Assembly: GCA_951406725.2 (NCBI GenBank)
Contig: OX597817.1
Span: 79,174,001 to 79,238,000 of the forward strand
Reading direction: 5' to 3'
DNA from: Octopus vulgaris
Lineage: Eukaryota
Length of the DNA: 64,000 nucleotides
Made by a program: the position numbers and the translations under genes. How positions within the stretch are numbered: position 1 is the first letter of the stretch; the number at the start of each line of letters is the position of its first letter. A model generated the notes under the pieces. It had not been told where the DNA came from and did no database searches. It worked only from the letters and a program-made list of their open reading frames with translations. Positions 1 through 64,000 of this stretch are shown one piece after another.

Positions 1-500
1 CTATCTTGTATGATTGCATTGATATACTAAGTCACAATTATGTGAGGCTAATTTACAACAGTTATCAGAATGATTTGTCTTTTCTCTTGTATAAATGTTT
101 AGTTAAGGCACAACTACCAGAAAAATTATTCATCAACGATATCACTGTGATATAGCATCTCTCTTGTATGAATGTGTTTATTTTCGTCAAGTCATTACTT
201 CCACAAAATGATTTACCACAGATATCACAGTGACATGGTATCTCCTTTGTATGAATGCTAAGTAAAGTAACCGGTTTGAGAGGATAATTTATCATAGACA
301 TCACAATGATATGACTGAATGTTTATGTTTAGTTAAATCACTGCTTCTAGAGAATGATATACCACAGATATGATAGTGATATGGTTTTTCTTCTGTATGA
401 ATAAATTTGCGAGCATTTAAGTTACCCTTTTGAGAGAATGACTTTTAGCAGATATCACAATGATATGATGATAGTCCTATCTCTTTCAGCATCTCATCAA
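1..500 (-). pseudogene. Decayed tandem C2H2 zinc-finger gene fragment
   Basis: Minus-strand translation gives MLKEIGLSSYHCDIC*KSFSQKGNLNARKFIHTEEKPYHYHICGISFSRSSDLTKHKH and, after frameshifts, IHTKEIPCHCDICGKSFCGSNDLTK. These are HTGEKP-like linkers and CxxC..H units with a stop codon, frameshifts and lost ligands. It may continue beyond the window start. Confidence 0.85.
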
Positions 501-1275
501 GGAATCAATCGTTTTAACCCAGTTCTCAAATAATTTTATTTTTACTATTATATGTTATTCCTAACAAATATTTACACTGCTATATTTTCATCCATTGTGA
601 TCTTTGTCGATAACCGAAGATGCTGCAAATTCCTTTGTAAATTTACACAAGTTTAATTAGAATGCAAATTATCTTCTATATATTCCAGACAGTGATATAG
701 AGAGTGAGTGAGAGGGGGAGGGAGAGAGAGAAAAATAGAGTGAGAGAGAGAGAGAAGAGAAATGCTAACAAGAATCGTGATTCAGAGAAAATATTTCACA
801 GTAATTCAACCATAGATTTACATAAACAGGGTTATATCTGTTCTGTATAACATCTTCCTTTAGTCTTTAAAAATAATTAATATTGATGATGCATCTGAAA
901 TAAAAAATATATATATATATATATATAATTCTTTAATGCCAGTGTCATCTGATATTCTGAAATAATTGAGAAACAGTATATCTACATTTCATTATTCCAG
1001 ATTTGATAAAATTAGTTACAGTAACACATCAGTATTGATTCAGACAGTCAATAGCAGAATTGAAAGAATCATTGGAGGCAAACAAGGAACCTTGAGGTAT
1101 TTTCTCACCAGTGGTGTAGTGTCGGATGTATGGAAGATGCAGATTGTACAGGATTGTCACTTCATATACGAAGTCTTTGATGCCGTTGAAGGTAAGTCAT
1201 ATTTAAGGAAACGGTCAACCAATTTGATTGCAACACAAGACATTCAAAACCCATGCTATGCCACTATTCTTTAAA

Positions 1276-1675
1276 CTTACTCTTTACTCTTTTACTTGTT
1301 TCAGTCATTTGACTATGGCCATGCCGGAGTACCGCTTTTAGTCGAGCAAATCGAACCCAGGACTTATTCTTTGTAAGCCTTGTACTTATTCTGTCGGTCT
1401 CTTTTGTTGAACCGCTAAGTTACGGAAACGTAAACACACCAGCATCGGTTGTCAAGTGATGTTGGGGGACAAACACAGACACAAACGTACACACACACAT
1501 ACATATACATATATACGACGGGCTTCTTTCAGTTTCCGTCTACCAAATCCACTCACAATGCTTTGGTCGGCCCGGGGCTATAGTAGAAGACACTTGCCCA
1601 AGGTGCCACGCAGTGGGACTGAACCCGGAACCATGTGGTTCGTAAGCAAGCTACTTATCACACAGTCACTCCTAC
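1276..1675 (-). mobile_element. SINE family A (tRNA-like head, CORE-like GGCACCTTGGGCAAGTG, internal microsatellite, ...GACTGAAACAAGTAAAAGAGTAAA tail)
   Basis: Near-identical to copies at 20555-20966, 29200-29637, 43046-43405, 47062-47530 and 51256-52134. Head has A/B-box-like TGTGTGGTAAG and GGTTCAGTCCC. Confidence 0.9.
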
Positions 1676-2111
1676 TTGTTTATGTTCTTTTCTTTTGTCG
1701 TTTACTCGTGTCAGTTGTTAAACTGTGGCCATGCTGGGTAACTGTCTTGAAGGGTTTAGTCAAACAAGTCGATTCCATTACTTATTTTCTTTTATATGCG
1801 GAAGTAAACTGACCGATACCATTTGTGAAGCAGTGGGGAGAGGCGAAACACAAATAGAGACACACATGCATGCATATTTACATACATCCATGAGTAGAAA
1901 AATATACATATAAGATGGGCTTCTACACAGTTTCCATCTAGAAAATTCATTCACAAGGTATTGGTCAGCTCAAGGCTATAGTAAAAGACACTTGTCAACA
2001 ATAGCCAGAATACCTAAGTCACCCCTGCCAGATGTTCCACAATATCTTGAGATGGTAGAAAAAATAGACGAAGAACAGGGATAGTAAACTATGAAAATTA
2101 ATTTTAAAAAT

Positions 2112-2318
2112 ATTCTTTTCTACTCTAAGCACAAGGCCTGAAACTCTTGGGGACGGGGCCAGTTGATTAAATCAACTCGGTACGCAACTAGTACTTAATT
2201 TATCGACCCCAAAAGTTAAGTCGACCTTGGCAGAATTTGAACTCAGTACGTAAAGACAGACGAAATACTGCTAAGCATTTCGCCCGGCGTGCTAACGTTT
2301 CTGCCAGCTCATCGCCTT
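2112..2318 (-). mobile_element. SINE family B (GGCGAGCTGGCAGAAACGTTAGC head; GCCTTTCATCCTTTCGGGGTCGATAAATTAAGTACCAG central module)
   Basis: Matches more than 15 other copies in the window. Head is tRNA-like with a GAGTTCAAATTCC B-box. Confidence 0.88.
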
Positions 2319-2551
2319 AAGTAAAAAAAATATTAAAAATACACTGATCCTAAACAAAAAGCATGTCAAATAAACTGGGCTAAAATGATGTCCATGCTTC
2401 TTTTAACAAGCAAAATGTATCTGAAACCAAATGTGAGCCATCTGATGTGAGATTTGAGGATGAAGTGCTTGACTACGAATGAAGAAATGTGAATTTTAAG
2501 AGAATTCAAACAACACTATGTACTTGAATATGTGGATAAATAGCCACGTGA

Positions 2552-2770
2552 CGAGGGAGTGCTGAAAGGTTCCTGACTTTAAGGGTATCGGGAAAGGCCT
2601 GGCTGGAGGTCCAACCACCCAAGTTCTTTTACAAGGCTTAGAAAATCCGAAGGAGTGCTGTTATAAGTGTGTGAATCTGAGAGGGGAATATGTTGAATAA
2701 AGTTATAATTAACAGGAGGATCGGTTAATTAACTGATCCTTCCGTATTTTCTTTATCCAAAGCTTTCAGG
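2552..2770 (+). mobile_element. Mariner-derived MITE
   Basis: Starts CGAGGGAGTGCTGAAAGGTTCCTGACTTT and retains a mariner C-terminus-like ...KCVNLRGEYVE*. An inverted copy lies at 21102-21317. Confidence 0.75.
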
Positions 2771-3429
2771 AATGCCTGTCTTATATATGACAGGTATTCC
2801 TGGAAGATACTGGATTCTTTCAAATGCCTTTATGTATACTTCTTTACAAGGAGTGTCGTTTGAGCAGAGGTTGGAGGTACTCTGAACTATGCTGCAGATT
2901 CCCACCTGTGTATGTTAAAACTATAATTTCTAGATTATACGTGGATTGCATATATTAATGTAATTAATTTGTGTAATTATTTTGATATCTTTGATAATTT
3001 TAGTGTATTCATTAAACCCCCACGCTCCTTTTGTATCTATAAATCCTTATTCTGTTCTTTACGTTCTGAGTTCAAATTTTGCTAGGTGGGGTGGGGATCA
3101 ACTTTGCCTTTCATCAGTTCTGAGTCAAAAAAATAAAGTACCAATTAAGTACTGGGACTGTTGCTATGAACTAAACGCCTTCTCTCGAACTTGTTGGTCA
3201 TGTAGCTAAATCAGAGACAATTGGGGCAGTGAAATGGCAGAATCCTTAGAATATCAGGGAAATACTTTGTGGTATTTCTTCCGACACTTTAAGTAGAGAA
3301 ATCAAATCCAGCTGAGATCAACTTTACCTTTCATCTTGTTCAATAAAATAAAGAGTCAGTCAAGTACCGGGATCGATAAAATCAACTTAACCCTATTCCT
3401 CTCAAACTCTTGGCTTTATGTCTAGAACA

Positions 3430-3473
3430 AGAATCATCATCATCATCATCATTATCATCATTATTATTATTGC

Positions 3474-3557
<84 letters not shown>

Positions 3558-3573
3558 CATTATTATCATTATT

Positions 3574-3620
<47 letters not shown>

Positions 3621-3630
3621 TATTATCACC
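3430..3630. repeat. (ATC)n/(ATT)n compound microsatellite
   Basis: Read directly; explains the poly-N/D/I/L ORFs here. Confidence 0.98.
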
Positions 3631-4413
3631 CCTGATGTTGTTTTTGTTGTTTCCAAGATCAAGAAGGTGACGGAAAGGAAAAAAACGCAGCATTATGTTA
3701 ATCCACACCCACCTTAATTTTAAACTGATAGGTGTTTCGTTACATTGGTCACCTAGTTGTCACAATCCATTTTCTTCACCTTGTAAACATTTCATTTCTC
3801 TCTGCCCTCTTCGCTCATACACGTTCCCAATACATCTATATTTGGCAGTGTCTTTTTCACACAACGAACTATACAACCGGCTATAAATAGCAGGTAACTT
3901 ACATAGAATGTTAAATATTTCGGAAAAAATGCATATTGGATTACATACTGTTCTTGTCAGAGAAATGATAGAAGCTGCCACTTGAAATTACCGATATGTT
4001 CTGTCAAAGACTTTAACTGCTCTTCAAGACTCTGAACATCACACACAAAAGACAATATGACTGCAATAGAGGATTTATTTCAACGAATTTATGAAAGGAA
4101 AAAAAATAACGGAATGGTGATGATGATGATGATGATAATAATAATAATAATAATAATGATAATAATAACAATAAATGCAATCATGAAAATAAGAAAAAGT
4201 AATATAACAACAGGAAAAAGATAAATACAAGAAAAAAAAAACAAAAGTAGATTATGTGGATTATCATGTTAGATGGGTTTCATAGTCTAGAATTTAGATT
4301 TCAGATTTCATGTCTGAAAATCCCATTAGTACAAGAGTAAAGCACCTTGCTGAAGGCTGTGGATAAAATGCACGACATTTTCTGCAATGTGATCTGTCAC
4401 TAATAGACACACA

Positions 4414-4492
<79 letters not shown>

Positions 4493-4559
4493 ACACACAT
4501 GTATATATATATATATATATAAATGTATGTCCGTGTGCGTATATATATATACATATATA

Positions 4560-5485
4560 TGAAAAAAGAAGTCAAGATAGAAAATGCTAAAATAATTTTA
4601 TAAAGAACATTTCAGTACCGGTTTCGGACATTTGAGACCTTTTCAACTGTAACTATTAAATAATTAAATTTAGAAAAATTAAAAGAAAAGTTTTTTAAAA
4701 GAATATTTGTATAGTGTTCAAATATAAGTGGTATTTTCCTTGTTTCTGCTTTTCTCTGTCTCTCTTGTTTACTCTTGTGGGTTCAAGGTCCATGTGAATT
4801 CTTGGTAGGGAAGAAGAAGGAGGAGGAGGAGGGGGAGAAGGGGACGAAGAATTTGGGATTGCCTTGATTGTCGTTGGTCAGTGGTTGCTAGCAGCTCCTG
4901 CTGTTCAATTCATGAAAATATTTCTATTGAAAGGTTTGTTTAAAGAATTTGCGTAGGTGTTATACTAAAAACCATTAGTGACAAAGTTAGGAAGAAGAGG
5001 GGGGAGAAGAAGAAGAAGAAGAAGAAGAAGAAGAAGAAGAAGAAGAAGAAGAAGAAGAAGAAGAAGAAGAAGAAGAAGAAGAAGGGAGAATATGAATGCG
5101 TGGAAGTGGGATGTTGGATGACTTAAAGTTGGCACGTTGTGGGTTATAGCTCTGATTGGGGCTGATTTTTAATGGATTCTTAAGAATGTAATATTTGCGT
5201 GTGTATTTGTGTTATTCTAAAGCTGAGGTGGATATATCGTTTGTCGTAGATGCGTTCAGAAGGGGCCTGTATTTTGTAATAAAGAGAGTTTCTTTATTTA
5301 TTCGTTGGATCGAGGTTGTATCGTCCCTGAATTGGTAGAGGGGGGAAATCCTGAAGCTTGGAGTTTTGTTGTTGGCGCAAATATCTATGTGTTGGCTGAA
5401 TGCTATTTTTCTGTTTTGAGGAATTTTTATCTGGGATCTGTGCAGGGCCATTCTTTTACGTAAACTAGTTTTGTTTGGCCTATGT
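4560..5485 (-). mobile_element. Penelope-like element 3' fragment (GIY-YIG C-terminal half plus 3' region with HHR)
   Basis: TSLRKRMALHRSQIKIPQNRKIAFSQHIDICANNKTPSFRISPLYQF...RINKETLFITKYRPLLN aligns by eye with the C-terminus of ORF 34149-34925. The element ends in a (TA)n/(CA)n tract. Confidence 0.85.
4613..4649 (-). ncRNA. Minimal type I hammerhead ribozyme, U3-A8 core variant
   Basis: Minus strand: CAG-UUGAAAA-GGUC ucaaau GUCC-GAAA-CCGG-UA/CUG. Stem I CAG/CUG, palindromic stem III ACCGGU, GUA site. Confidence 0.75.
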
Positions 5486-5867
5486 ATTAAATTGCAAACT
5501 GTTACTATTTTTAAAGAGGACACCTCCTCAGCTACACTTTGGCATAAATAGTTTGAGATTTGGTTCAGTAGGAAAAAAGTTGAATCAAAATATCTGCGAC
5601 CCCAATGAGGGAAGTAAGGCAGATATTCATCTTCAATTAACATAATTCTTTAAATTTTAAATTAAAAGTATACTTTTCTTAGACTTAAATGATAGAAAAA
5701 TGCATGAGGAATTCAGAATCGCTAGTCGCATTGAACAAAAATTAGTAGAAAAAGAGTTATGAGGTAAAATGTTATGAAATTTTATGTCAATAAGTAAGGA
5801 AATAAGGGAGTAACTCTTCAGCAATAAGAATAAAGAATATATTTCTAAAATGAATATCTACTTCCTA

Positions 5868-6155
5868 AGGCGGCGTGCTGGCAGAAACGTTATCGCGCGG
5901 GGCGAAATGCTTAGCGGTATTTCGTCTGCCGCTATATTCTGAGTTGAAATTCCACCGAGGTCGGCTTTGCCTTTCATCCTTTCGGGGTCGATTACATAAG
6001 TACCAGTTACACACTGGGGTCGATATAATGAACTTAATCCGTTTGTCTGTCCTTGTTAGTCCTCTCTGTGTTTAGCCCCTTGTGGATAGTAAAGAAATAG
6101 GTATTTCGTCTGTCATTACGTTTTTGAGTTCAAATTTCGCCGAGGTCGACTTTGA
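5868..6155 (+). mobile_element. SINE family B, partial dimer
   Basis: Full unit, then the junction AAAGAAATAG|GTATTTCGTCTG and a restart of the body. Confidence 0.88.
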
Positions 6156-7041
6156 CGCACAGATAATCTAATTAATTTTTTAAAACTAAACACTTTCAAA
6201 CTTCCGATACTGGTAGAAGGAACAGGGTTTACTCTTGACGTTTTTGACAAAATGTTTTACTTTTGAAGTTATTTCGTCAGAAGTTACAGAGTGACTATGG
6301 ACAAATTCGTGTTTCATAAGTGCCAATACGCGAAACTCCCACCGTTTGACTTACTAACTTCCGCCGATGATATATATACATATAACATATATGCGTAAAA
6401 AAATCTCAGCACGCAATCGAACCAATGAAAGAGCTTCTACCTGGTCTCTCGACACCTTAAAAATAGCAGCAAAAATATCCCCCTACCTAAATCACAACCC
6501 TGTGTATGTAATGCCCTAGATTATCACCCACACGATTTTATATCAACACCCGCACGATTTTCACTAAGAAAAAAAATGATTTTTTGCGTGGCATCAAATA
6601 CCCCGACCTCCTAAAATGCTGCAAATCCTTTATTTTGGTTCGGAAAAAATGAAGTGGGGGTTCCCCCCACCCCAAAATCCCAGAATCATTGGAAAATTTT
6701 TTTCGTTGAATGAATTTCTGTGCCCTCCTAGTATTGCAAAATTAGGTTACTTAAGGTGACCTGGTAACTGATGGTTTTAGGGTCTTGTAACTTTTGGTGA
6801 GCCATAGTACAACCAATAACATGGTTAAAAATCACTGCCATTAATTTGGTGTGGATGGGTAATATCAAATAATTCAATCACAACATATTTAAATTAAACA
6901 TGACAAAAATTTAAAATTTTATCATCACTTACATGGAAACATTCAAATATTATCTTTCAGTAGTTTATAAGGTAAAATCTTCAATTATTAATCGACACAT
7001 TATAAAATTATCTTATAAATGCAATGCCTGGAATAATCATG

Positions 7042-7526
7042 GAAAAATGCGAGAATGAAAAGTCATATTCTTAAGATTATAAACATTGAAAAGTACACAA
7101 GTTATTACACCTGTAAAAGTATAGGACAAGCAATTACTTCTTGTAAAGTAAAGAATAAGAAACTTTTTGCTTAAAATATTGCAGCTAAAATTAAAATTTG
7201 AATATTAAAACTTATTTTATTATAGTTTACAAATAACACTATACTTATTTAAGTAGAATTTTGATAATTTACTACCTTAAATACAGAAAAAAGTGACTAA
7301 TTAGATAAACTTACAAATTAGCAGAACAATTTTGTACAGTAAATTTAAAAGATGAGAACTGTAAAGAGTAATACATTAGAAGAACTGGCATTCTTTGCTG
7401 CAATATTTTAAGTAAAAAGTTTCTTATTCTTTACTTTACTAAAAGTAATAGCTTATCCTATGCTTTTACAGGTGTAATAACTTGTCCTGTACTTTTCCAT
7501 GTTTATAATCATGCTCGCATTTTTCG
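7042..7526. repeat. Long inverted repeat (arms about 7042-7186 and 7396-7526)
   Basis: CAAGTTATTACACCTGTAAAAG...AAGAATAAGAAACTTTTTGCTTAAAATATTGCAGC is mirrored by GCTGCAATATTTTAAGTAAAAAGTTTCTTATTCTT...CTTTTACAGGTGTAATAACTTG. Confidence 0.85.
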
Positions 7527-7600
7527 ATGTAATAAATATATGTATGAATATATATATAAAAAACAAGTTAAAAATGATAGTCATTACATATAATTTCTTG

Positions 7601-7652
<52 letters not shown>

Positions 7653-7794
7653 CTGTGCGTATACATACATATATATACATATATATATATACATATATAC
7701 ACATATATATACATACATATATACACATATATACATACATATATACATACATATATATACATACATACATATATATCTATATATATATATGTGT

Positions 7795-7847
<53 letters not shown>

Positions 7848-8259
7848 AATAATTGACAGATCTTTTCGGGTTTCATGATATTTTATACTTAACATCGCGT
7901 TTGAATATGAAAATTAATATTTTCATACTCGAAAGCAGATATTCTTGGAGTATCTTAGCAACAATATAAACCTCGCCATACGTCAGTAACATCTTTATTT
8001 ACTAAGTGAGCTGTTTTATATAAACACCGTCGTATTTCAGTTTGGTAACGAGAGGTGAGAATGCGGGTAGGTGATGATAACGAAAATTTATTTAGTATAC
8101 ATAATATTGATTCCCTTTGACAAACATGGAACTTCGATGTCACATGTGGTATTTTGTAGTATCTGTTTCACTTTGGTATCATTTAATCTTCAAGTCTTAA
8201 ATCCTAGATGTCACAGTCTTTTCTTATTTTCCATTTATTATTATATGTATGATAAGACA

Positions 8260-8920
8260 GTAAGCTAGTAGAATCGTTAGCACAAACCGGGCAAAATGCT
8301 TAGCGGAATTTTGTCCGTCTTTACCTTCTGAGTTCAAATTCTGCCAAAGTCGACTACCCCTTTCATCCTTTCGGGGTCGATAAATTAAGTACCAGTGTAA
8401 CACTGGGGTCGATGTAATCAACTGGTTCCCTCCCCCAAAATTTCAGGTCTCATGTCTATAGAATAAAGGATTATTCTATATAAGATAATCTAGTAGAAGC
8501 ATTGGTGTATTGGGCAAAATCCTTCGCTGCGTTTCTTTTGTTTTTTTTTTATGTTCTGTGTTCAAATACAACCGATGTTCACTTTGTTTGTCATCTTTTC
8601 GGGGTCGATAAAGTGAGTACCATTTGCGCTCTAGGGTGTATGTACTCGACTAGCCCTACTCCCTTAAAATTACAGGCTTTGTGCCAATAGTTGGAAGAAA
8701 GGGTGGCGAACTAACAGAATCGTTAGCGCAGTGGGCAAAATGTTTGCAGCATTTTTGGGGCTCTTTACATTTTGCGTTCTAATAATTCGAAGGTCGACTT
8801 TGTCTTTTATTCTTTCAGAATCGATAAAGTAAGAACCATTTGAGCATTAGGGTTGAGGTAATCGACTGTCCCTCCTCGTACACAAAAATGTTCAGACCTT
8901 GTACCTAAAAGAGCAACGGA
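8260..8920 (+). mobile_element. Three successive diverged SINE family B copies
   Basis: Repeated head / CTTTTCGGGGTCGATAAA module / short-tail pattern at about 8260, 8490 and 8700. Confidence 0.75.
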
Positions 8921-9679
8921 ATTGGAACACAATATAAAGAACTGGATTAACCTAAAAAAAAAGCACTTTTTTCTAATGCTGTAATGATTCTGCAAAAGCA
9001 ACACTTCTTACTTGCGTGTTAAATGTTCATTGTATTGCTCTCTAATTAATCTATATTACATTTTTTGTTGCATAAATATGGCAGAAGAAGCTTTCAGTCA
9101 GGATACAGCTGAGGGTATTCGTTCTGTGATAAAACCCGCTTTGGTATACAATATAATTTCTTGATTTGTTAGAAATAACTACCAAAAGCCATTTAAATCA
9201 CAATCTGCAATCATCTTTTATAAAAAAAAAAAGAAGCACAAATTGTGTAATATACTTCAATGCACACATTTACTTGAAAAAGAGACAGGATGATCGTGGC
9301 TGGAATGTCTTTTATCATGGATCCATTCAGTCAAGACAGACTAGTTTTTGTCATTGTTAGCGTAGTCCCTTTATCGTTATGTTAAATCTAATTGCGGTTA
9401 CATACAATCAGAGACGCTCTAGCCTTGACCATCACAGAAAAAACATATTAGATCATGTAATAATAGTTGAAACATCCATTTGCATCATAAGATGATAAAA
9501 TGTGATCCTTAAAAGGATTTGACGATTATTTCTTGCATGGTGAATGACTCCACGGAAGTTACTTCATTGAATCACGCATGTGTTACATGGAACGAAGTGT
9601 AGGAGACAGTGTACGATGGGACAATAAGCTTTCAAAAGAACAAATGAAGATCAAACAGTAGTTACATAAACTTTTATAG

Positions 9680-10075
9680 TTTGAGATTGGAATTTATACC
9701 AATCTCCGAATTGTACGGCACAGTATTTTACCAACGATTTCACTCTCGCAATCAAGAATAAGGGCCCCAAATTGTAACTTTTTAAGTTTTAAGGGGCCAT
9801 AGCTTTTCAATACCTGGTGTAAAATCCTCAGAGATATATGAAGTATAGATGTGGACACGTTCAAAAAATATTTAGGCGATTTTTCATCTGAGATACCAGA
9901 TGATCTCGCAATACATTTAGCAACACAAGTAAATGCAGTTCACTAGAACCGAAACTGGCGTGAAGTCTGGGATGCGAATTTGAAATAACCTGACACTTAC
10001 ATTAATGGCAGTGCCCCAGCCTGGTCACAGTCCCTGGATGAAACCAGTTCAAGTAAAAGTAAAAAGTAAGAAAAA
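9680..10075 (+). mobile_element. CR1/L2-group LINE 3' end (ORF2 C-terminus and 3' UTR), decayed
   Basis: Translation FKGP*LFNTWCKILRDI*SIDVDTFKKYLGDFSSEIPDD fits the GPxLFNxLP...FKxxLDxFL..IPD pattern. The tail GTGCCCCAGCCTGGTCACAGTC...TGAAACCAGT...AAGTAAAAG resembles the SINE A tail. Confidence 0.75.
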
Positions 10076-10231
10076 GTTACATTTGTTCGTCAGGTAAAAG
10101 CGAGTATTTAATATTTTTTATCGGTTAGTAATTCTTAAGACTCTCGATTAAGAATAGGGTATAAAAATATAAAAATGGAAGTGCCTTGTGACTTACAGTG
10201 TATACCACCATTGGATATATTGGCACACACT

Positions 10232-10321
<90 letters not shown>

Positions 10322-10323
<2 letters not shown>

Positions 10324-10572
10324 TATGTAACTTTTTAGATACCCTCTTAAAACCATTCCTCAAGCATGTAAAAAGCTATATAAAGGACGACCTGGATATG
10401 CTCAATTACCTTTCTGAAACAATAAACAAAACCACCCTACTAGTATCCTTCGATGTAGTCAACCTCTATTCCAATATCCTCCACAACCTAGGAATAGATG
10501 TAATTCAATTCCGGCTAGAGAATTACGCCAACAAACTCCCACAGCGCATCAAAAAAGAATTCGTGATAGGCT
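10322..10572 (+). mobile_element. Penelope-like RT fragment
   Basis: NFLDTLLKPFLKHVKSYIKDDLDML...LLVSFDVVNLYSNILH is homologous to NFLDILLKPLLKYIKSFIRDD...ATLDVINLYKNIPH of the 34-36 kb element. Confidence 0.88.
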
Positions 10573-10689
10573 GACAAAGAATAAATCCTGGATTTGATTT
10601 CATCGACTAAAGGCGGTGCTCCAGTATGGCCGCAGTCAAATGACTGAAACGTGTGAAAGAGTAAAAGCGTATATATATACTGATATACA

Positions 10690-10772
<83 letters not shown>

Positions 10773-11741
10773 ACACACACACACACATACCGGTACTCAC
10801 CCTACATATGTGTATGTGTATAAGTGTTTGTATTTGTTTACCGGAATGTTTTTGCTTTAAAATACTTTCAAAATATTTGGCGGATTGGTGGAGGTGAGGG
10901 TAGTTGGTCTATTGAATAATTGATATTGAAAATTCATCCCAAATCTGGAAGTAGGGAGGAGAGACAGAAGTTCACTCATCTATTATTCATAATGAAGCAG
11001 TTAAAAATCTTTTCATATTTTTATCATTAACAAAAAAAAAAAGTGTATGTACTTTCATGTATTTTTCCCCTGGTTTTTATATATTCTTAAGATCTCCCAT
11101 TATGTTTGCATACTACTTATTGTTTTTGCGGTTGTTTTTATGTATATATATTTTTGCTTTGATTTAACTCTGCATTATTCCTCCTCATTCTCTCACTTTG
11201 TCTCTCTTAACTACCAATCGCCCTTGCATCAGTTCATAAATTTTAAATGGTTTGCATAAAAAGATGGAATGATCTTTGACTTCTCAACAAAAAGGGATTT
11301 GATTTGAGTTTTTGAAAAGGTGCCGCCCACCCTTATAGAAAAAATATTCAAAGGCAAAATACAAAATAAGTAGTTCCTTCAAAATATTTAAAGAATAGAG
11401 ATTATGGGGATTCTTCGGAGCAACCTAAATAGAAAATAATTGCGGTTTCGATTTTATTATTATTTTCATTATTTTTGAGCTTTTATTATTGATATTATTA
11501 TTTTAATTTCTATTTTTATTAATGCGGGGAAGGAGTGAGCTGGCAGAATTTTTATCGCATCAGACAAAATAGGTGGCATCCTTTCTTTTGGCTTTTTGCA
11601 TTCTGAGTTCAAGTCTTGCCAAGATCAACTTTGCTTTTCATTGTTTTGGGGGTTGATAGAATAAGTAAAAGTTATTATTGATATAATCGAGTTACCCCTC
11701 TCCTAGAATTGCTGACGTTGTGTAGAAATTTGAAGCTTATA

Positions 11742-11817
<76 letters not shown>

Positions 11818-11919
11818 ACAAATGAACACTATTTCAACACTCCGTGTGTCTTTTACAGGTTCAAAATACAAAATTATCATTAATATCGTTAATTTTTTAA
11901 TTACAAGTATTATACAAAT

Positions 11920-12155
11920 GTCACAAATGTCTGTGCACTCCACATACATGCGAACCATTAACGTAGTTCTCAGGAAAATTCAACGTGACATAGAGTGTGA
12001 TAAGGCTGGCTCTTTGAAATACGGGAGCCACTCATTTTGTCACCCGAGTAGATAGAAACTATGTGAAATAAAGTATTTTGCACAAAGACACAACTCTGCG
12101 TCGAAACCATAACATTACGATCATAAGCTGAATACCCTAACTATTTGGTCATACA
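11920..12155 (-). mobile_element. SINE family C (tRNA head, GTGTCCTTGAGCAAG core), diverged
   Basis: Homologous to 37540-37847 and 53055-53350. Confidence 0.75.
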
Positions 12156-12313
12156 CCTTCATAAGCACTATACAACAAGAGAGTCATGACTACAAGAAAA
12201 GTAACAACAATATAACAACATTGGAGAAAAATCAAGATTTTGATAATAAAATAACAGGGATCACTACTGTAAGTTATAAGAATGAATAGCATACTCATAT
12301 AGTATATATATAT

Positions 12314-12353
<40 letters not shown>

Positions 12354-12372
12354 GTGCATATATATATATATG

Positions 12373-12567
12373 TGTACCGTTGGCGATTTTTTTCCCTCTG
12401 TCTTCCCTTCTCTGGATCTTTCCTTCTCCTATGTTTCCGACGAAGAGCTCCACTCGAAACGTTAAGCCCTCCTTCTTTCCTTCTTTCCTGAGCGTCCAAT
12501 AATACTATATTTGTTCCACGTCCTCGTGTTGTTGTTTTTTGTGCTTTCTTGTTTGGATTAACTTTAT
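12373..12567 (+). mobile_element. About 195-bp microsatellite-flanked non-coding element with HHR-like motif at 12433-12467
   Basis: GUUU-CCGACGA-A-GAG cucca CUC-GAAA-CG-UU/AAGC. A near-identical inverted copy lies at 63648-63845. Confidence 0.8.
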
Positions 12568-12609
12568 ATACATACATATATATAATGTGTGTGTGTATGT
12601 ATGTATATT

Positions 12610-12775
12610 ACTTTTAACTTCGAAAACTGACGAAGGTTAGCGGGCCGAAACCTCGAAGTTTCTGTTACTCCCCTGGTAAAAATTCGATAAATATCTACTC
12701 TACAAAAATGTATTGAATACTTATTTAGTTTTACATAAAATGTTTTATTTATAACTTGTCATAAAAAAAAAAAAC
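12610..12775 (+). mobile_element. Second small HHR-bearing element (motif 12624-12663)
   Basis: CUGACGA-A-GGUU agcg GGCC-GAAA-CCUCGAAG-UU. A diverged homologue at 63010-63185 shares the downstream ACTCTACAAAA..GTATTG. Stem I is weak in both copies. Confidence 0.6.
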
Positions 12776-13724
12776 GTTTATGCGTGTACGATATGTCCCT
12801 TATTTGACTATATTAGTCAACAGTACGAGTGATGTAAATCGTCAGATGCCGTAGCGCATCAAGAATACTTTAAAGACAATTTACAAATGACAGATGACAG
12901 ATTAACATTGGGTAATGACTGATGTAGATGTGGTCCTTGTTTATAATCCCTGTTTATTTAATGAAGTTTGCATTGAGCTCCTTTTGTTTTATACCACAAA
13001 GTGAATACACCCACATGCGAGCGCATGCGCACGTACACTTTTTCAGTTCACCACCACTAAAATAAATTTTGATGACAGCTTACAAAATAACCAAAAACTC
13101 TGTCTGTCTGTATGTGTGTGTGCGCTCGCGCGCGCGCGTGTTTAACACAAATATATCAAAAGAAATGCAAACATAGGTGTAACGTTTTCATTGACTGAAA
13201 TACATCAGTCGGACATGTTATTTTAGAGTCACCCTTCCTCCATACAAAGATACTACTGCTCAACATATACTATATCACATGCGATGCATATTTTCCATTC
13301 TACAACCCAACATGCGAATCTTTTATAAAAATAAAATGCTCGATTATGCACTGTTGTACCTACTTCTTCACCACAGTTACATCTGTGTCATCGAATCGCT
13401 GACCCTGGAGACTGTCCTTTATTGAATCAAACGTACCTGTTATAACTCTTTATCTCGATTTGAATGTACTTGAAGGTTTTTAGAATGCTCAAACTTATTT
13501 CTGCAAATGTGCTAAGACTGATGGCGATCGTAGTTTAATCAATAAGCGTAGGAGTGAGGTAAATGAAACAAAAAATAGTGGGGGAGGGTTTATTGGGGAG
13601 ATCCATTAGGCGGCCCTTAAAAAAATAGACACCCTTAAGATATTCCCTGGGATTAGGGGAGTTGCTGGTTTGAGTTGCGTTGTCCTTACACCAGTAGTTT
13701 AGGAGGAGTTATATATATACATAC

Positions 13725-13980
13725 AGGCATGGCTGTGTGGTAAGAAGCTTGCTTTCCAACCATATGGTTCCGAGTTCAGTCCCACTGCGTGGCACCTTGG
13801 GCAAGTAACTTCTACCATAATCTCGGACCTACCAAAGCCTTGTGAGTAGATTTGGAAGACGGAAATTGAAAGAAGCCCATTGTGCATATATAGATGTATG
13901 CATATTTATGGAAGTGCGTTTTTGTGTCTGTGTTTGTCCCTTACACCATCGCTTGACAACCGATGCTGGTGTGTTTATGT
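13725..13980 (+). mobile_element. SINE family A, 5' part
   Basis: Head, core and start of body; interrupted by a mariner fragment. Confidence 0.85.
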
Positions 13981-13984
13981 ATCC

Positions 13985-14180
13985 GTCAGCAGATGCTAAA
14001 TCTCGGCTGTGCAGTGGACAGGAGACCAGTGATCAGCCCAATTTTTGCCAATTGCTTAATTTGTTTTGGAAGACGTGTATGGCAACGCATTATCATGGCG
14101 AATGTAGACCGTTATCAGAATCCTGCTCAATCACGTTTTTTCTCTCAGCTTATCTTAGTGTCCCGATATATCTCTCGCTG
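13985..14180 (-). mobile_element. Decayed mariner transposase fragment
   Basis: HDNALPYTS... and LVSCPLHSRDLASAD resemble HDNARPH and HPPYSPDLAPSD. Confidence 0.65.
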
Positions 14181-14959
14181 TTCACAACGTAGCCGTTTTC
14201 TAGTATCACCGGGGTTTCGTCTGGCTGGAGTGTGAGATAATTATGAATTAGGCTGGGCTGAGAGTGTTGGAAACGAACGAAACATTTTGTAATATATTTA
14301 TTCAAAGAAAGGCTGCATATACATGAGTTTTCACGTAATAACTGTTAGTAACTCAGGATATAAGGATTGACTTTCATAGTGTCTAAATTTTAGTCATTCA
14401 TGGCTTACTCGAGTGACAAAAACGAATTGGTCTTGAATGAAAATTGAGATGTGTGCTTATCCGAATCTGCTCTCATTTCTGGTGTTTGCTTTGGACAAGG
14501 GCAAAATAGCGTGTATTTACTATTTATCTCAGCCATTGGTTTTCTTGAACAGAGACGCAAGGAGATAAGAGTCTATCAAATATTGCTAAGCCCCTGCGAC
14601 TGATTTGGGCGGGTAGTAAAGAAAAAGGTATAACTCAAGAATTTATTTCCATTTATATATTCTGTACAGTTGCTCTTTCGCTAAGTTCCACTCAAAAACA
14701 TTAGTTAGCCTAAGTAGCAGTCGAAGACAGTTGACCAAATTTCCATGTTATACAAATGAAAGCCTTAATCTCAGACTCATAGCTACACCTCTATATAATA
14801 AAGATATAAATGAATATATATATATAGCTATTTGCCTTGTCTACGTTTCTAATACTGCTTGTAAATTTACTGAACAACAAACACATACATACATGTATTC
14901 ATCTTGTATGTATGTATGTATGTATGTATGTATGTATGTATAAATGTATATATTTATAT

Positions 14960-15050
<91 letters not shown>

Positions 15051-15449
15051 CATATAGATAGATAAATGTACGTGTGTGAGTGTGCTTATGTTTCGCATGT
15101 GGGTGAGCATTTGATTTAGTGAGCACGTGTGCACATACACACACATATCAATTACACAGGTTAGATTCTGATATCGTAGCTTGATTGCATTTGATAAGGT
15201 TTCAATGATTTTTAATTTTCTCCCAAGCTGAAGCACTATAGTACGATAATTACAGAAAATAAATAAATAAAGACCAGTAAATTCATGAAAAATATAGTTC
15301 TCGCTAGATAATTCTAATGCACTTTTAATTTTTACGCTGGAAGACTCTCATGTACTTTTAAATTTCTTCTGAACTTGATTGAACTAAAGAATATAAAGAA
15401 AAATATATATGTATATATATTGTTATTGCAAATCACTGCTTGACCACCA

Positions 15450-16850
15450 TGGTTTGCCCCAGTTTTTATGTGATCCATACTGGAATGCTTGCTCTTGTAG
15501 AAGGGTTTCGTCGTAATAGTCAGAAGGTCCTTTTGCTTCTAACTCTCTTCACATAGGTTTAATAACCCAGGACTTATGATGTGCTGAAATTGCAGCATCT
15601 GTAGGAGTTCTTGAACTTTGGATTAAATATGGACACCTTTTGTAAAGCATGACATCCGATAACTCAGTCTGTCTGACGTTACCGCAATCCTGGGATTAGA
15701 AAGAAGACTAGGGTTGCGTAACTACCAGCTGAAATATTGTCAAGGATACACAGAAATGCTGTCGGTTGTGTGCTTCGGAGAAACCGTTCTGCCTGCACTT
15801 GTTCGATTTCCGAACATTCTTTTCTACTTTAGGCACAAGGCCCGAAATTTTGGGGTAAGGGGGCCAGTCGGTCAGACTGATCCCAGTACGCAATTGGTAT
15901 TTAATTTACATACCCCGAAAGAACGAAAGGGGAAGTCGACCTCGGGGGAATTTGAACTCAGAGCGTAGTGGCAGACGAAATACCGGTAAGCATTTCGCCC
16001 GGCATCCAACAGTTCTTATTTCTTTACTGCCCACAAGGGGCTACAAACAGAGGGGACAAACAAGGACAGACAAACGAATTAAGTCGATTATATCGACCTC
16101 AGTGCGTAACTGGTACTTAATTTATCGACCCCGAAAGGATGAAAGGTAAAGTCAACCTCGGCGGAATTTGGACTCAGAATGTAGCGGCAGACGAAATACC
16201 TATTTCTTTACTACCCACAAGGGGCTAAACACAGAGGGAACAAACAAGGACAGCCATAGGTATTAAGTCGATTATATCGGCCCCAGTTCGTAACTGGTAC
16301 TTAATTTATCGACCCCGAAAGGATGAAAGGCAAAGTCGACTTCGGCGGAATTTGAACTCAGAACATAACGACAGACGAAATACCGCTAAGCATTTCGCCC
16401 GGCGTGCTAACGTTTTTGCCAGCTCGCCGCCGTTCGATTTCTGAACATTGCTGAAATATGGAATTGCCCAGTTCATTGCAATATTATTCCCGGCTCCTTC
16501 TTTTGATCAGGAAAGTTAGGCATTTTCCAATTGTTTGGCGGGTGTAGTGAAAGCAGTTGAGCGGCGAACAACATAAAAAGAACGGAGAACAGAATTTTTT
16601 TTTCAACCAAGCTCCTATCAAACTTCTTCAATTTGGGAAAAACTTCTGCCCCACATTTAATTTGTTGAAAGGGAGATGAGAGTGGTGAGAGTACCGAATA
16701 TGACCCATGTAAATGGGTCTGCACACACCCTGCAATTGTTTAATTGAAAGAAAAACGATGGAGAGATGTCATATCGCTATGGCAGTTAGTTTATATGCCG
16801 ATGTTTTCATGATTGTTTTCTTCATGATCGAAATTTTCGTAAGCCTCCAA
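15450..16850 (-). mobile_element. Old LINE ORF2 C-terminal remnant split by a SINE
   Basis: Joined across the SINE it reads E*YCNELGNSIFQQCSEIEQVQAERFLRS...SYATL, resembling LEYCSxVWxP...IExVQRRFLR...SY. Heavily decayed. Confidence 0.5.
15819..16431 (-). mobile_element. SINE family B multimer with 18-bp target-site duplication
   Basis: TSD GTTCGATTTC(C/T)GAACATT at 15801-15818 and 16432-16449; three body units. Confidence 0.92.
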
Positions 16851-16989
16851 CGTTTGTATAATTCATCCCGCTAATATAATCCGTAATTCATGGACTAAAT
16901 AAAGAAATAGTTATTACTTTTTGTAAGAGATTATTATTATTGTTGTCGTTATTGTTGTTGTTATTGTTATTATTGTTGTTGTTATTGTT

Positions 16990-17115
<126 letters not shown>

Positions 17116-17119
17116 GTTA

Positions 17120-17496
17120 TTGAGTGAGAGAGCAGTGCATGCCATCAAAGTGACACCGGGGTAAAATATGCGAAGCCCAGTATATCCGTCATGACTATCC
17201 GTCTGATAAGAGTAGACTAGGTACATGCATCACAACCATGTGTGCACGACATGGTGATCTCATACCAAGATTAACAGCACATGATCTTGCAGATGGTGGG
17301 GGAGGGCAGTTAGAATTTTCTTCATGTCGAATAGCCCATCCTGCTCAAAAGGTCCCTGAATAAGTGTTGTTTAAGGATGATGAACGAAACACCTATGTTT
17401 CCAGAGGTGAATTACCCAAACCCCAAAGAATTCCTTTCAACACATGGCTATGATGCTCCCCAACTATCGTCAGCCACTAAGGGACATGCTCAACTG

Positions 17497-17497
<1 letters not shown>
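17120..17497. mobile_element. About 380-bp non-coding insert bounded by (TAA)n on both sides
   Basis: Complex, higher-GC sequence between pure (ATT)n tracts, adjacent to a Dong/R4 fragment. No ORF recognised. Confidence 0.5.
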
Positions 17498-17564
<67 letters not shown>

Positions 17565-17568
<4 letters not shown>

Positions 17569-18107
17569 TTGATTTTTGTTTTGTATTTATATAAGTTGAC
17601 TCCAAGACTTACTCGGAGACCTCAAGAGACAAGTTAGAAGTTCATGTTGCTGTTATGCCTAGGGTGTCATATATTTGGTTTTGCACATAGTATTGTTCTA
17701 GAGAATGTTTAAGAAAACACAAGAAAATTATGTGTTTGTTTTAAATTTTGAGATTACATACACAGTATGTCTATGTAATCTCATAGACATTCTGACATTA
17801 CAGTATGTCTATGGGCACTTCCCATGAGCACTATATTTTGAATTTCTGACATTTCGGGGTTTCCTAGTATCTGAGCTAGGTAGGAATGAACCCCTTTTAC
17901 TATGAATCCTAGGGCACCTATGACTACAGGTATTTTTCTAGTCTTGAGGGTCCACATTTTGCCAGTTTCTATTTCATGATCTTTATACTTGCTCAGTTTT
18001 TGGTAGCTCTTGACAGATACATGTATGTCAATTGGGACAGTCATATCAATAAGGAGGCATGATTTTTGTCTGAAGTCTTTCAATATAATGTCTGGCCTAT
18101 TCGCATC
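17565..18107 (-). mobile_element. R4/Dong-clade non-LTR retrotransposon 3' end (restriction-like endonuclease) in (TAA)n
   Basis: NRPDIILKD...CLLIDMTVPID...KLSKYKD.EIE..KMW...IPVVIGALG is a PD..D RLE motif. Both ends abut (TAA)n. Confidence 0.88.
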
Positions 18108-18194
<87 letters not shown>

Positions 18195-19025
18195 TAGGCG
18201 AAATGGCAGAGGCATTAGAAAGTTAGAAAATTACCTTGCGGTTTTTCTTCCGGTGTAGATCGCCGATAAAATAAAGTGCCCGTAAGTACTGAAGACGATG
18301 TATTAACTAACTCCCATCCTTCAGAATGTTTTGTCTCGTATCGAAATTAGAAACTCATCATCATCGTCGTCACCATAGTCATAATCATATTACCCTTGTC
18401 TCTGAGCTGCCCTGGTTACAAATATCGACGATCCACAAGTTGACATTGGCTTCCATAAATTTATCGAACGAAAACTGGAATTAACACGGTTAATATCTAA
18501 TATTGTTGTAGATATATTTGCTTAAAAACAGGCTTAAATATACTCAGTGCCTTCCTTAATTAGAGAAATATTTCCTCTCACCGTCGTCTGGATTCAAGTG
18601 TGCCGGTCAATCAATTTCTTCAAAAAACGTCAAGTCCGACAGGGAGGAGAAGTGTGTCATACTCATAATGGTTGGGGCAACACTAACTCTTAAGCTGTCG
18701 TCAGCATTAAAATTTGTTCACATCAAAGCAAAAATGTGACTTTTCTAAAGATTTTTCAGAGATATGTGATAGCAAGTACGTAGGTGTTAGCTCTGATAGC
18801 ATCATTAATTGTATCATGCAACACAACACCTCTCTAATGGTGTTGTTTTCTGCCTCGCTGCACCACAATTTAAGACTATAAGGAATACAACTATTACCAC
18901 TGCCAACAACACCAACGCCATCATTGGTATCATCAATAACAAAATACTAGAAATTATACATAATGGAGGTAGAGACTATAAAAATGTTAGCATCATATAA
19001 ATCAGCAATATAGATAATGAGAATA

Positions 19026-19590
19026 AGGCGGAAAGCTGGCAGCAACGTTAGCACGCCGGGCGAAATGCTTAGCGGTATTTCGTCTGCGTTACGTTGTGAG
19101 TTCAAATTCCGCGAGGTCGACTTTGCCTTTCATCCTTTCGGGGTCGATAAATTAAGTACCAGTTACGCACTGGGGTCGATGTAATCGACTTAATACCTAT
19201 GTCTGTACTTGTTTGTCCCCTCTGTGTTTAGCCTCTTGTGGATAATAAAGAAATAGGTATTTCGTCTGCCGTTACGTTCTGAGTTCAAATTCCGCCGAGG
19301 TCGGCTTTGCCTTTCATCCTTTCGGGGTCGATTAAATAAGTACCAGTTAGGCACTGGGGTCGATGTAATCGGCTTAATCCGTTTGTCTGTCCTTGTTTGT
19401 CCCCTCTGTGTGTTGTAATGAAATAGGCATTTCGTTCGTCTTCATATTCTGAGTTCAAATTCCGCCGAGGGTGACTTTGCCTTTCATCTTTCGGGGTTCG
19501 ATAATATAAATATCACTTGTGCACTGGTTCGTTTTAAACAAATTACTCCTTCCCTAAAATTGCTGGCCTTGTGCCAAAATTTGAAACCCG
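19026..19590 (+). mobile_element. SINE family B trimer
   Basis: One head and three tandem bodies, with GAAATAG|G(T/C)ATTTCGT junctions at about 19257 and 19427. Confidence 0.9.
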
Positions 19591-20554
19591 TATAAATATT
19601 GAGAATTTCGCAGAAAAGTCAAAGGAAGCAAATGATATTAGCAATATTATTAAGATCAACATCAGTAGCAGACGCAAAAGACAGAAAGAATTTAATGCGA
19701 TCAAAATTCATCGGGTGGGCAACGAATTCTAATAGTTTCACTTTTTTCAGGGCAAGGGATTCCGCATAGATTACTAGTGTTCAAATTACAACACAAAAGT
19801 CATCATTCATCTACCTACGTTTAATGAAGATATAGCTCAGATGACAAGCAAAGCAAGTGGAGAGGTTACATTAGATCATATGTCTTTATTTCAGTTCACT
19901 ATTGAAATATTAGACAGTGAGGTACACCTACCGTTGCCGGGATAAATGAAGCTGTAAAAACCAGGTGGATAAATATTTCTAAACGAATTACCAAAGGATT
20001 ATTTAGGCTCATAGATTCTATGTCTTCAAGAAAATATAACCTTAAAAATCGTGACGAACACTCGTGCGACTGGTTAGTTTAGAAGTGATGCAAAATAAAT
20101 AAATAAATAAATATAAATAAATAATATAAAATAAAATAGATTAAAGAAAGCATCTTTCGGTTTACTGTTATTGTCTAACAAGTAACATTCCGCATCAATA
20201 ATATTCTACTGTTTCTGCTATTTCGTTGGAACAAATAACAAGTGGAGGTGACTTACTTGAAAATTATCAGAGCCTGATAATAAACTTGTGTCCTTCAAAA
20301 ATTTTGAATATCAATAGGTGAAAGTTGGAAATTCGACCATCTTATAAATCGTCTGCTTATGGTTATGGTCTTCGGGTCAAAAAAACATTCACAAGTAGAA
20401 AAACTCTAGTAGATGTTTTTAGAATTTGTACTGAATGTTCATTCCTTTCTTGGGGGGATGAGAAATAACGTTTAAGAGAAAACACGATATTGTTTGTGAA
20501 AAATAAAATCAATGGAAATTTCGATGGGATTTTTGGAAGCGGTCGGTCATTTAG

Positions 20555-20966
20555 CTTACTCTTTTAATCTTTTACTTGTTTCAGTTATTTGACTGCGGCC
20601 ATACTGGAGCAGCACCTTTAGTAGAGCAAATCGACCCCAGGACTTATTCTTTGTAAGTCTAGTACTTATTCTATTTTGCCGAACCGCTAAGTTACGGGGA
20701 CGTAAACACACCAACATCGGTTGTCAAGCGATGTTGCGGGGACAAACACAGATACACAAACATACACACGCACACACACACATATATATATACATATATA
20801 TACAACGGGCTTCTTTCAGTTTCCGTCTACCAAATCCACTCACATGGCTTTGGTCGGCCCGAAGCTATACTAGAAGACACTTGCCCAAGGTGCCACGCAG
20901 TGGGACTTAACTCGGGACCATGTGGTTGGTAAGCAAGCTACTTACCACACAGCCACTCCTACGCCT
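20555..20966 (-). mobile_element. SINE family A, full length
   Basis: Matches the other family A copies. Confidence 0.9.
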
Positions 20967-21101
20967 ATTGAAAAATTAAAATGAACGAAGGAATGAAGGG
21001 CCATTACTTTTCCCTCAAAAGTCAAAATGACTTCATTAGTGTTGAGCCGATCACGTTACAAAAGCTATTTAAACAGAAGGTGAATTTGCAATATAGCAGT
21101 A

Positions 21102-21317
21102 AGAGGAGGTGGTGAAAAGTTCCTGGCTTTGAGTAAAAGAAAACACAGAAGCATCAGTTAATTATGATTTTATTAAACAGTTTCCTCTCTCAGATTCACA
21201 CACTTATTGCAGTGGTCCTTCAGTTTTTCTAAGCCCTGTAAAAGAACTCGGCATGTTGACTCCAATGAGGCCTTTCACATTCATCCTTAAAACCAAGAAC
21301 TTTTCAGCTCCCCCTTG
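21102..21317 (-). mobile_element. Mariner-derived MITE with TIRs and TA flanks
   Basis: AGAGGAGGTGGTGAAAAGTTCCTGGCTTT ... AAAACCAAGAACTTTTCAGCTCCCCCTTG, TA on both sides. Homologous to 2552-2770. Confidence 0.8.
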
Positions 21318-22494
21318 TATATATAATCACGCATATAATTTCTGATTCCTCATTTATGGAACAAACTATATTGGTAATATAATTTGTTACCTTAACAAAG
21401 TTAAGGTCTAATATGAAGTAAAAGACAGTCTTGATTAAGGTCTAATATGAAGTAACAGAAAGTCTTGATTTCATTGTCTGTAATCATGAGAATGGGGACG
21501 ATGTGATGAAGGTAATATTTGATTGAATTAAAAAAACACGATAAAATGATATTCCATTCACTACATTTCATGAACAAAGTTTTGGCACTGGTAGTAATGT
21601 GTTTGGTCGATATAATGATTGTTAAGTTCAATCTATTTGCTGTACCTTGTGCCTGCTTTTAAAGTCTTAATTTGGATGGCATTAGCGCAGTTGAATGCTG
21701 CAATGAAGTCGCTTTATTTCATTTTTACAACATATTTAATAGTAACCTCCAATGATGGCAAATTCTAAAATATTGTATAGAGATTTCGCTGCGTGCTACA
21801 TCTGATACTTAACTATCGGCAAGAGTTGAATGCTTTGGAGTCTTTAGTAACTCACATTATTGTCTTACAAGGAAAAAAAAGAGCAATTATATCTTTGCTC
21901 AGAGTCATCTAACGCGGAAAACAGTTTCAATTGTAAAAGGCATTTCAACTTATTTAAAATCCTTTGAGTGCATTATTACGGCGTCAATTAGGATCAAAAA
22001 TTAAATCGACAATTCATTATTGAATTGCCTGTTCTTCAAGTCAAGAATGCTAGAACTAATGAGGAAGGGAATAATTTGAAATCCTTAAAAGATGCGCCAA
22101 GTCCTTTACTTCAAAAATGGAGCAGTCTTCTTAGAGAAAATGTTGGAAGGGGCTGTTGAAAACATTGGAAACCCAAATGAATTTTCCAAAGGAACAAGAG
22201 ATAAAAGTTCTTTAGTGAAAACGGAAGACGTAATGCATGTTTTAGATTTACCGTAGAAATAGTGCAAGTTATAATTGATCTGATTGATTCCAACATTTCA
22301 TGACACTTCAATGTTGTGCCTTACATCAGTAATTTCTTTTAATTCCATTGGAAATATTCTGAAATAGGAATGGGCTCAGTTTTTATCACTTGTGTGGAAT
22401 GTGTATATAATCGAATATAGTAATTGATACGCAAAATGAAATATTCCTTTAAAAATCAGTAACTGAATCCAATAATTCTCCAAACCGTACAGGT

Positions 22495-22865
22495 ACAGGC
22501 ATGGCTATGTATTTAAGAAGAACACTTTGTAACCACATGGTTTCAGGTTCAGTTCCACTGTGCGACACTTGGGCTAATGTCTTTTACTATAATCTCGGAC
22601 AAGATCACTCAGCGACATGTGAGTGAATTTGGTTGACGGAAACAGTTTGAAAACCAGTCGTGTGTGTGTGTATGTGTTTGCCACCCCACCACTTGACAAA
22701 CGAAATTGGTTTGTTTATGTCCCAGTAACTTATCGCTTCGGTAACAGAGAGTGATAGAGTAAGTTCTAGGCCTTACTGCGGTCGGTTTGTTCGAGTAAAC
22801 CTTTCAAGACAGTGTCCAAGAACGGTTTCACTCTAATGACTGATGTATGTAAAAGACAAAAGAAG
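22495..22865 (+). mobile_element. SINE family A, diverged
   Basis: Recognisable head, core, GACGGAAAC segment and tail. Confidence 0.75.
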
Positions 22866-23364
22866 ATAAATACGAATTCAATCAGAATCTGTTACGATGA
22901 AAAGCAACGAAATGCAAATATACAGCAGTCTAAGACCAGAGGTTATATCCCTGATGAACGTGCTTTGTTAAAAAACACACTACATATGATGGGGTGTGAA
23001 CAAAATTCATCCAATCGGATTTTTTCTCGGGCTGGCCGCTATTGTAAATACCAGTGATGATATCCTGCTTTTATCTTGTTTTTGGATCACTTGGTTTTGT
23101 AGACAGCAATTTTTGTGGTTTTTATGTAAGTTGTTATTCACTTTAAATTTCAATACACGCATTACCGACAGTCGTTGTCAGCAACACCTACTATCATATA
23201 ATACGTCAGTGATAGTCATACACTCATTTACGAGCTGACAACCACCTATATGTAGTGTGTGCATGTATGTATGTATGTATGTATGTATGTATGTATGTAT
23301 GTATGTATGTATGTGTGTATGTATGTATGTATGTATGTATGTATGTATGTATGTATGCATAGAT

Positions 23365-23400
<36 letters not shown>

Positions 23401-24038
23401 TTGTATGTATGTATGTATGTATGTATGTATGTATGTATGTATGTATGTATGTATGTATGTATGTATAAATGCATGCATGTATGTATATGTGCAGATATGT
23501 CTGTTTTGTTTTATGCATGTATTCTCATACTTATAGTTTCATGCTTAGACATGCTTATATATACTTAAATGACAAACTTCTGGAAAGTTTTACAGATTTT
23601 TACAGTTCCAGTCTTGGATTGGATCTGTATTCTTCAAATTAGCTTTCGCCATTCTGGATTTGAGAAGCCTAATTTCTCAAGATTGATATTTAGGCAGTGT
23701 GCCCCAATAATTACAGGTATAAACCTGAACTTGTGATCTGGATAGAGTAGCAGTAGATTCATGAATAGTTCGTATGTATGTATATCCCCTTTCTTTTTTT
23801 AATTTAGAGTAAATTTTGACCGACCACCAACTTGGTAACAAGGTTGTGAAGGCAAATATCTTCTTTTAACTACTATCAGGAATGGCTGTGTGGTAAGTAG
23901 CTTGCTTACCAACCCCATAGTTCCGTATTCAATACCACTGCGTGGCATCTTGGGCAGGTGTCTTCTACTATAGCTTCGGGCCGACCAAAACCTTGTGAGT
24001 GGATTTGGTAGACCGAAACTGAAAGAAGTTCGCCGTTG

Positions 24039-24095
<57 letters not shown>

Positions 24096-24128
24096 TATAT
24101 ATGGTATATATCTATATCTAGTTCGCCG

Positions 24129-24200
<72 letters not shown>

Positions 24201-24789
24201 CTATATCTAGATATATATCTATATCTATATATATACATACATCTCTATTTATAAAACTGAAATGCGAAAAGTTTGTTTGTCTGGTTTTGGCATTGAGAAC
24301 GGGTTAAAGGCCACTAGATCCCGTCGGATTGACTCCAAAATTTACAGGGACATGTAAAATGAGGTGAGGATGCCAGTGGGTTATCTTACAAGGTGTCGTT
24401 GCTAGGGCCAAAAACGCACTTTGACAAGTTTACTCTCATTCTTTTATGTATCTGTCTTCCTCCGTCACTCATTCTCTTTCCTCCCTTCCCATCACTTTCT
24501 ATATATAACGTCGTCTAACAGCGTCTAACTCCCCTTCACTTTCTCTTTATAACGTCGCGTCACGGCGTCCTATATCTCCCCCTCCTCCCCGCCTTCCACA
24601 GCGCTTTCACACACTCTCTCTCTCTCTACGTCTGTCTGCATTCATAGAGAGAATTGTCATCGCCACAAACAACAAACAATCATGAGAACAAATATTATGA
24701 ATAAGATATTTATTGGGTTAATTTATATATATGTGTGTGTGTGTGTGTTCTATATATAAATATGTATATATAATGTATATATACAAAGT

Positions 24790-25025
24790 GTATATATCTG
24801 TATTTGTGTATATTAAACGTTTTAATACTTTTTGATAGTTATATATATATTTTTAAAAATTATGAATATAAATTACTAATTTTAATTTTAAACTTAAATA
24901 ATTTAAATTTTTCAATTTTATATTTTATATATTTTGTATATTATATTTTTATTTTTAATTTTTGGTTTATGTTTTTCACTGTTTGATTTGCCTATTAGTG
25001 GTTTTATCTCTAATTTTATTTATAC
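24790..25025 (+). repeat. AT-rich dispersed repeat, second copy at about 63230-63590
   Basis: Shared TATTAAAC.TTTTAATAC.TTTTGATAGTT and TTTGGTTTATGTTTTTCACTGTTTGATTTGCC.A.TAGTGGTTTTATCTCTAATTT. Confidence 0.8.
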
Positions 25026-25907
25026 ATATATATATATATAATTTGTATACATTTGTATATATTATGCGTGCACACACACACACATATATATATATAATGT
25101 ATGCATTATGTGGTCGGTTGAGTTGAAAATATGCACACCTATGTTAAAAGTGCTGGCAAGTTTGCATGACAACTATTTTTTCCTCAAATGAAAGGCGTGA
25201 CCTCTAGGACAAAATTCCTCATCTTATAAAATGTGGCCCAGTACACCCGAATGAAATCGGGTTATATTAACCAAAATGTGAAAAGGGGTCTAAATGGGGC
25301 TGGAATGGGGATTAAAATTTAAAGGAGCGGGTGTTTAGGGATTCTCTGTTACATCAAGCTAAAAAATTTGCGCCAGCCTTTTAATCGTCAATGTGTGGCC
25401 GTCCATGATGAAGAAGTTTTGAATGCTTGCAATGGTGAGTCTACTGTCGTCAGAAAGAATCACTTCAAAACTTGGTGTTTAGGAATTTTCTTTTACATCA
25501 AGTTCAAAATTTTACGCCAGCCGTTAAACTCTCAATACGTTGCTGTCCGTCGTTAAGAAATGCCAGCCATGGTGACTCTACTATCCTCAGATTCTATCCC
25601 TTCAAACTTTGGTTTCCAATATTTCATTATTTTTATTCAGCTCGCAAGTTCGTCTGTCCCTTTTAAATGCTAGTGTTTTGCTGTCTGCCTTGAAGCAGTC
25701 CTTTCCGTTGTCACTGCCTGATATTTATGATTGATCTTTCAAAATATTTTATTTCTCAACTTACTCAAGATCTTTTGCTGTTTATAAATGGGAGAGAGAT
25801 AGATAAAGATAGAGAGTAAGAGAAAGCGAGGGAGAGTCCGAGAGAAAAGAAAAGTAAGAGAGTGGGAAAGTGAGAGAGAAAGGAGAGAGAAACAAAGAGG
25901 AGAAACA

Positions 25908-26218
25908 TCATCATCATCATCATCGTTTAACGTCCGTTTTCCGTGCTAACACGGGTTGGACAGTTTGACCGTGATCTGGGAAGCCAGGAGGCTGCACCAG
26001 GCTCCAGTCTGATCTGGCAGTGTTTCTACAGGTGGATGACCTTCCTAACGCCAACCAGTCTGTGAGTGTAGTGGGTGCTTTTTTCGTGCCGCCGGCACAG
26101 GTGCCAGTGGGGCTGGCAGCGGCCACGATCGGTTGGTGCTTTTTACGTACCACCGGCACAGAAGCCAGTCAAGGCGGCGCTGCAATCGGCCACGTTCGGA
26201 TGGTGCTTTTTACGTGCT
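25908..26218 (-). mobile_element. SINE 3' part with GGTTGGCGTTAGGAAGG module, internal 60-65 bp tandem units and (GAT)n tail
   Basis: Minus strand ends ...GGACGTTAAACGATGATGATG. Three GGTGCTTTTT.CGT units. A related module lies at about 61960-61995. Confidence 0.7.
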
Positions 26219-26745
26219 GAAAGGAAGCAACAGAAAGTAACAACCACACTCTTACCCGCGCGTAGAGCGGGTCACCTTAAGCTAGTATATATATATTTGT
26301 TTGTGTGTCTGTGTTTGTTCCCCAACATCGCTTGACGACTGATGCTGGTGTGATTACGTCCTTGTCACTTAGCGGTTCGGCAAGAGAGACCGATAGAATA
26401 AGTACTAGGCTTACAAAGAATAAGTCCTGTGGTTGATTTGCTCGACTAAAGGCTGTGCTCCAGCATGGCCGCAGTCAAATGACTGAAACAAAATAAGAGA
26501 ATGAAAGGAAATCCTTTAAGTCTTATGAAGGTCATGCAGATTTTTGTAGCCCCAGATATCGTGATCATTTTTAGCATATGAATTAAGGATTTTCGCTCTC
26601 TCCCCGTGATCCCAGGTTCAGACATACTTTGCCCTAGACGGTTTTTTATTTATTTATTCTGTTGTTCCAGTAAGGTATGTATGTATGTAAGTATGTACGT
26701 ACGTATGCATGTACGTACGTATGCATGTACGTATGTATGCATGCA

Positions 26746-26777
<32 letters not shown>

Positions 26778-27079
26778 GAATTCCCTTAGAGGAAAAAATT
26801 GCTATGCAGTTATGGCACATGCCTATACCTATCCTGTTATGTAATTAATCAAAGTCTTAATGAAAAAGACTGTGTATCATTCCATGTTCTTGAAATTATA
26901 AATGAGATAGTGAGTAAATTCCTAAACTACCATCAAGTTTATAATTCAACAGTTAAGTCTGCAGAATTCCTTAAGAATTTAGTGAGCTTCGGCATTCAAC
27001 AGGAAAAGTTACCTGGCATTAGAATTTCAAGTACGTATACACTACTGTCTCTTCTTTTTATAATATCATGGATATTTTC

Positions 27080-27095
27080 AATATTATCGTTATTA

Positions 27096-27185
<90 letters not shown>

Positions 27186-27203
27186 TTATTATTATTTTTA
27201 TTA

Positions 27204-27270
<67 letters not shown>

Positions 27271-27566
27271 TATTATTATTATTATCATTATTATTATTAT
27301 AAATTGTTACAAAAGAAAGTATTCTTATATGAAAGAAAGAAATAAACAACAAAAGTTAAAGCAATAAAAACATAAAATATAATAGAATTTGAACAGAGGG
27401 TGATGCAATCAACTAGCCTCCTCATCACCTAAATTGGAATCCATTATGTTGTTGTTGTTGTTGTTGTTGTTAGTAGTAGTAGTAGTAGTAGTAGTAGTAT
27501 AACTGCCATCATCATCATCATCGTCATCAATCATAATAATATTACTATCATCATCATTATTATTAC

Positions 27567-27626
<60 letters not shown>

Positions 27627-27805
27627 CATCATCATCCTCCTCATCATCATCATCATTATTATAATTCATATTATTTAGAACTTTTGAGTTAAAAATGTTT
27701 GATTTAATAATAAAAGAAACGATCATTATCAACATCAACTTCGTCTTTGTCCTCACCGTCATCATAATCATCCTCTTCTTCATCATCGTTATTTTTATTA
27801 TTACT

Positions 27806-27869
<64 letters not shown>

Positions 27870-27915
27870 TCATCACCACCATCATCATCATCATCCTCAT
27901 CAACATTGTCATCAC
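27080..27915. repeat. Compound trinucleotide repeats (ATT, ATC, GTT, GTA, ACC)
   Basis: Read directly. Confidence 0.95.
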
Positions 27916-28655
27916 CCCTCTCCCTTCTCAATCTTTGTTGTTATTATGCTCATTATCTTCCTTATTATAACGATGATGGTTGTCCTCATTATGCGCCAAT
28001 GCCTCATCATCATGTTTTTTTTTTATAAAAGACGTTGTTTCATACTCACCCTTATTAGCATAATCTGAAGATAATTTAGAAGTAAAGTAAAACCCAAAGC
28101 TAAAGTGAACATTGAAATAAAACTCCCTTGAAGAAAAACAAAACAATTATAAAAACAAAATAAACAAGCATTTAAAAAATAATAAAATAAATAAGTTATG
28201 TTTTCTTTTACATTCACGATAAATACTAAACAGTCATCAATGACGTAATAATGACGAAGCGAATGAAATGTGTGAGATGGGTAGAGGGCTAACAAGGGAT
28301 GAGGGGAGATAATTATGGATACGCTGGTGGTTTTGGTGGTGAGTTAATAACTGTGATAGAAGTGAGGTAGTTGTAATAGTAGTGGTGAGAGTAGTCGTAG
28401 TGGTATAGATTTCACTAGAATGGTAACTGTGTCTTAGTTGTTGTTTAGCTACAAGTCAACTCTGAAGCTGGAGGTTCCCAATCAAAGCCTCTTTAGATAT
28501 CAACCATACCCTGAACTTTTACTTTAGGCAAATATGTATGACTTATATTGTATAACGTGGTATTTTCTTTATTCAAGAGGGCAGGATGTGATTTGAGGTA
28601 GATTTGGCTGCTATTTTTTGAGCGTATATATATATATGCATGTACATATGCAAAG

Positions 28656-28727
<72 letters not shown>

Positions 28728-28729
28728 TT

Positions 28730-29168
<439 letters not shown>

Positions 29169-29199
29169 GTATGTATGTATGTATGCATATGTACATATA

Positions 29200-29417
29200 T
29201 ATACTCTTTTATTTGTTTCCGTCATTTGACTTCGGCCATGCTGGAGCACCGCATTTAGTCAAGCAAATCGACCCCAGGACTTATTCTTCGTAAGCCTAGT
29301 ACTTATTATATCCGTCTGTTTTGCCGAACCGCTAGGTTACGAGAACATAAACACACCAACATCAGTTGCCAAGCGATGTTGGGGGAACGAACACAGACGC
29401 ACAAACACACACACACT

Positions 29418-29473
<56 letters not shown>

Positions 29474-29637
29474 CGACGGGCTTCTTTCAGTTTCCGTCTA
29501 CCAAATCCATTCACAAGGCTTTGGTCGGCACGAGGCTATAGTAGAAGACACTTGCCCAAGGTGCCATGCAGTGGGACTGAACCCGGAACCATGTGGTTTG
29601 AAAGCAAGCTACTTACCACACAGCCACTCCTGCGCCT
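29200..29637 (-). mobile_element. SINE family A, full length
   Basis: Matches the other family A copies. Confidence 0.9.
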
Positions 29638-29737
29638 TACATATACATGTATATATATGTATATACATATACGCATATACATATATATATGTATATGAAT
29701 GCCTGTATGAATATGAGTATATATATCTATATATATG

Positions 29738-29778
<41 letters not shown>

Positions 29779-30018
29779 TATATGATAATTGATATATTGA
29801 ATACATCTTGAAGGTATTTTATCTCCTTTCGCTTTCGCAGATGCTAGGTTGGCTAGAAGGAGTTGATGTTATTTGACAGTATCGAATTATCATTGGGTGT
29901 TCTTACCTAAACAGTATCAGCCTCTCGTTGGTGGGTTAACAGTGGTGGTCGAGCCACTGCTCCTAGTTTCAGTTTAACTATTCTTTCTTGGTCTCTAAAC
30001 CAACAAGCGGCCCTTTCT

Positions 30019-30251
30019 TATTTCTTTATTGTCCACAAGGGGCTAAACACAGAGGGGACAAACAAGGACAGACAAAGGGATTAAATCGATTACATCGACC
30101 CCAGTGTGTAACTGGTACTTAATTTATAGAACCCGAAAGGATGAAAGGTAAAGTCGACCTCGGCGGAATTTGAATACAGACCGTAAAGACAGACGAAAAA
30201 CCGCTAAGCATTTCGCCCGGAATGCTAACGTTTCTGCCAGCATACCGCCTT
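30019..30251 (-). mobile_element. SINE family B with 14-bp TSD
   Basis: AAGCGG(C/T)CCTTTCT at 30005-30018 and 30252-30265. Confidence 0.92.
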
Positions 30252-30865
30252 AAGCGGTCCTTTCTGCTGCCCCACCTATCCTGCGTACAGTTTTCTTTAT
30301 CTCGCTTCCTTTTATTCTAATGGCTGTAAGTATTCTCTATATTGACTGGGAATGGAATCCTCTACAGCCAATTTTGGCTGGGAATGGCTATGACATTCAT
30401 CTCTACTTGCCATCCTACCAAAGCACATAAGATACTTCAATTGAAAGGAATGATTTCGCGCTTCTTCCTATGATCAGAATTATTTTCTCCGTATTTTCAG
30501 ACCTGAAAACTTCGACCAGCCTCAGACTTTTCTGAAGGACCCGGGGAAGCTGCAGTTTACTTTTATATTTCATGATTGGGCCGTATGTTTTAGACTACTT
30601 GAAAAAATGCTAAATACATTTCAGCTTTGTTGAGCACTTTCTGTGCCGTGTACTCAGAACCAGCATGTTTAGACGATATTTGTCATCACCGATATATTGA
30701 AAAAGAATAAAAATAATCACTGGTCTTGCGAATAGCCACTTTGCAAAATAAAAATCTATTATATGCAACCGAAGCAATGTTTGATTATCATAGTCATCTA
30801 TATATTATACTAAATGTAACTACATTGTGTTCACTTCTCACTGCTGAACGATTTTCGTATCCCTC

Positions 30866-30978
<113 letters not shown>

Positions 30979-30979
30979 A

Positions 30980-31030
<51 letters not shown>

Positions 31031-31141
31031 ATATATATATATATAAACATATATTGATAGAAATGGTAAGACAACAAATGAATGAAAGAGACCTCGATAT
31101 TATGTAAATATAGGAATTTATCTGTAAATATAATATTTGAC

Positions 31142-31240
31142 AATTATTCGGTAGCCGTGCCAGATAACTGAAGAGATGGCGGCGTGGGTTTCCGCCCCGA
31201 CATCCGAAACTCGGAGTCTTGTCATGGCTACCGAATAATT
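31142..31240 (+). ncRNA. Type I hammerhead ribozyme with canonical core and long stem I
   Basis: AAUUAUUCGGUAGCCGUG cca GAUAA-CUGAAGA-GAUG GCGG cguggguuu CCGC cccga CAUCC-GAAA-CUCGGAG-UC/UUGUC AUGGCUACCGAAUAAUU. Predicted cut after C31218. Confidence 0.85.
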
Positions 31241-31249
31241 CTCACATAT

Positions 31250-31307
<58 letters not shown>

Positions 31308-32260
31308 TGCTTTTGAACACTCTGCATTCATAAAAGGCATTGTCACCAGATAGGTTAGGATTAGGGTCAGGAGTAAGGTTACCACAATAAATTTACTTGT
31401 CACAGTGGAGTAACATTAAGTATGATACATAAATGAGAATGATGACAATGGTGATGAGGATGGAGGATGGAGGACGAAGAACGCAACAATGGTGATGATG
31501 AGGACGACGACAACGAAAATGATGACGACGACGATGATGATGATGATGATGATGACGACGACGACGACGATGACGACGACGATGATGACAACAATGATGA
31601 TAATGGTGACAAGATTATGCGAATATACTGCATTTACATGTCATTCCCAGGTACCATTACAGTTGTACTAATGGAAAAGTTCTGAATAATTATTGGCACA
31701 ATTACACAGGTAAAACACACGCGCATGTACACAGATACACATTAACACCTGAAAGCAAACACATACACAAACATACATGCTCTTGCATACATATACGTAA
31801 CCTTTAAATACAAATCCTCATAGACTCGTAATAGACATACAGACACACACGCAAAAAGTAAATGAACGCCCACGCACACATATATACACATCTTTTAAGG
31901 CTAATAGTCATAGATACCCAACATACATATAGACACACACAGAGAAATAAACACGCTTATACATTCACATGACCAATGAAAAGCACCCATATATATGCAA
32001 ATGTTACATAGGCATACATACGCCCAAAGATAAAAACACACTTCGGGAGACATATATTCGTACATATCTGGGCGAAACATAACAATACATTTTCTCCACG
32101 CGCCCCCTCTCTCTCTCTCTCTTTCTTCCTTTCTCTCTCTTTCTCTCACACACACATACACATACATGCTGAGATACAAATTACATGCACATACACACAT
32201 ACGCATACAAACTGCTAGTGAATTTACAATAAAAAAATTTAACTAAAGTAATAGTTTCTA

Positions 32261-32328
<68 letters not shown>

Positions 32329-32365
32329 GAAGAAGAAGAAGAAGAAGAAGAAGAAAATAAATAAC

Positions 32366-32456
<91 letters not shown>

Positions 32457-32646
32457 TAAAAGCCACACAATTTGAACGAAGTAATTGTTAGCGGCAGGTT
32501 AAAGTTATATCTACTTGCATCAACAATATCGTAGCTATTTACCTTGATAATCGCCACTAATTGCAAATCATTTTCACATGATTGCACTTTATTTTAAAAC
32601 AACGACGACGACAATTACTACCACCATCACCACCACCACCACCACC

Positions 32647-32709
<63 letters not shown>

Positions 32710-33515
32710 GAAGAATGTGAACAAGTATGACAGCTACAGCTTGTACAATCACAAGATCAGCAACAATAACAACAAGAACGGTAAGAAAGTCTTCCTTAAC
32801 AGTAACAACTATCGTAGAAAAAAATATATTTTTTGAAATATGAAAAAAAAAATTAAATAAAAATTTAAATAAGACGATGACAACCATTATTGTAATAAAA
32901 AGGGACTACTAATAAAAGTAAAAATAAAGAGCAATAAGAAGAAGCAAGCATATTAAATATTAAAGGCATATGCTCATCTTGATTATTGGATCCGCCTTAA
33001 AACATTGTAACTTTATTCTCTCCAACGCTGCTGTGAGCGTTACATCATTTGCACAATGCAGAGAATATACCACCACCATGTACTCCCGCTCCTCTCAGTC
33101 GTGGTCGGGTTGTCGGCGATTAAACCGGTTCCCCTCTTGGTTCGGCTTGCTGGATTTTGGAGGAGGGCGTCAGAGCACCTATCGGAACTAAAAACAAGAT
33201 ACGTTCAAACAAGGGCACAGGAGAAGAGCTGTCCTTGTCCCTCGCCACACCAAACTAAGACCCCAACGGTGGATCAAGTGGAGGAAGCTAAATCTCCGAA
33301 CGCAACGATTAGTCCCAGTGGAAGAGAGAAATGCCAGACGGACTGACTAGAAAGGTGTAACTCTAATGACATTGGGCCTAGCGGTATACCGTTGCAACCC
33401 TTCTTCCGGACCACGCATATCACTCCAGGCAGTGCCGCGGCAAAAGGATTTTGGGTCATAGTACGTGGAGATACAAGTATTTTAAATTGCACCATAACTT
33501 TCATAGAAATACCTG

Positions 33516-33628
<113 letters not shown>

Positions 33629-33633
33629 CTCTC

Positions 33634-33755
<122 letters not shown>

Positions 33756-33769
33756 TATATATATATAAG

Positions 33770-35851
33770 AAATTAAAAAAGGAAAATACGCACACTTACA
33801 TAGTTTTAATATAATTTTTAATATATCGACCGGTTTCGCAATCGCTATTCATGATATTATGTTTTACTTATTTGAATATATATTTTTTCGTAAGAAGAAA
33901 TTTGGTCCATGTTGTGTGTGATGAAATTCACGAGTGAATGACTTCACAAGTAGATAAATAAAGGGAGGTAATTGGTTTTTATTATTGTTATTGTTGTGGG
34001 TAAGGGAGATAACTGTTCAGCTTTCGGTAATGGCTGGGGATCATATATGTGTACAGAACAGAGACAGGTTTCAAAAACCTTGTTTAGTATGGGATTTATG
34101 TACAGTGATGTAATCGTGAATTGAAATATTTTAAAATATTAAAGTTGGTTATGCGTGCATATTAAGACGTGTTTTGTATTTTTCAATGAAAAAAGTTTCT
34201 TTATTTAAACGTTCTAGTTGAGAGATTGCGTCTTTGCACTGGTAGAGAGGGAAGACTGTGAAATTTGGTTTGATGTTACCTGCACATTTTTCTATATGTT
34301 CACTGAGAGGAATTTGTCTGTATTGCGGGAAACGGATTTGTTCCTTATGTAGAGTGGTTCTCTTTCTCAAGGTCATACTCGTTTGTCCAATGTACTGGTG
34401 TCCGCAACCCGAGCAGGTTATTACATAAATTAGGTTCTCAGAGGCACAGGTGAAACTAGTTTTAATTGTGAACCTCTGTCCTTGTTTGTAAAGGAAATCC
34501 GAGCCTTCAAGCAGGTTGGGGCAGGTTCCACAGTTTGGGTGTCCACATTTTTCAACCGTTGGTTTCGTGGTTGTTTTGTAAAGCTTCGCATTTGTTAGTA
34601 GTCTCTTTAGCGATTTGTCTTGTTTTTTGCATTTGATGAGTTTGTGTGTTTTTAGGATGTCATTCATTTTTTGATCTCTAGTTAGTAAAGGAAGAGTTTG
34701 CACAATAGTGTTGAATGCATCACTGTTTCTGGGGTTGTGTGTTGATATAAATAGTAATGTTTTGGTTTGAGGTGTGGTGCTATGTTTTTTTGTTCTTAGT
34801 GTTTTTGTGTCTAATTGTTTGGCACGTTTAATTCCCTCGTCGATAGGAGAGGGTGGATATTGTCTTTCAATAAGTGTTGTTTTGAGGTCTTGAAGACGAA
34901 GGTCCCGAGTTGTTCTATCAGACACTATTGTGCAGATCCTTTTTGCTAAGTTGAAAGGGATGTTTATTTTTATGTGTTTCGAGTGGCATGAGTTAAAAAG
35001 AACATATTGTTTTGAATCAGTTGGTTTATAATAATGTCAGTTATGATTTCATTGTTAACTTTTTTTATCATGATGTCTAAAAATGGAAGTTGTTCTTTGT
35101 TATATTCCACTGTGAATTGAATGTTACTATTTATGTCATTTAGTGTTGTTTTGAAATCCAAAAGTTTGTCGATGTTCTCCTTCCAGATGATAAAGCAGTC
35201 ATCCAGGTATCGCTTCCAATTTTCTCTTATGTAGAGGTAAAATGGGTAACCATATTTCTGAAGTGATACTTCATATAAGGTGAATTCAAAATAACCCATT
35301 ATTAGGTTCGCAAGAACAGGAGCTGCTTTCGTCCCCATCGCAATTCCGCATTTCTGACGATAGTATGTGTCATCAAATAGGAAATAATTGTTCTGAAATA
35401 TAAATTTTAAGGATTTAATAATAAAGATCTGGTTTATGTGTTCCGGGAGGACTTCGGGGTACTTTTCCAACCAGAATTTAATTGATTTTATTCCATAGTC
35501 ATGGGGGATGTTTTTGTAAAGATTGATAACATCGAGGGTAGCCAATATTGCCTCTTCATTAATCGTTTTTGTAGGTGTTCTAGCATGTATAAATCATCCC
35601 TAATGAAGCTTTTGATGTATTTCAGCAAGGGTTTCAGTAGGATGTCTAGAAAATTGCTTAGTCGGTGGGTTTCACGGGCCGGCCCAGCAACAATGGGTCT
35701 TTAAGTCAAGTCTTCTGGCGTTTGGGTATTTATATATTTGCCTGGTGATTGTTTTCAGGCTTCATTGATTATCTTGCTCTTGTGTATTTTAGGGAGGCCA
35801 TAAAAAAGACTGGGTTTACATTTGAAGTTCGTGATGTAGTCTGTTTCTTTC
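33770..35851 (-). mobile_element. Penelope-like retroelement (Neptune-like), 5'-truncated and disrupted: RT, Cys linker, GIY-YIG, 3' region with HHR
   Basis: FYGLPKIHK, RPIVAGP, LDVINLY, GIAMGTKAAPVLANL, WKRYLDDCF, LPFLD; CGHPNCGTC linker; NLIYVITCSGCGHQYIGQT..LRKR. Stops and frameshifts are present. The 3' end runs into (TA)n/(TAGA)n. Confidence 0.95.
33823..33857 (-). ncRNA. Minimal type I hammerhead ribozyme, A3-U8 core variant
   Basis: AUAUC-AUGAAUA-GC gauu GC-GAAA-CCGG-UC/GAUAU. Perfect 5-bp stem I, palindromic stem III; lies about 290 nt downstream of the PLE stop codon. Confidence 0.8.
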
Positions 35852-36249
35852 TCTAGACATCCTATTGAAACCCTTGCTGAGATCATACAACAGAACATCG
35901 TGAGTGTGTAACTTATGCCTGGAGGAAAACATGGTGTTGGCGTGTTTACGTCCCCGTAACTTAGCAGTTCGGCGAAAGAGGTAGGGTCGATCGACTAAGT
36001 ACTAAGCTTTAAAAAAAGTCTTGGAGTTAATTTGTTCAACTAAAAAAACCCTTCAGAATTATGCCCCAGCATGGCCGCCTTCTAACGACTGAAGTAAGTA
36101 AAAGTAAAAGGTAAAAGATATGTATATATGTATGTATGCATATGTGGTCACAGACATGTGTGTATTAATCATATGTGTACATTTGTGTAGTACAGATTTG
36201 TATATATCATTGTTGTGTATGTATATCTATGTATACATGCATATATGTA

Positions 36250-36291
<42 letters not shown>

Positions 36292-36318
36292 CGGAATGGT
36301 CATATTGCCAGTTTAAAC

Positions 36319-36355
<37 letters not shown>

Positions 36356-36358
<3 letters not shown>

Positions 36359-36585
36359 CTTTACAACCCACAATGGGCTAAACACAGAGGGAACAAACAA
36401 GGACAGACAAAGGGGATTAAGTCGATTATATCGACCCCAGTGCGTAACTGGTACTTAATTTATCGACCCCGAAAGGATGAAGGGCAAAGTTTACCTCGGC
36501 GGAATTTGAACTCGGAACGTAACGACAGGCGAAATACGGCTACGCATTTCGCCCGGTGTGGTAACGTTTCTGCCAGCTCGCCGCC

Positions 36586-36587
<2 letters not shown>
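36356..36587 (-). mobile_element. SINE family B inserted in (TA)n
   Basis: Matches the other family B copies. Confidence 0.9.
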
Positions 36588-36677
<90 letters not shown>

Positions 36678-37486
36678 ACTTTCCCCGCTCTCTTTTTCTC
36701 TCTCTTTCTGTGCGTGCATATGTGTGTATGAATATATATGCATACATATGCCCCATTCATGGATATATATGTATGTATACATATATGTGTAGTTCTATGT
36801 GCATATATATATATACATATATATATACATATATATACATATATACATATATATATATATATACATATATATATACATATAAAGAGAGAGAGAGAGAGGG
36901 GGAGAGATGTGCAGTTCATGCGTAAGCGGGCATCACTGCCCTCTGTACAATATGCATTAGCACACTATAAACACACCCCATATACACCATGAGCTGACCT
37001 ACGGCTGACCTATCACTGATATGTCACGAGTCCCACTAATTCAAAAATCACATTAAGACATCCGAAATAATACAATAAAACGCGATATCCACATAATCCT
37101 TAAACTATTTAGCAGCAGCCCGTAGATAACAGAGAATATGAATAATTAAGAATACATTTATTGTGCCAGACATAAACGACTTCCAGAGATAAAAACCACA
37201 TGTCAAAAATTCATAGTTGTAAATATATAAATCCCTCAACTGATTCATAATATAAGGAAAATATCTCTATTTACTAATTACTTATTTTCAAATGTGTACA
37301 TATAGAATGGATTCATAAAATGGTTCTCTGTTAGGGTCTTTTGATAAAAATTTTTCATCAGAATTTCAACCATGTATGTATGTGTTCAAGTAACAGTGAC
37401 AACGCGAAATTTTGGATTCTATAAATTAAATTGTAATTTTTCTAAAAGCGTATAGTTCAATAGAAGGTATCTTCCTTCAAGAATTC

Positions 37487-37539
<53 letters not shown>

Positions 37540-37540
<1 letters not shown>

Positions 37541-37847
37541 AGAGGACTCCGTCGGTTACGACGAAGAGGGTTCCAGCTGATACGATCAATGGAACAGCTT
37601 TGCTCGTGAAATTAACGTGCAAGTGGCTGAGCATTCCACAAACACGTGTACCCCTTAACGTCGTTCGCAAGGAGATTCAGCTGGCCCTTTTTTGAAATAC
37701 TGATACTACTCATTTTTGCCAGCCGAGTGGACTGGAGCAACGTGAGATAAAGTGTCCTTGCTCAAGGACACAACGCGTCGCCGGGAATCGAACTCACAAC
37801 GTTACGATCATGAGCCGAATGCCCTAACCACTAAGCCACGCGCCCTC
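37540..37847 (-). mobile_element. SINE family C
   Basis: Head GGCGCGTGGCTTAGTGGTTAGGG...GAGTTCGATTCCCGG (A/B boxes), then GTGTCCTTGAGCAAG core. Confidence 0.88.
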
Positions 37848-37850
37848 ATT

Positions 37851-37893
<43 letters not shown>

Positions 37894-37894
37894 A

Positions 37895-37934
<40 letters not shown>

Positions 37935-38334
37935 TATAAGGAAAAATATTTCCTCCAATGCATAGACTTCACTTGGAAGTGCTCACGATACTGAACCCGA
38001 AGCGTTAGAATAATGCAAGAGTAAGGCTCAAAGTCAGGGACACTAAGTTCACATAAACATCTATATTAATTCAGCCGAAGGCTCAAAATACATGGATTTC
38101 TCCAAAAGTATATCCAATACATCAAACATATCAAAAGTATATAGATATATAAAAATATACAGAGTAATCAATACATAAAAAATATAGATATAAAAATATA
38201 TAGATGTATAGATATATGCCTTAAAAATACATTGAAAAAAATATATACAGGTTGACTTACAGATTATAAAACGAAATCATAAAAAGAGTTAAGAGTCTAT
38301 GAAAATGTTTGGGTAGTACTAATCCAGTTAATAA

Positions 38335-38421
38335 TCCTACGGCCGTTTCTAAGGGTTCAGTTGTCCTGTTATATAAAAGATTTTTACATCCATTATAGGA
38401 CACCATCTCATTCATCAGGGA
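38335..38421 (-). ncRNA. Type I hammerhead ribozyme with extended stem II
   Basis: UCC-CUGAUGA-A-UGAG...UGUCCU...AGGACA...CUUA-GAAA-CGGCCG-UA/GGA. Palindromic stem III ACGGCCGU. Confidence 0.75.
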
Positions 38422-38507
38422 AAATAAGTTTCTAAAAAAGCTCACATGTACTGCTTATTTTTTAATGCGAATTACCTACTGAGTGTTTTTATAGAGCTAT
38501 ATGCAAA

Positions 38508-38738
38508 AGGCGGCGAGGTGGCAGAAATGTTAGCGCGTCGGGCGAAATGCTTAGCGGTATTTCGTCTGTCGTTACGTTCTGAATACAAATTCCGCTGAGG
38601 TCAACTTTGCCTTTCATCCTCTCTGGGTCGATAAATAAAGTACCAGTTTCGCACTGGGTCGATGTAATCGACTTAATCCGTTTGTCTGTCCTTGTTTGTC
38701 CCCTCTATGTTTAGCCCCTTGTGGGTAGTGAAGAAATA
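38508..38738 (+). mobile_element. SINE family B
   Basis: Matches the other family B copies. Confidence 0.9.
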
Positions 38739-39603
38739 TATATGCAAAAGACTAGGGGTGGAAGTGTTTTTCAGTGGTTAGTGGAGGAGATACAATGCAT
38801 GATAAAATCAGGCTACTGATGGCTCTGTTTGTAGAGGAGGGGAGTATTTCGTTATTTCACAGCAAGCGTTTCAATTGAAGTGAAGGCTGGTTCTCAGCTC
38901 TATCTAGAACCATAATGCATAAATGTTGAGGAAACCTATGTTTGCAAGAGAAATCTATTTAATATCGAGTTGTGTTGACGGAGAATAATTAATGACTCTT
39001 TTAAGCATAACTTGCATTTTCCTATCTTAATATTATAAGGAGGAACTTCTTTTATAATGGACCAAGCCAGGGTATATTGTATGTTTTGTCATTTAAAATC
39101 ATGTATGCGTGTAGCTAATGATGTCGAGAATATGTATTTTGTCTTAGAATATGAATTTGTCTGAGAATATGAATTTAAGTGAGCCCTATATCGCCGTTTA
39201 AAATCTATGGCGCTACCTATGTAGGTTCTTGCTTGGTGTTTACTTGGTGTTTCTACAAGACATTTATAAACTACATTTTTACGCAGACAGAAGACCGTAA
39301 GCAGGCATGCTTTAGGTTTACGACAGTTACAGATTCTATTTATTGTTCCACCTCTTGCATTAAGTCTCTCTGTAGCTCTCTACCCAATTTTCTGTATATG
39401 ATGTAAAGCGTAACAAGGAAATCAACTAACCAACCAACAAACCAATTAGTAATTATTTCAGCTATTATCTTTCTGTGAGAAAGATTTATTATTTAGAATT
39501 ATGTTGTAAAAAATAATATCGTACACTTCGGATAATATACTCACTCTATTGACAGACATACACGAGTGCATCATTGTGGACATTTAGTCGACTTACGCGC
39601 GTG

Positions 39604-39638
<35 letters not shown>

Positions 39639-39639
39639 A

Positions 39640-40427
39640 GATTCAGTTGAAATAGGTACTTAAGTTGAAGCACCATATCAGTGCGGTATTATCCGTACAC
39701 CTCAAAGTAAGGCGAATAAAAGCAAAATAAGCAACAGGATATCAAGAAGTGATGCTGTACGACCGTTTCAAGCGACTCCATTTAATTGAACAATGCAATA
39801 TTTACATCAAGTTAAATGCAGGACTATCCTCAGCTGCGTAAATAAATATAATTTTTAATCAGTTGGACACATTAATATAATTTTACTCAAATGCTCCAAT
39901 AGAGCAAGAAGACTGAAAGAGTCCATGTTGGCACTAATGTAGCTAAGAATATACTACACTTCTAAGAACTGTATGCGCTTTGTTGGGTGTCATAGCTTGT
40001 AAAGGATTGTGGTTCATTTTTAATTTATTAGTCTTTTTATCAACTACCAAATCTAAGATTCAAGGACTATGTCTGTTTACAATGGAGGGCAGGAGTGAGT
40101 TGACAGCACATAGCTGGGTACGGTCATAAATAATGTCAAGATTAGTATAAAGTAACTGTCTATAAAGGAGGCTGAGTAGGGAAAAACCCAAATCAAGATG
40201 TTAATTACTAGTTAAAGGGGCAAGACGCTAATAAAAGCTATGATGTTAAATTAAAATGAACTACAATCCTTTACAAGCTATGACTCCAACAAACCTCATA
40301 CAGTTCTTAGAAGTGTAGTATATTCTTAGCTACATTAGTGGTAACATGGACTTTTTCAATCTTGCTCTGTTGGAGTATTTGAGAAAAATAATATTAATGT
40401 GTCCAACTGATTAAAAATTCTATTTAT
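39640..40427 (-). mobile_element. Microsatellite-flanked insert with about 180-bp inverted arms (39842-40027, 40247-40427) and degraded HHR (39754-39840)
   Basis: Arms mirror each other (TTCTAAGAACTGTATG / CATACAGTTCTTAGAA). Motif CUGAGGA...CAUUUAA..UUAAAUG...GAAACGGUC with a poor stem I. Confidence 0.7.
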
Positions 40428-41280
40428 ATATATACATATATATTTATTACGTTAATAGTATCGCACGAGTAAATCTGTTTTCAAAAGCAGAAAAAAAATA
40501 AACCTATTGAAAATTTTTTCATGGACAAAAGGAAGTATTTATATGTTTATCAAAAGATGTTACGGGTTTCACTCAATTTTTTAAACACAATTTAGTCATG
40601 CTATAAAAGAAGAGAAAATAAATTGAAACTAACTGAATATTTCATATCAGTAGTGGAAGTTCACGTTTTCGTCACAAAATTCACGTGGTGTTGGGAGTTG
40701 GTTTCCCTGTGATGGTCACTGCGTAGCAGTAGTAGTAGTAACAATTCAAGTAGTGGCTTGTCCTTTGTCATTAAATACTGGCTATTAGTACTCTCTCTGT
40801 CACTTTCTCTCTCTCTCTCTCTCTCACTATCTTTCTGTTTGTACGATCTCTGTTCACCGGCTTTAACTGTGTCAGTGTTTATGATGTATGCCTTAAATAT
40901 ATGCTAAAATTTTAAAAAGATTTTCTGCATAATTGCAATTTACTCCCATCATACAAAATCGCTGCAAAATTTCCTTAGAATATCTGTATTCTTCAGAAAC
41001 TTATTCAACACTCAACCTGCACTTTTTGCGTTAAGTCTTCTGCATCTCTTACTCTCTGTCCCATTTTCTGTATATGATTTAATGCGTAACAGGGAAATCA
41101 ACCAACCAACCAAACAATTTTTCATTCAGTTATTATATTTCTGCTTAGAATCAGTTTGTAAAAAAGATTTTGTCGATCTTTTATCAAAGCTGGAGGATTG
41201 AATAGTAAGTTTAGCACTAGCAATATTCTTGAGTGACCGAACTGGATAAAACATAAAAATCTTTAGCCTGTCTTTGGAAT

Positions 41281-41741
41281 ATTCTTTTCTTTTCTACTTT
41301 AGGCACAAAGCCTGAAATTTTTGGGGAGGGGCCAGTAAATTAGATCGACTCAAATACGCAACTGGTACTTAATTTATCGACCCCGAAAATATAAAAGGCA
41401 AAGTTGACCTCGGTGGAATTTGAGCTCAGGACGTAAAGACGGACGAAATACCACTAAGCATTTCGCCCGGGGTGCTAATGTTCCTTGTTTCTTTATTGCC
41501 CACAAGGGGCTAAACATAGAGGGGACAAACAAGGGGATTAAGTCGATTACATCTACCCCAGTGATTAACTGGTACTTATTTAATCGACTCCGATATGATG
41601 CAAGGCAAAGTCGACCTCGGCGGAATTTGAACTCAGAACGTTACGGCAGACGAAATACCTATTTCTTTACTACCCACAAGAGGCTAAACACAGAGGGGAC
41701 AAACAAGGACAGACAAACGGATTAAGTTGATTCCATCGACC
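41281..41741 (-). mobile_element. SINE family B multimer
   Basis: Matches the other family B copies and has the GAAATAG|GTATTTC junction. Confidence 0.88.
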
Positions 41742-41974
41742 TGCATAAAATAGAAAAGAAGAGGAAAATAGTTTGTATCTTGACGTAAACCCCACTGAAA
41801 CTGTTTGGTCAATACATGAAAATCTTTAGAACTTTCAAATGACTTCAAGCACGAACAAAGTTTATATGTAATTTATGACAAATATAAACAGAATCAACTG
41901 AAGCTACAACTGGAGGAAATTTCATAAATTTATTCTAAGTCTGTTGTAAATCTGAATAAAAGAAATAGTAAGTA

Positions 41975-42469
41975 TTGTATGTGTGTATGAATGTATGTGT
42001 ATATATACGTGTATGTGTATGCATTTGCGTTTGTGTGTGTTTGTGAGAGTGTGTGAGGAACTGTGTGTGTGTGTGTATGTGTAAGTGTTTGTGTGTGTGT
42101 ATGTGTGAATGTGTGCGTATGTGTGTGTGTGTGTTTATGTGTGTGTGTTTGTGTGTGTGTATGTGTGAATGTGTGCGTATGTGTGTGTGTGTGTTTATGT
42201 GTGTGTGTTTGTGTGTGTGTATGTGTAAGTGTTTGTGTGTGTGTGTGTGTGAATGTGTGCGTATGTGTGTGTGTGTTTATGTGTGTGTGTTTGTGTGTGC
42301 GTGTGCATGTCTGTATCTATTTGTGTGTTTTTGTGTGTATGTGTGAGTTTGTGTTTGTGTTTGTGCGTACGTTTGTGTGTGTGCTTGTGTGTGTGTATGT
42401 GTACATATGTGTGTGCTTGTGTGCATATATGTGTGTGAATATGTGTATTTGTTTGTGTGTGTGTTTGTG

Positions 42470-42509
<40 letters not shown>

Positions 42510-42510
42510 C
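41975..42510. repeat. Degenerate (GT)n tract with higher-order periodicity of about 60 bp
   Basis: Repeated GTGAATGTGTGCGTATGTGTGTGTGTG..TTTATG units. Confidence 0.9.
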
Positions 42511-42701
42511 AAGCACGCACACATATATACGCACAGTACCTATATTTGTGGCATTCAGATTAAGAAGAATAGAAATCAATTTCATTGATATTTTTGAAAA
42601 CCTTCATTTTTTCTACAACTGTTTCAATATATGCGTGCGAAGATATATACATATGGCACACACAACTTACACGCATATATACATGTACATACACACACAC
42701 C

Positions 42702-42746
<45 letters not shown>

Positions 42747-42977
42747 GTGTGTGTGTGTGTGTGTGCTCACGATGGTCTTTCTGCACAGATCCTATTTACC
42801 AAATTCCATTAAACAAGGTATTGTAAAATTGAATTCTGTAGTAAACGACAGATTCTCAAGTGAGCCCAAAATTCCAAAACACCTTGCTGCGAAGCGAAAT
42901 TCTCAACCTCCCATCCCCACCTCCACGTATACACGCATAAGCAAATTGACAAATAAGATGTGAGTGCGCGCACACAT

Positions 42978-43015
<38 letters not shown>

Positions 43016-43045
43016 TCATACATGTATATATATATATGCATATAT

Positions 43046-43405
43046 GCGCAGGAGTGGCTGTGTGGTAAGTAGCTTGGGCAAGTGTCTTCTACTATAGCCT
43101 CGGGTCGACCAAAGTCTTGTGAGTGGATTTGGTAGACGGAAACTGAAAGAAGCCCGTCGTATATATGTATATATATATATGCGTGTGCGTGTTTGTGTGT
43201 CTGTGTTTGTCCCCCTAGCATTGCTTAACAACCGATGCTGGTGTGTTTATGTCCCCGTTACCTAGCGGTTCGGCAAATAAGACCGATAGAATAAGTACTG
43301 GGCTTACAAAAGAATAAGTCCCGGGGTCGAGTTGCTCGATTAAAGGCGGTGCTCCAGCATGGCCACAGACAAATGACTGAAACAAATAAAAGAGTAAAAG
43401 AGTAA
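43046..43405 (+). mobile_element. SINE family A (deletion in head)
   Basis: Matches the other family A copies. Confidence 0.9.
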
Positions 43406-44120
43406 AATATATTTATTAATAAATGATATTTTTTCAAGGGATCATTTGCAGCAGGAAATCATTTATTTTTTCAGACCTCCAACGTCGAAGAAACAGATAC
43501 AACCTAAATACCCTTCACTATAAAATCAAGATGGATCATTTTCTGAAATGTCTTTCGAATCTTTTATCTATTTTATATTTTCTTTACTTCTTTTTGTTTT
43601 TATTATAATTGATTTGTGCTTTTGTCCCCCACCCCACCCGGTGCATTACTTCGTTTCAGTAACTAAGCAGGTAAATTGTTAAAATTGTATGAAATCTTAC
43701 GTTATACATGGAATTGTATACTAATGCCTACGCACTAATTTGCAATGACTGAAAAAAAAAAAAGATAATTACTTCTGGAGAAAAGAAAAAGATTTTTAAA
43801 ATTAGAGAAAGATAGAGAATTTGAAAATCACTAACAGCATATGTGCATACATAGACAAACACACACACACACACACACACATACACCCACACATAAGTGT
43901 GTGTAAGTGTGAGTGTGTGTTTGTGTCTCTCTCTATACATATACATATATCTGTTTGTGCGTGTGTGTTATGGATGTATGTACCAAGGTATGTACATTTG
44001 TATGTGTGTGTGTATTGGTCTATGGCTAAATGTGTGCATACATATTTATGCCAGATGAATGCATTTATGTGTGCATATTCGTAGCCATATTTACACAATC
44101 TATACATATATATTTATAAC

Positions 44121-44178
<58 letters not shown>

Positions 44179-44191
44179 TTGTAAAGGAATA

Positions 44192-44256
<65 letters not shown>

Positions 44257-44759
44257 CTGTGTGTGTTATATCTATTAATACACAGACACACACAGAAGAC
44301 GCATACACTCGTACACGTATAATTGTATAAATCCTTATTTCAAAAATACAATTTTAAAAGAACCAGTTCAGGGTTACAATATATAAATAAATAATAAAAC
44401 AGTATGAATGCATGATTCTTCCAATGATTATCATCACAATTAACAATAACAACACCAACAATAACAATAATACGCGTCTCTAAGCAATACAAGCTCCAAG
44501 GAATCAAACAACAAAAAAAAAGAGAACAAGACCGGTTATTGTCTCTGTGCGCGCTTCTGGGTATAAGGAGGCAATAGAAGAATTGAAGAAATCTAAGGAA
44601 TATTTTTGAAAATCATGCTGTGTCTTTAATGGAATCATTGCAAATATTTAATGTCTGAGATCAGAGTAATTTATTTAAATTGTGCAAAAGTGACTTTCAT
44701 TAACGAAAAAAAAACGACTCTTTGGAAAGAAACATTATCGTTGTCATCGTCATCGTCGT

Positions 44760-44796
<37 letters not shown>

Positions 44797-44893
44797 TGCG
44801 TCATTACAACTACCACCTTCACTACCACCACCGCCATCATCATCGTTATCATCATCATCATCGTCGTCGTCATCATCATCATCATAGTATTGC

Positions 44894-44958
<65 letters not shown>

Positions 44959-44971
44959 TAATAATAATACT

Positions 44972-45235
44972 AACAGAGTCAAAATTTAAAAAAGAGTGCC
45001 ATTTTCATCTAGTGAACGATATTTCGACATCTTGTGTGTCTTCAACTGGTTCAAAAAATAAATTTGTCAATCTACTTCATTTTGGTTAATATATAAAGGA
45101 TTGAAGTAACTTCTGAAGATATAGAGTCAAAATTAAATGATGCCGAAATATCGTTCACTAGATAACAATGGCACTTTTCTTTTAATCTAGACTCTATTTC
45201 TTCAGGAGGAGTTACCTCAAACCATTCATAATATT
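44972..45235. repeat. Complex fold-back insert in (TAA)n
   Basis: GTGCCATT..ATCTAGTGAACGATATTTCG.CATC (about 44975-45030) is inverted at 45141-45195; TTGAAGTAACTTCTGAAGATATAGAGTC is inverted at about 45190-45220. Confidence 0.8.
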
Positions 45236-45303
<68 letters not shown>

Positions 45304-45306
<3 letters not shown>

Positions 45307-45630
45307 CTGTTGTCATAGGTGCCCTGGGAATGATAGCGAAAGGGACTGATTGCTACCTAGCTCAGATACCAGGAAACCCCAAAATGGCAGAAATTCAAAA
45401 GATAGTGCTCATGGGAACTGCTCATATCCTACGCAGAATACTCTCTATGTAATCCCAAGGTTTAAAACAAACTTTTTTTTTTTAAAATTTTATTATGTAT
45501 TAGACATTCACTAGTACAAAAAAAAAACCCCCAAAATATATGGCTCAGAACTTCCAACCTGTTGTCTCTTGAGGTCTCTGGGTGAGACTTGGAGCCAACT
45601 TGTACAGATATAAATCAAAAGTCAAACATA

Positions 45631-45632
<2 letters not shown>
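45304..45632 (+). mobile_element. R4/Dong-clade 3' end in (TAA)n
   Basis: IPVVIGALGMIAKGTDCYLAQIPGNPKMAEIQKIVLMGTAHILRRILSM*, with a 3' UTR homologous to 17565-17700. (TAA)n on both sides. Confidence 0.88.
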
Positions 45633-45709
<77 letters not shown>

Positions 45710-45804
45710 AATAATAATAATAATGAATATAATACTTTATTGACCACAAGGTCTGAAATAGTAATTATAATACTATAATTATAAGTTGGATAACTATAAC
45801 AATA

Positions 45805-45950
45805 GGCAAGTTTGGAATAGTAAAAAGAACGTGGAGAAAATGCTGAATGAATGTATGAAACATTGGAATACTGAATTGATCGGAGGAAAACAAAAACTCG
45901 AAAAAGTGAACATCAGACGTGGAATATTCGAAGGTGATAGCTTATCTCCA
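45805..45950 (+). mobile_element. R4/Dong-type RT fragment
   Basis: MKHWNTELIGGKQKLEKVNIRRGIFEGDSLSP matches the RGIFQGDSLSP RT motif. Confidence 0.8.
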
Positions 45951-46049
45951 GTTGCATACTGGGGTCGATGTAATTCCTCTGTCTGTTCTTGTTTGTTCCC
46001 TCTATGTTTAGCCCCTTGTGGGCAATAAAGAAATAGATATATTGTAAAA

Positions 46050-46830
46050 TATATTGGGCTCTCAGATAAATTCGTTCGTTTCTTTCCTGTGTTATTTAGA
46101 TGAACAGGAAAAATATTTTTATCGAAGTATTTTATTTTTTATTTTTCATTTTTTTTTCTTTGTAGTTCTATACTCCCTCTGCAACTTTTGTTTTGAAATT
46201 TCGGTTTTGAAATTTGAATAAAATTTACTTGTCTTCAGACACATAGTGATGGAGTGCCAAGTAGATAAAATTGAGCATTTTTGACACCTGCTTTACTTCA
46301 CTTCAATCAAAACTCCATCGATGCCAAAGCCGCTCGAGACATTTGTTCTGTGTATAGAGAATAGGATATCACCTAAAGTGTTGTTCAAGGGGTTCTTCGC
46401 ACTTCAATGACGAGAAATTTGATGTCACAAGCTCTCCATGTTCGAACCGATCAGTTCAGTTCAATGACGGTCGATAAAACGAGCTGAGCTGCAATTATCC
46501 GCACCAATCCGCTCAGTAGTTGAGATCCTCTCACGATAATGTCATTCGTTACTTTTACCCGATAGATAAGGTCCAAAAAACACGAAATGGTGACTCTGTG
46601 TTCTTCATCAAAACGACAACGCTTGCACCTACGTCATTATGTTGATCAGAAATGCTTTTCAAGAGCTCTGTTGAGAAGTTCTAACGCACCCACCATAATC
46701 TTCCTTCAGATTATTATCTTTTGGGTCACTCTCCAACAGCCTACAATAGGTTTCCTTCAGCAACGACATGAAGTTGAAATCTTGGCTTGATTAATTCTTC
46801 GAGTCAGGACCAAACAATATCGGAAAATAT
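46050..46830 (+). mobile_element. Decayed, internally deleted mariner element
   Basis: MECQVDKIEHF*HLL..FNQ..AKAARDICSVY (mariner HTH), then LTHPP*S..SDYY..SLSNSL...LKSWLD*FFES. Confidence 0.8.
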
Positions 46831-47061
46831 GATATATATATATCTTGAAATATGATCTACAAACAATAATTATCCTTTATCTTTTATCAATTTTCTTTAG
46901 CAACTTTCTATTCTTTCTCAAATTTCTTGGTACTTATACAAAATCAGGAAATGAGTATTAATTTTCAACGAAAATATATTTATTACCTTAAAATAAAATA
47001 AATAAAATACTTTAAAATAAAATAAATTAAATTAAGCAAATTTTGTATTTGTATATTTACA

Positions 47062-47245
47062 AGGCGTGGCTATGTAGTAAGGAGTTTGTTTCCCAAACTA
47101 AATGGTTCTGGCTTCAGTCCCACTGCGTAGCACCATGGGCAAGTGTCTTCTACTATAGGCTCGGGCCGACCAAAGCTTTGTGAGTGGATATGGTAGACGA
47201 AGACTGAAAGGAGCCCGTCGCATGTATATATATGTGTATATATGT

Positions 47246-47294
<49 letters not shown>

Positions 47295-47530
47295 TATATG
47301 TGTGTGTGTGTGTATGTATGCATTTGTGTGTGTGCGTGTTCGACCCCTCCATCGCTTGACAACCGATGTTGGTGTGTTGACGTCACCGTAACTTAGTGGT
47401 TCGGCAAAAGAGACCGACAGAATAAGTACTAGGCTTACAAAGAATAAATTCTGTGGTCGATTTGTTCGACTAAAAACAGTGCACCAGCATGGCTGCAGTC
47501 AAATGACTGAAATAAGTAAAATAATAAAAG
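47062..47530 (+). mobile_element. SINE family A
   Basis: Matches the other family A copies. Confidence 0.88.
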
Positions 47531-48119
47531 CCTAACCACCATCAGATATCAAATCATTACAAAATTTCATTAAAATATGTGGGTTTTTCAGAAAGTCAAG
47601 AATGCATCCTCTACTGCTTCGGTTAAGTACTTCTGCATCTTTTACTCCCTTTCCCCGCTCTCTCTATACGATATAAAGCGTGACTGGAGAAAAAACCTAC
47701 CAACCAACATTTATATCGGCTGATAAACCGATTACACTCAGTGCAAAATTATTGTTGTTGTAGTAGTAGTAGTAGTAGTAGTAGTTGGAGGAGGAGGAGA
47801 ACTTGTTGCTGTTGCTATTGTTTGTTGATATTGCAGTTGGTGCTGTCTTCTTCCAATCAGGACTCACGCCATTAGCCACAAAAAATAATCTCTAATTCGA
47901 GCCTACTCTAAGCTACTAAGAATGCGTGCGGCACCTTGAAGATCTACCCACCACACGTGATAGACTGGTGGTTGCACAGGCGCGAAAGCTACGTTGTTAT
48001 CCTAATTCCGTAAACGGTGGTTTTTTAACGGGTGGCGAGCTGAACCATCTTGGGGTACAGAGGATTCGCAATCTAGACTAGGGTCTGAAAGTTTACCACA
48101 CCATAGTGGGTTACACCTT

Positions 48120-48331
48120 GGTTCCTCTGCTTTGTGGCAGAAGATGGAAGAAAGTGTGAGAGAAAGTTGTGGTGAAAGAGTACAGCGAGTTTCACACATA
48201 CCCCCCGCCGGAGCCTCCCGGAGCTTATGTGTTTTTGCTCAATAAACACTCACAATGCTCGGTCTGGGAATCGAAACCGCGTTCTTACGACCGCGAGTTC
48301 GCTGCCCTAACCACTGGGCCACTGCGCCTCC
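48120..48331 (-). mobile_element. tRNA-derived SINE of a further family
   Basis: Head GGAGGCGCAGTGGCCCAGTGGTTAGGG...GGTTTCGATTCCCAGACC with no tRNA 3' acceptor strand, followed by a unique body. Confidence 0.7.
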
Positions 48332-49262
48332 GCTGCTGCTATTGCAGTTTGTCTCTTGTTGACCCTGAAAATGCATAGCATTCATCGAAACCGGAGTTAT
48401 GCCTCATATATAGTGCACTAGGACTATATTATCCAGTGTGCCCGTGCTGCTTTGAGTCAGTTCAGTTGCAATTTCAAGATGATTGTTCCTAGCAGTTCAA
48501 TAGTGTTTTTGTTCTGTAAACCCAGATTAGCCATAGCCAAGCGAACCATTGACTGAAGGTCTTCCAGCCACGATTGTCCAATTTTATTATCGAATATAGC
48601 ATATTTAGGGCACATTATAAAATGTGTTCTTTCTTTTGTAAGAAGACCGGGCCTGATTTGAAGGACATTCGGCTGTTATTTCAGGCAGAATATGCAACCA
48701 CGTAGAGGTCCCCTGCTAGCTGGAAAGCAACCTATTTTATTGTAAAGGTATACTATTTGGAAATGTAGTGCTTAAAAACATCTGATCTTTTAGTTTATCG
48801 TAAGGGATTTGAAAGTCTATTAAGTAAATTGAAGGACTATGTATAAAATTACCTTGGTTAGCTCACGTAAAATGATGCATTTGACTTTAGGGGAAGTGTT
48901 AACTACTTTTAGATACTTTGTTACATTTAATATCTTGATAGATCTTAAATAAAGATTGATGAACGAGATTATCTTAACATGAGTGAAAAATAAGATAATT
49001 AAAATTTGATATGGATGCATATTAGATTGTGTTGAAACTAAATAATTTCTATGTAATCTCAAGTTCTTTTGCCTCATTATTGGTATATGCATGTTACTAA
49101 ATATCTTTCTAGTACTGATTACTGCAGTTTTTAATTAAGAAAATTCTCAGTTTTTTTTCGAAAGAAGATTGGTCTCGAAGCTTCAAACTACAATGATGTC
49201 TAGTATGGATCCTAAACTACGAATCAGACAGAAGCATCCGCCGAACTTTGTGATACAGTATA

Positions 49263-50159
49263 CAGGGTGTTCCAGAAGTCTTGGGCACATTCTGACATTG
49301 GATATCTCGAAAACTATTAAGGACATAAAGACGCATCTGATATATTCTGAAAGCCTGCAATTTCAAGTTTCTTTTATGGAATGTTCAAGGATGTTCAATG
49401 TGGGCATCGTTGGTCACACGGCACACATCAAGCCGATTGTCCAATACTTGCCAAACGCGTTCCAGTATCGCGTTGTCGATGGTTGCAACAGCTTCCGTTA
49501 TTCGGGCCTTCAGTTCATCCACGTCTTTTGGAAGGGGAGGCACATAGACCAGTCCTTTCATAAACGCCCACAAAAAGAAATCGCAGGGTTTGAGATTTGG
49601 AGACCTGGGAGGCCAGGGCATGAGAATGCGATCATCTCGCCCAGACTGTCCAATCCATCTGTCTGGCAGTGCTGTCAGATACTGTCTAACCTTGAGACTC
49701 CAGTGCGGTGACGCCCCATCCTGTTGGAAAATGAAGTCCCTACTGGCTCTTCTGATCGACTTATGGGGGCTCTGCTCAAAGGCAATTCGAACTCACTCAA
49801 CCTTATCATCTGAAGTTGAGGGGCGTCCCGTTCTCTTCGCCTGGCACAAACGCCCATCCTTCATGAATTTACCATGCCATCACAATTTGGACTTCGTTTC
49901 TGGTGCCTCTTTTCGGAATTTTGTACGAAATGCACGTTGAACAAGTATCCATAATTCAGTTTTTGCAAATTCAAGGACGCAACGCCTTTTCTGGTTGAGT
50001 GAACGCCATTACTGGATCTGAAAAAATATGAAAACATCATTAGAATTACAAAACAAGTTTGAATTTAGCTTTAAAATGGTATCAGTTTCATCTTGCTACC
50101 AATCATAGTTCAGCAGATATGAGGACTTGAAATGTGCCCAAGACTTCTGGAACACCCTG
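49263..50159 (-). mobile_element. Tc1/mariner-superfamily transposon (WPPRSP..PCDFFLW type), internally deleted
   Basis: Perfect TIRs CAGGGTGTTCCAGAAGTCTTGGGCACATT with TA TSD. N-terminal VQRAFRTKF..KRTGRPS..SPHKSIRRAS is fused to FQQDGASPH and WPPRSPNLKPCDFFLW. Confidence 0.95.
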
Positions 50160-51255
50160 TATTTCGTCATGTCCTTTCTCACATAGAGGGCTGAGATGTC
50201 ATAGATGACCTAGGTGGAATTTGAATTCAGATTCACGCTCTACCATTTCTGCCAAATTTCTGCTCTTAATCTCACAACATTGTTGTATAAAATTTACAAA
50301 GCGACGTGCTGGCAGAATTGTTATCAAGCCGGATAAAATGCTTAACTGTATTTCTTTCAGCTTTAAGTTCTGAGATCAAATTCTGCTGATGTCCACTATG
50401 CTTTTCATCCATTCGACATCGATAAAATAAATACCAGTTGAGCACTGGAATCGATGTAATCAACTAGACCCTCCCGTAAAATTTGAAGCTTTGTGCCTTT
50501 AGCAGAAATGATTATTACATAAATATTACAACGTAACAACTTGATGTTGATTCCAACTTGGATAATAAACTCCTAATCTGGTATTTGAAAAGGTGATCTT
50601 TGATTTAAAGCAAGATAACGGAACAGATAAGTATATAGTTCTTGGCTTCTTAATCTTGAATTCAAATTAATTGCAGTTACTTCACTTTCTTTCTAGACAA
50701 TAAAAATCTTATTTTACATGCTTTACTTCCTTTAGGTTATGTGAATGTTTGACGTACTCTGTTGCTTGACTTAACATCACCGATTGGCCTTAAGATGCAT
50801 TTAACAAAGTCCGTACTGAAGATAGCATCCTAACTGATTCCAAACAATTATGGAACATGCGAAAACGGCTTGGGTACTACCATCCTTCTACTGGCTAAGA
50901 CAAAACAAAAAATAGTTAAAATATAAAAAGCCAGCGCAGAAACAAGTAATGAGTGATTTGCAGTTATGACGTATCATTGCAGAAACGTTCAGAGTGAAAT
51001 CTATACTTCATCGTTTTAAGATATTGGTTTCAAATTTTGGTAGAGATTACATCAACCCCAATTTTCAACTAGTATTATTTTATCGACTTCGAAAGAATGA
51101 AAGGAAAATTCGAGCTCGGTGGAATTTGAACTCAGAACGTAAATACAGACGAAATGCTGCAAAGCTTGTTGTCTGACGGGCAAACGTTTCTGCCAGGTCA
51201 CTTTCAGATAAACATATTAAAAACAAGATTAAACACCAATAGAATACTTGTAATT

Positions 51256-51509
51256 CACTCTTTACTCTTTTACTTGCTTCTGTCATTTGACTGTGGCCAT
51301 GCTGGAGCACCGCCTTTAGTCGAGCAAATCGACCCCAGAACCTATTATTTGTAAGCGTAGTATTTATTCTATCGTTCTCTTTTGCCGAACCGCTAAGTAA
51401 CGGGTACATAAACAACACCAGCATCAGTTGTCAAGCGATGTTGAGGGGACAAACACAGACACACAAACATACATACATACATACATACATACATACATAC
51501 ATACATACA

Positions 51510-51545
<36 letters not shown>

Positions 51546-51921
51546 GGCGCAGGAGTGGCTGTGTGGTAAGTAGCATGCTTACCAACCACACGGTTCTGGG
51601 TTCAGTCCCACTACATGGCACCTTGGGCAAGTGTCTTCTACTATAGCCTCGGGCCGACCAAAGTCTTGTGAGTGGATTTGGTAGACGGAAACTGAAAGAA
51701 GCCCGTCGTATATATGTATATATATATGTGCGTGTGTTTGTGTGTCTGTGTTTGTCCCCCTAGCTTTGCTTGACAACCGATGGTGGTGTGTTTATGTCCC
51801 CGTCACTTAGCGGTTTGGCAAAAGAGACCGATAGAATAAGTACTGGGCTTACAAAGAATAAGTCCCGGGATTGAGTTGCTCCAGCATGGTCGCAATCAAA
51901 TGACTGAAACAAGTAAAATAG

Positions 51922-51960
<39 letters not shown>

Positions 51961-52134
51961 CTGTATGTATACGACGGACTTCTTTCAGTTTCCGTCTACC
52001 AAATCCACTCACAAGGATTTGGTCGGCCCGAGGCTATAGTAAAAAGCACTTGCCCAAGATGCCACGCAGTGGGGCTAAACCCGGAACCATGTAGTTCGTA
52101 AGCAAGCTACTTACCACACAGCCACTCCTACGCC
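51256..52134 (-). mobile_element. SINE A host copy with a second, opposite-strand SINE A (51545-51918) inside its microsatellite
   Basis: Minus-strand 3' half at 51256-51470 and 5' half at 51970-52134 flank a near-complete plus-strand copy. Confidence 0.88.
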
Positions 52135-52271
52135 AATATTCAAGGAACATTCTGTTACAACATTTTGGTATGATTTCCTTATATGAAATCTAAAAACATT
52201 TAATATTTGTATTTTTAGTTTTGATTAAAATTCTATGAGTTTTTCATTTATCTAATAGTCTTTATTAGCAA

Positions 52272-52490
52272 GGCGGCGAGCTGGCAGAAACTTTAGCACG
52301 CCGGGTGAAATGCTTAGCGTTATTTCGTCTGTGTTAACGTACTGAGTTCAAATTCCGCCGAGGTCGACTTTGCCTATTATCTTTTCGTGGTCGATAAATT
52401 AAGTACCAGTTGTGCATTGAGATCGATCTAATCGACTGGCCCCTTCCCCCAAAATTTCGGGACTTGTGCCTAGAAAAGAAAAGAATATTC
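52272..52490 (+). mobile_element. SINE family B, short-tail form
   Basis: Matches the other family B copies. Confidence 0.88.
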
Positions 52491-52494
52491 CTTA

Positions 52495-53005
52495 CTAGCA
52501 GCATAGCCCGGCATTGCCCGGTATGTAAGAGCCCCTGGAGTAGACATGATGCTCGCTGTGAATTTTTAAAAAATTCCTGCCAATTTATGAAAGATATTGT
52601 CGAAAATATGTCATCTTGAATTTGAACGCGATTTCCCAAAATGGCATGAATTTATCGATTTTTTCTGATGGTAAGGTATTGCATGGAAAACTAACGTCAG
52701 AATTAAGTTTCTTAGGGTAACATTAAGCTTCACCATGAGTTTGGTGAAAATCGATTGCAAGTTGCGAAAACTACAACAGAAAATGTGTTGCAAATAAAAA
52801 GCTTAGATTCTCAACCCCATGTCGAATTTATCGATTTTTTTCAGAACTGGGGAACTTTTCAAAATTTTCACTGCCTTAGTTTTGAATTATGACATTGGGA
52901 TATGTTTGTGTCAAGTTTCATCAGAATCGGTTGAAAGCCGTGGTCAGGGTGAGAGTACAACCTGACAGACACACAGACAGACAAACTGCCGTTTATATAT
53001 AGAGA
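52495..53005 (-). mobile_element. Non-autonomous Helitron
   Basis: Minus strand: A|TCTCTATATATAAACGG...(GTCT)n, 3' hairpin CCGGGC aat GCCGGG, then CTAG|T. Confidence 0.88.
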
Positions 53006-53054
53006 TTAGTGAAGACGTAGTTAGGATATTATATAATATCCTAACCACTAAGCT

Positions 53055-53350
53055 TGGCTAAGTGGTTAGGATATTTGGCTCACGATCGTAAGGTCATGAG
53101 TTCGAATTCCAGCAGCGTGTTGTGCTTTTGAGCAAGACAATTTATTTCACGTTGCTTCAGTCCATTCACCTGTCAAAAATGAGCTGTCCCTGTAATTCAA
53201 TGGACCAGCCTTGTAACGTTCTGTTCTACATTAAGGGTACGCGTTGTCTGTGGAATGCTCAGCCACTTGCATGGTAATTTCACGAGGAGGCTGTTCCGTT
53301 GATCGGATCGACTGGAACCCTCGTCGTCGTAACGGATGGAGTACCAGTTG
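53055..53350 (+). mobile_element. SINE family C
   Basis: Homologous to 37540-37847. Confidence 0.85.
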
Positions 53351-53862
53351 GTTATTATTTACACTTTTCTTTCCCATCACCCATCAACTAATATTTCATA
53401 AATTATTGATTTACTAAATATCCCTCAAATTATATTCCGCCGACTTTGAAACAATGAATATAATGTAGTCTTCGACACACTGACCAATGACTGAAGGCGG
53501 GTTCGCCGCAGCTGGAACACCTCTGAGCACAGGTCAGTCTGTTCGATCAAGGCTGACCTGAAGCTAAGTAACAATAACTTCACTAATTTGTTTGTAGACA
53601 AGACCAGTCAGATAGTGAATAGAAGTGTTACCAGACAGTGTTAATATCTATCTATAATTGGAGAATAGTAATACTGCCAAATTTTCCATTTTACATACAC
53701 GCGCGCGCACACACGCACACGCACCCCCTATACACACATATATAAAGATAGATAGATAGATAGACAGAAAGTGAGAGAGAGAGATAAAAAATGAGTTTCT
53801 ATTACGTATACATGTATATGATATATGTATATTATATATATGTATATACCTATAGACACACG

Positions 53863-53899
<37 letters not shown>

Positions 53900-53905
53900 A
53901 ATATT

Positions 53906-53974
<69 letters not shown>

Positions 53975-55157
53975 GCATAACGAATATATATGTACACACA
54001 CATAAATATATTTATTATTGCTCACATAAATATATATATATACATAGACATAAATTTATACGTACACACACACTCACACACATTTACACACACACACACA
54101 GGCACACACATATTATTTTGTTGGTATCTAGCTTTAAAAGTTAATTCTGTTTAGGTTGTTTCACCCATATTCACAATTAGACTATTTGTGAAGATGATCG
54201 CTCAGTTTGAAGCAAATTATTTCTGTAAACAAATAACAAATAAAATAACTTTGTATATATATACTGAAGCATTTAAAGTGCTAAGTACTCTTTTCTGTAC
54301 GTAAAAGCATCGTTCTTAACAGCCTTCTAAATTGTTCATAATGTATGTTTACACGCATTTAGCACAGATTTTGGGAAAATACCTTACTAAAATTAATTAT
54401 GATGTATTTTGTGGAATACGTATATATTTCAACAGGCATAAATGCCTTGAAATAGAATAATTCTATGAGCAGTTTGAAGTTTCCTTTCTTTTTCTTTAGA
54501 AGGCATTTTAATTATGTAAAGTGTTTGTTTTTCGGTACATTTGTCTGTTACAGTTAGTTTATGTTCAACATCACGTGGCAGCTTAGAAATTCTCTTTTTA
54601 CACCGACTGAGAAAAGAGAAAACAGAAAGCTCTATATTTAGAAGAAAACTTGCTACGAGGTAAGGTCAAGCATCTTTCTTTGTATTGTGTAGAAGTTAAG
54701 TCTATTCTATTATTCTATACATTTTTATCGCAGCTCCACAAAATTATATACATATATATACATACATACATATATATATATTACTGTTTATATGTTTGTA
54801 CTGTCGTTACCGTCTTGCGTTTTTTACCATTTTTTACCCCTCTGCGAAAAGATCTCAGAATTTTAATTGATTTGCCTTTCGCAGGAAGGAAGTTTCTTCG
54901 AAGATACGTCTCGCTTTTATCCTTCGAAACGTAGAGTAGATGAAATCTTAGCGACTGAAGAAGGGGTTTTTTCGTTGTGCTCATTGTCCTGTACTCCCTT
55001 TTTTCTTGTCCTGTTCCTTGGTTTGTGTCTTGTTTTTCGTCTCTCTATGTGTTCGACGTCTTTTTGGTGTCCTGTACACATATATGCGTGTATATGTACA
55101 TGTAGAGGTAGGTACGTACATATATGTTTATATATATGCATATGTTCTTTTATTAAC

Positions 55158-55188
<31 letters not shown>

Positions 55189-55930
55189 AATACATGCAAA
55201 CACACGCACATACACACTCACACACACATATATATACACACATACATACACATATGCAGATATATGTACATGTTTACATACATATGTGTCTTCCCTCAAC
55301 GGAAATCATTTTAGAGAGATAATCATTTTTTCATATTTGGCGGGATTACGAAATTGAATATATAATTAAGGAATTACAAGTAAAAAGATACATAGAATTC
55401 ACATCTAATAATTTTCCCCCATTAATTTATTATAAATTTAAAAAATTTTTGGTAGTGGTATACATATATTGCACCATTTCATTCTTTTTAGAAATTGTCA
55501 GCATGCTATAACCTGGAATTTATTAATTAAATATTTTATGAAAAGAGACACTTCTTTTCAATGGAAATTATCATAGTCTGGAAAAAATTTATGGAATGTC
55601 TGTTTTTCCTTTTTCCCTTCACCATATAGCGTTAGAAGTCTAGCAATTAATATACATGTTAATAGCATTCAGAGAAGATTCCATCTGATAGCTTAATATA
55701 ATAATGAAACTTGTGAAGTATGTACGTATGTACTTGATGAATGTATGTTGAACATGCGAACGTAACCCACGTGCGTTGTTTCCTGGTTATCTTCATTTTA
55801 AATTTCCTTTTTTCTCTACAACATTTACTCTTTCCTTCAGTGTCAACCTAATAATATTTTTAGGATGAACGTCCTTTGTTGTTTTGTTTTTTTAATTTTC
55901 GTAATTGTTTCTACTTTTTGCCTTATATAA

Positions 55931-56523
55931 GTATCAAATGAAATAAAAAACAGAACACAAAGGATGTCGCGGTACACGTGTTTTAAGCTTTATAAAACAA
56001 CTTATTCTTACATCAATGTATAATCGACATAACAGATGGTTTAAAGCTCTCTTCAGCCGCATGCAATTGCTATACCAAAGACCTGTATCACATTATGAAA
56101 AGTTCGAAAAGGAACATTTGGTATTATCTATAATGGTAGGTATATTGAGTTTCACTGAGAAAGTATGTTTGTAAATCTTTATAATCAAATAGGTGTGCAG
56201 GGTATTATTGGACTTGATACAGTATGGACGGATTTTCGAAGTCCAATAATACCCTGCACACCTATTTGATTATGAAGATTTACAAACATACTTTCTCAGT
56301 GAAACTCAATATACCTACCATTATAGATAATACCAAATGTTCCTTTTCGGACTTTTCATAATGTGATACAGGTCTTTGGTATAGCAATTGCATGCGGCAG
56401 AAGAGAGCTTCAAATCATATGTTGTGTTGATTATACATTGATGTAAGAATAAGTTGTTTTATAAAGCTTGAAACACGTGTACCGCGACAGCCTTTGTGTT
56501 CTGTTTTTTATTTCATTTGATAC
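55931..56523. repeat. About 590-bp palindrome (285-bp arms, 23-nt spacer) with an extended-stem-II HHR in each arm
   Basis: Arms 55931-56215 and 56239-56523. HHRs at 55969-56060 (-) and 56394-56485 (+); consensus GCGG-CUGAAGA-GAGCUUUA...UAAAGCUU-GAAA-CACGUG-UA/CCGC. Confidence 0.9.
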
Positions 56524-56640
56524 ATATATCCTCTCACCTCTGCTACTAGCTGGAATATACAGGTGCTTACATTTATCAAGTATTCACCCTGAATTTATTG
56601 TACCTACCTTTTGCCTTATATATATGTATGCACACACACT

Positions 56641-56702
<62 letters not shown>

Positions 56703-57877
56703 GAAATACATTCAATATCCTATAGGTGAGAAAGGACTATTTAAGATTATAACAGTTGAACACCGGATTCGCACACGGAATAGTACAAATTCCTAAAATT
56801 CAACCTTCTAGCTAAGCTAAAAAATATCCGTGGTAAAAGAGCTAGCTATAAGAAATATATAGCACAAGTATGACATAAAGAGACACAAAAATGGAGAAGC
56901 GCGTACTGGCATTATATCATTTATAAAAGATGTTACGTAAGCGTAACCATAAATATATTTCACGAAGAATATATATAGCGCTTTATAACGCTTATGTTTA
57001 TGTGACATCGTAAAGTGAAATATAATGTAATGTCGAAAGAAAGTGATCTTGATACTTTAATTGCGATTGATTTTATTTATATTTTGGTCGAGTGATTTCC
57101 TTGCTATTATGAGCTACGCCTGTGGTTCCAAAAGAACTTTTGGAACCAGATGCGAAGTTCAGTTCTTCAGGCAAGTTACATCCTGTGCACCTACAGGCGC
57201 AATGCAGCAGCTGCCTTCGAAGGTGACCAGTGACAGCGTTTGGATGCTGCAAGAGAAAGAAATCACAGGGCAGCATACGCATCAATGCAGTCAACAGACA
57301 TTCACAGTAACATTTGTGGGCGCCTGCGTACTTCCAGCTTTGGGCAACGGAGTCACATGCGCTCTCATCGCCGAAAACATAGACCTCGTCATTGTCAGAC
57401 GCCGATGGGTTACCAACACAGACGAAACGTAGGGGACTCGGCAAAAATTAAAATATTAATAATCTCTGCTATAGTATCGAATATTCTTTCTTCCGGCAAT
57501 AGACATTAAACATACACTCACACACACAGACATTTTTGTTAATGCAGATAATTACATAAAATACTTTGTAACTTTAAGTTTTATGCATAATTAAGATAAA
57601 TAATTGATCATACGGCAGAAAATTAACATAATTGATTCTCTGGATAATATGGAATATTGAATATATTATATATCGTATATAATTTAAAGATTCCAATTAA
57701 TTACTACTTCGTTGATTGTTTAATTATACATTTCAATTAAACAAGAAACAAAATCATCACATTGTACATTGTATGGTGTGTATTACCTTTACATTCATAC
57801 ACGCACACACACGCATATATTATGTATTTGTATATGTATATGTATATATATATATACATACATATATATATATATAT

Positions 57878-57916
<39 letters not shown>

Positions 57917-58201
57917 AGTATAAACTACAGTTTTATTCAGCTGGACAGCTTTTTAAATAACAAAAGAACGTTTTCCATTGTTTTCCAATATACTGGAACA
58001 AACAACTCTCATCTGAGCAAGCGATTCATTGTGACTACACGCCGTTGACAAGGGTTCCAATGACACCAACCTTTAGCGAGAAGTCCAGATCCATTGACAA
58101 GATGAAATGCATCAGGTCTTCTCGCTAAATGCTGGTGACATTTTCGTATCTTTCAGCACGGCAAATGAAAGACGGAAGATGGAATATACAAGAGTTTATT
58201 A

Positions 58202-58307
58202 ATCACGACGATTGTTTCGACACATCTAGCATCGATCCCTCATAGGTGGGACACTCAACAACTGGTTCAGGAGCTTCCGGCGGTGCAGATGTATCTCATC
58301 GGGTGAT
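58202..58307 (-). ncRNA. Type I hammerhead ribozyme, U4C core, extended stem II
   Basis: AUCAC-CCGAUGA-GAUACAUCU..(about 59 nt)..AGAUGUGUC-GAAA-CAAUCG-UC/GUGAU, then AAUAAA. The partial inverted copy at 59534-59661 has palindromic stem III ACAAUUGU. Confidence 0.8.
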
Positions 58308-58474
58308 AATAGACACAAATCGTTAAAATAACAGTTCCGAAATGTAACTTCTTATTTTGTAGAAAGAAAAGCAGCTAGACGGAGGAAATATCTTCATTTA
58401 AAAAGATCAAAAATAACATCACAGATAGGATAAAAAGAGGCGAACACACAATATATTGAGAAAAGTATTAAAGA

Positions 58475-58868
58475 CTAGCAGTATCGCCCGGCGTTGCTCG
58501 GGTTTGTAAGGGAAATAACTATAAGCATTTTTAGAGATGTAAAGTATAATAGCCATCTCAACATGGCTAACCACAAAGGAGGGGGTGTTACTGTAGCTTT
58601 TTACGTTCTGAGATTTAATAATAAATTTTTAGAGAGTTACTTCCCTTATATATGCCAAAAATGCATTAAAATGGGAAAAATTGATGGTAAATTTCTTTTT
58701 AAATCGTAGACTCATCGTAGACGCGCGCTAATACCCAGAAGGGCTCGATATGAATCAAGACTATAAGATACCCGGTTTTGGTTAAACTGCACCGCAAAAT
58801 GTGGGAGTAGTTAGGAATCTAAATCGTAGGAGACAGACAGCACACAACCTCACTTTTATATATAAAGA
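58475..58868 (-). mobile_element. Non-autonomous Helitron
   Basis: Minus strand: A|TCTTTATATATAAAAG..., 3' hairpin CCCGAGC aac GCCGGG, then CTAG|T. Confidence 0.88.
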
Positions 58869-59747
58869 TAACCGTTAACAAATATGGATGTATAAACGCC
58901 CTCTGGCAAGCTGCATGGCGTGAGTACATTCTCTTACATAAGCATCCGCGAAAATATGAGCATATGCTCACGTGAGGTTTGGAGCACTCATGATCACAAA
59001 GCGAGTTAACTATCTACTTTGTGTTTGTAAGAATGAGGAATATATAAGTAAACTTATTCATCCATACCGTAAAGTAAATTATTTTAACAGTTACGTAAAA
59101 TTCATTCCCACTGCATGGTGCGAAAGTACATCTATATGCGTCGAGGCATCTCTCATTAGTCTATTAATGATTTTCTCATTCCTCGGCGTAGAGACGGCAT
59201 CTCCTGGAAATTACATTGTATGGTTTCGTGTGCCTTACTATGGACCAAGTTATGCTGTGCTTCATTTTATCGTCCTTCAGTCATCATACAAAAAAAAATA
59301 GCATCACGGAAAATAGCATCATACAAAATCAGCCAAAGATATTGGATGTCTCTTATTGATTGTCTCAAAACTGGTGACATGGTTACGATAACGATTCTCA
59401 AGCGAATCAGCCGTCTGCCCAATGTAAACATTCGGTCCTCCCTTTGTTTGCAAGATTTGTACTCATACCGAGATTCATCAATGGACATTTTGATTAATTT
59501 ATGCATGAGCATTTATCGTATTTATTTGTTTATACCGCCGAATGCTCTTGAACCAGCTGTTGAGTGTCCCACTCGTGAGGGATCGATGCTAGATGTGTCG
59601 AAACAATTGTCGTGATTAATAAATTCTAGTATATTCCATCTTCCGTCTTTCATTTGCCATGTACATAACGATCACTGTGAACGTGACCGTGCTTTACCAG
59701 TAAGCTACCAGGTGTAAACCATTAGTTTTATTATCCAATATATATAA

Positions 59748-60262
59748 CACGCTGGGCGAAATGCTTAGCGCTATTTCGTCTGCCGCTACGTTCGGAGTTC
59801 AAATTCCGCCGAGGTCGACTTTGCCATTCATCCCTTCGGGGTCGATTAAATTAAGTACCAGTTACGCACTGAGGTCAAGTAATCGACTTAACCATTTTGT
59901 CTGTCCTTGTTTGTCGGTTACATTGACCCCAGTGCGTAACTGGTACTTATTTAATCGAGCCCGAAAGGATGAAAGGCAAGTCGACCTCGGCGGAATTTGA
60001 ACTCAGAACGTAGCGGCAGACGAAATACCTATTTCTTTACTATCCACAAGGAGCTAAACACAGAGAGGACAAACAAGGACAGGCAAAGGGATTAAGTCGA
60101 TTACATCGACTCTAGTGCGTAACTGGTACTTAATTTATCGACACCGAAAGGATGAAAGGCAAAGTCGACCGCGGCGGAATTTGAACTCAGAACGTGACGG
60201 CAGACGAAATACCGATAAGCATCTCGCCCGGTGTGCTAACGATTCTGCCAGCTCGCCACCCT
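59748..60262. mobile_element. SINE family B cluster: a plus-strand partial copy fused to a minus-strand dimer
   Basis: Matches the other family B copies in both orientations. Confidence 0.85.
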
Positions 60263-60769
60263 AATGCATCTAAAATATTAGTGAAAGAATGGACGATGTT
60301 GGGTATTTTAAATTAAGTTTAATTAACAATAGTTTGAGTTTGAATCAAAGAGAGGGGAAACATACAGTAATAGAGTCAGGCTGTACTTGACTATACTGGG
60401 ATGTTTCCAGAGCTCCGCATCAAGCAATTCTTTTCCCTTCTTCCCTACACCTCATCATCACTTCCTTCACAAATAACACTCGATAAATCCTCCAGTAATT
60501 TGCTGTAGACATGTCCGGTCAGATAGAGGAGGGAAAGTGTTATCTGACATAGTCGATATCCATTTATGATGGAGATCGGGATCGATGCCAAATTTGGAGC
60601 AACACCACCGACCTTAAAATAGTTTGATATAAAGACTTGATATTTTTGATAGAAAGTACGTAAAACACAGGATCTTTCACACACACACACATACACACAC
60701 ACACGCATGCTAGTACATACACACATCCACGTACGCACATAAAAAAACACGCACACGTACATAAACACA

Positions 60770-61800
60770 CACTTTCTCTTATCTTTATCACTTTCTCACT
60801 CTTTCTTTTTAAGCCTCCTTCATTTTCATCTTTCCCTATCAACTCATTCTTTCTCTTCTCCCTCTCTCTCAACACACACATACTCTCTTTTCTCTCTCTC
60901 CCTATCAATACACACTTTCTCTCCTCTCCTTCTCTCTCTCTCAACACACACTCTTTCTTCTCCTTCTCTCTGCTTTCCCTATGTCTCTCTCTCAATACTA
61001 ACTCTCTCCTCTCTCTCTCTTGTTAGCACTCTGTCTCTATTTAACACACTTCTATTTCCTCTCACAGATTTCTCTTCCTCTTTCTCTCATTCTTTTACTA
61101 CCGCTACATTATCTCTAAATTCCTTTTCTTCTCTGTCTCTCTATCTTTCATTCATACACCAGTCACCATCATCACCACCATTACCAGCATCATCACGGCC
61201 ACCACCATCACAACTACCACCAAACCACCACCACAACCATTACTCTCACCACCTCCATCACTACCATGATCACTATATGCAAAATCTCTTTCTTTTCTTC
61301 TTTCACTTTATTGATATATCCTATCTTTACCCAGCTTTCTTTGATCTCTCTTTTATTCCACTTTCTATCATTCATTCTTTTTCTTTCACTCACACCAATT
61401 TCTACTCATTCTTTACCCTACCTCCTTATTCCCTCTCACTTACCCTCAATTCTATTATACAACCACTCCCTTCCTCTTTCCTTCCTATTATGTTTTCTAC
61501 TCCCTCATACTTCCACTTGTTTCTCATTACCTCCATCTCTTTCTCCTTTACTCAAAAATTATCTCGCTCTCAACTCTTTGCCCTTTGCCCCTAATATTTA
61601 ATACTCTTCCATATTCTTCTCCTCCACTTCTATATTCCTTTCTCCCTTATATTTCATTCTCCCTCTCTCTTACTCCCAATACCCTTTCTATCTCATACTC
61701 TCGTCCCTCTTTCTTACACCCTCTCGTACTCCTATTCGTGTCTATATTCCAGCTAACTCTGATCCCTTTCTTCTCTTTTTTCCTCTCCCCTGATCTACCT
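60770..61800 (+). repeat. About 1-kb pyrimidine-rich, G-depleted low-complexity tract
   Basis: Degenerate (CT)n/(ACC)n with very few G on the + strand. Confidence 0.85.
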
Positions 61801-62265
61801 ACTAGCTAAGGAAGTATATTATTCGTTGTTTCTTGACCAACTACAAATAACGACCTAAATATCCTCAAATCACACACTCGTTTTCAGGGTTTTTTTTAAA
61901 GCCCACATTTATATACCTGTATGGCCATGACGGAATTTATTGAGATAGATTTGCTTTGGTGGGGTGGATGACCTTTCTGTTGCCAACCCTTACCTATTTC
62001 GAAGCAAGGTAAATTCGCCCAGGAAATATTTTCGCAGAATATTGAAAATGAATGACAAGTAGAAGTCACAAGCATACACACACTCGCACATGTATGTATA
62101 TACATAAATGCATATGCACATCCATCCATCCATCCATCCATCCATCCATCCATCCATCCATCCATTCATACATACATACATACATACATACATGCATACA
62201 TACATACATACATGCATATATATATACATATATATATATACTTAACAAAGCTGAAAATACATCAC

Positions 62266-62311
62266 AAAACTGTTACTCAGAGTTTCACGTTCCTGTTCGT
62301 CGGAGAGTTTT
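62266..62311 (-). ncRNA. HHR-like motif, U4C core, within an inverted-arm insert (62242-62460)
   Basis: AAAACUCU-CCGACGA-AC aggaac GU-GAAA-CUCUGAG-UA/ACAGUUUU. A partial inverted copy lies at 62336-62390. Confidence 0.7.
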
Positions 62312-62462
62312 GGTTGAGAATAGATAGAAATTAATGAACGTGAAACTCTGAGTAACAGTTTTTGTGATGTCTTTGCAGTTTTATTAACAAAGTATATTAC
62401 TCTACCTCCTGTATTCGAGTACTATTTTTTCCACCTTGTTTCACATTTATGTGCTTCTGCTG

Positions 62463-62527
<65 letters not shown>

Positions 62528-62528
62528 T

Positions 62529-62757
62529 AGGAAATGAAGAAAATGCTGACAAAATAATTTAAGTAATTTAATTAGGTGAAAGTTATTTTTACCGGTTGCG
62601 CATTTGTTATGCTTATCAAAAGATTTTTTCCTCTTATCAGATAAGAGGAAAAAAACTTTTGATAAGCATAACAAATGCGCAACCGGTAAAAAGAACTTTC
62701 ACCTAATTAAATTACTTAAATTACTTAAATTATTTTGTCAGCATTTTCTTCATTTCC
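62529..62757. repeat. About 230-bp near-perfect palindrome carrying a degenerate U3-A8 HHR in each arm
   Basis: Centre at about 62640. UUGAUAA-GCAU aacaa AUGC-GCAA-CCGG-UA at 62659-62688 and its mirror; GCAA replaces GAAA in both arms. Confidence 0.85.
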
Positions 62758-62933
62758 TTTTTTATATATCACAACTCGTGTTCCACATCTCCTTTTTTAA
62801 ATATATATATATATGCATGTATGTATGTATATACACATTCACGTTTGTATATATATATATATATATATATATAACTGTGGCTGTATATGTGCATGTATGT
62901 ATATATGTTTGTGTATATATAGATGGATCTCTT

Positions 62934-63000
<67 letters not shown>

Positions 63001-63593
63001 ACACAAGAATATTGTAAGCATCGGCTTCGAAGGCCACGAAGGCTTAGCTGGCCGAAACTTTGAACTCTCTGTCAACAACGTTCTTGTATAATAATAAGAA
63101 ATTGGACTCTACAAAAGTATTGCGTAACCCATCAGATTAATATAAAATTGTTTTTACTATAACTGAACATAAAAATAAACAGTAATATATAAGCATGCAT
63201 ATATAAGCATGTGGTTTTACTTATTATACTTATTATATTATATTAAACTTTTTAATACCTTTTTGATAGTTATATATATAAAAAAAATTTTTTTATTATA
63301 ATATTAAAAAATTAAAGGTTTAAAAATTTATAAATTTAAAATTTTAAAAATATTAAAAAATATAAAAATTTATAAATATAAATTAAAAATTTTAAATTTA
63401 AATAATTTAATTTTAAATTTTATATTTTATATATTTTGTATATTATTAATTATATTTATTTTTATGTTTTGGTTTATGTTTTTCACTGTTTGATTTGCCC
63501 AATAGTGGTTTTATCTCTAATTTGATTTATATTTATACTGTAAAATTTGATTTAATCCTAAATCTAATTTTTCTCTGTAAGTTTGGATTTACG

Positions 63594-63647
<54 letters not shown>

Positions 63648-63653
<6 letters not shown>

Positions 63654-63845
63654 TAATCCAAACATGAAAGCACAAAAAACACAACAACGCGAGGACGTGG
63701 AACAAATATAGTATTATTGGACGCTCAGGAAAGAAGGAAAGAAGGCGGGTTTAACGTTTCGAGCGGAGCTCTTCGTCGGAAACATAGGAGAAGGTAAGAT
63801 CCAGAGAAGGGAAGACAGAGGGAAAAAATCGCCAACGGTACACAC
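63648..63845 (-). mobile_element. Copy of the 12373-12567 element, HHR-like motif at 63749-63783
   Basis: GUUU-CCGACGA-A-GAGC ucc GCUC-GAAA-CG-UU/AAAC; (TA)n flanks. Confidence 0.82.
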
Positions 63846-63876
63846 GCGGTCACATTTTTATATATATATGTATATG

Positions 63877-63913
<37 letters not shown>

Positions 63914-64000
63914 GATAACGCCATAAAGAGTATTGTCACCGAAAGGCAATCTCTATCGCTAACTTAATATGGATAATGTGTTAGAACACAGAGTACTGTG

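Follow-up and report, generated by a model that had tools for sequence, protein, structure and literature searches.

Joint Changes of the Core 3-8 Pair in Likely Hammerhead Ribozymes of Octopus Penelope-like Retrotransposons

Introduction

Do hammerhead-like motifs whose cores depart from the literal CUGANGA carry selected variants of the pair between positions 3 and 8, or are they decayed copies? The question is raised by a stretch of 64,000 nucleotides of the Octopus vulgaris genome (contig OX597817.1, 79,174,001 to 79,238,000; hereafter the window), in which an earlier note, made from the sequence alone, had pointed to the strings AUGAAUA (33852-33846, minus), UUGAAAA (4646-4640, minus) and UUGAUAA (62659-62665, plus) at the position of CUGANGA. 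All three are present as described, and the families to which they belong are referred to here as A, B and C. Positions 3 and 8 form a pair in the catalytically active conformation of the hammerhead (PMC3884650). The 2'-OH of G8 is described as essential and the G8C change as rescued by C3G (PMC8495972), and since the chemistry is done by the 2'-OH of residue 8 and not by its base (PMC8495972, PMC6155905), any isosteric 3-8 pair can in principle serve.

Hammerhead Motifs and Their Host Elements in the Window

The features of the window are collected in Table 1. The family A motif consists of a 5-bp stem I (33857-33853 pairing with 33827-33823, all on the minus strand), the core with A3 (33852), U4-G5-A6, A7, U8 (33847) and A9 (33846), a 2-bp stem II (33845-33838), G12-A13-A14-A15.1 (33837-33834), the palindromic CCGG (33833-33830), U16.1 (33829) and C17 (33828), after which the returning strand of stem I follows; the predicted cut lies between 33828 and 33827. 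The family B motif has a stem I of 3 bp and, in this copy, a stem II of 2 bp, which is 4 bp in another copy (L032) and in the family majority. Both families have the type I core N3-U-G-A-N-N8-A ... G-A-A-A ... U-H with three stems, open at stem I; literal CUGANGA is absent from both and a covarying pair stands in for C3-G8.

Table 1. Features of the window (positions are those of the window).
Feature	Position	Strand	Remarks
Family A minimal type I hammerhead motif	33823..33857	minus	35 nt; motif scan and family comparison
Family A 3' tail beyond predicted cut site	33766..33822	minus	ends in (TA)n microsatellite
Family A Penelope-like ORF, 5'-truncated, frameshifted	34149..35854	minus	RT and C-terminal GIY-YIG
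Family B minimal hammerhead motif	4613..4649	minus	U3 4646 - A8 4641, A17 4616
Family B GIY-YIG endonuclease fragment	5254..5466	minus	51% identical to family A protein
Family C hammerhead-like motif	62657..62690	plus	U3 62659 - A8 62664, A13C (62680), 2-bp stem I
Family C second copy, inverted	62588..62621	minus	U3 at 62619
Two family C 3' ends folded back head to head, with (TA)n runs on either side	62522..62790		longer tail on plus arm

The motif at 62659 is a weaker hammerhead candidate because it reads G12-C13-A14-A15.1 and only 2 bp of stem I adjoin its core. These two features, set against a conserved A13 and a stem I of at least 3 bp in type I hammerheads, are also those of the family majority; family C is a derived hammerhead-like motif. 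Most of its occurrences (L061-L090) are short fold-backs, head to head, with their centres close to one and the same palindromic point, and a GIY-YIG domain precedes one copy (L089) by 900 nt.

A loose descriptor found three matches in the window against 3.2 in 30 shuffles, a chance level that makes it uninformative alone; matches with GAAA-CCGG numbered 2 against 0.0 in the same shuffles. No C3-G8 hammerhead was found by two scans of the window, so the statement that C3-G8 occurs elsewhere holds only outside it, where the genome has 110 matches. With Rfam covariance models, the best 150 of 286 matches on the window were microsatellite-driven and no hammerhead family was among these.

The host of the motif is a Penelope-like element (PLE) of the C-terminal EN+ type, i.e., RT followed by GIY-YIG. 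In family A, the RT occupies 34970-35593 and further pieces upstream on the minus strand (RVT_1, E 1.5e-7), and the C-terminal part (34149-35036, minus) holds a CxxxxCxxC linker and the endonuclease (GIY-YIG, E 3.5e-5); the motif lies ~290 nt behind the ORF stop. Other family A copies match from about 35854, and a short inverted piece (about 35 bp) is present at the 5' junction. In A3-U8, U3-A8 and G3-C8 subfamilies alike, the motif is found 200-900 nt behind GIY-YIG domains that are related to each other. The pLTR architecture of PLEs is seen in tandem full-length relatives (L208, L209), in inverted pairs and in two alternative 3' ends: in the window copy of family A the shorter tail is found, which reaches about 62 nt beyond the predicted cut, and in many copies of the family a longer one, which reaches about 118 nt. 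None of the 20 long family A copies has a 5' pLTR or is full-length. The linker (CX2-5CxxC before the EN) and the (TA)n flanks are features of Neptune/Nematis PLEs (PMC8557442), which points to elements of that type.

Several further observations concern these elements. Another PLE RT fragment (10413-10568, plus) shares 46% identity with family A. Insertion of an element directly behind the 3' end of one from a different subfamily is frequent (L191, L198, L208, L099, L032). A splice-donor-like GTAAGT (33799-33794, minus) lies 28 nt past the predicted cut in family A and overlaps an ATG; introns are known in the 5' UTRs of PLEs.

States of the 3-8 Pair across Families and the Genome

Tabulation of family A copies gave A3-U8, and not CUGANGA, as the family consensus: the pair is present in 32 of 32 motifs of the 30 best loci and in 40 of 40 once long copies found by a DNA search through the RT region are added. 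Nor were A3 and U8 among the variable sites listed in two deep DNA-like runs of other labels. U3-A8 is the state of nearly all of the 33 family B motifs listed, with one C3-A8 (L044), and of the large majority of family C. As DNA similarity searches favour close copies, a pattern count of the 2.8-Gb, microsatellite-rich genome was added, in which the rest of the core, GAAA and CCGG were fixed and positions 3 and 8 left free, a class that comprises neither family C nor motifs with another type of stem III. The pattern matched 7,380 times and the reversed pattern 34 times. U8 occurs in 1,274 motifs, 1,210 with A3 and 64 without, and C8 in 153; in the latter, G3 was read in 21 of 30 loci, which extrapolates to about 107 G3-C8 motifs. 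G8 accompanies C3 in 110 motifs and another base, mostly U3 among the 100 listed, in 278. A8 lacks U3 in 130 motifs, leaving by subtraction about 5,435 with U3-A8. About 93% of the genome motifs are thus Watson-Crick at 3-8, and an unselected listing of 100 motifs, scored by hand, gave the same proportion (57 U-A, 26 A-U, 9 C-G, 1 G-C, 4 U-G and 3 other; 93 Watson-Crick). G3-C8 is a fourth state beyond the three named in the earlier note. Przybilski and Hammann reportedly found in 2007 that any Watson-Crick 3-8 pair is active in some type III ribozymes, with a context-dependent pyrimidine-purine preference.

The expectation that A3-U8 would escape a CUGANGA search proved correct for nearly all of the class, 7,270 of whose 7,380 motifs (98.5%) are missed by it. 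Nearly all C3-G8 matches belong to a tandem repeat of 359-360 bp without an ORF, which looks like a non-LTR retrozyme. This young repeat (L162-L190, L371-L374; e.g., C1:20002278-20004542 of G000) is the sole abundant C3-G8 motif of the class, and has U3-A8 relatives and an amplified C3-A8 branch.

That A3-U8 is a family state and not copy-specific decay is borne out by the fixation in family A together with the 1,210 of 1,274 U8 motifs that have A3. The 64 others have G (26), U (24) or C (14) by hand count, a spread that post-insertion decay would give. It can be argued that the 3-8 match itself is a product of decay, or that a few families, now dead, were founded with it by accident, considering that the copies are not independent and that each site changed only about four to six times on the tree described below. 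The joint changes on the same branches, the four pair types and the compensated stems are against this, as is the small and scattered set of the 64; the reading is largely refuted and we regard it as hardly credible.

An inverted pair within a U3-A8 subfamily (L101/L102; C1:7828096-7828240 of G000) has A3-U8 in one arm, i.e., a double change in a single copy, and is the only such case among the 100 A3-U8 matches listed. A search of metagenomes with the A3-U8 pattern gave 72 matches, of which one had both stems and none had a PLE protein, and these were dismissed as chance matches that give no ground for a wider distribution; tblastn against phages gave no match.

Joint Changes of Positions 3 and 8

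Protein trees were built with FastTree on 58 of 60 rows (two short rows were dropped) and with IQ-TREE on 22 subfamily representatives. Five motifs, whose nearest EN came from a neighbouring element, had been omitted beforehand, and the ORF-less tandem repeat, including its C3-A8 branch, is absent from the tree. We assigned to each subfamily the state of its majority; at three tips the representative is a copy with a private mismatch, and one tip has a single copy behind it. On the tree of 22, position 3 changes five times, position 8 six times and the pair jointly six times, and every change of position 3 shares its branch with a change of position 8, while the control pairs took 9 of 11 steps (3 with 7), 9 of 11 (3 with 17) and 10 of 12 (8 with 7). 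Twenty of the 22 tips are Watson-Crick, and all are paired if G-U is allowed. When two sites were simulated as evolving independently, with no fewer changes than observed, 20 Watson-Crick tips were reached in none of 59,151 runs and a fully paired set in one. One step of the tree hangs on a weak node. In a DNA tree with positions 3 and 8 masked, G3-C8 is basal and A3-U8 subfamilies are nested within this lineage, whose 3' ends are about 88% or more alike. At least four double changes result: one led to G-C, one from there on to A-U, one to A-U in the lineage of family A, and one lay between U-A and C-G.

A motif alignment of 22 rows, chosen by us to span the subfamilies, has 3-8 paired in 21 rows with five pair types. 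The Watson-Crick 3-8 pair of a type I hammerhead is found in the genome counts, the tree and the alignment. Stems I and II covary as well: 89.9% of 198 cells are paired, a value reached in none of 500 shuffles, compared to 28-49% in slid controls. Compensatory two-sided changes are seen at five of five stem I pairs and one of two stem II pairs, G10.1-C11.1 being fixed by the search pattern. None of the 22 rows departs from G5, A6, A9, G12, A14, A15.1-U16.1 or the palindrome of the dimer, at positions that the pattern also fixes. The proposal that these are selected variants rather than decay is supported by the family fixation and the joint changes on the tree. A DNA-level mini-palindrome was considered and rejected: it cannot account for one complementary pair four bases apart, and position 7 varies freely.

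The G3-C8 subfamilies have A17 and not C17, and the A3-U8 subfamilies mostly C17 or A17, i.e., a 3-17 pair is avoided there; the avoidance is not general, as U3 with A17 is common in families B and C.

In A3 subfamilies the core also reads A3-U4-G5, and one may ask whether A3 was selected as the first base of an AUG start codon that it creates, U8 following only to mend the pair or by chance. A precedent could be seen in an anole element, whose ORF begins inside its hammerhead (PMC11167929). The frames that start from A3 differ, however, among sister A3 subfamilies, whose stems II measure 7, 8, 9 and 10 nt; six of nine frames tested stop within 20 codons; and the ORF of a full-length relative has its ATG ~230 nt downstream of the motif. 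A start-codon role is poorly supported, and we consider this explanation very improbable.

Subfamilies with an Imperfect Pair

The earlier claim that positions 3 and 8 always change together and stay Watson-Crick stands as covariation across subfamilies and on the tree of 22 tips, but "always" has to be given up. Two subfamilies, both young and amplified, have U3-G8 together with a one-base slip of stem I, and U3-G8 is the state of most of the 278 G8 matches without C3; in the C3-A8 branch of the tandem repeat, arrays are 98% identical. Small groups have G3-U8 (three copies), U3-U8 (four) and A3-G8 (two). Because U3-G8 and C3-A8 subfamilies were amplified, a perfect 3-8 pair is not required for the spread of a subfamily, at least for a while. 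U-G and C-A are also the one-step intermediates between C-G and U-A, and shifts between pair types may have passed through such wobble and mismatch states, which would survive as the U3-G8 and C3-A8 subfamilies. Family C is likewise abundant despite A13C and its 2-bp stem I.

Other departures from the standard motif were noted. Several abundant U3-A8 and U3-G8 subfamilies (L197, L199, L208, L209, L210) have lost one base after the cleavage triplet, so that one additional U stands unpaired between stem I and position 3; these subfamilies were amplified all the same. A3-G8 is combined with an additional base behind A9 in two diverged motifs (L377, L378), of which one forms a clean stem I of 4 bp and the other lies behind a GIY-YIG fragment.

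Predicted Folding and Cutting

In the computed dimer, A-CCGG-U provides the palindromic, loop-less stem III between two copies that characterizes minimal PLE hammerheads. The co-fold minimum is exactly the double hammerhead in 2 of 14 motifs folded: two family-A-majority copies (L002) at -15.3 kcal/mol, with a monomer fold of +2.5, and L097 at -14.3 kcal/mol, with a monomer fold of +3.0. It is not exactly this structure in the other 12. For the window copy of family A, the double hammerhead has -13.7 kcal/mol and the best fold -16.8; the loop II change of this copy is shared with 10 of 40 family A copies. According to such models, the palindrome would join two copies via stem III, a single copy being unable to fold into a hammerhead. 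In tandem transcripts (pLTR-ORF-pLTR), the two motifs would pair and one would be cut, freeing the transposon RNA from its precursor, and the downstream motif would stay uncut when it is reverse-transcribed. Copies of family A continue for about 62 or 118 nt beyond the predicted cut, so that their template was uncut at the 3' motif.

Contigs of five runs, guessed to be RNA although none is on record as RNA, cover the family A motif. Two contigs of one run (X11) have their end at 33829, a single base away from the predicted cut; this was rejected as a sign of cleavage since contigs of three other runs bridge the site.

The main rival to a ribozyme is a hammerhead-like tertiary fold, 3-8 pair included, that selection would keep as a signal by which the RT-endonuclease protein is bound or positioned, with cutting slow or dispensable. 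It would fit the family A copies that run through an uncut site and the amplification of subfamilies with a wobble, a mismatch or A13C. Mutants of the anole element insert normally in vitro and no reads end at its cut site (PMC11167929), and minimal PLE hammerheads are weakly active in vitro (PMC4209133), as a binding signal would also allow. Against it, the 3-8 pair that is kept is part of the catalytically active conformation (PMC3884650), and the invariant core positions named above and the palindrome are the same in all 22 rows, where the pattern fixes them, but the count of 7,380 against 34 shows that they do occur together. We consider the binding signal unlikely. The reading that we prefer, and regard as likely, is that the terminal-repeat motifs of this PLE clade, in which 3-8 changed jointly into all four Watson-Crick pairs, are likely dimeric and probably protein-assisted ribozymes, and that selection acting on the source elements maintains their active fold. 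What selection sees would then, in all likelihood, be the predicted cutting of tandem precursor RNA at some copies, with help of the protein.

Relation to Known Hammerheads

U3-A8 is already in print as a natural variant, including in PLEs (PMC3088659, PMC4209133). Cervera and De la Pena described in 2014 minimal hammerheads in the pLTRs of metazoan PLEs, with a U3-A8 variant that has about 1,300 hits in Schistosoma mansoni (PMC4209133). The octopus motifs share with these the type I topology, the palindromic stem III, the predicted dimers, the position at the 3' end of RT and GIY-YIG elements and the occurrence as single or inverted copies. Among the 56 representatives given there, 53 have C3-G8, two U3-A8, one U3-G8 and none A3-U8 or G3-C8, which does not mean absence in nature because the descriptors fixed the core. 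Compared to that set, the octopus motifs have C3-G8 in only 110 of 7,380 cases, often a 2-bp stem II, and usually no additional base behind A9. Natural covariation from C3-G8 to U3-A8, 2-bp stems II and weak stems III were likewise reported by Perreault et al. 2011 (PMC3088659); unlike here, the available text names U3-A8 as the only variant and describes no retroelement clade with four states. The short-stem-III PLE hammerheads of Lunse, Weinberg and Breaker (2017) belong, by the description in a review, to the same class, with a palindromic, very short stem III and dimers (PMC6765202). From the giant squid, only Rfam hammerhead_1 hits are given in the corresponding part of PMC6962438.

The closest experimental system is the hammerhead of the Anolis Poseidon element PAc, which cuts only with the element's protein; C3G or G8C kills its cleavage and the double mutant partly rescues it (Frangieh et al. 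2024, PMC11167929). Like the octopus motifs, it is a PLE hammerhead that needs the 3-8 pair, the engineered G3-C8 form being partly active, and its two reverse-transcription start sites give a tail that resembles the two 3' ends of family A. Unlike them, it has a natural C3-G8, an ORF that starts inside the motif and a place in the Poseidon clade, as opposed to Neptune/Nematis features (PMC11167929, PMC8557442). That compensatory swaps rescue activity, taken in the earlier note as established, is confirmed for these cases (PMC11167929, PMC8495972) but depends on context: in a deep mutational scan of a type III hammerhead, strong rescue was reported only for the swap to G3-C8 (PMC9901934), which makes the 1,210 A3-U8 copies mildly surprising.

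An exact-word literature search returned no report of natural A3-U8 or G3-C8; the alignments of Lunse 2017, the largest survey, are outside this search and may hold one or the other. Within their available text, PMC13481778, PMC10085705, PMC6765202 and bioRxiv 2026.07.22.740005 have nothing further on the 3-8 pair. A bolder interpretation, which we advance tentatively and for which the case falls a little short of even, is that these are the first natural high-copy A3-U8 and G3-C8 hammerheads and are active, and that position 3-8 walked through four Watson-Crick states with wobble and mismatch intermediates still living. C3-G8 would be nearly absent, so that in such genomes most ribozymes would escape a CUGANGA census, and the joint change of 3 and 8 would be genomic proof that the active fold matters to PLEs.

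Implications for Penelope-like Elements

The role of the PLE hammerhead is debated. It is slow in vitro (PMC4209133), mutants of the PAc hammerhead insert normally in vitro, so that it appears dispensable for insertion there (PMC11167929), and one suggestion is that it may be a parasite of the element (PMC8557442). In a single genome, descriptors that fix the core can overlook 98.5% of the motifs in a class, which affects counts of ribozymes as well as statements that an element has no hammerhead. The clade also supplies natural test pairs in nearly the same flanks, G3-C8 against A3-U8 sisters and U3-A8 against U3-G8. The repeated joint change of a tertiary pair of the active conformation speaks for selection on this conformation in the source elements.
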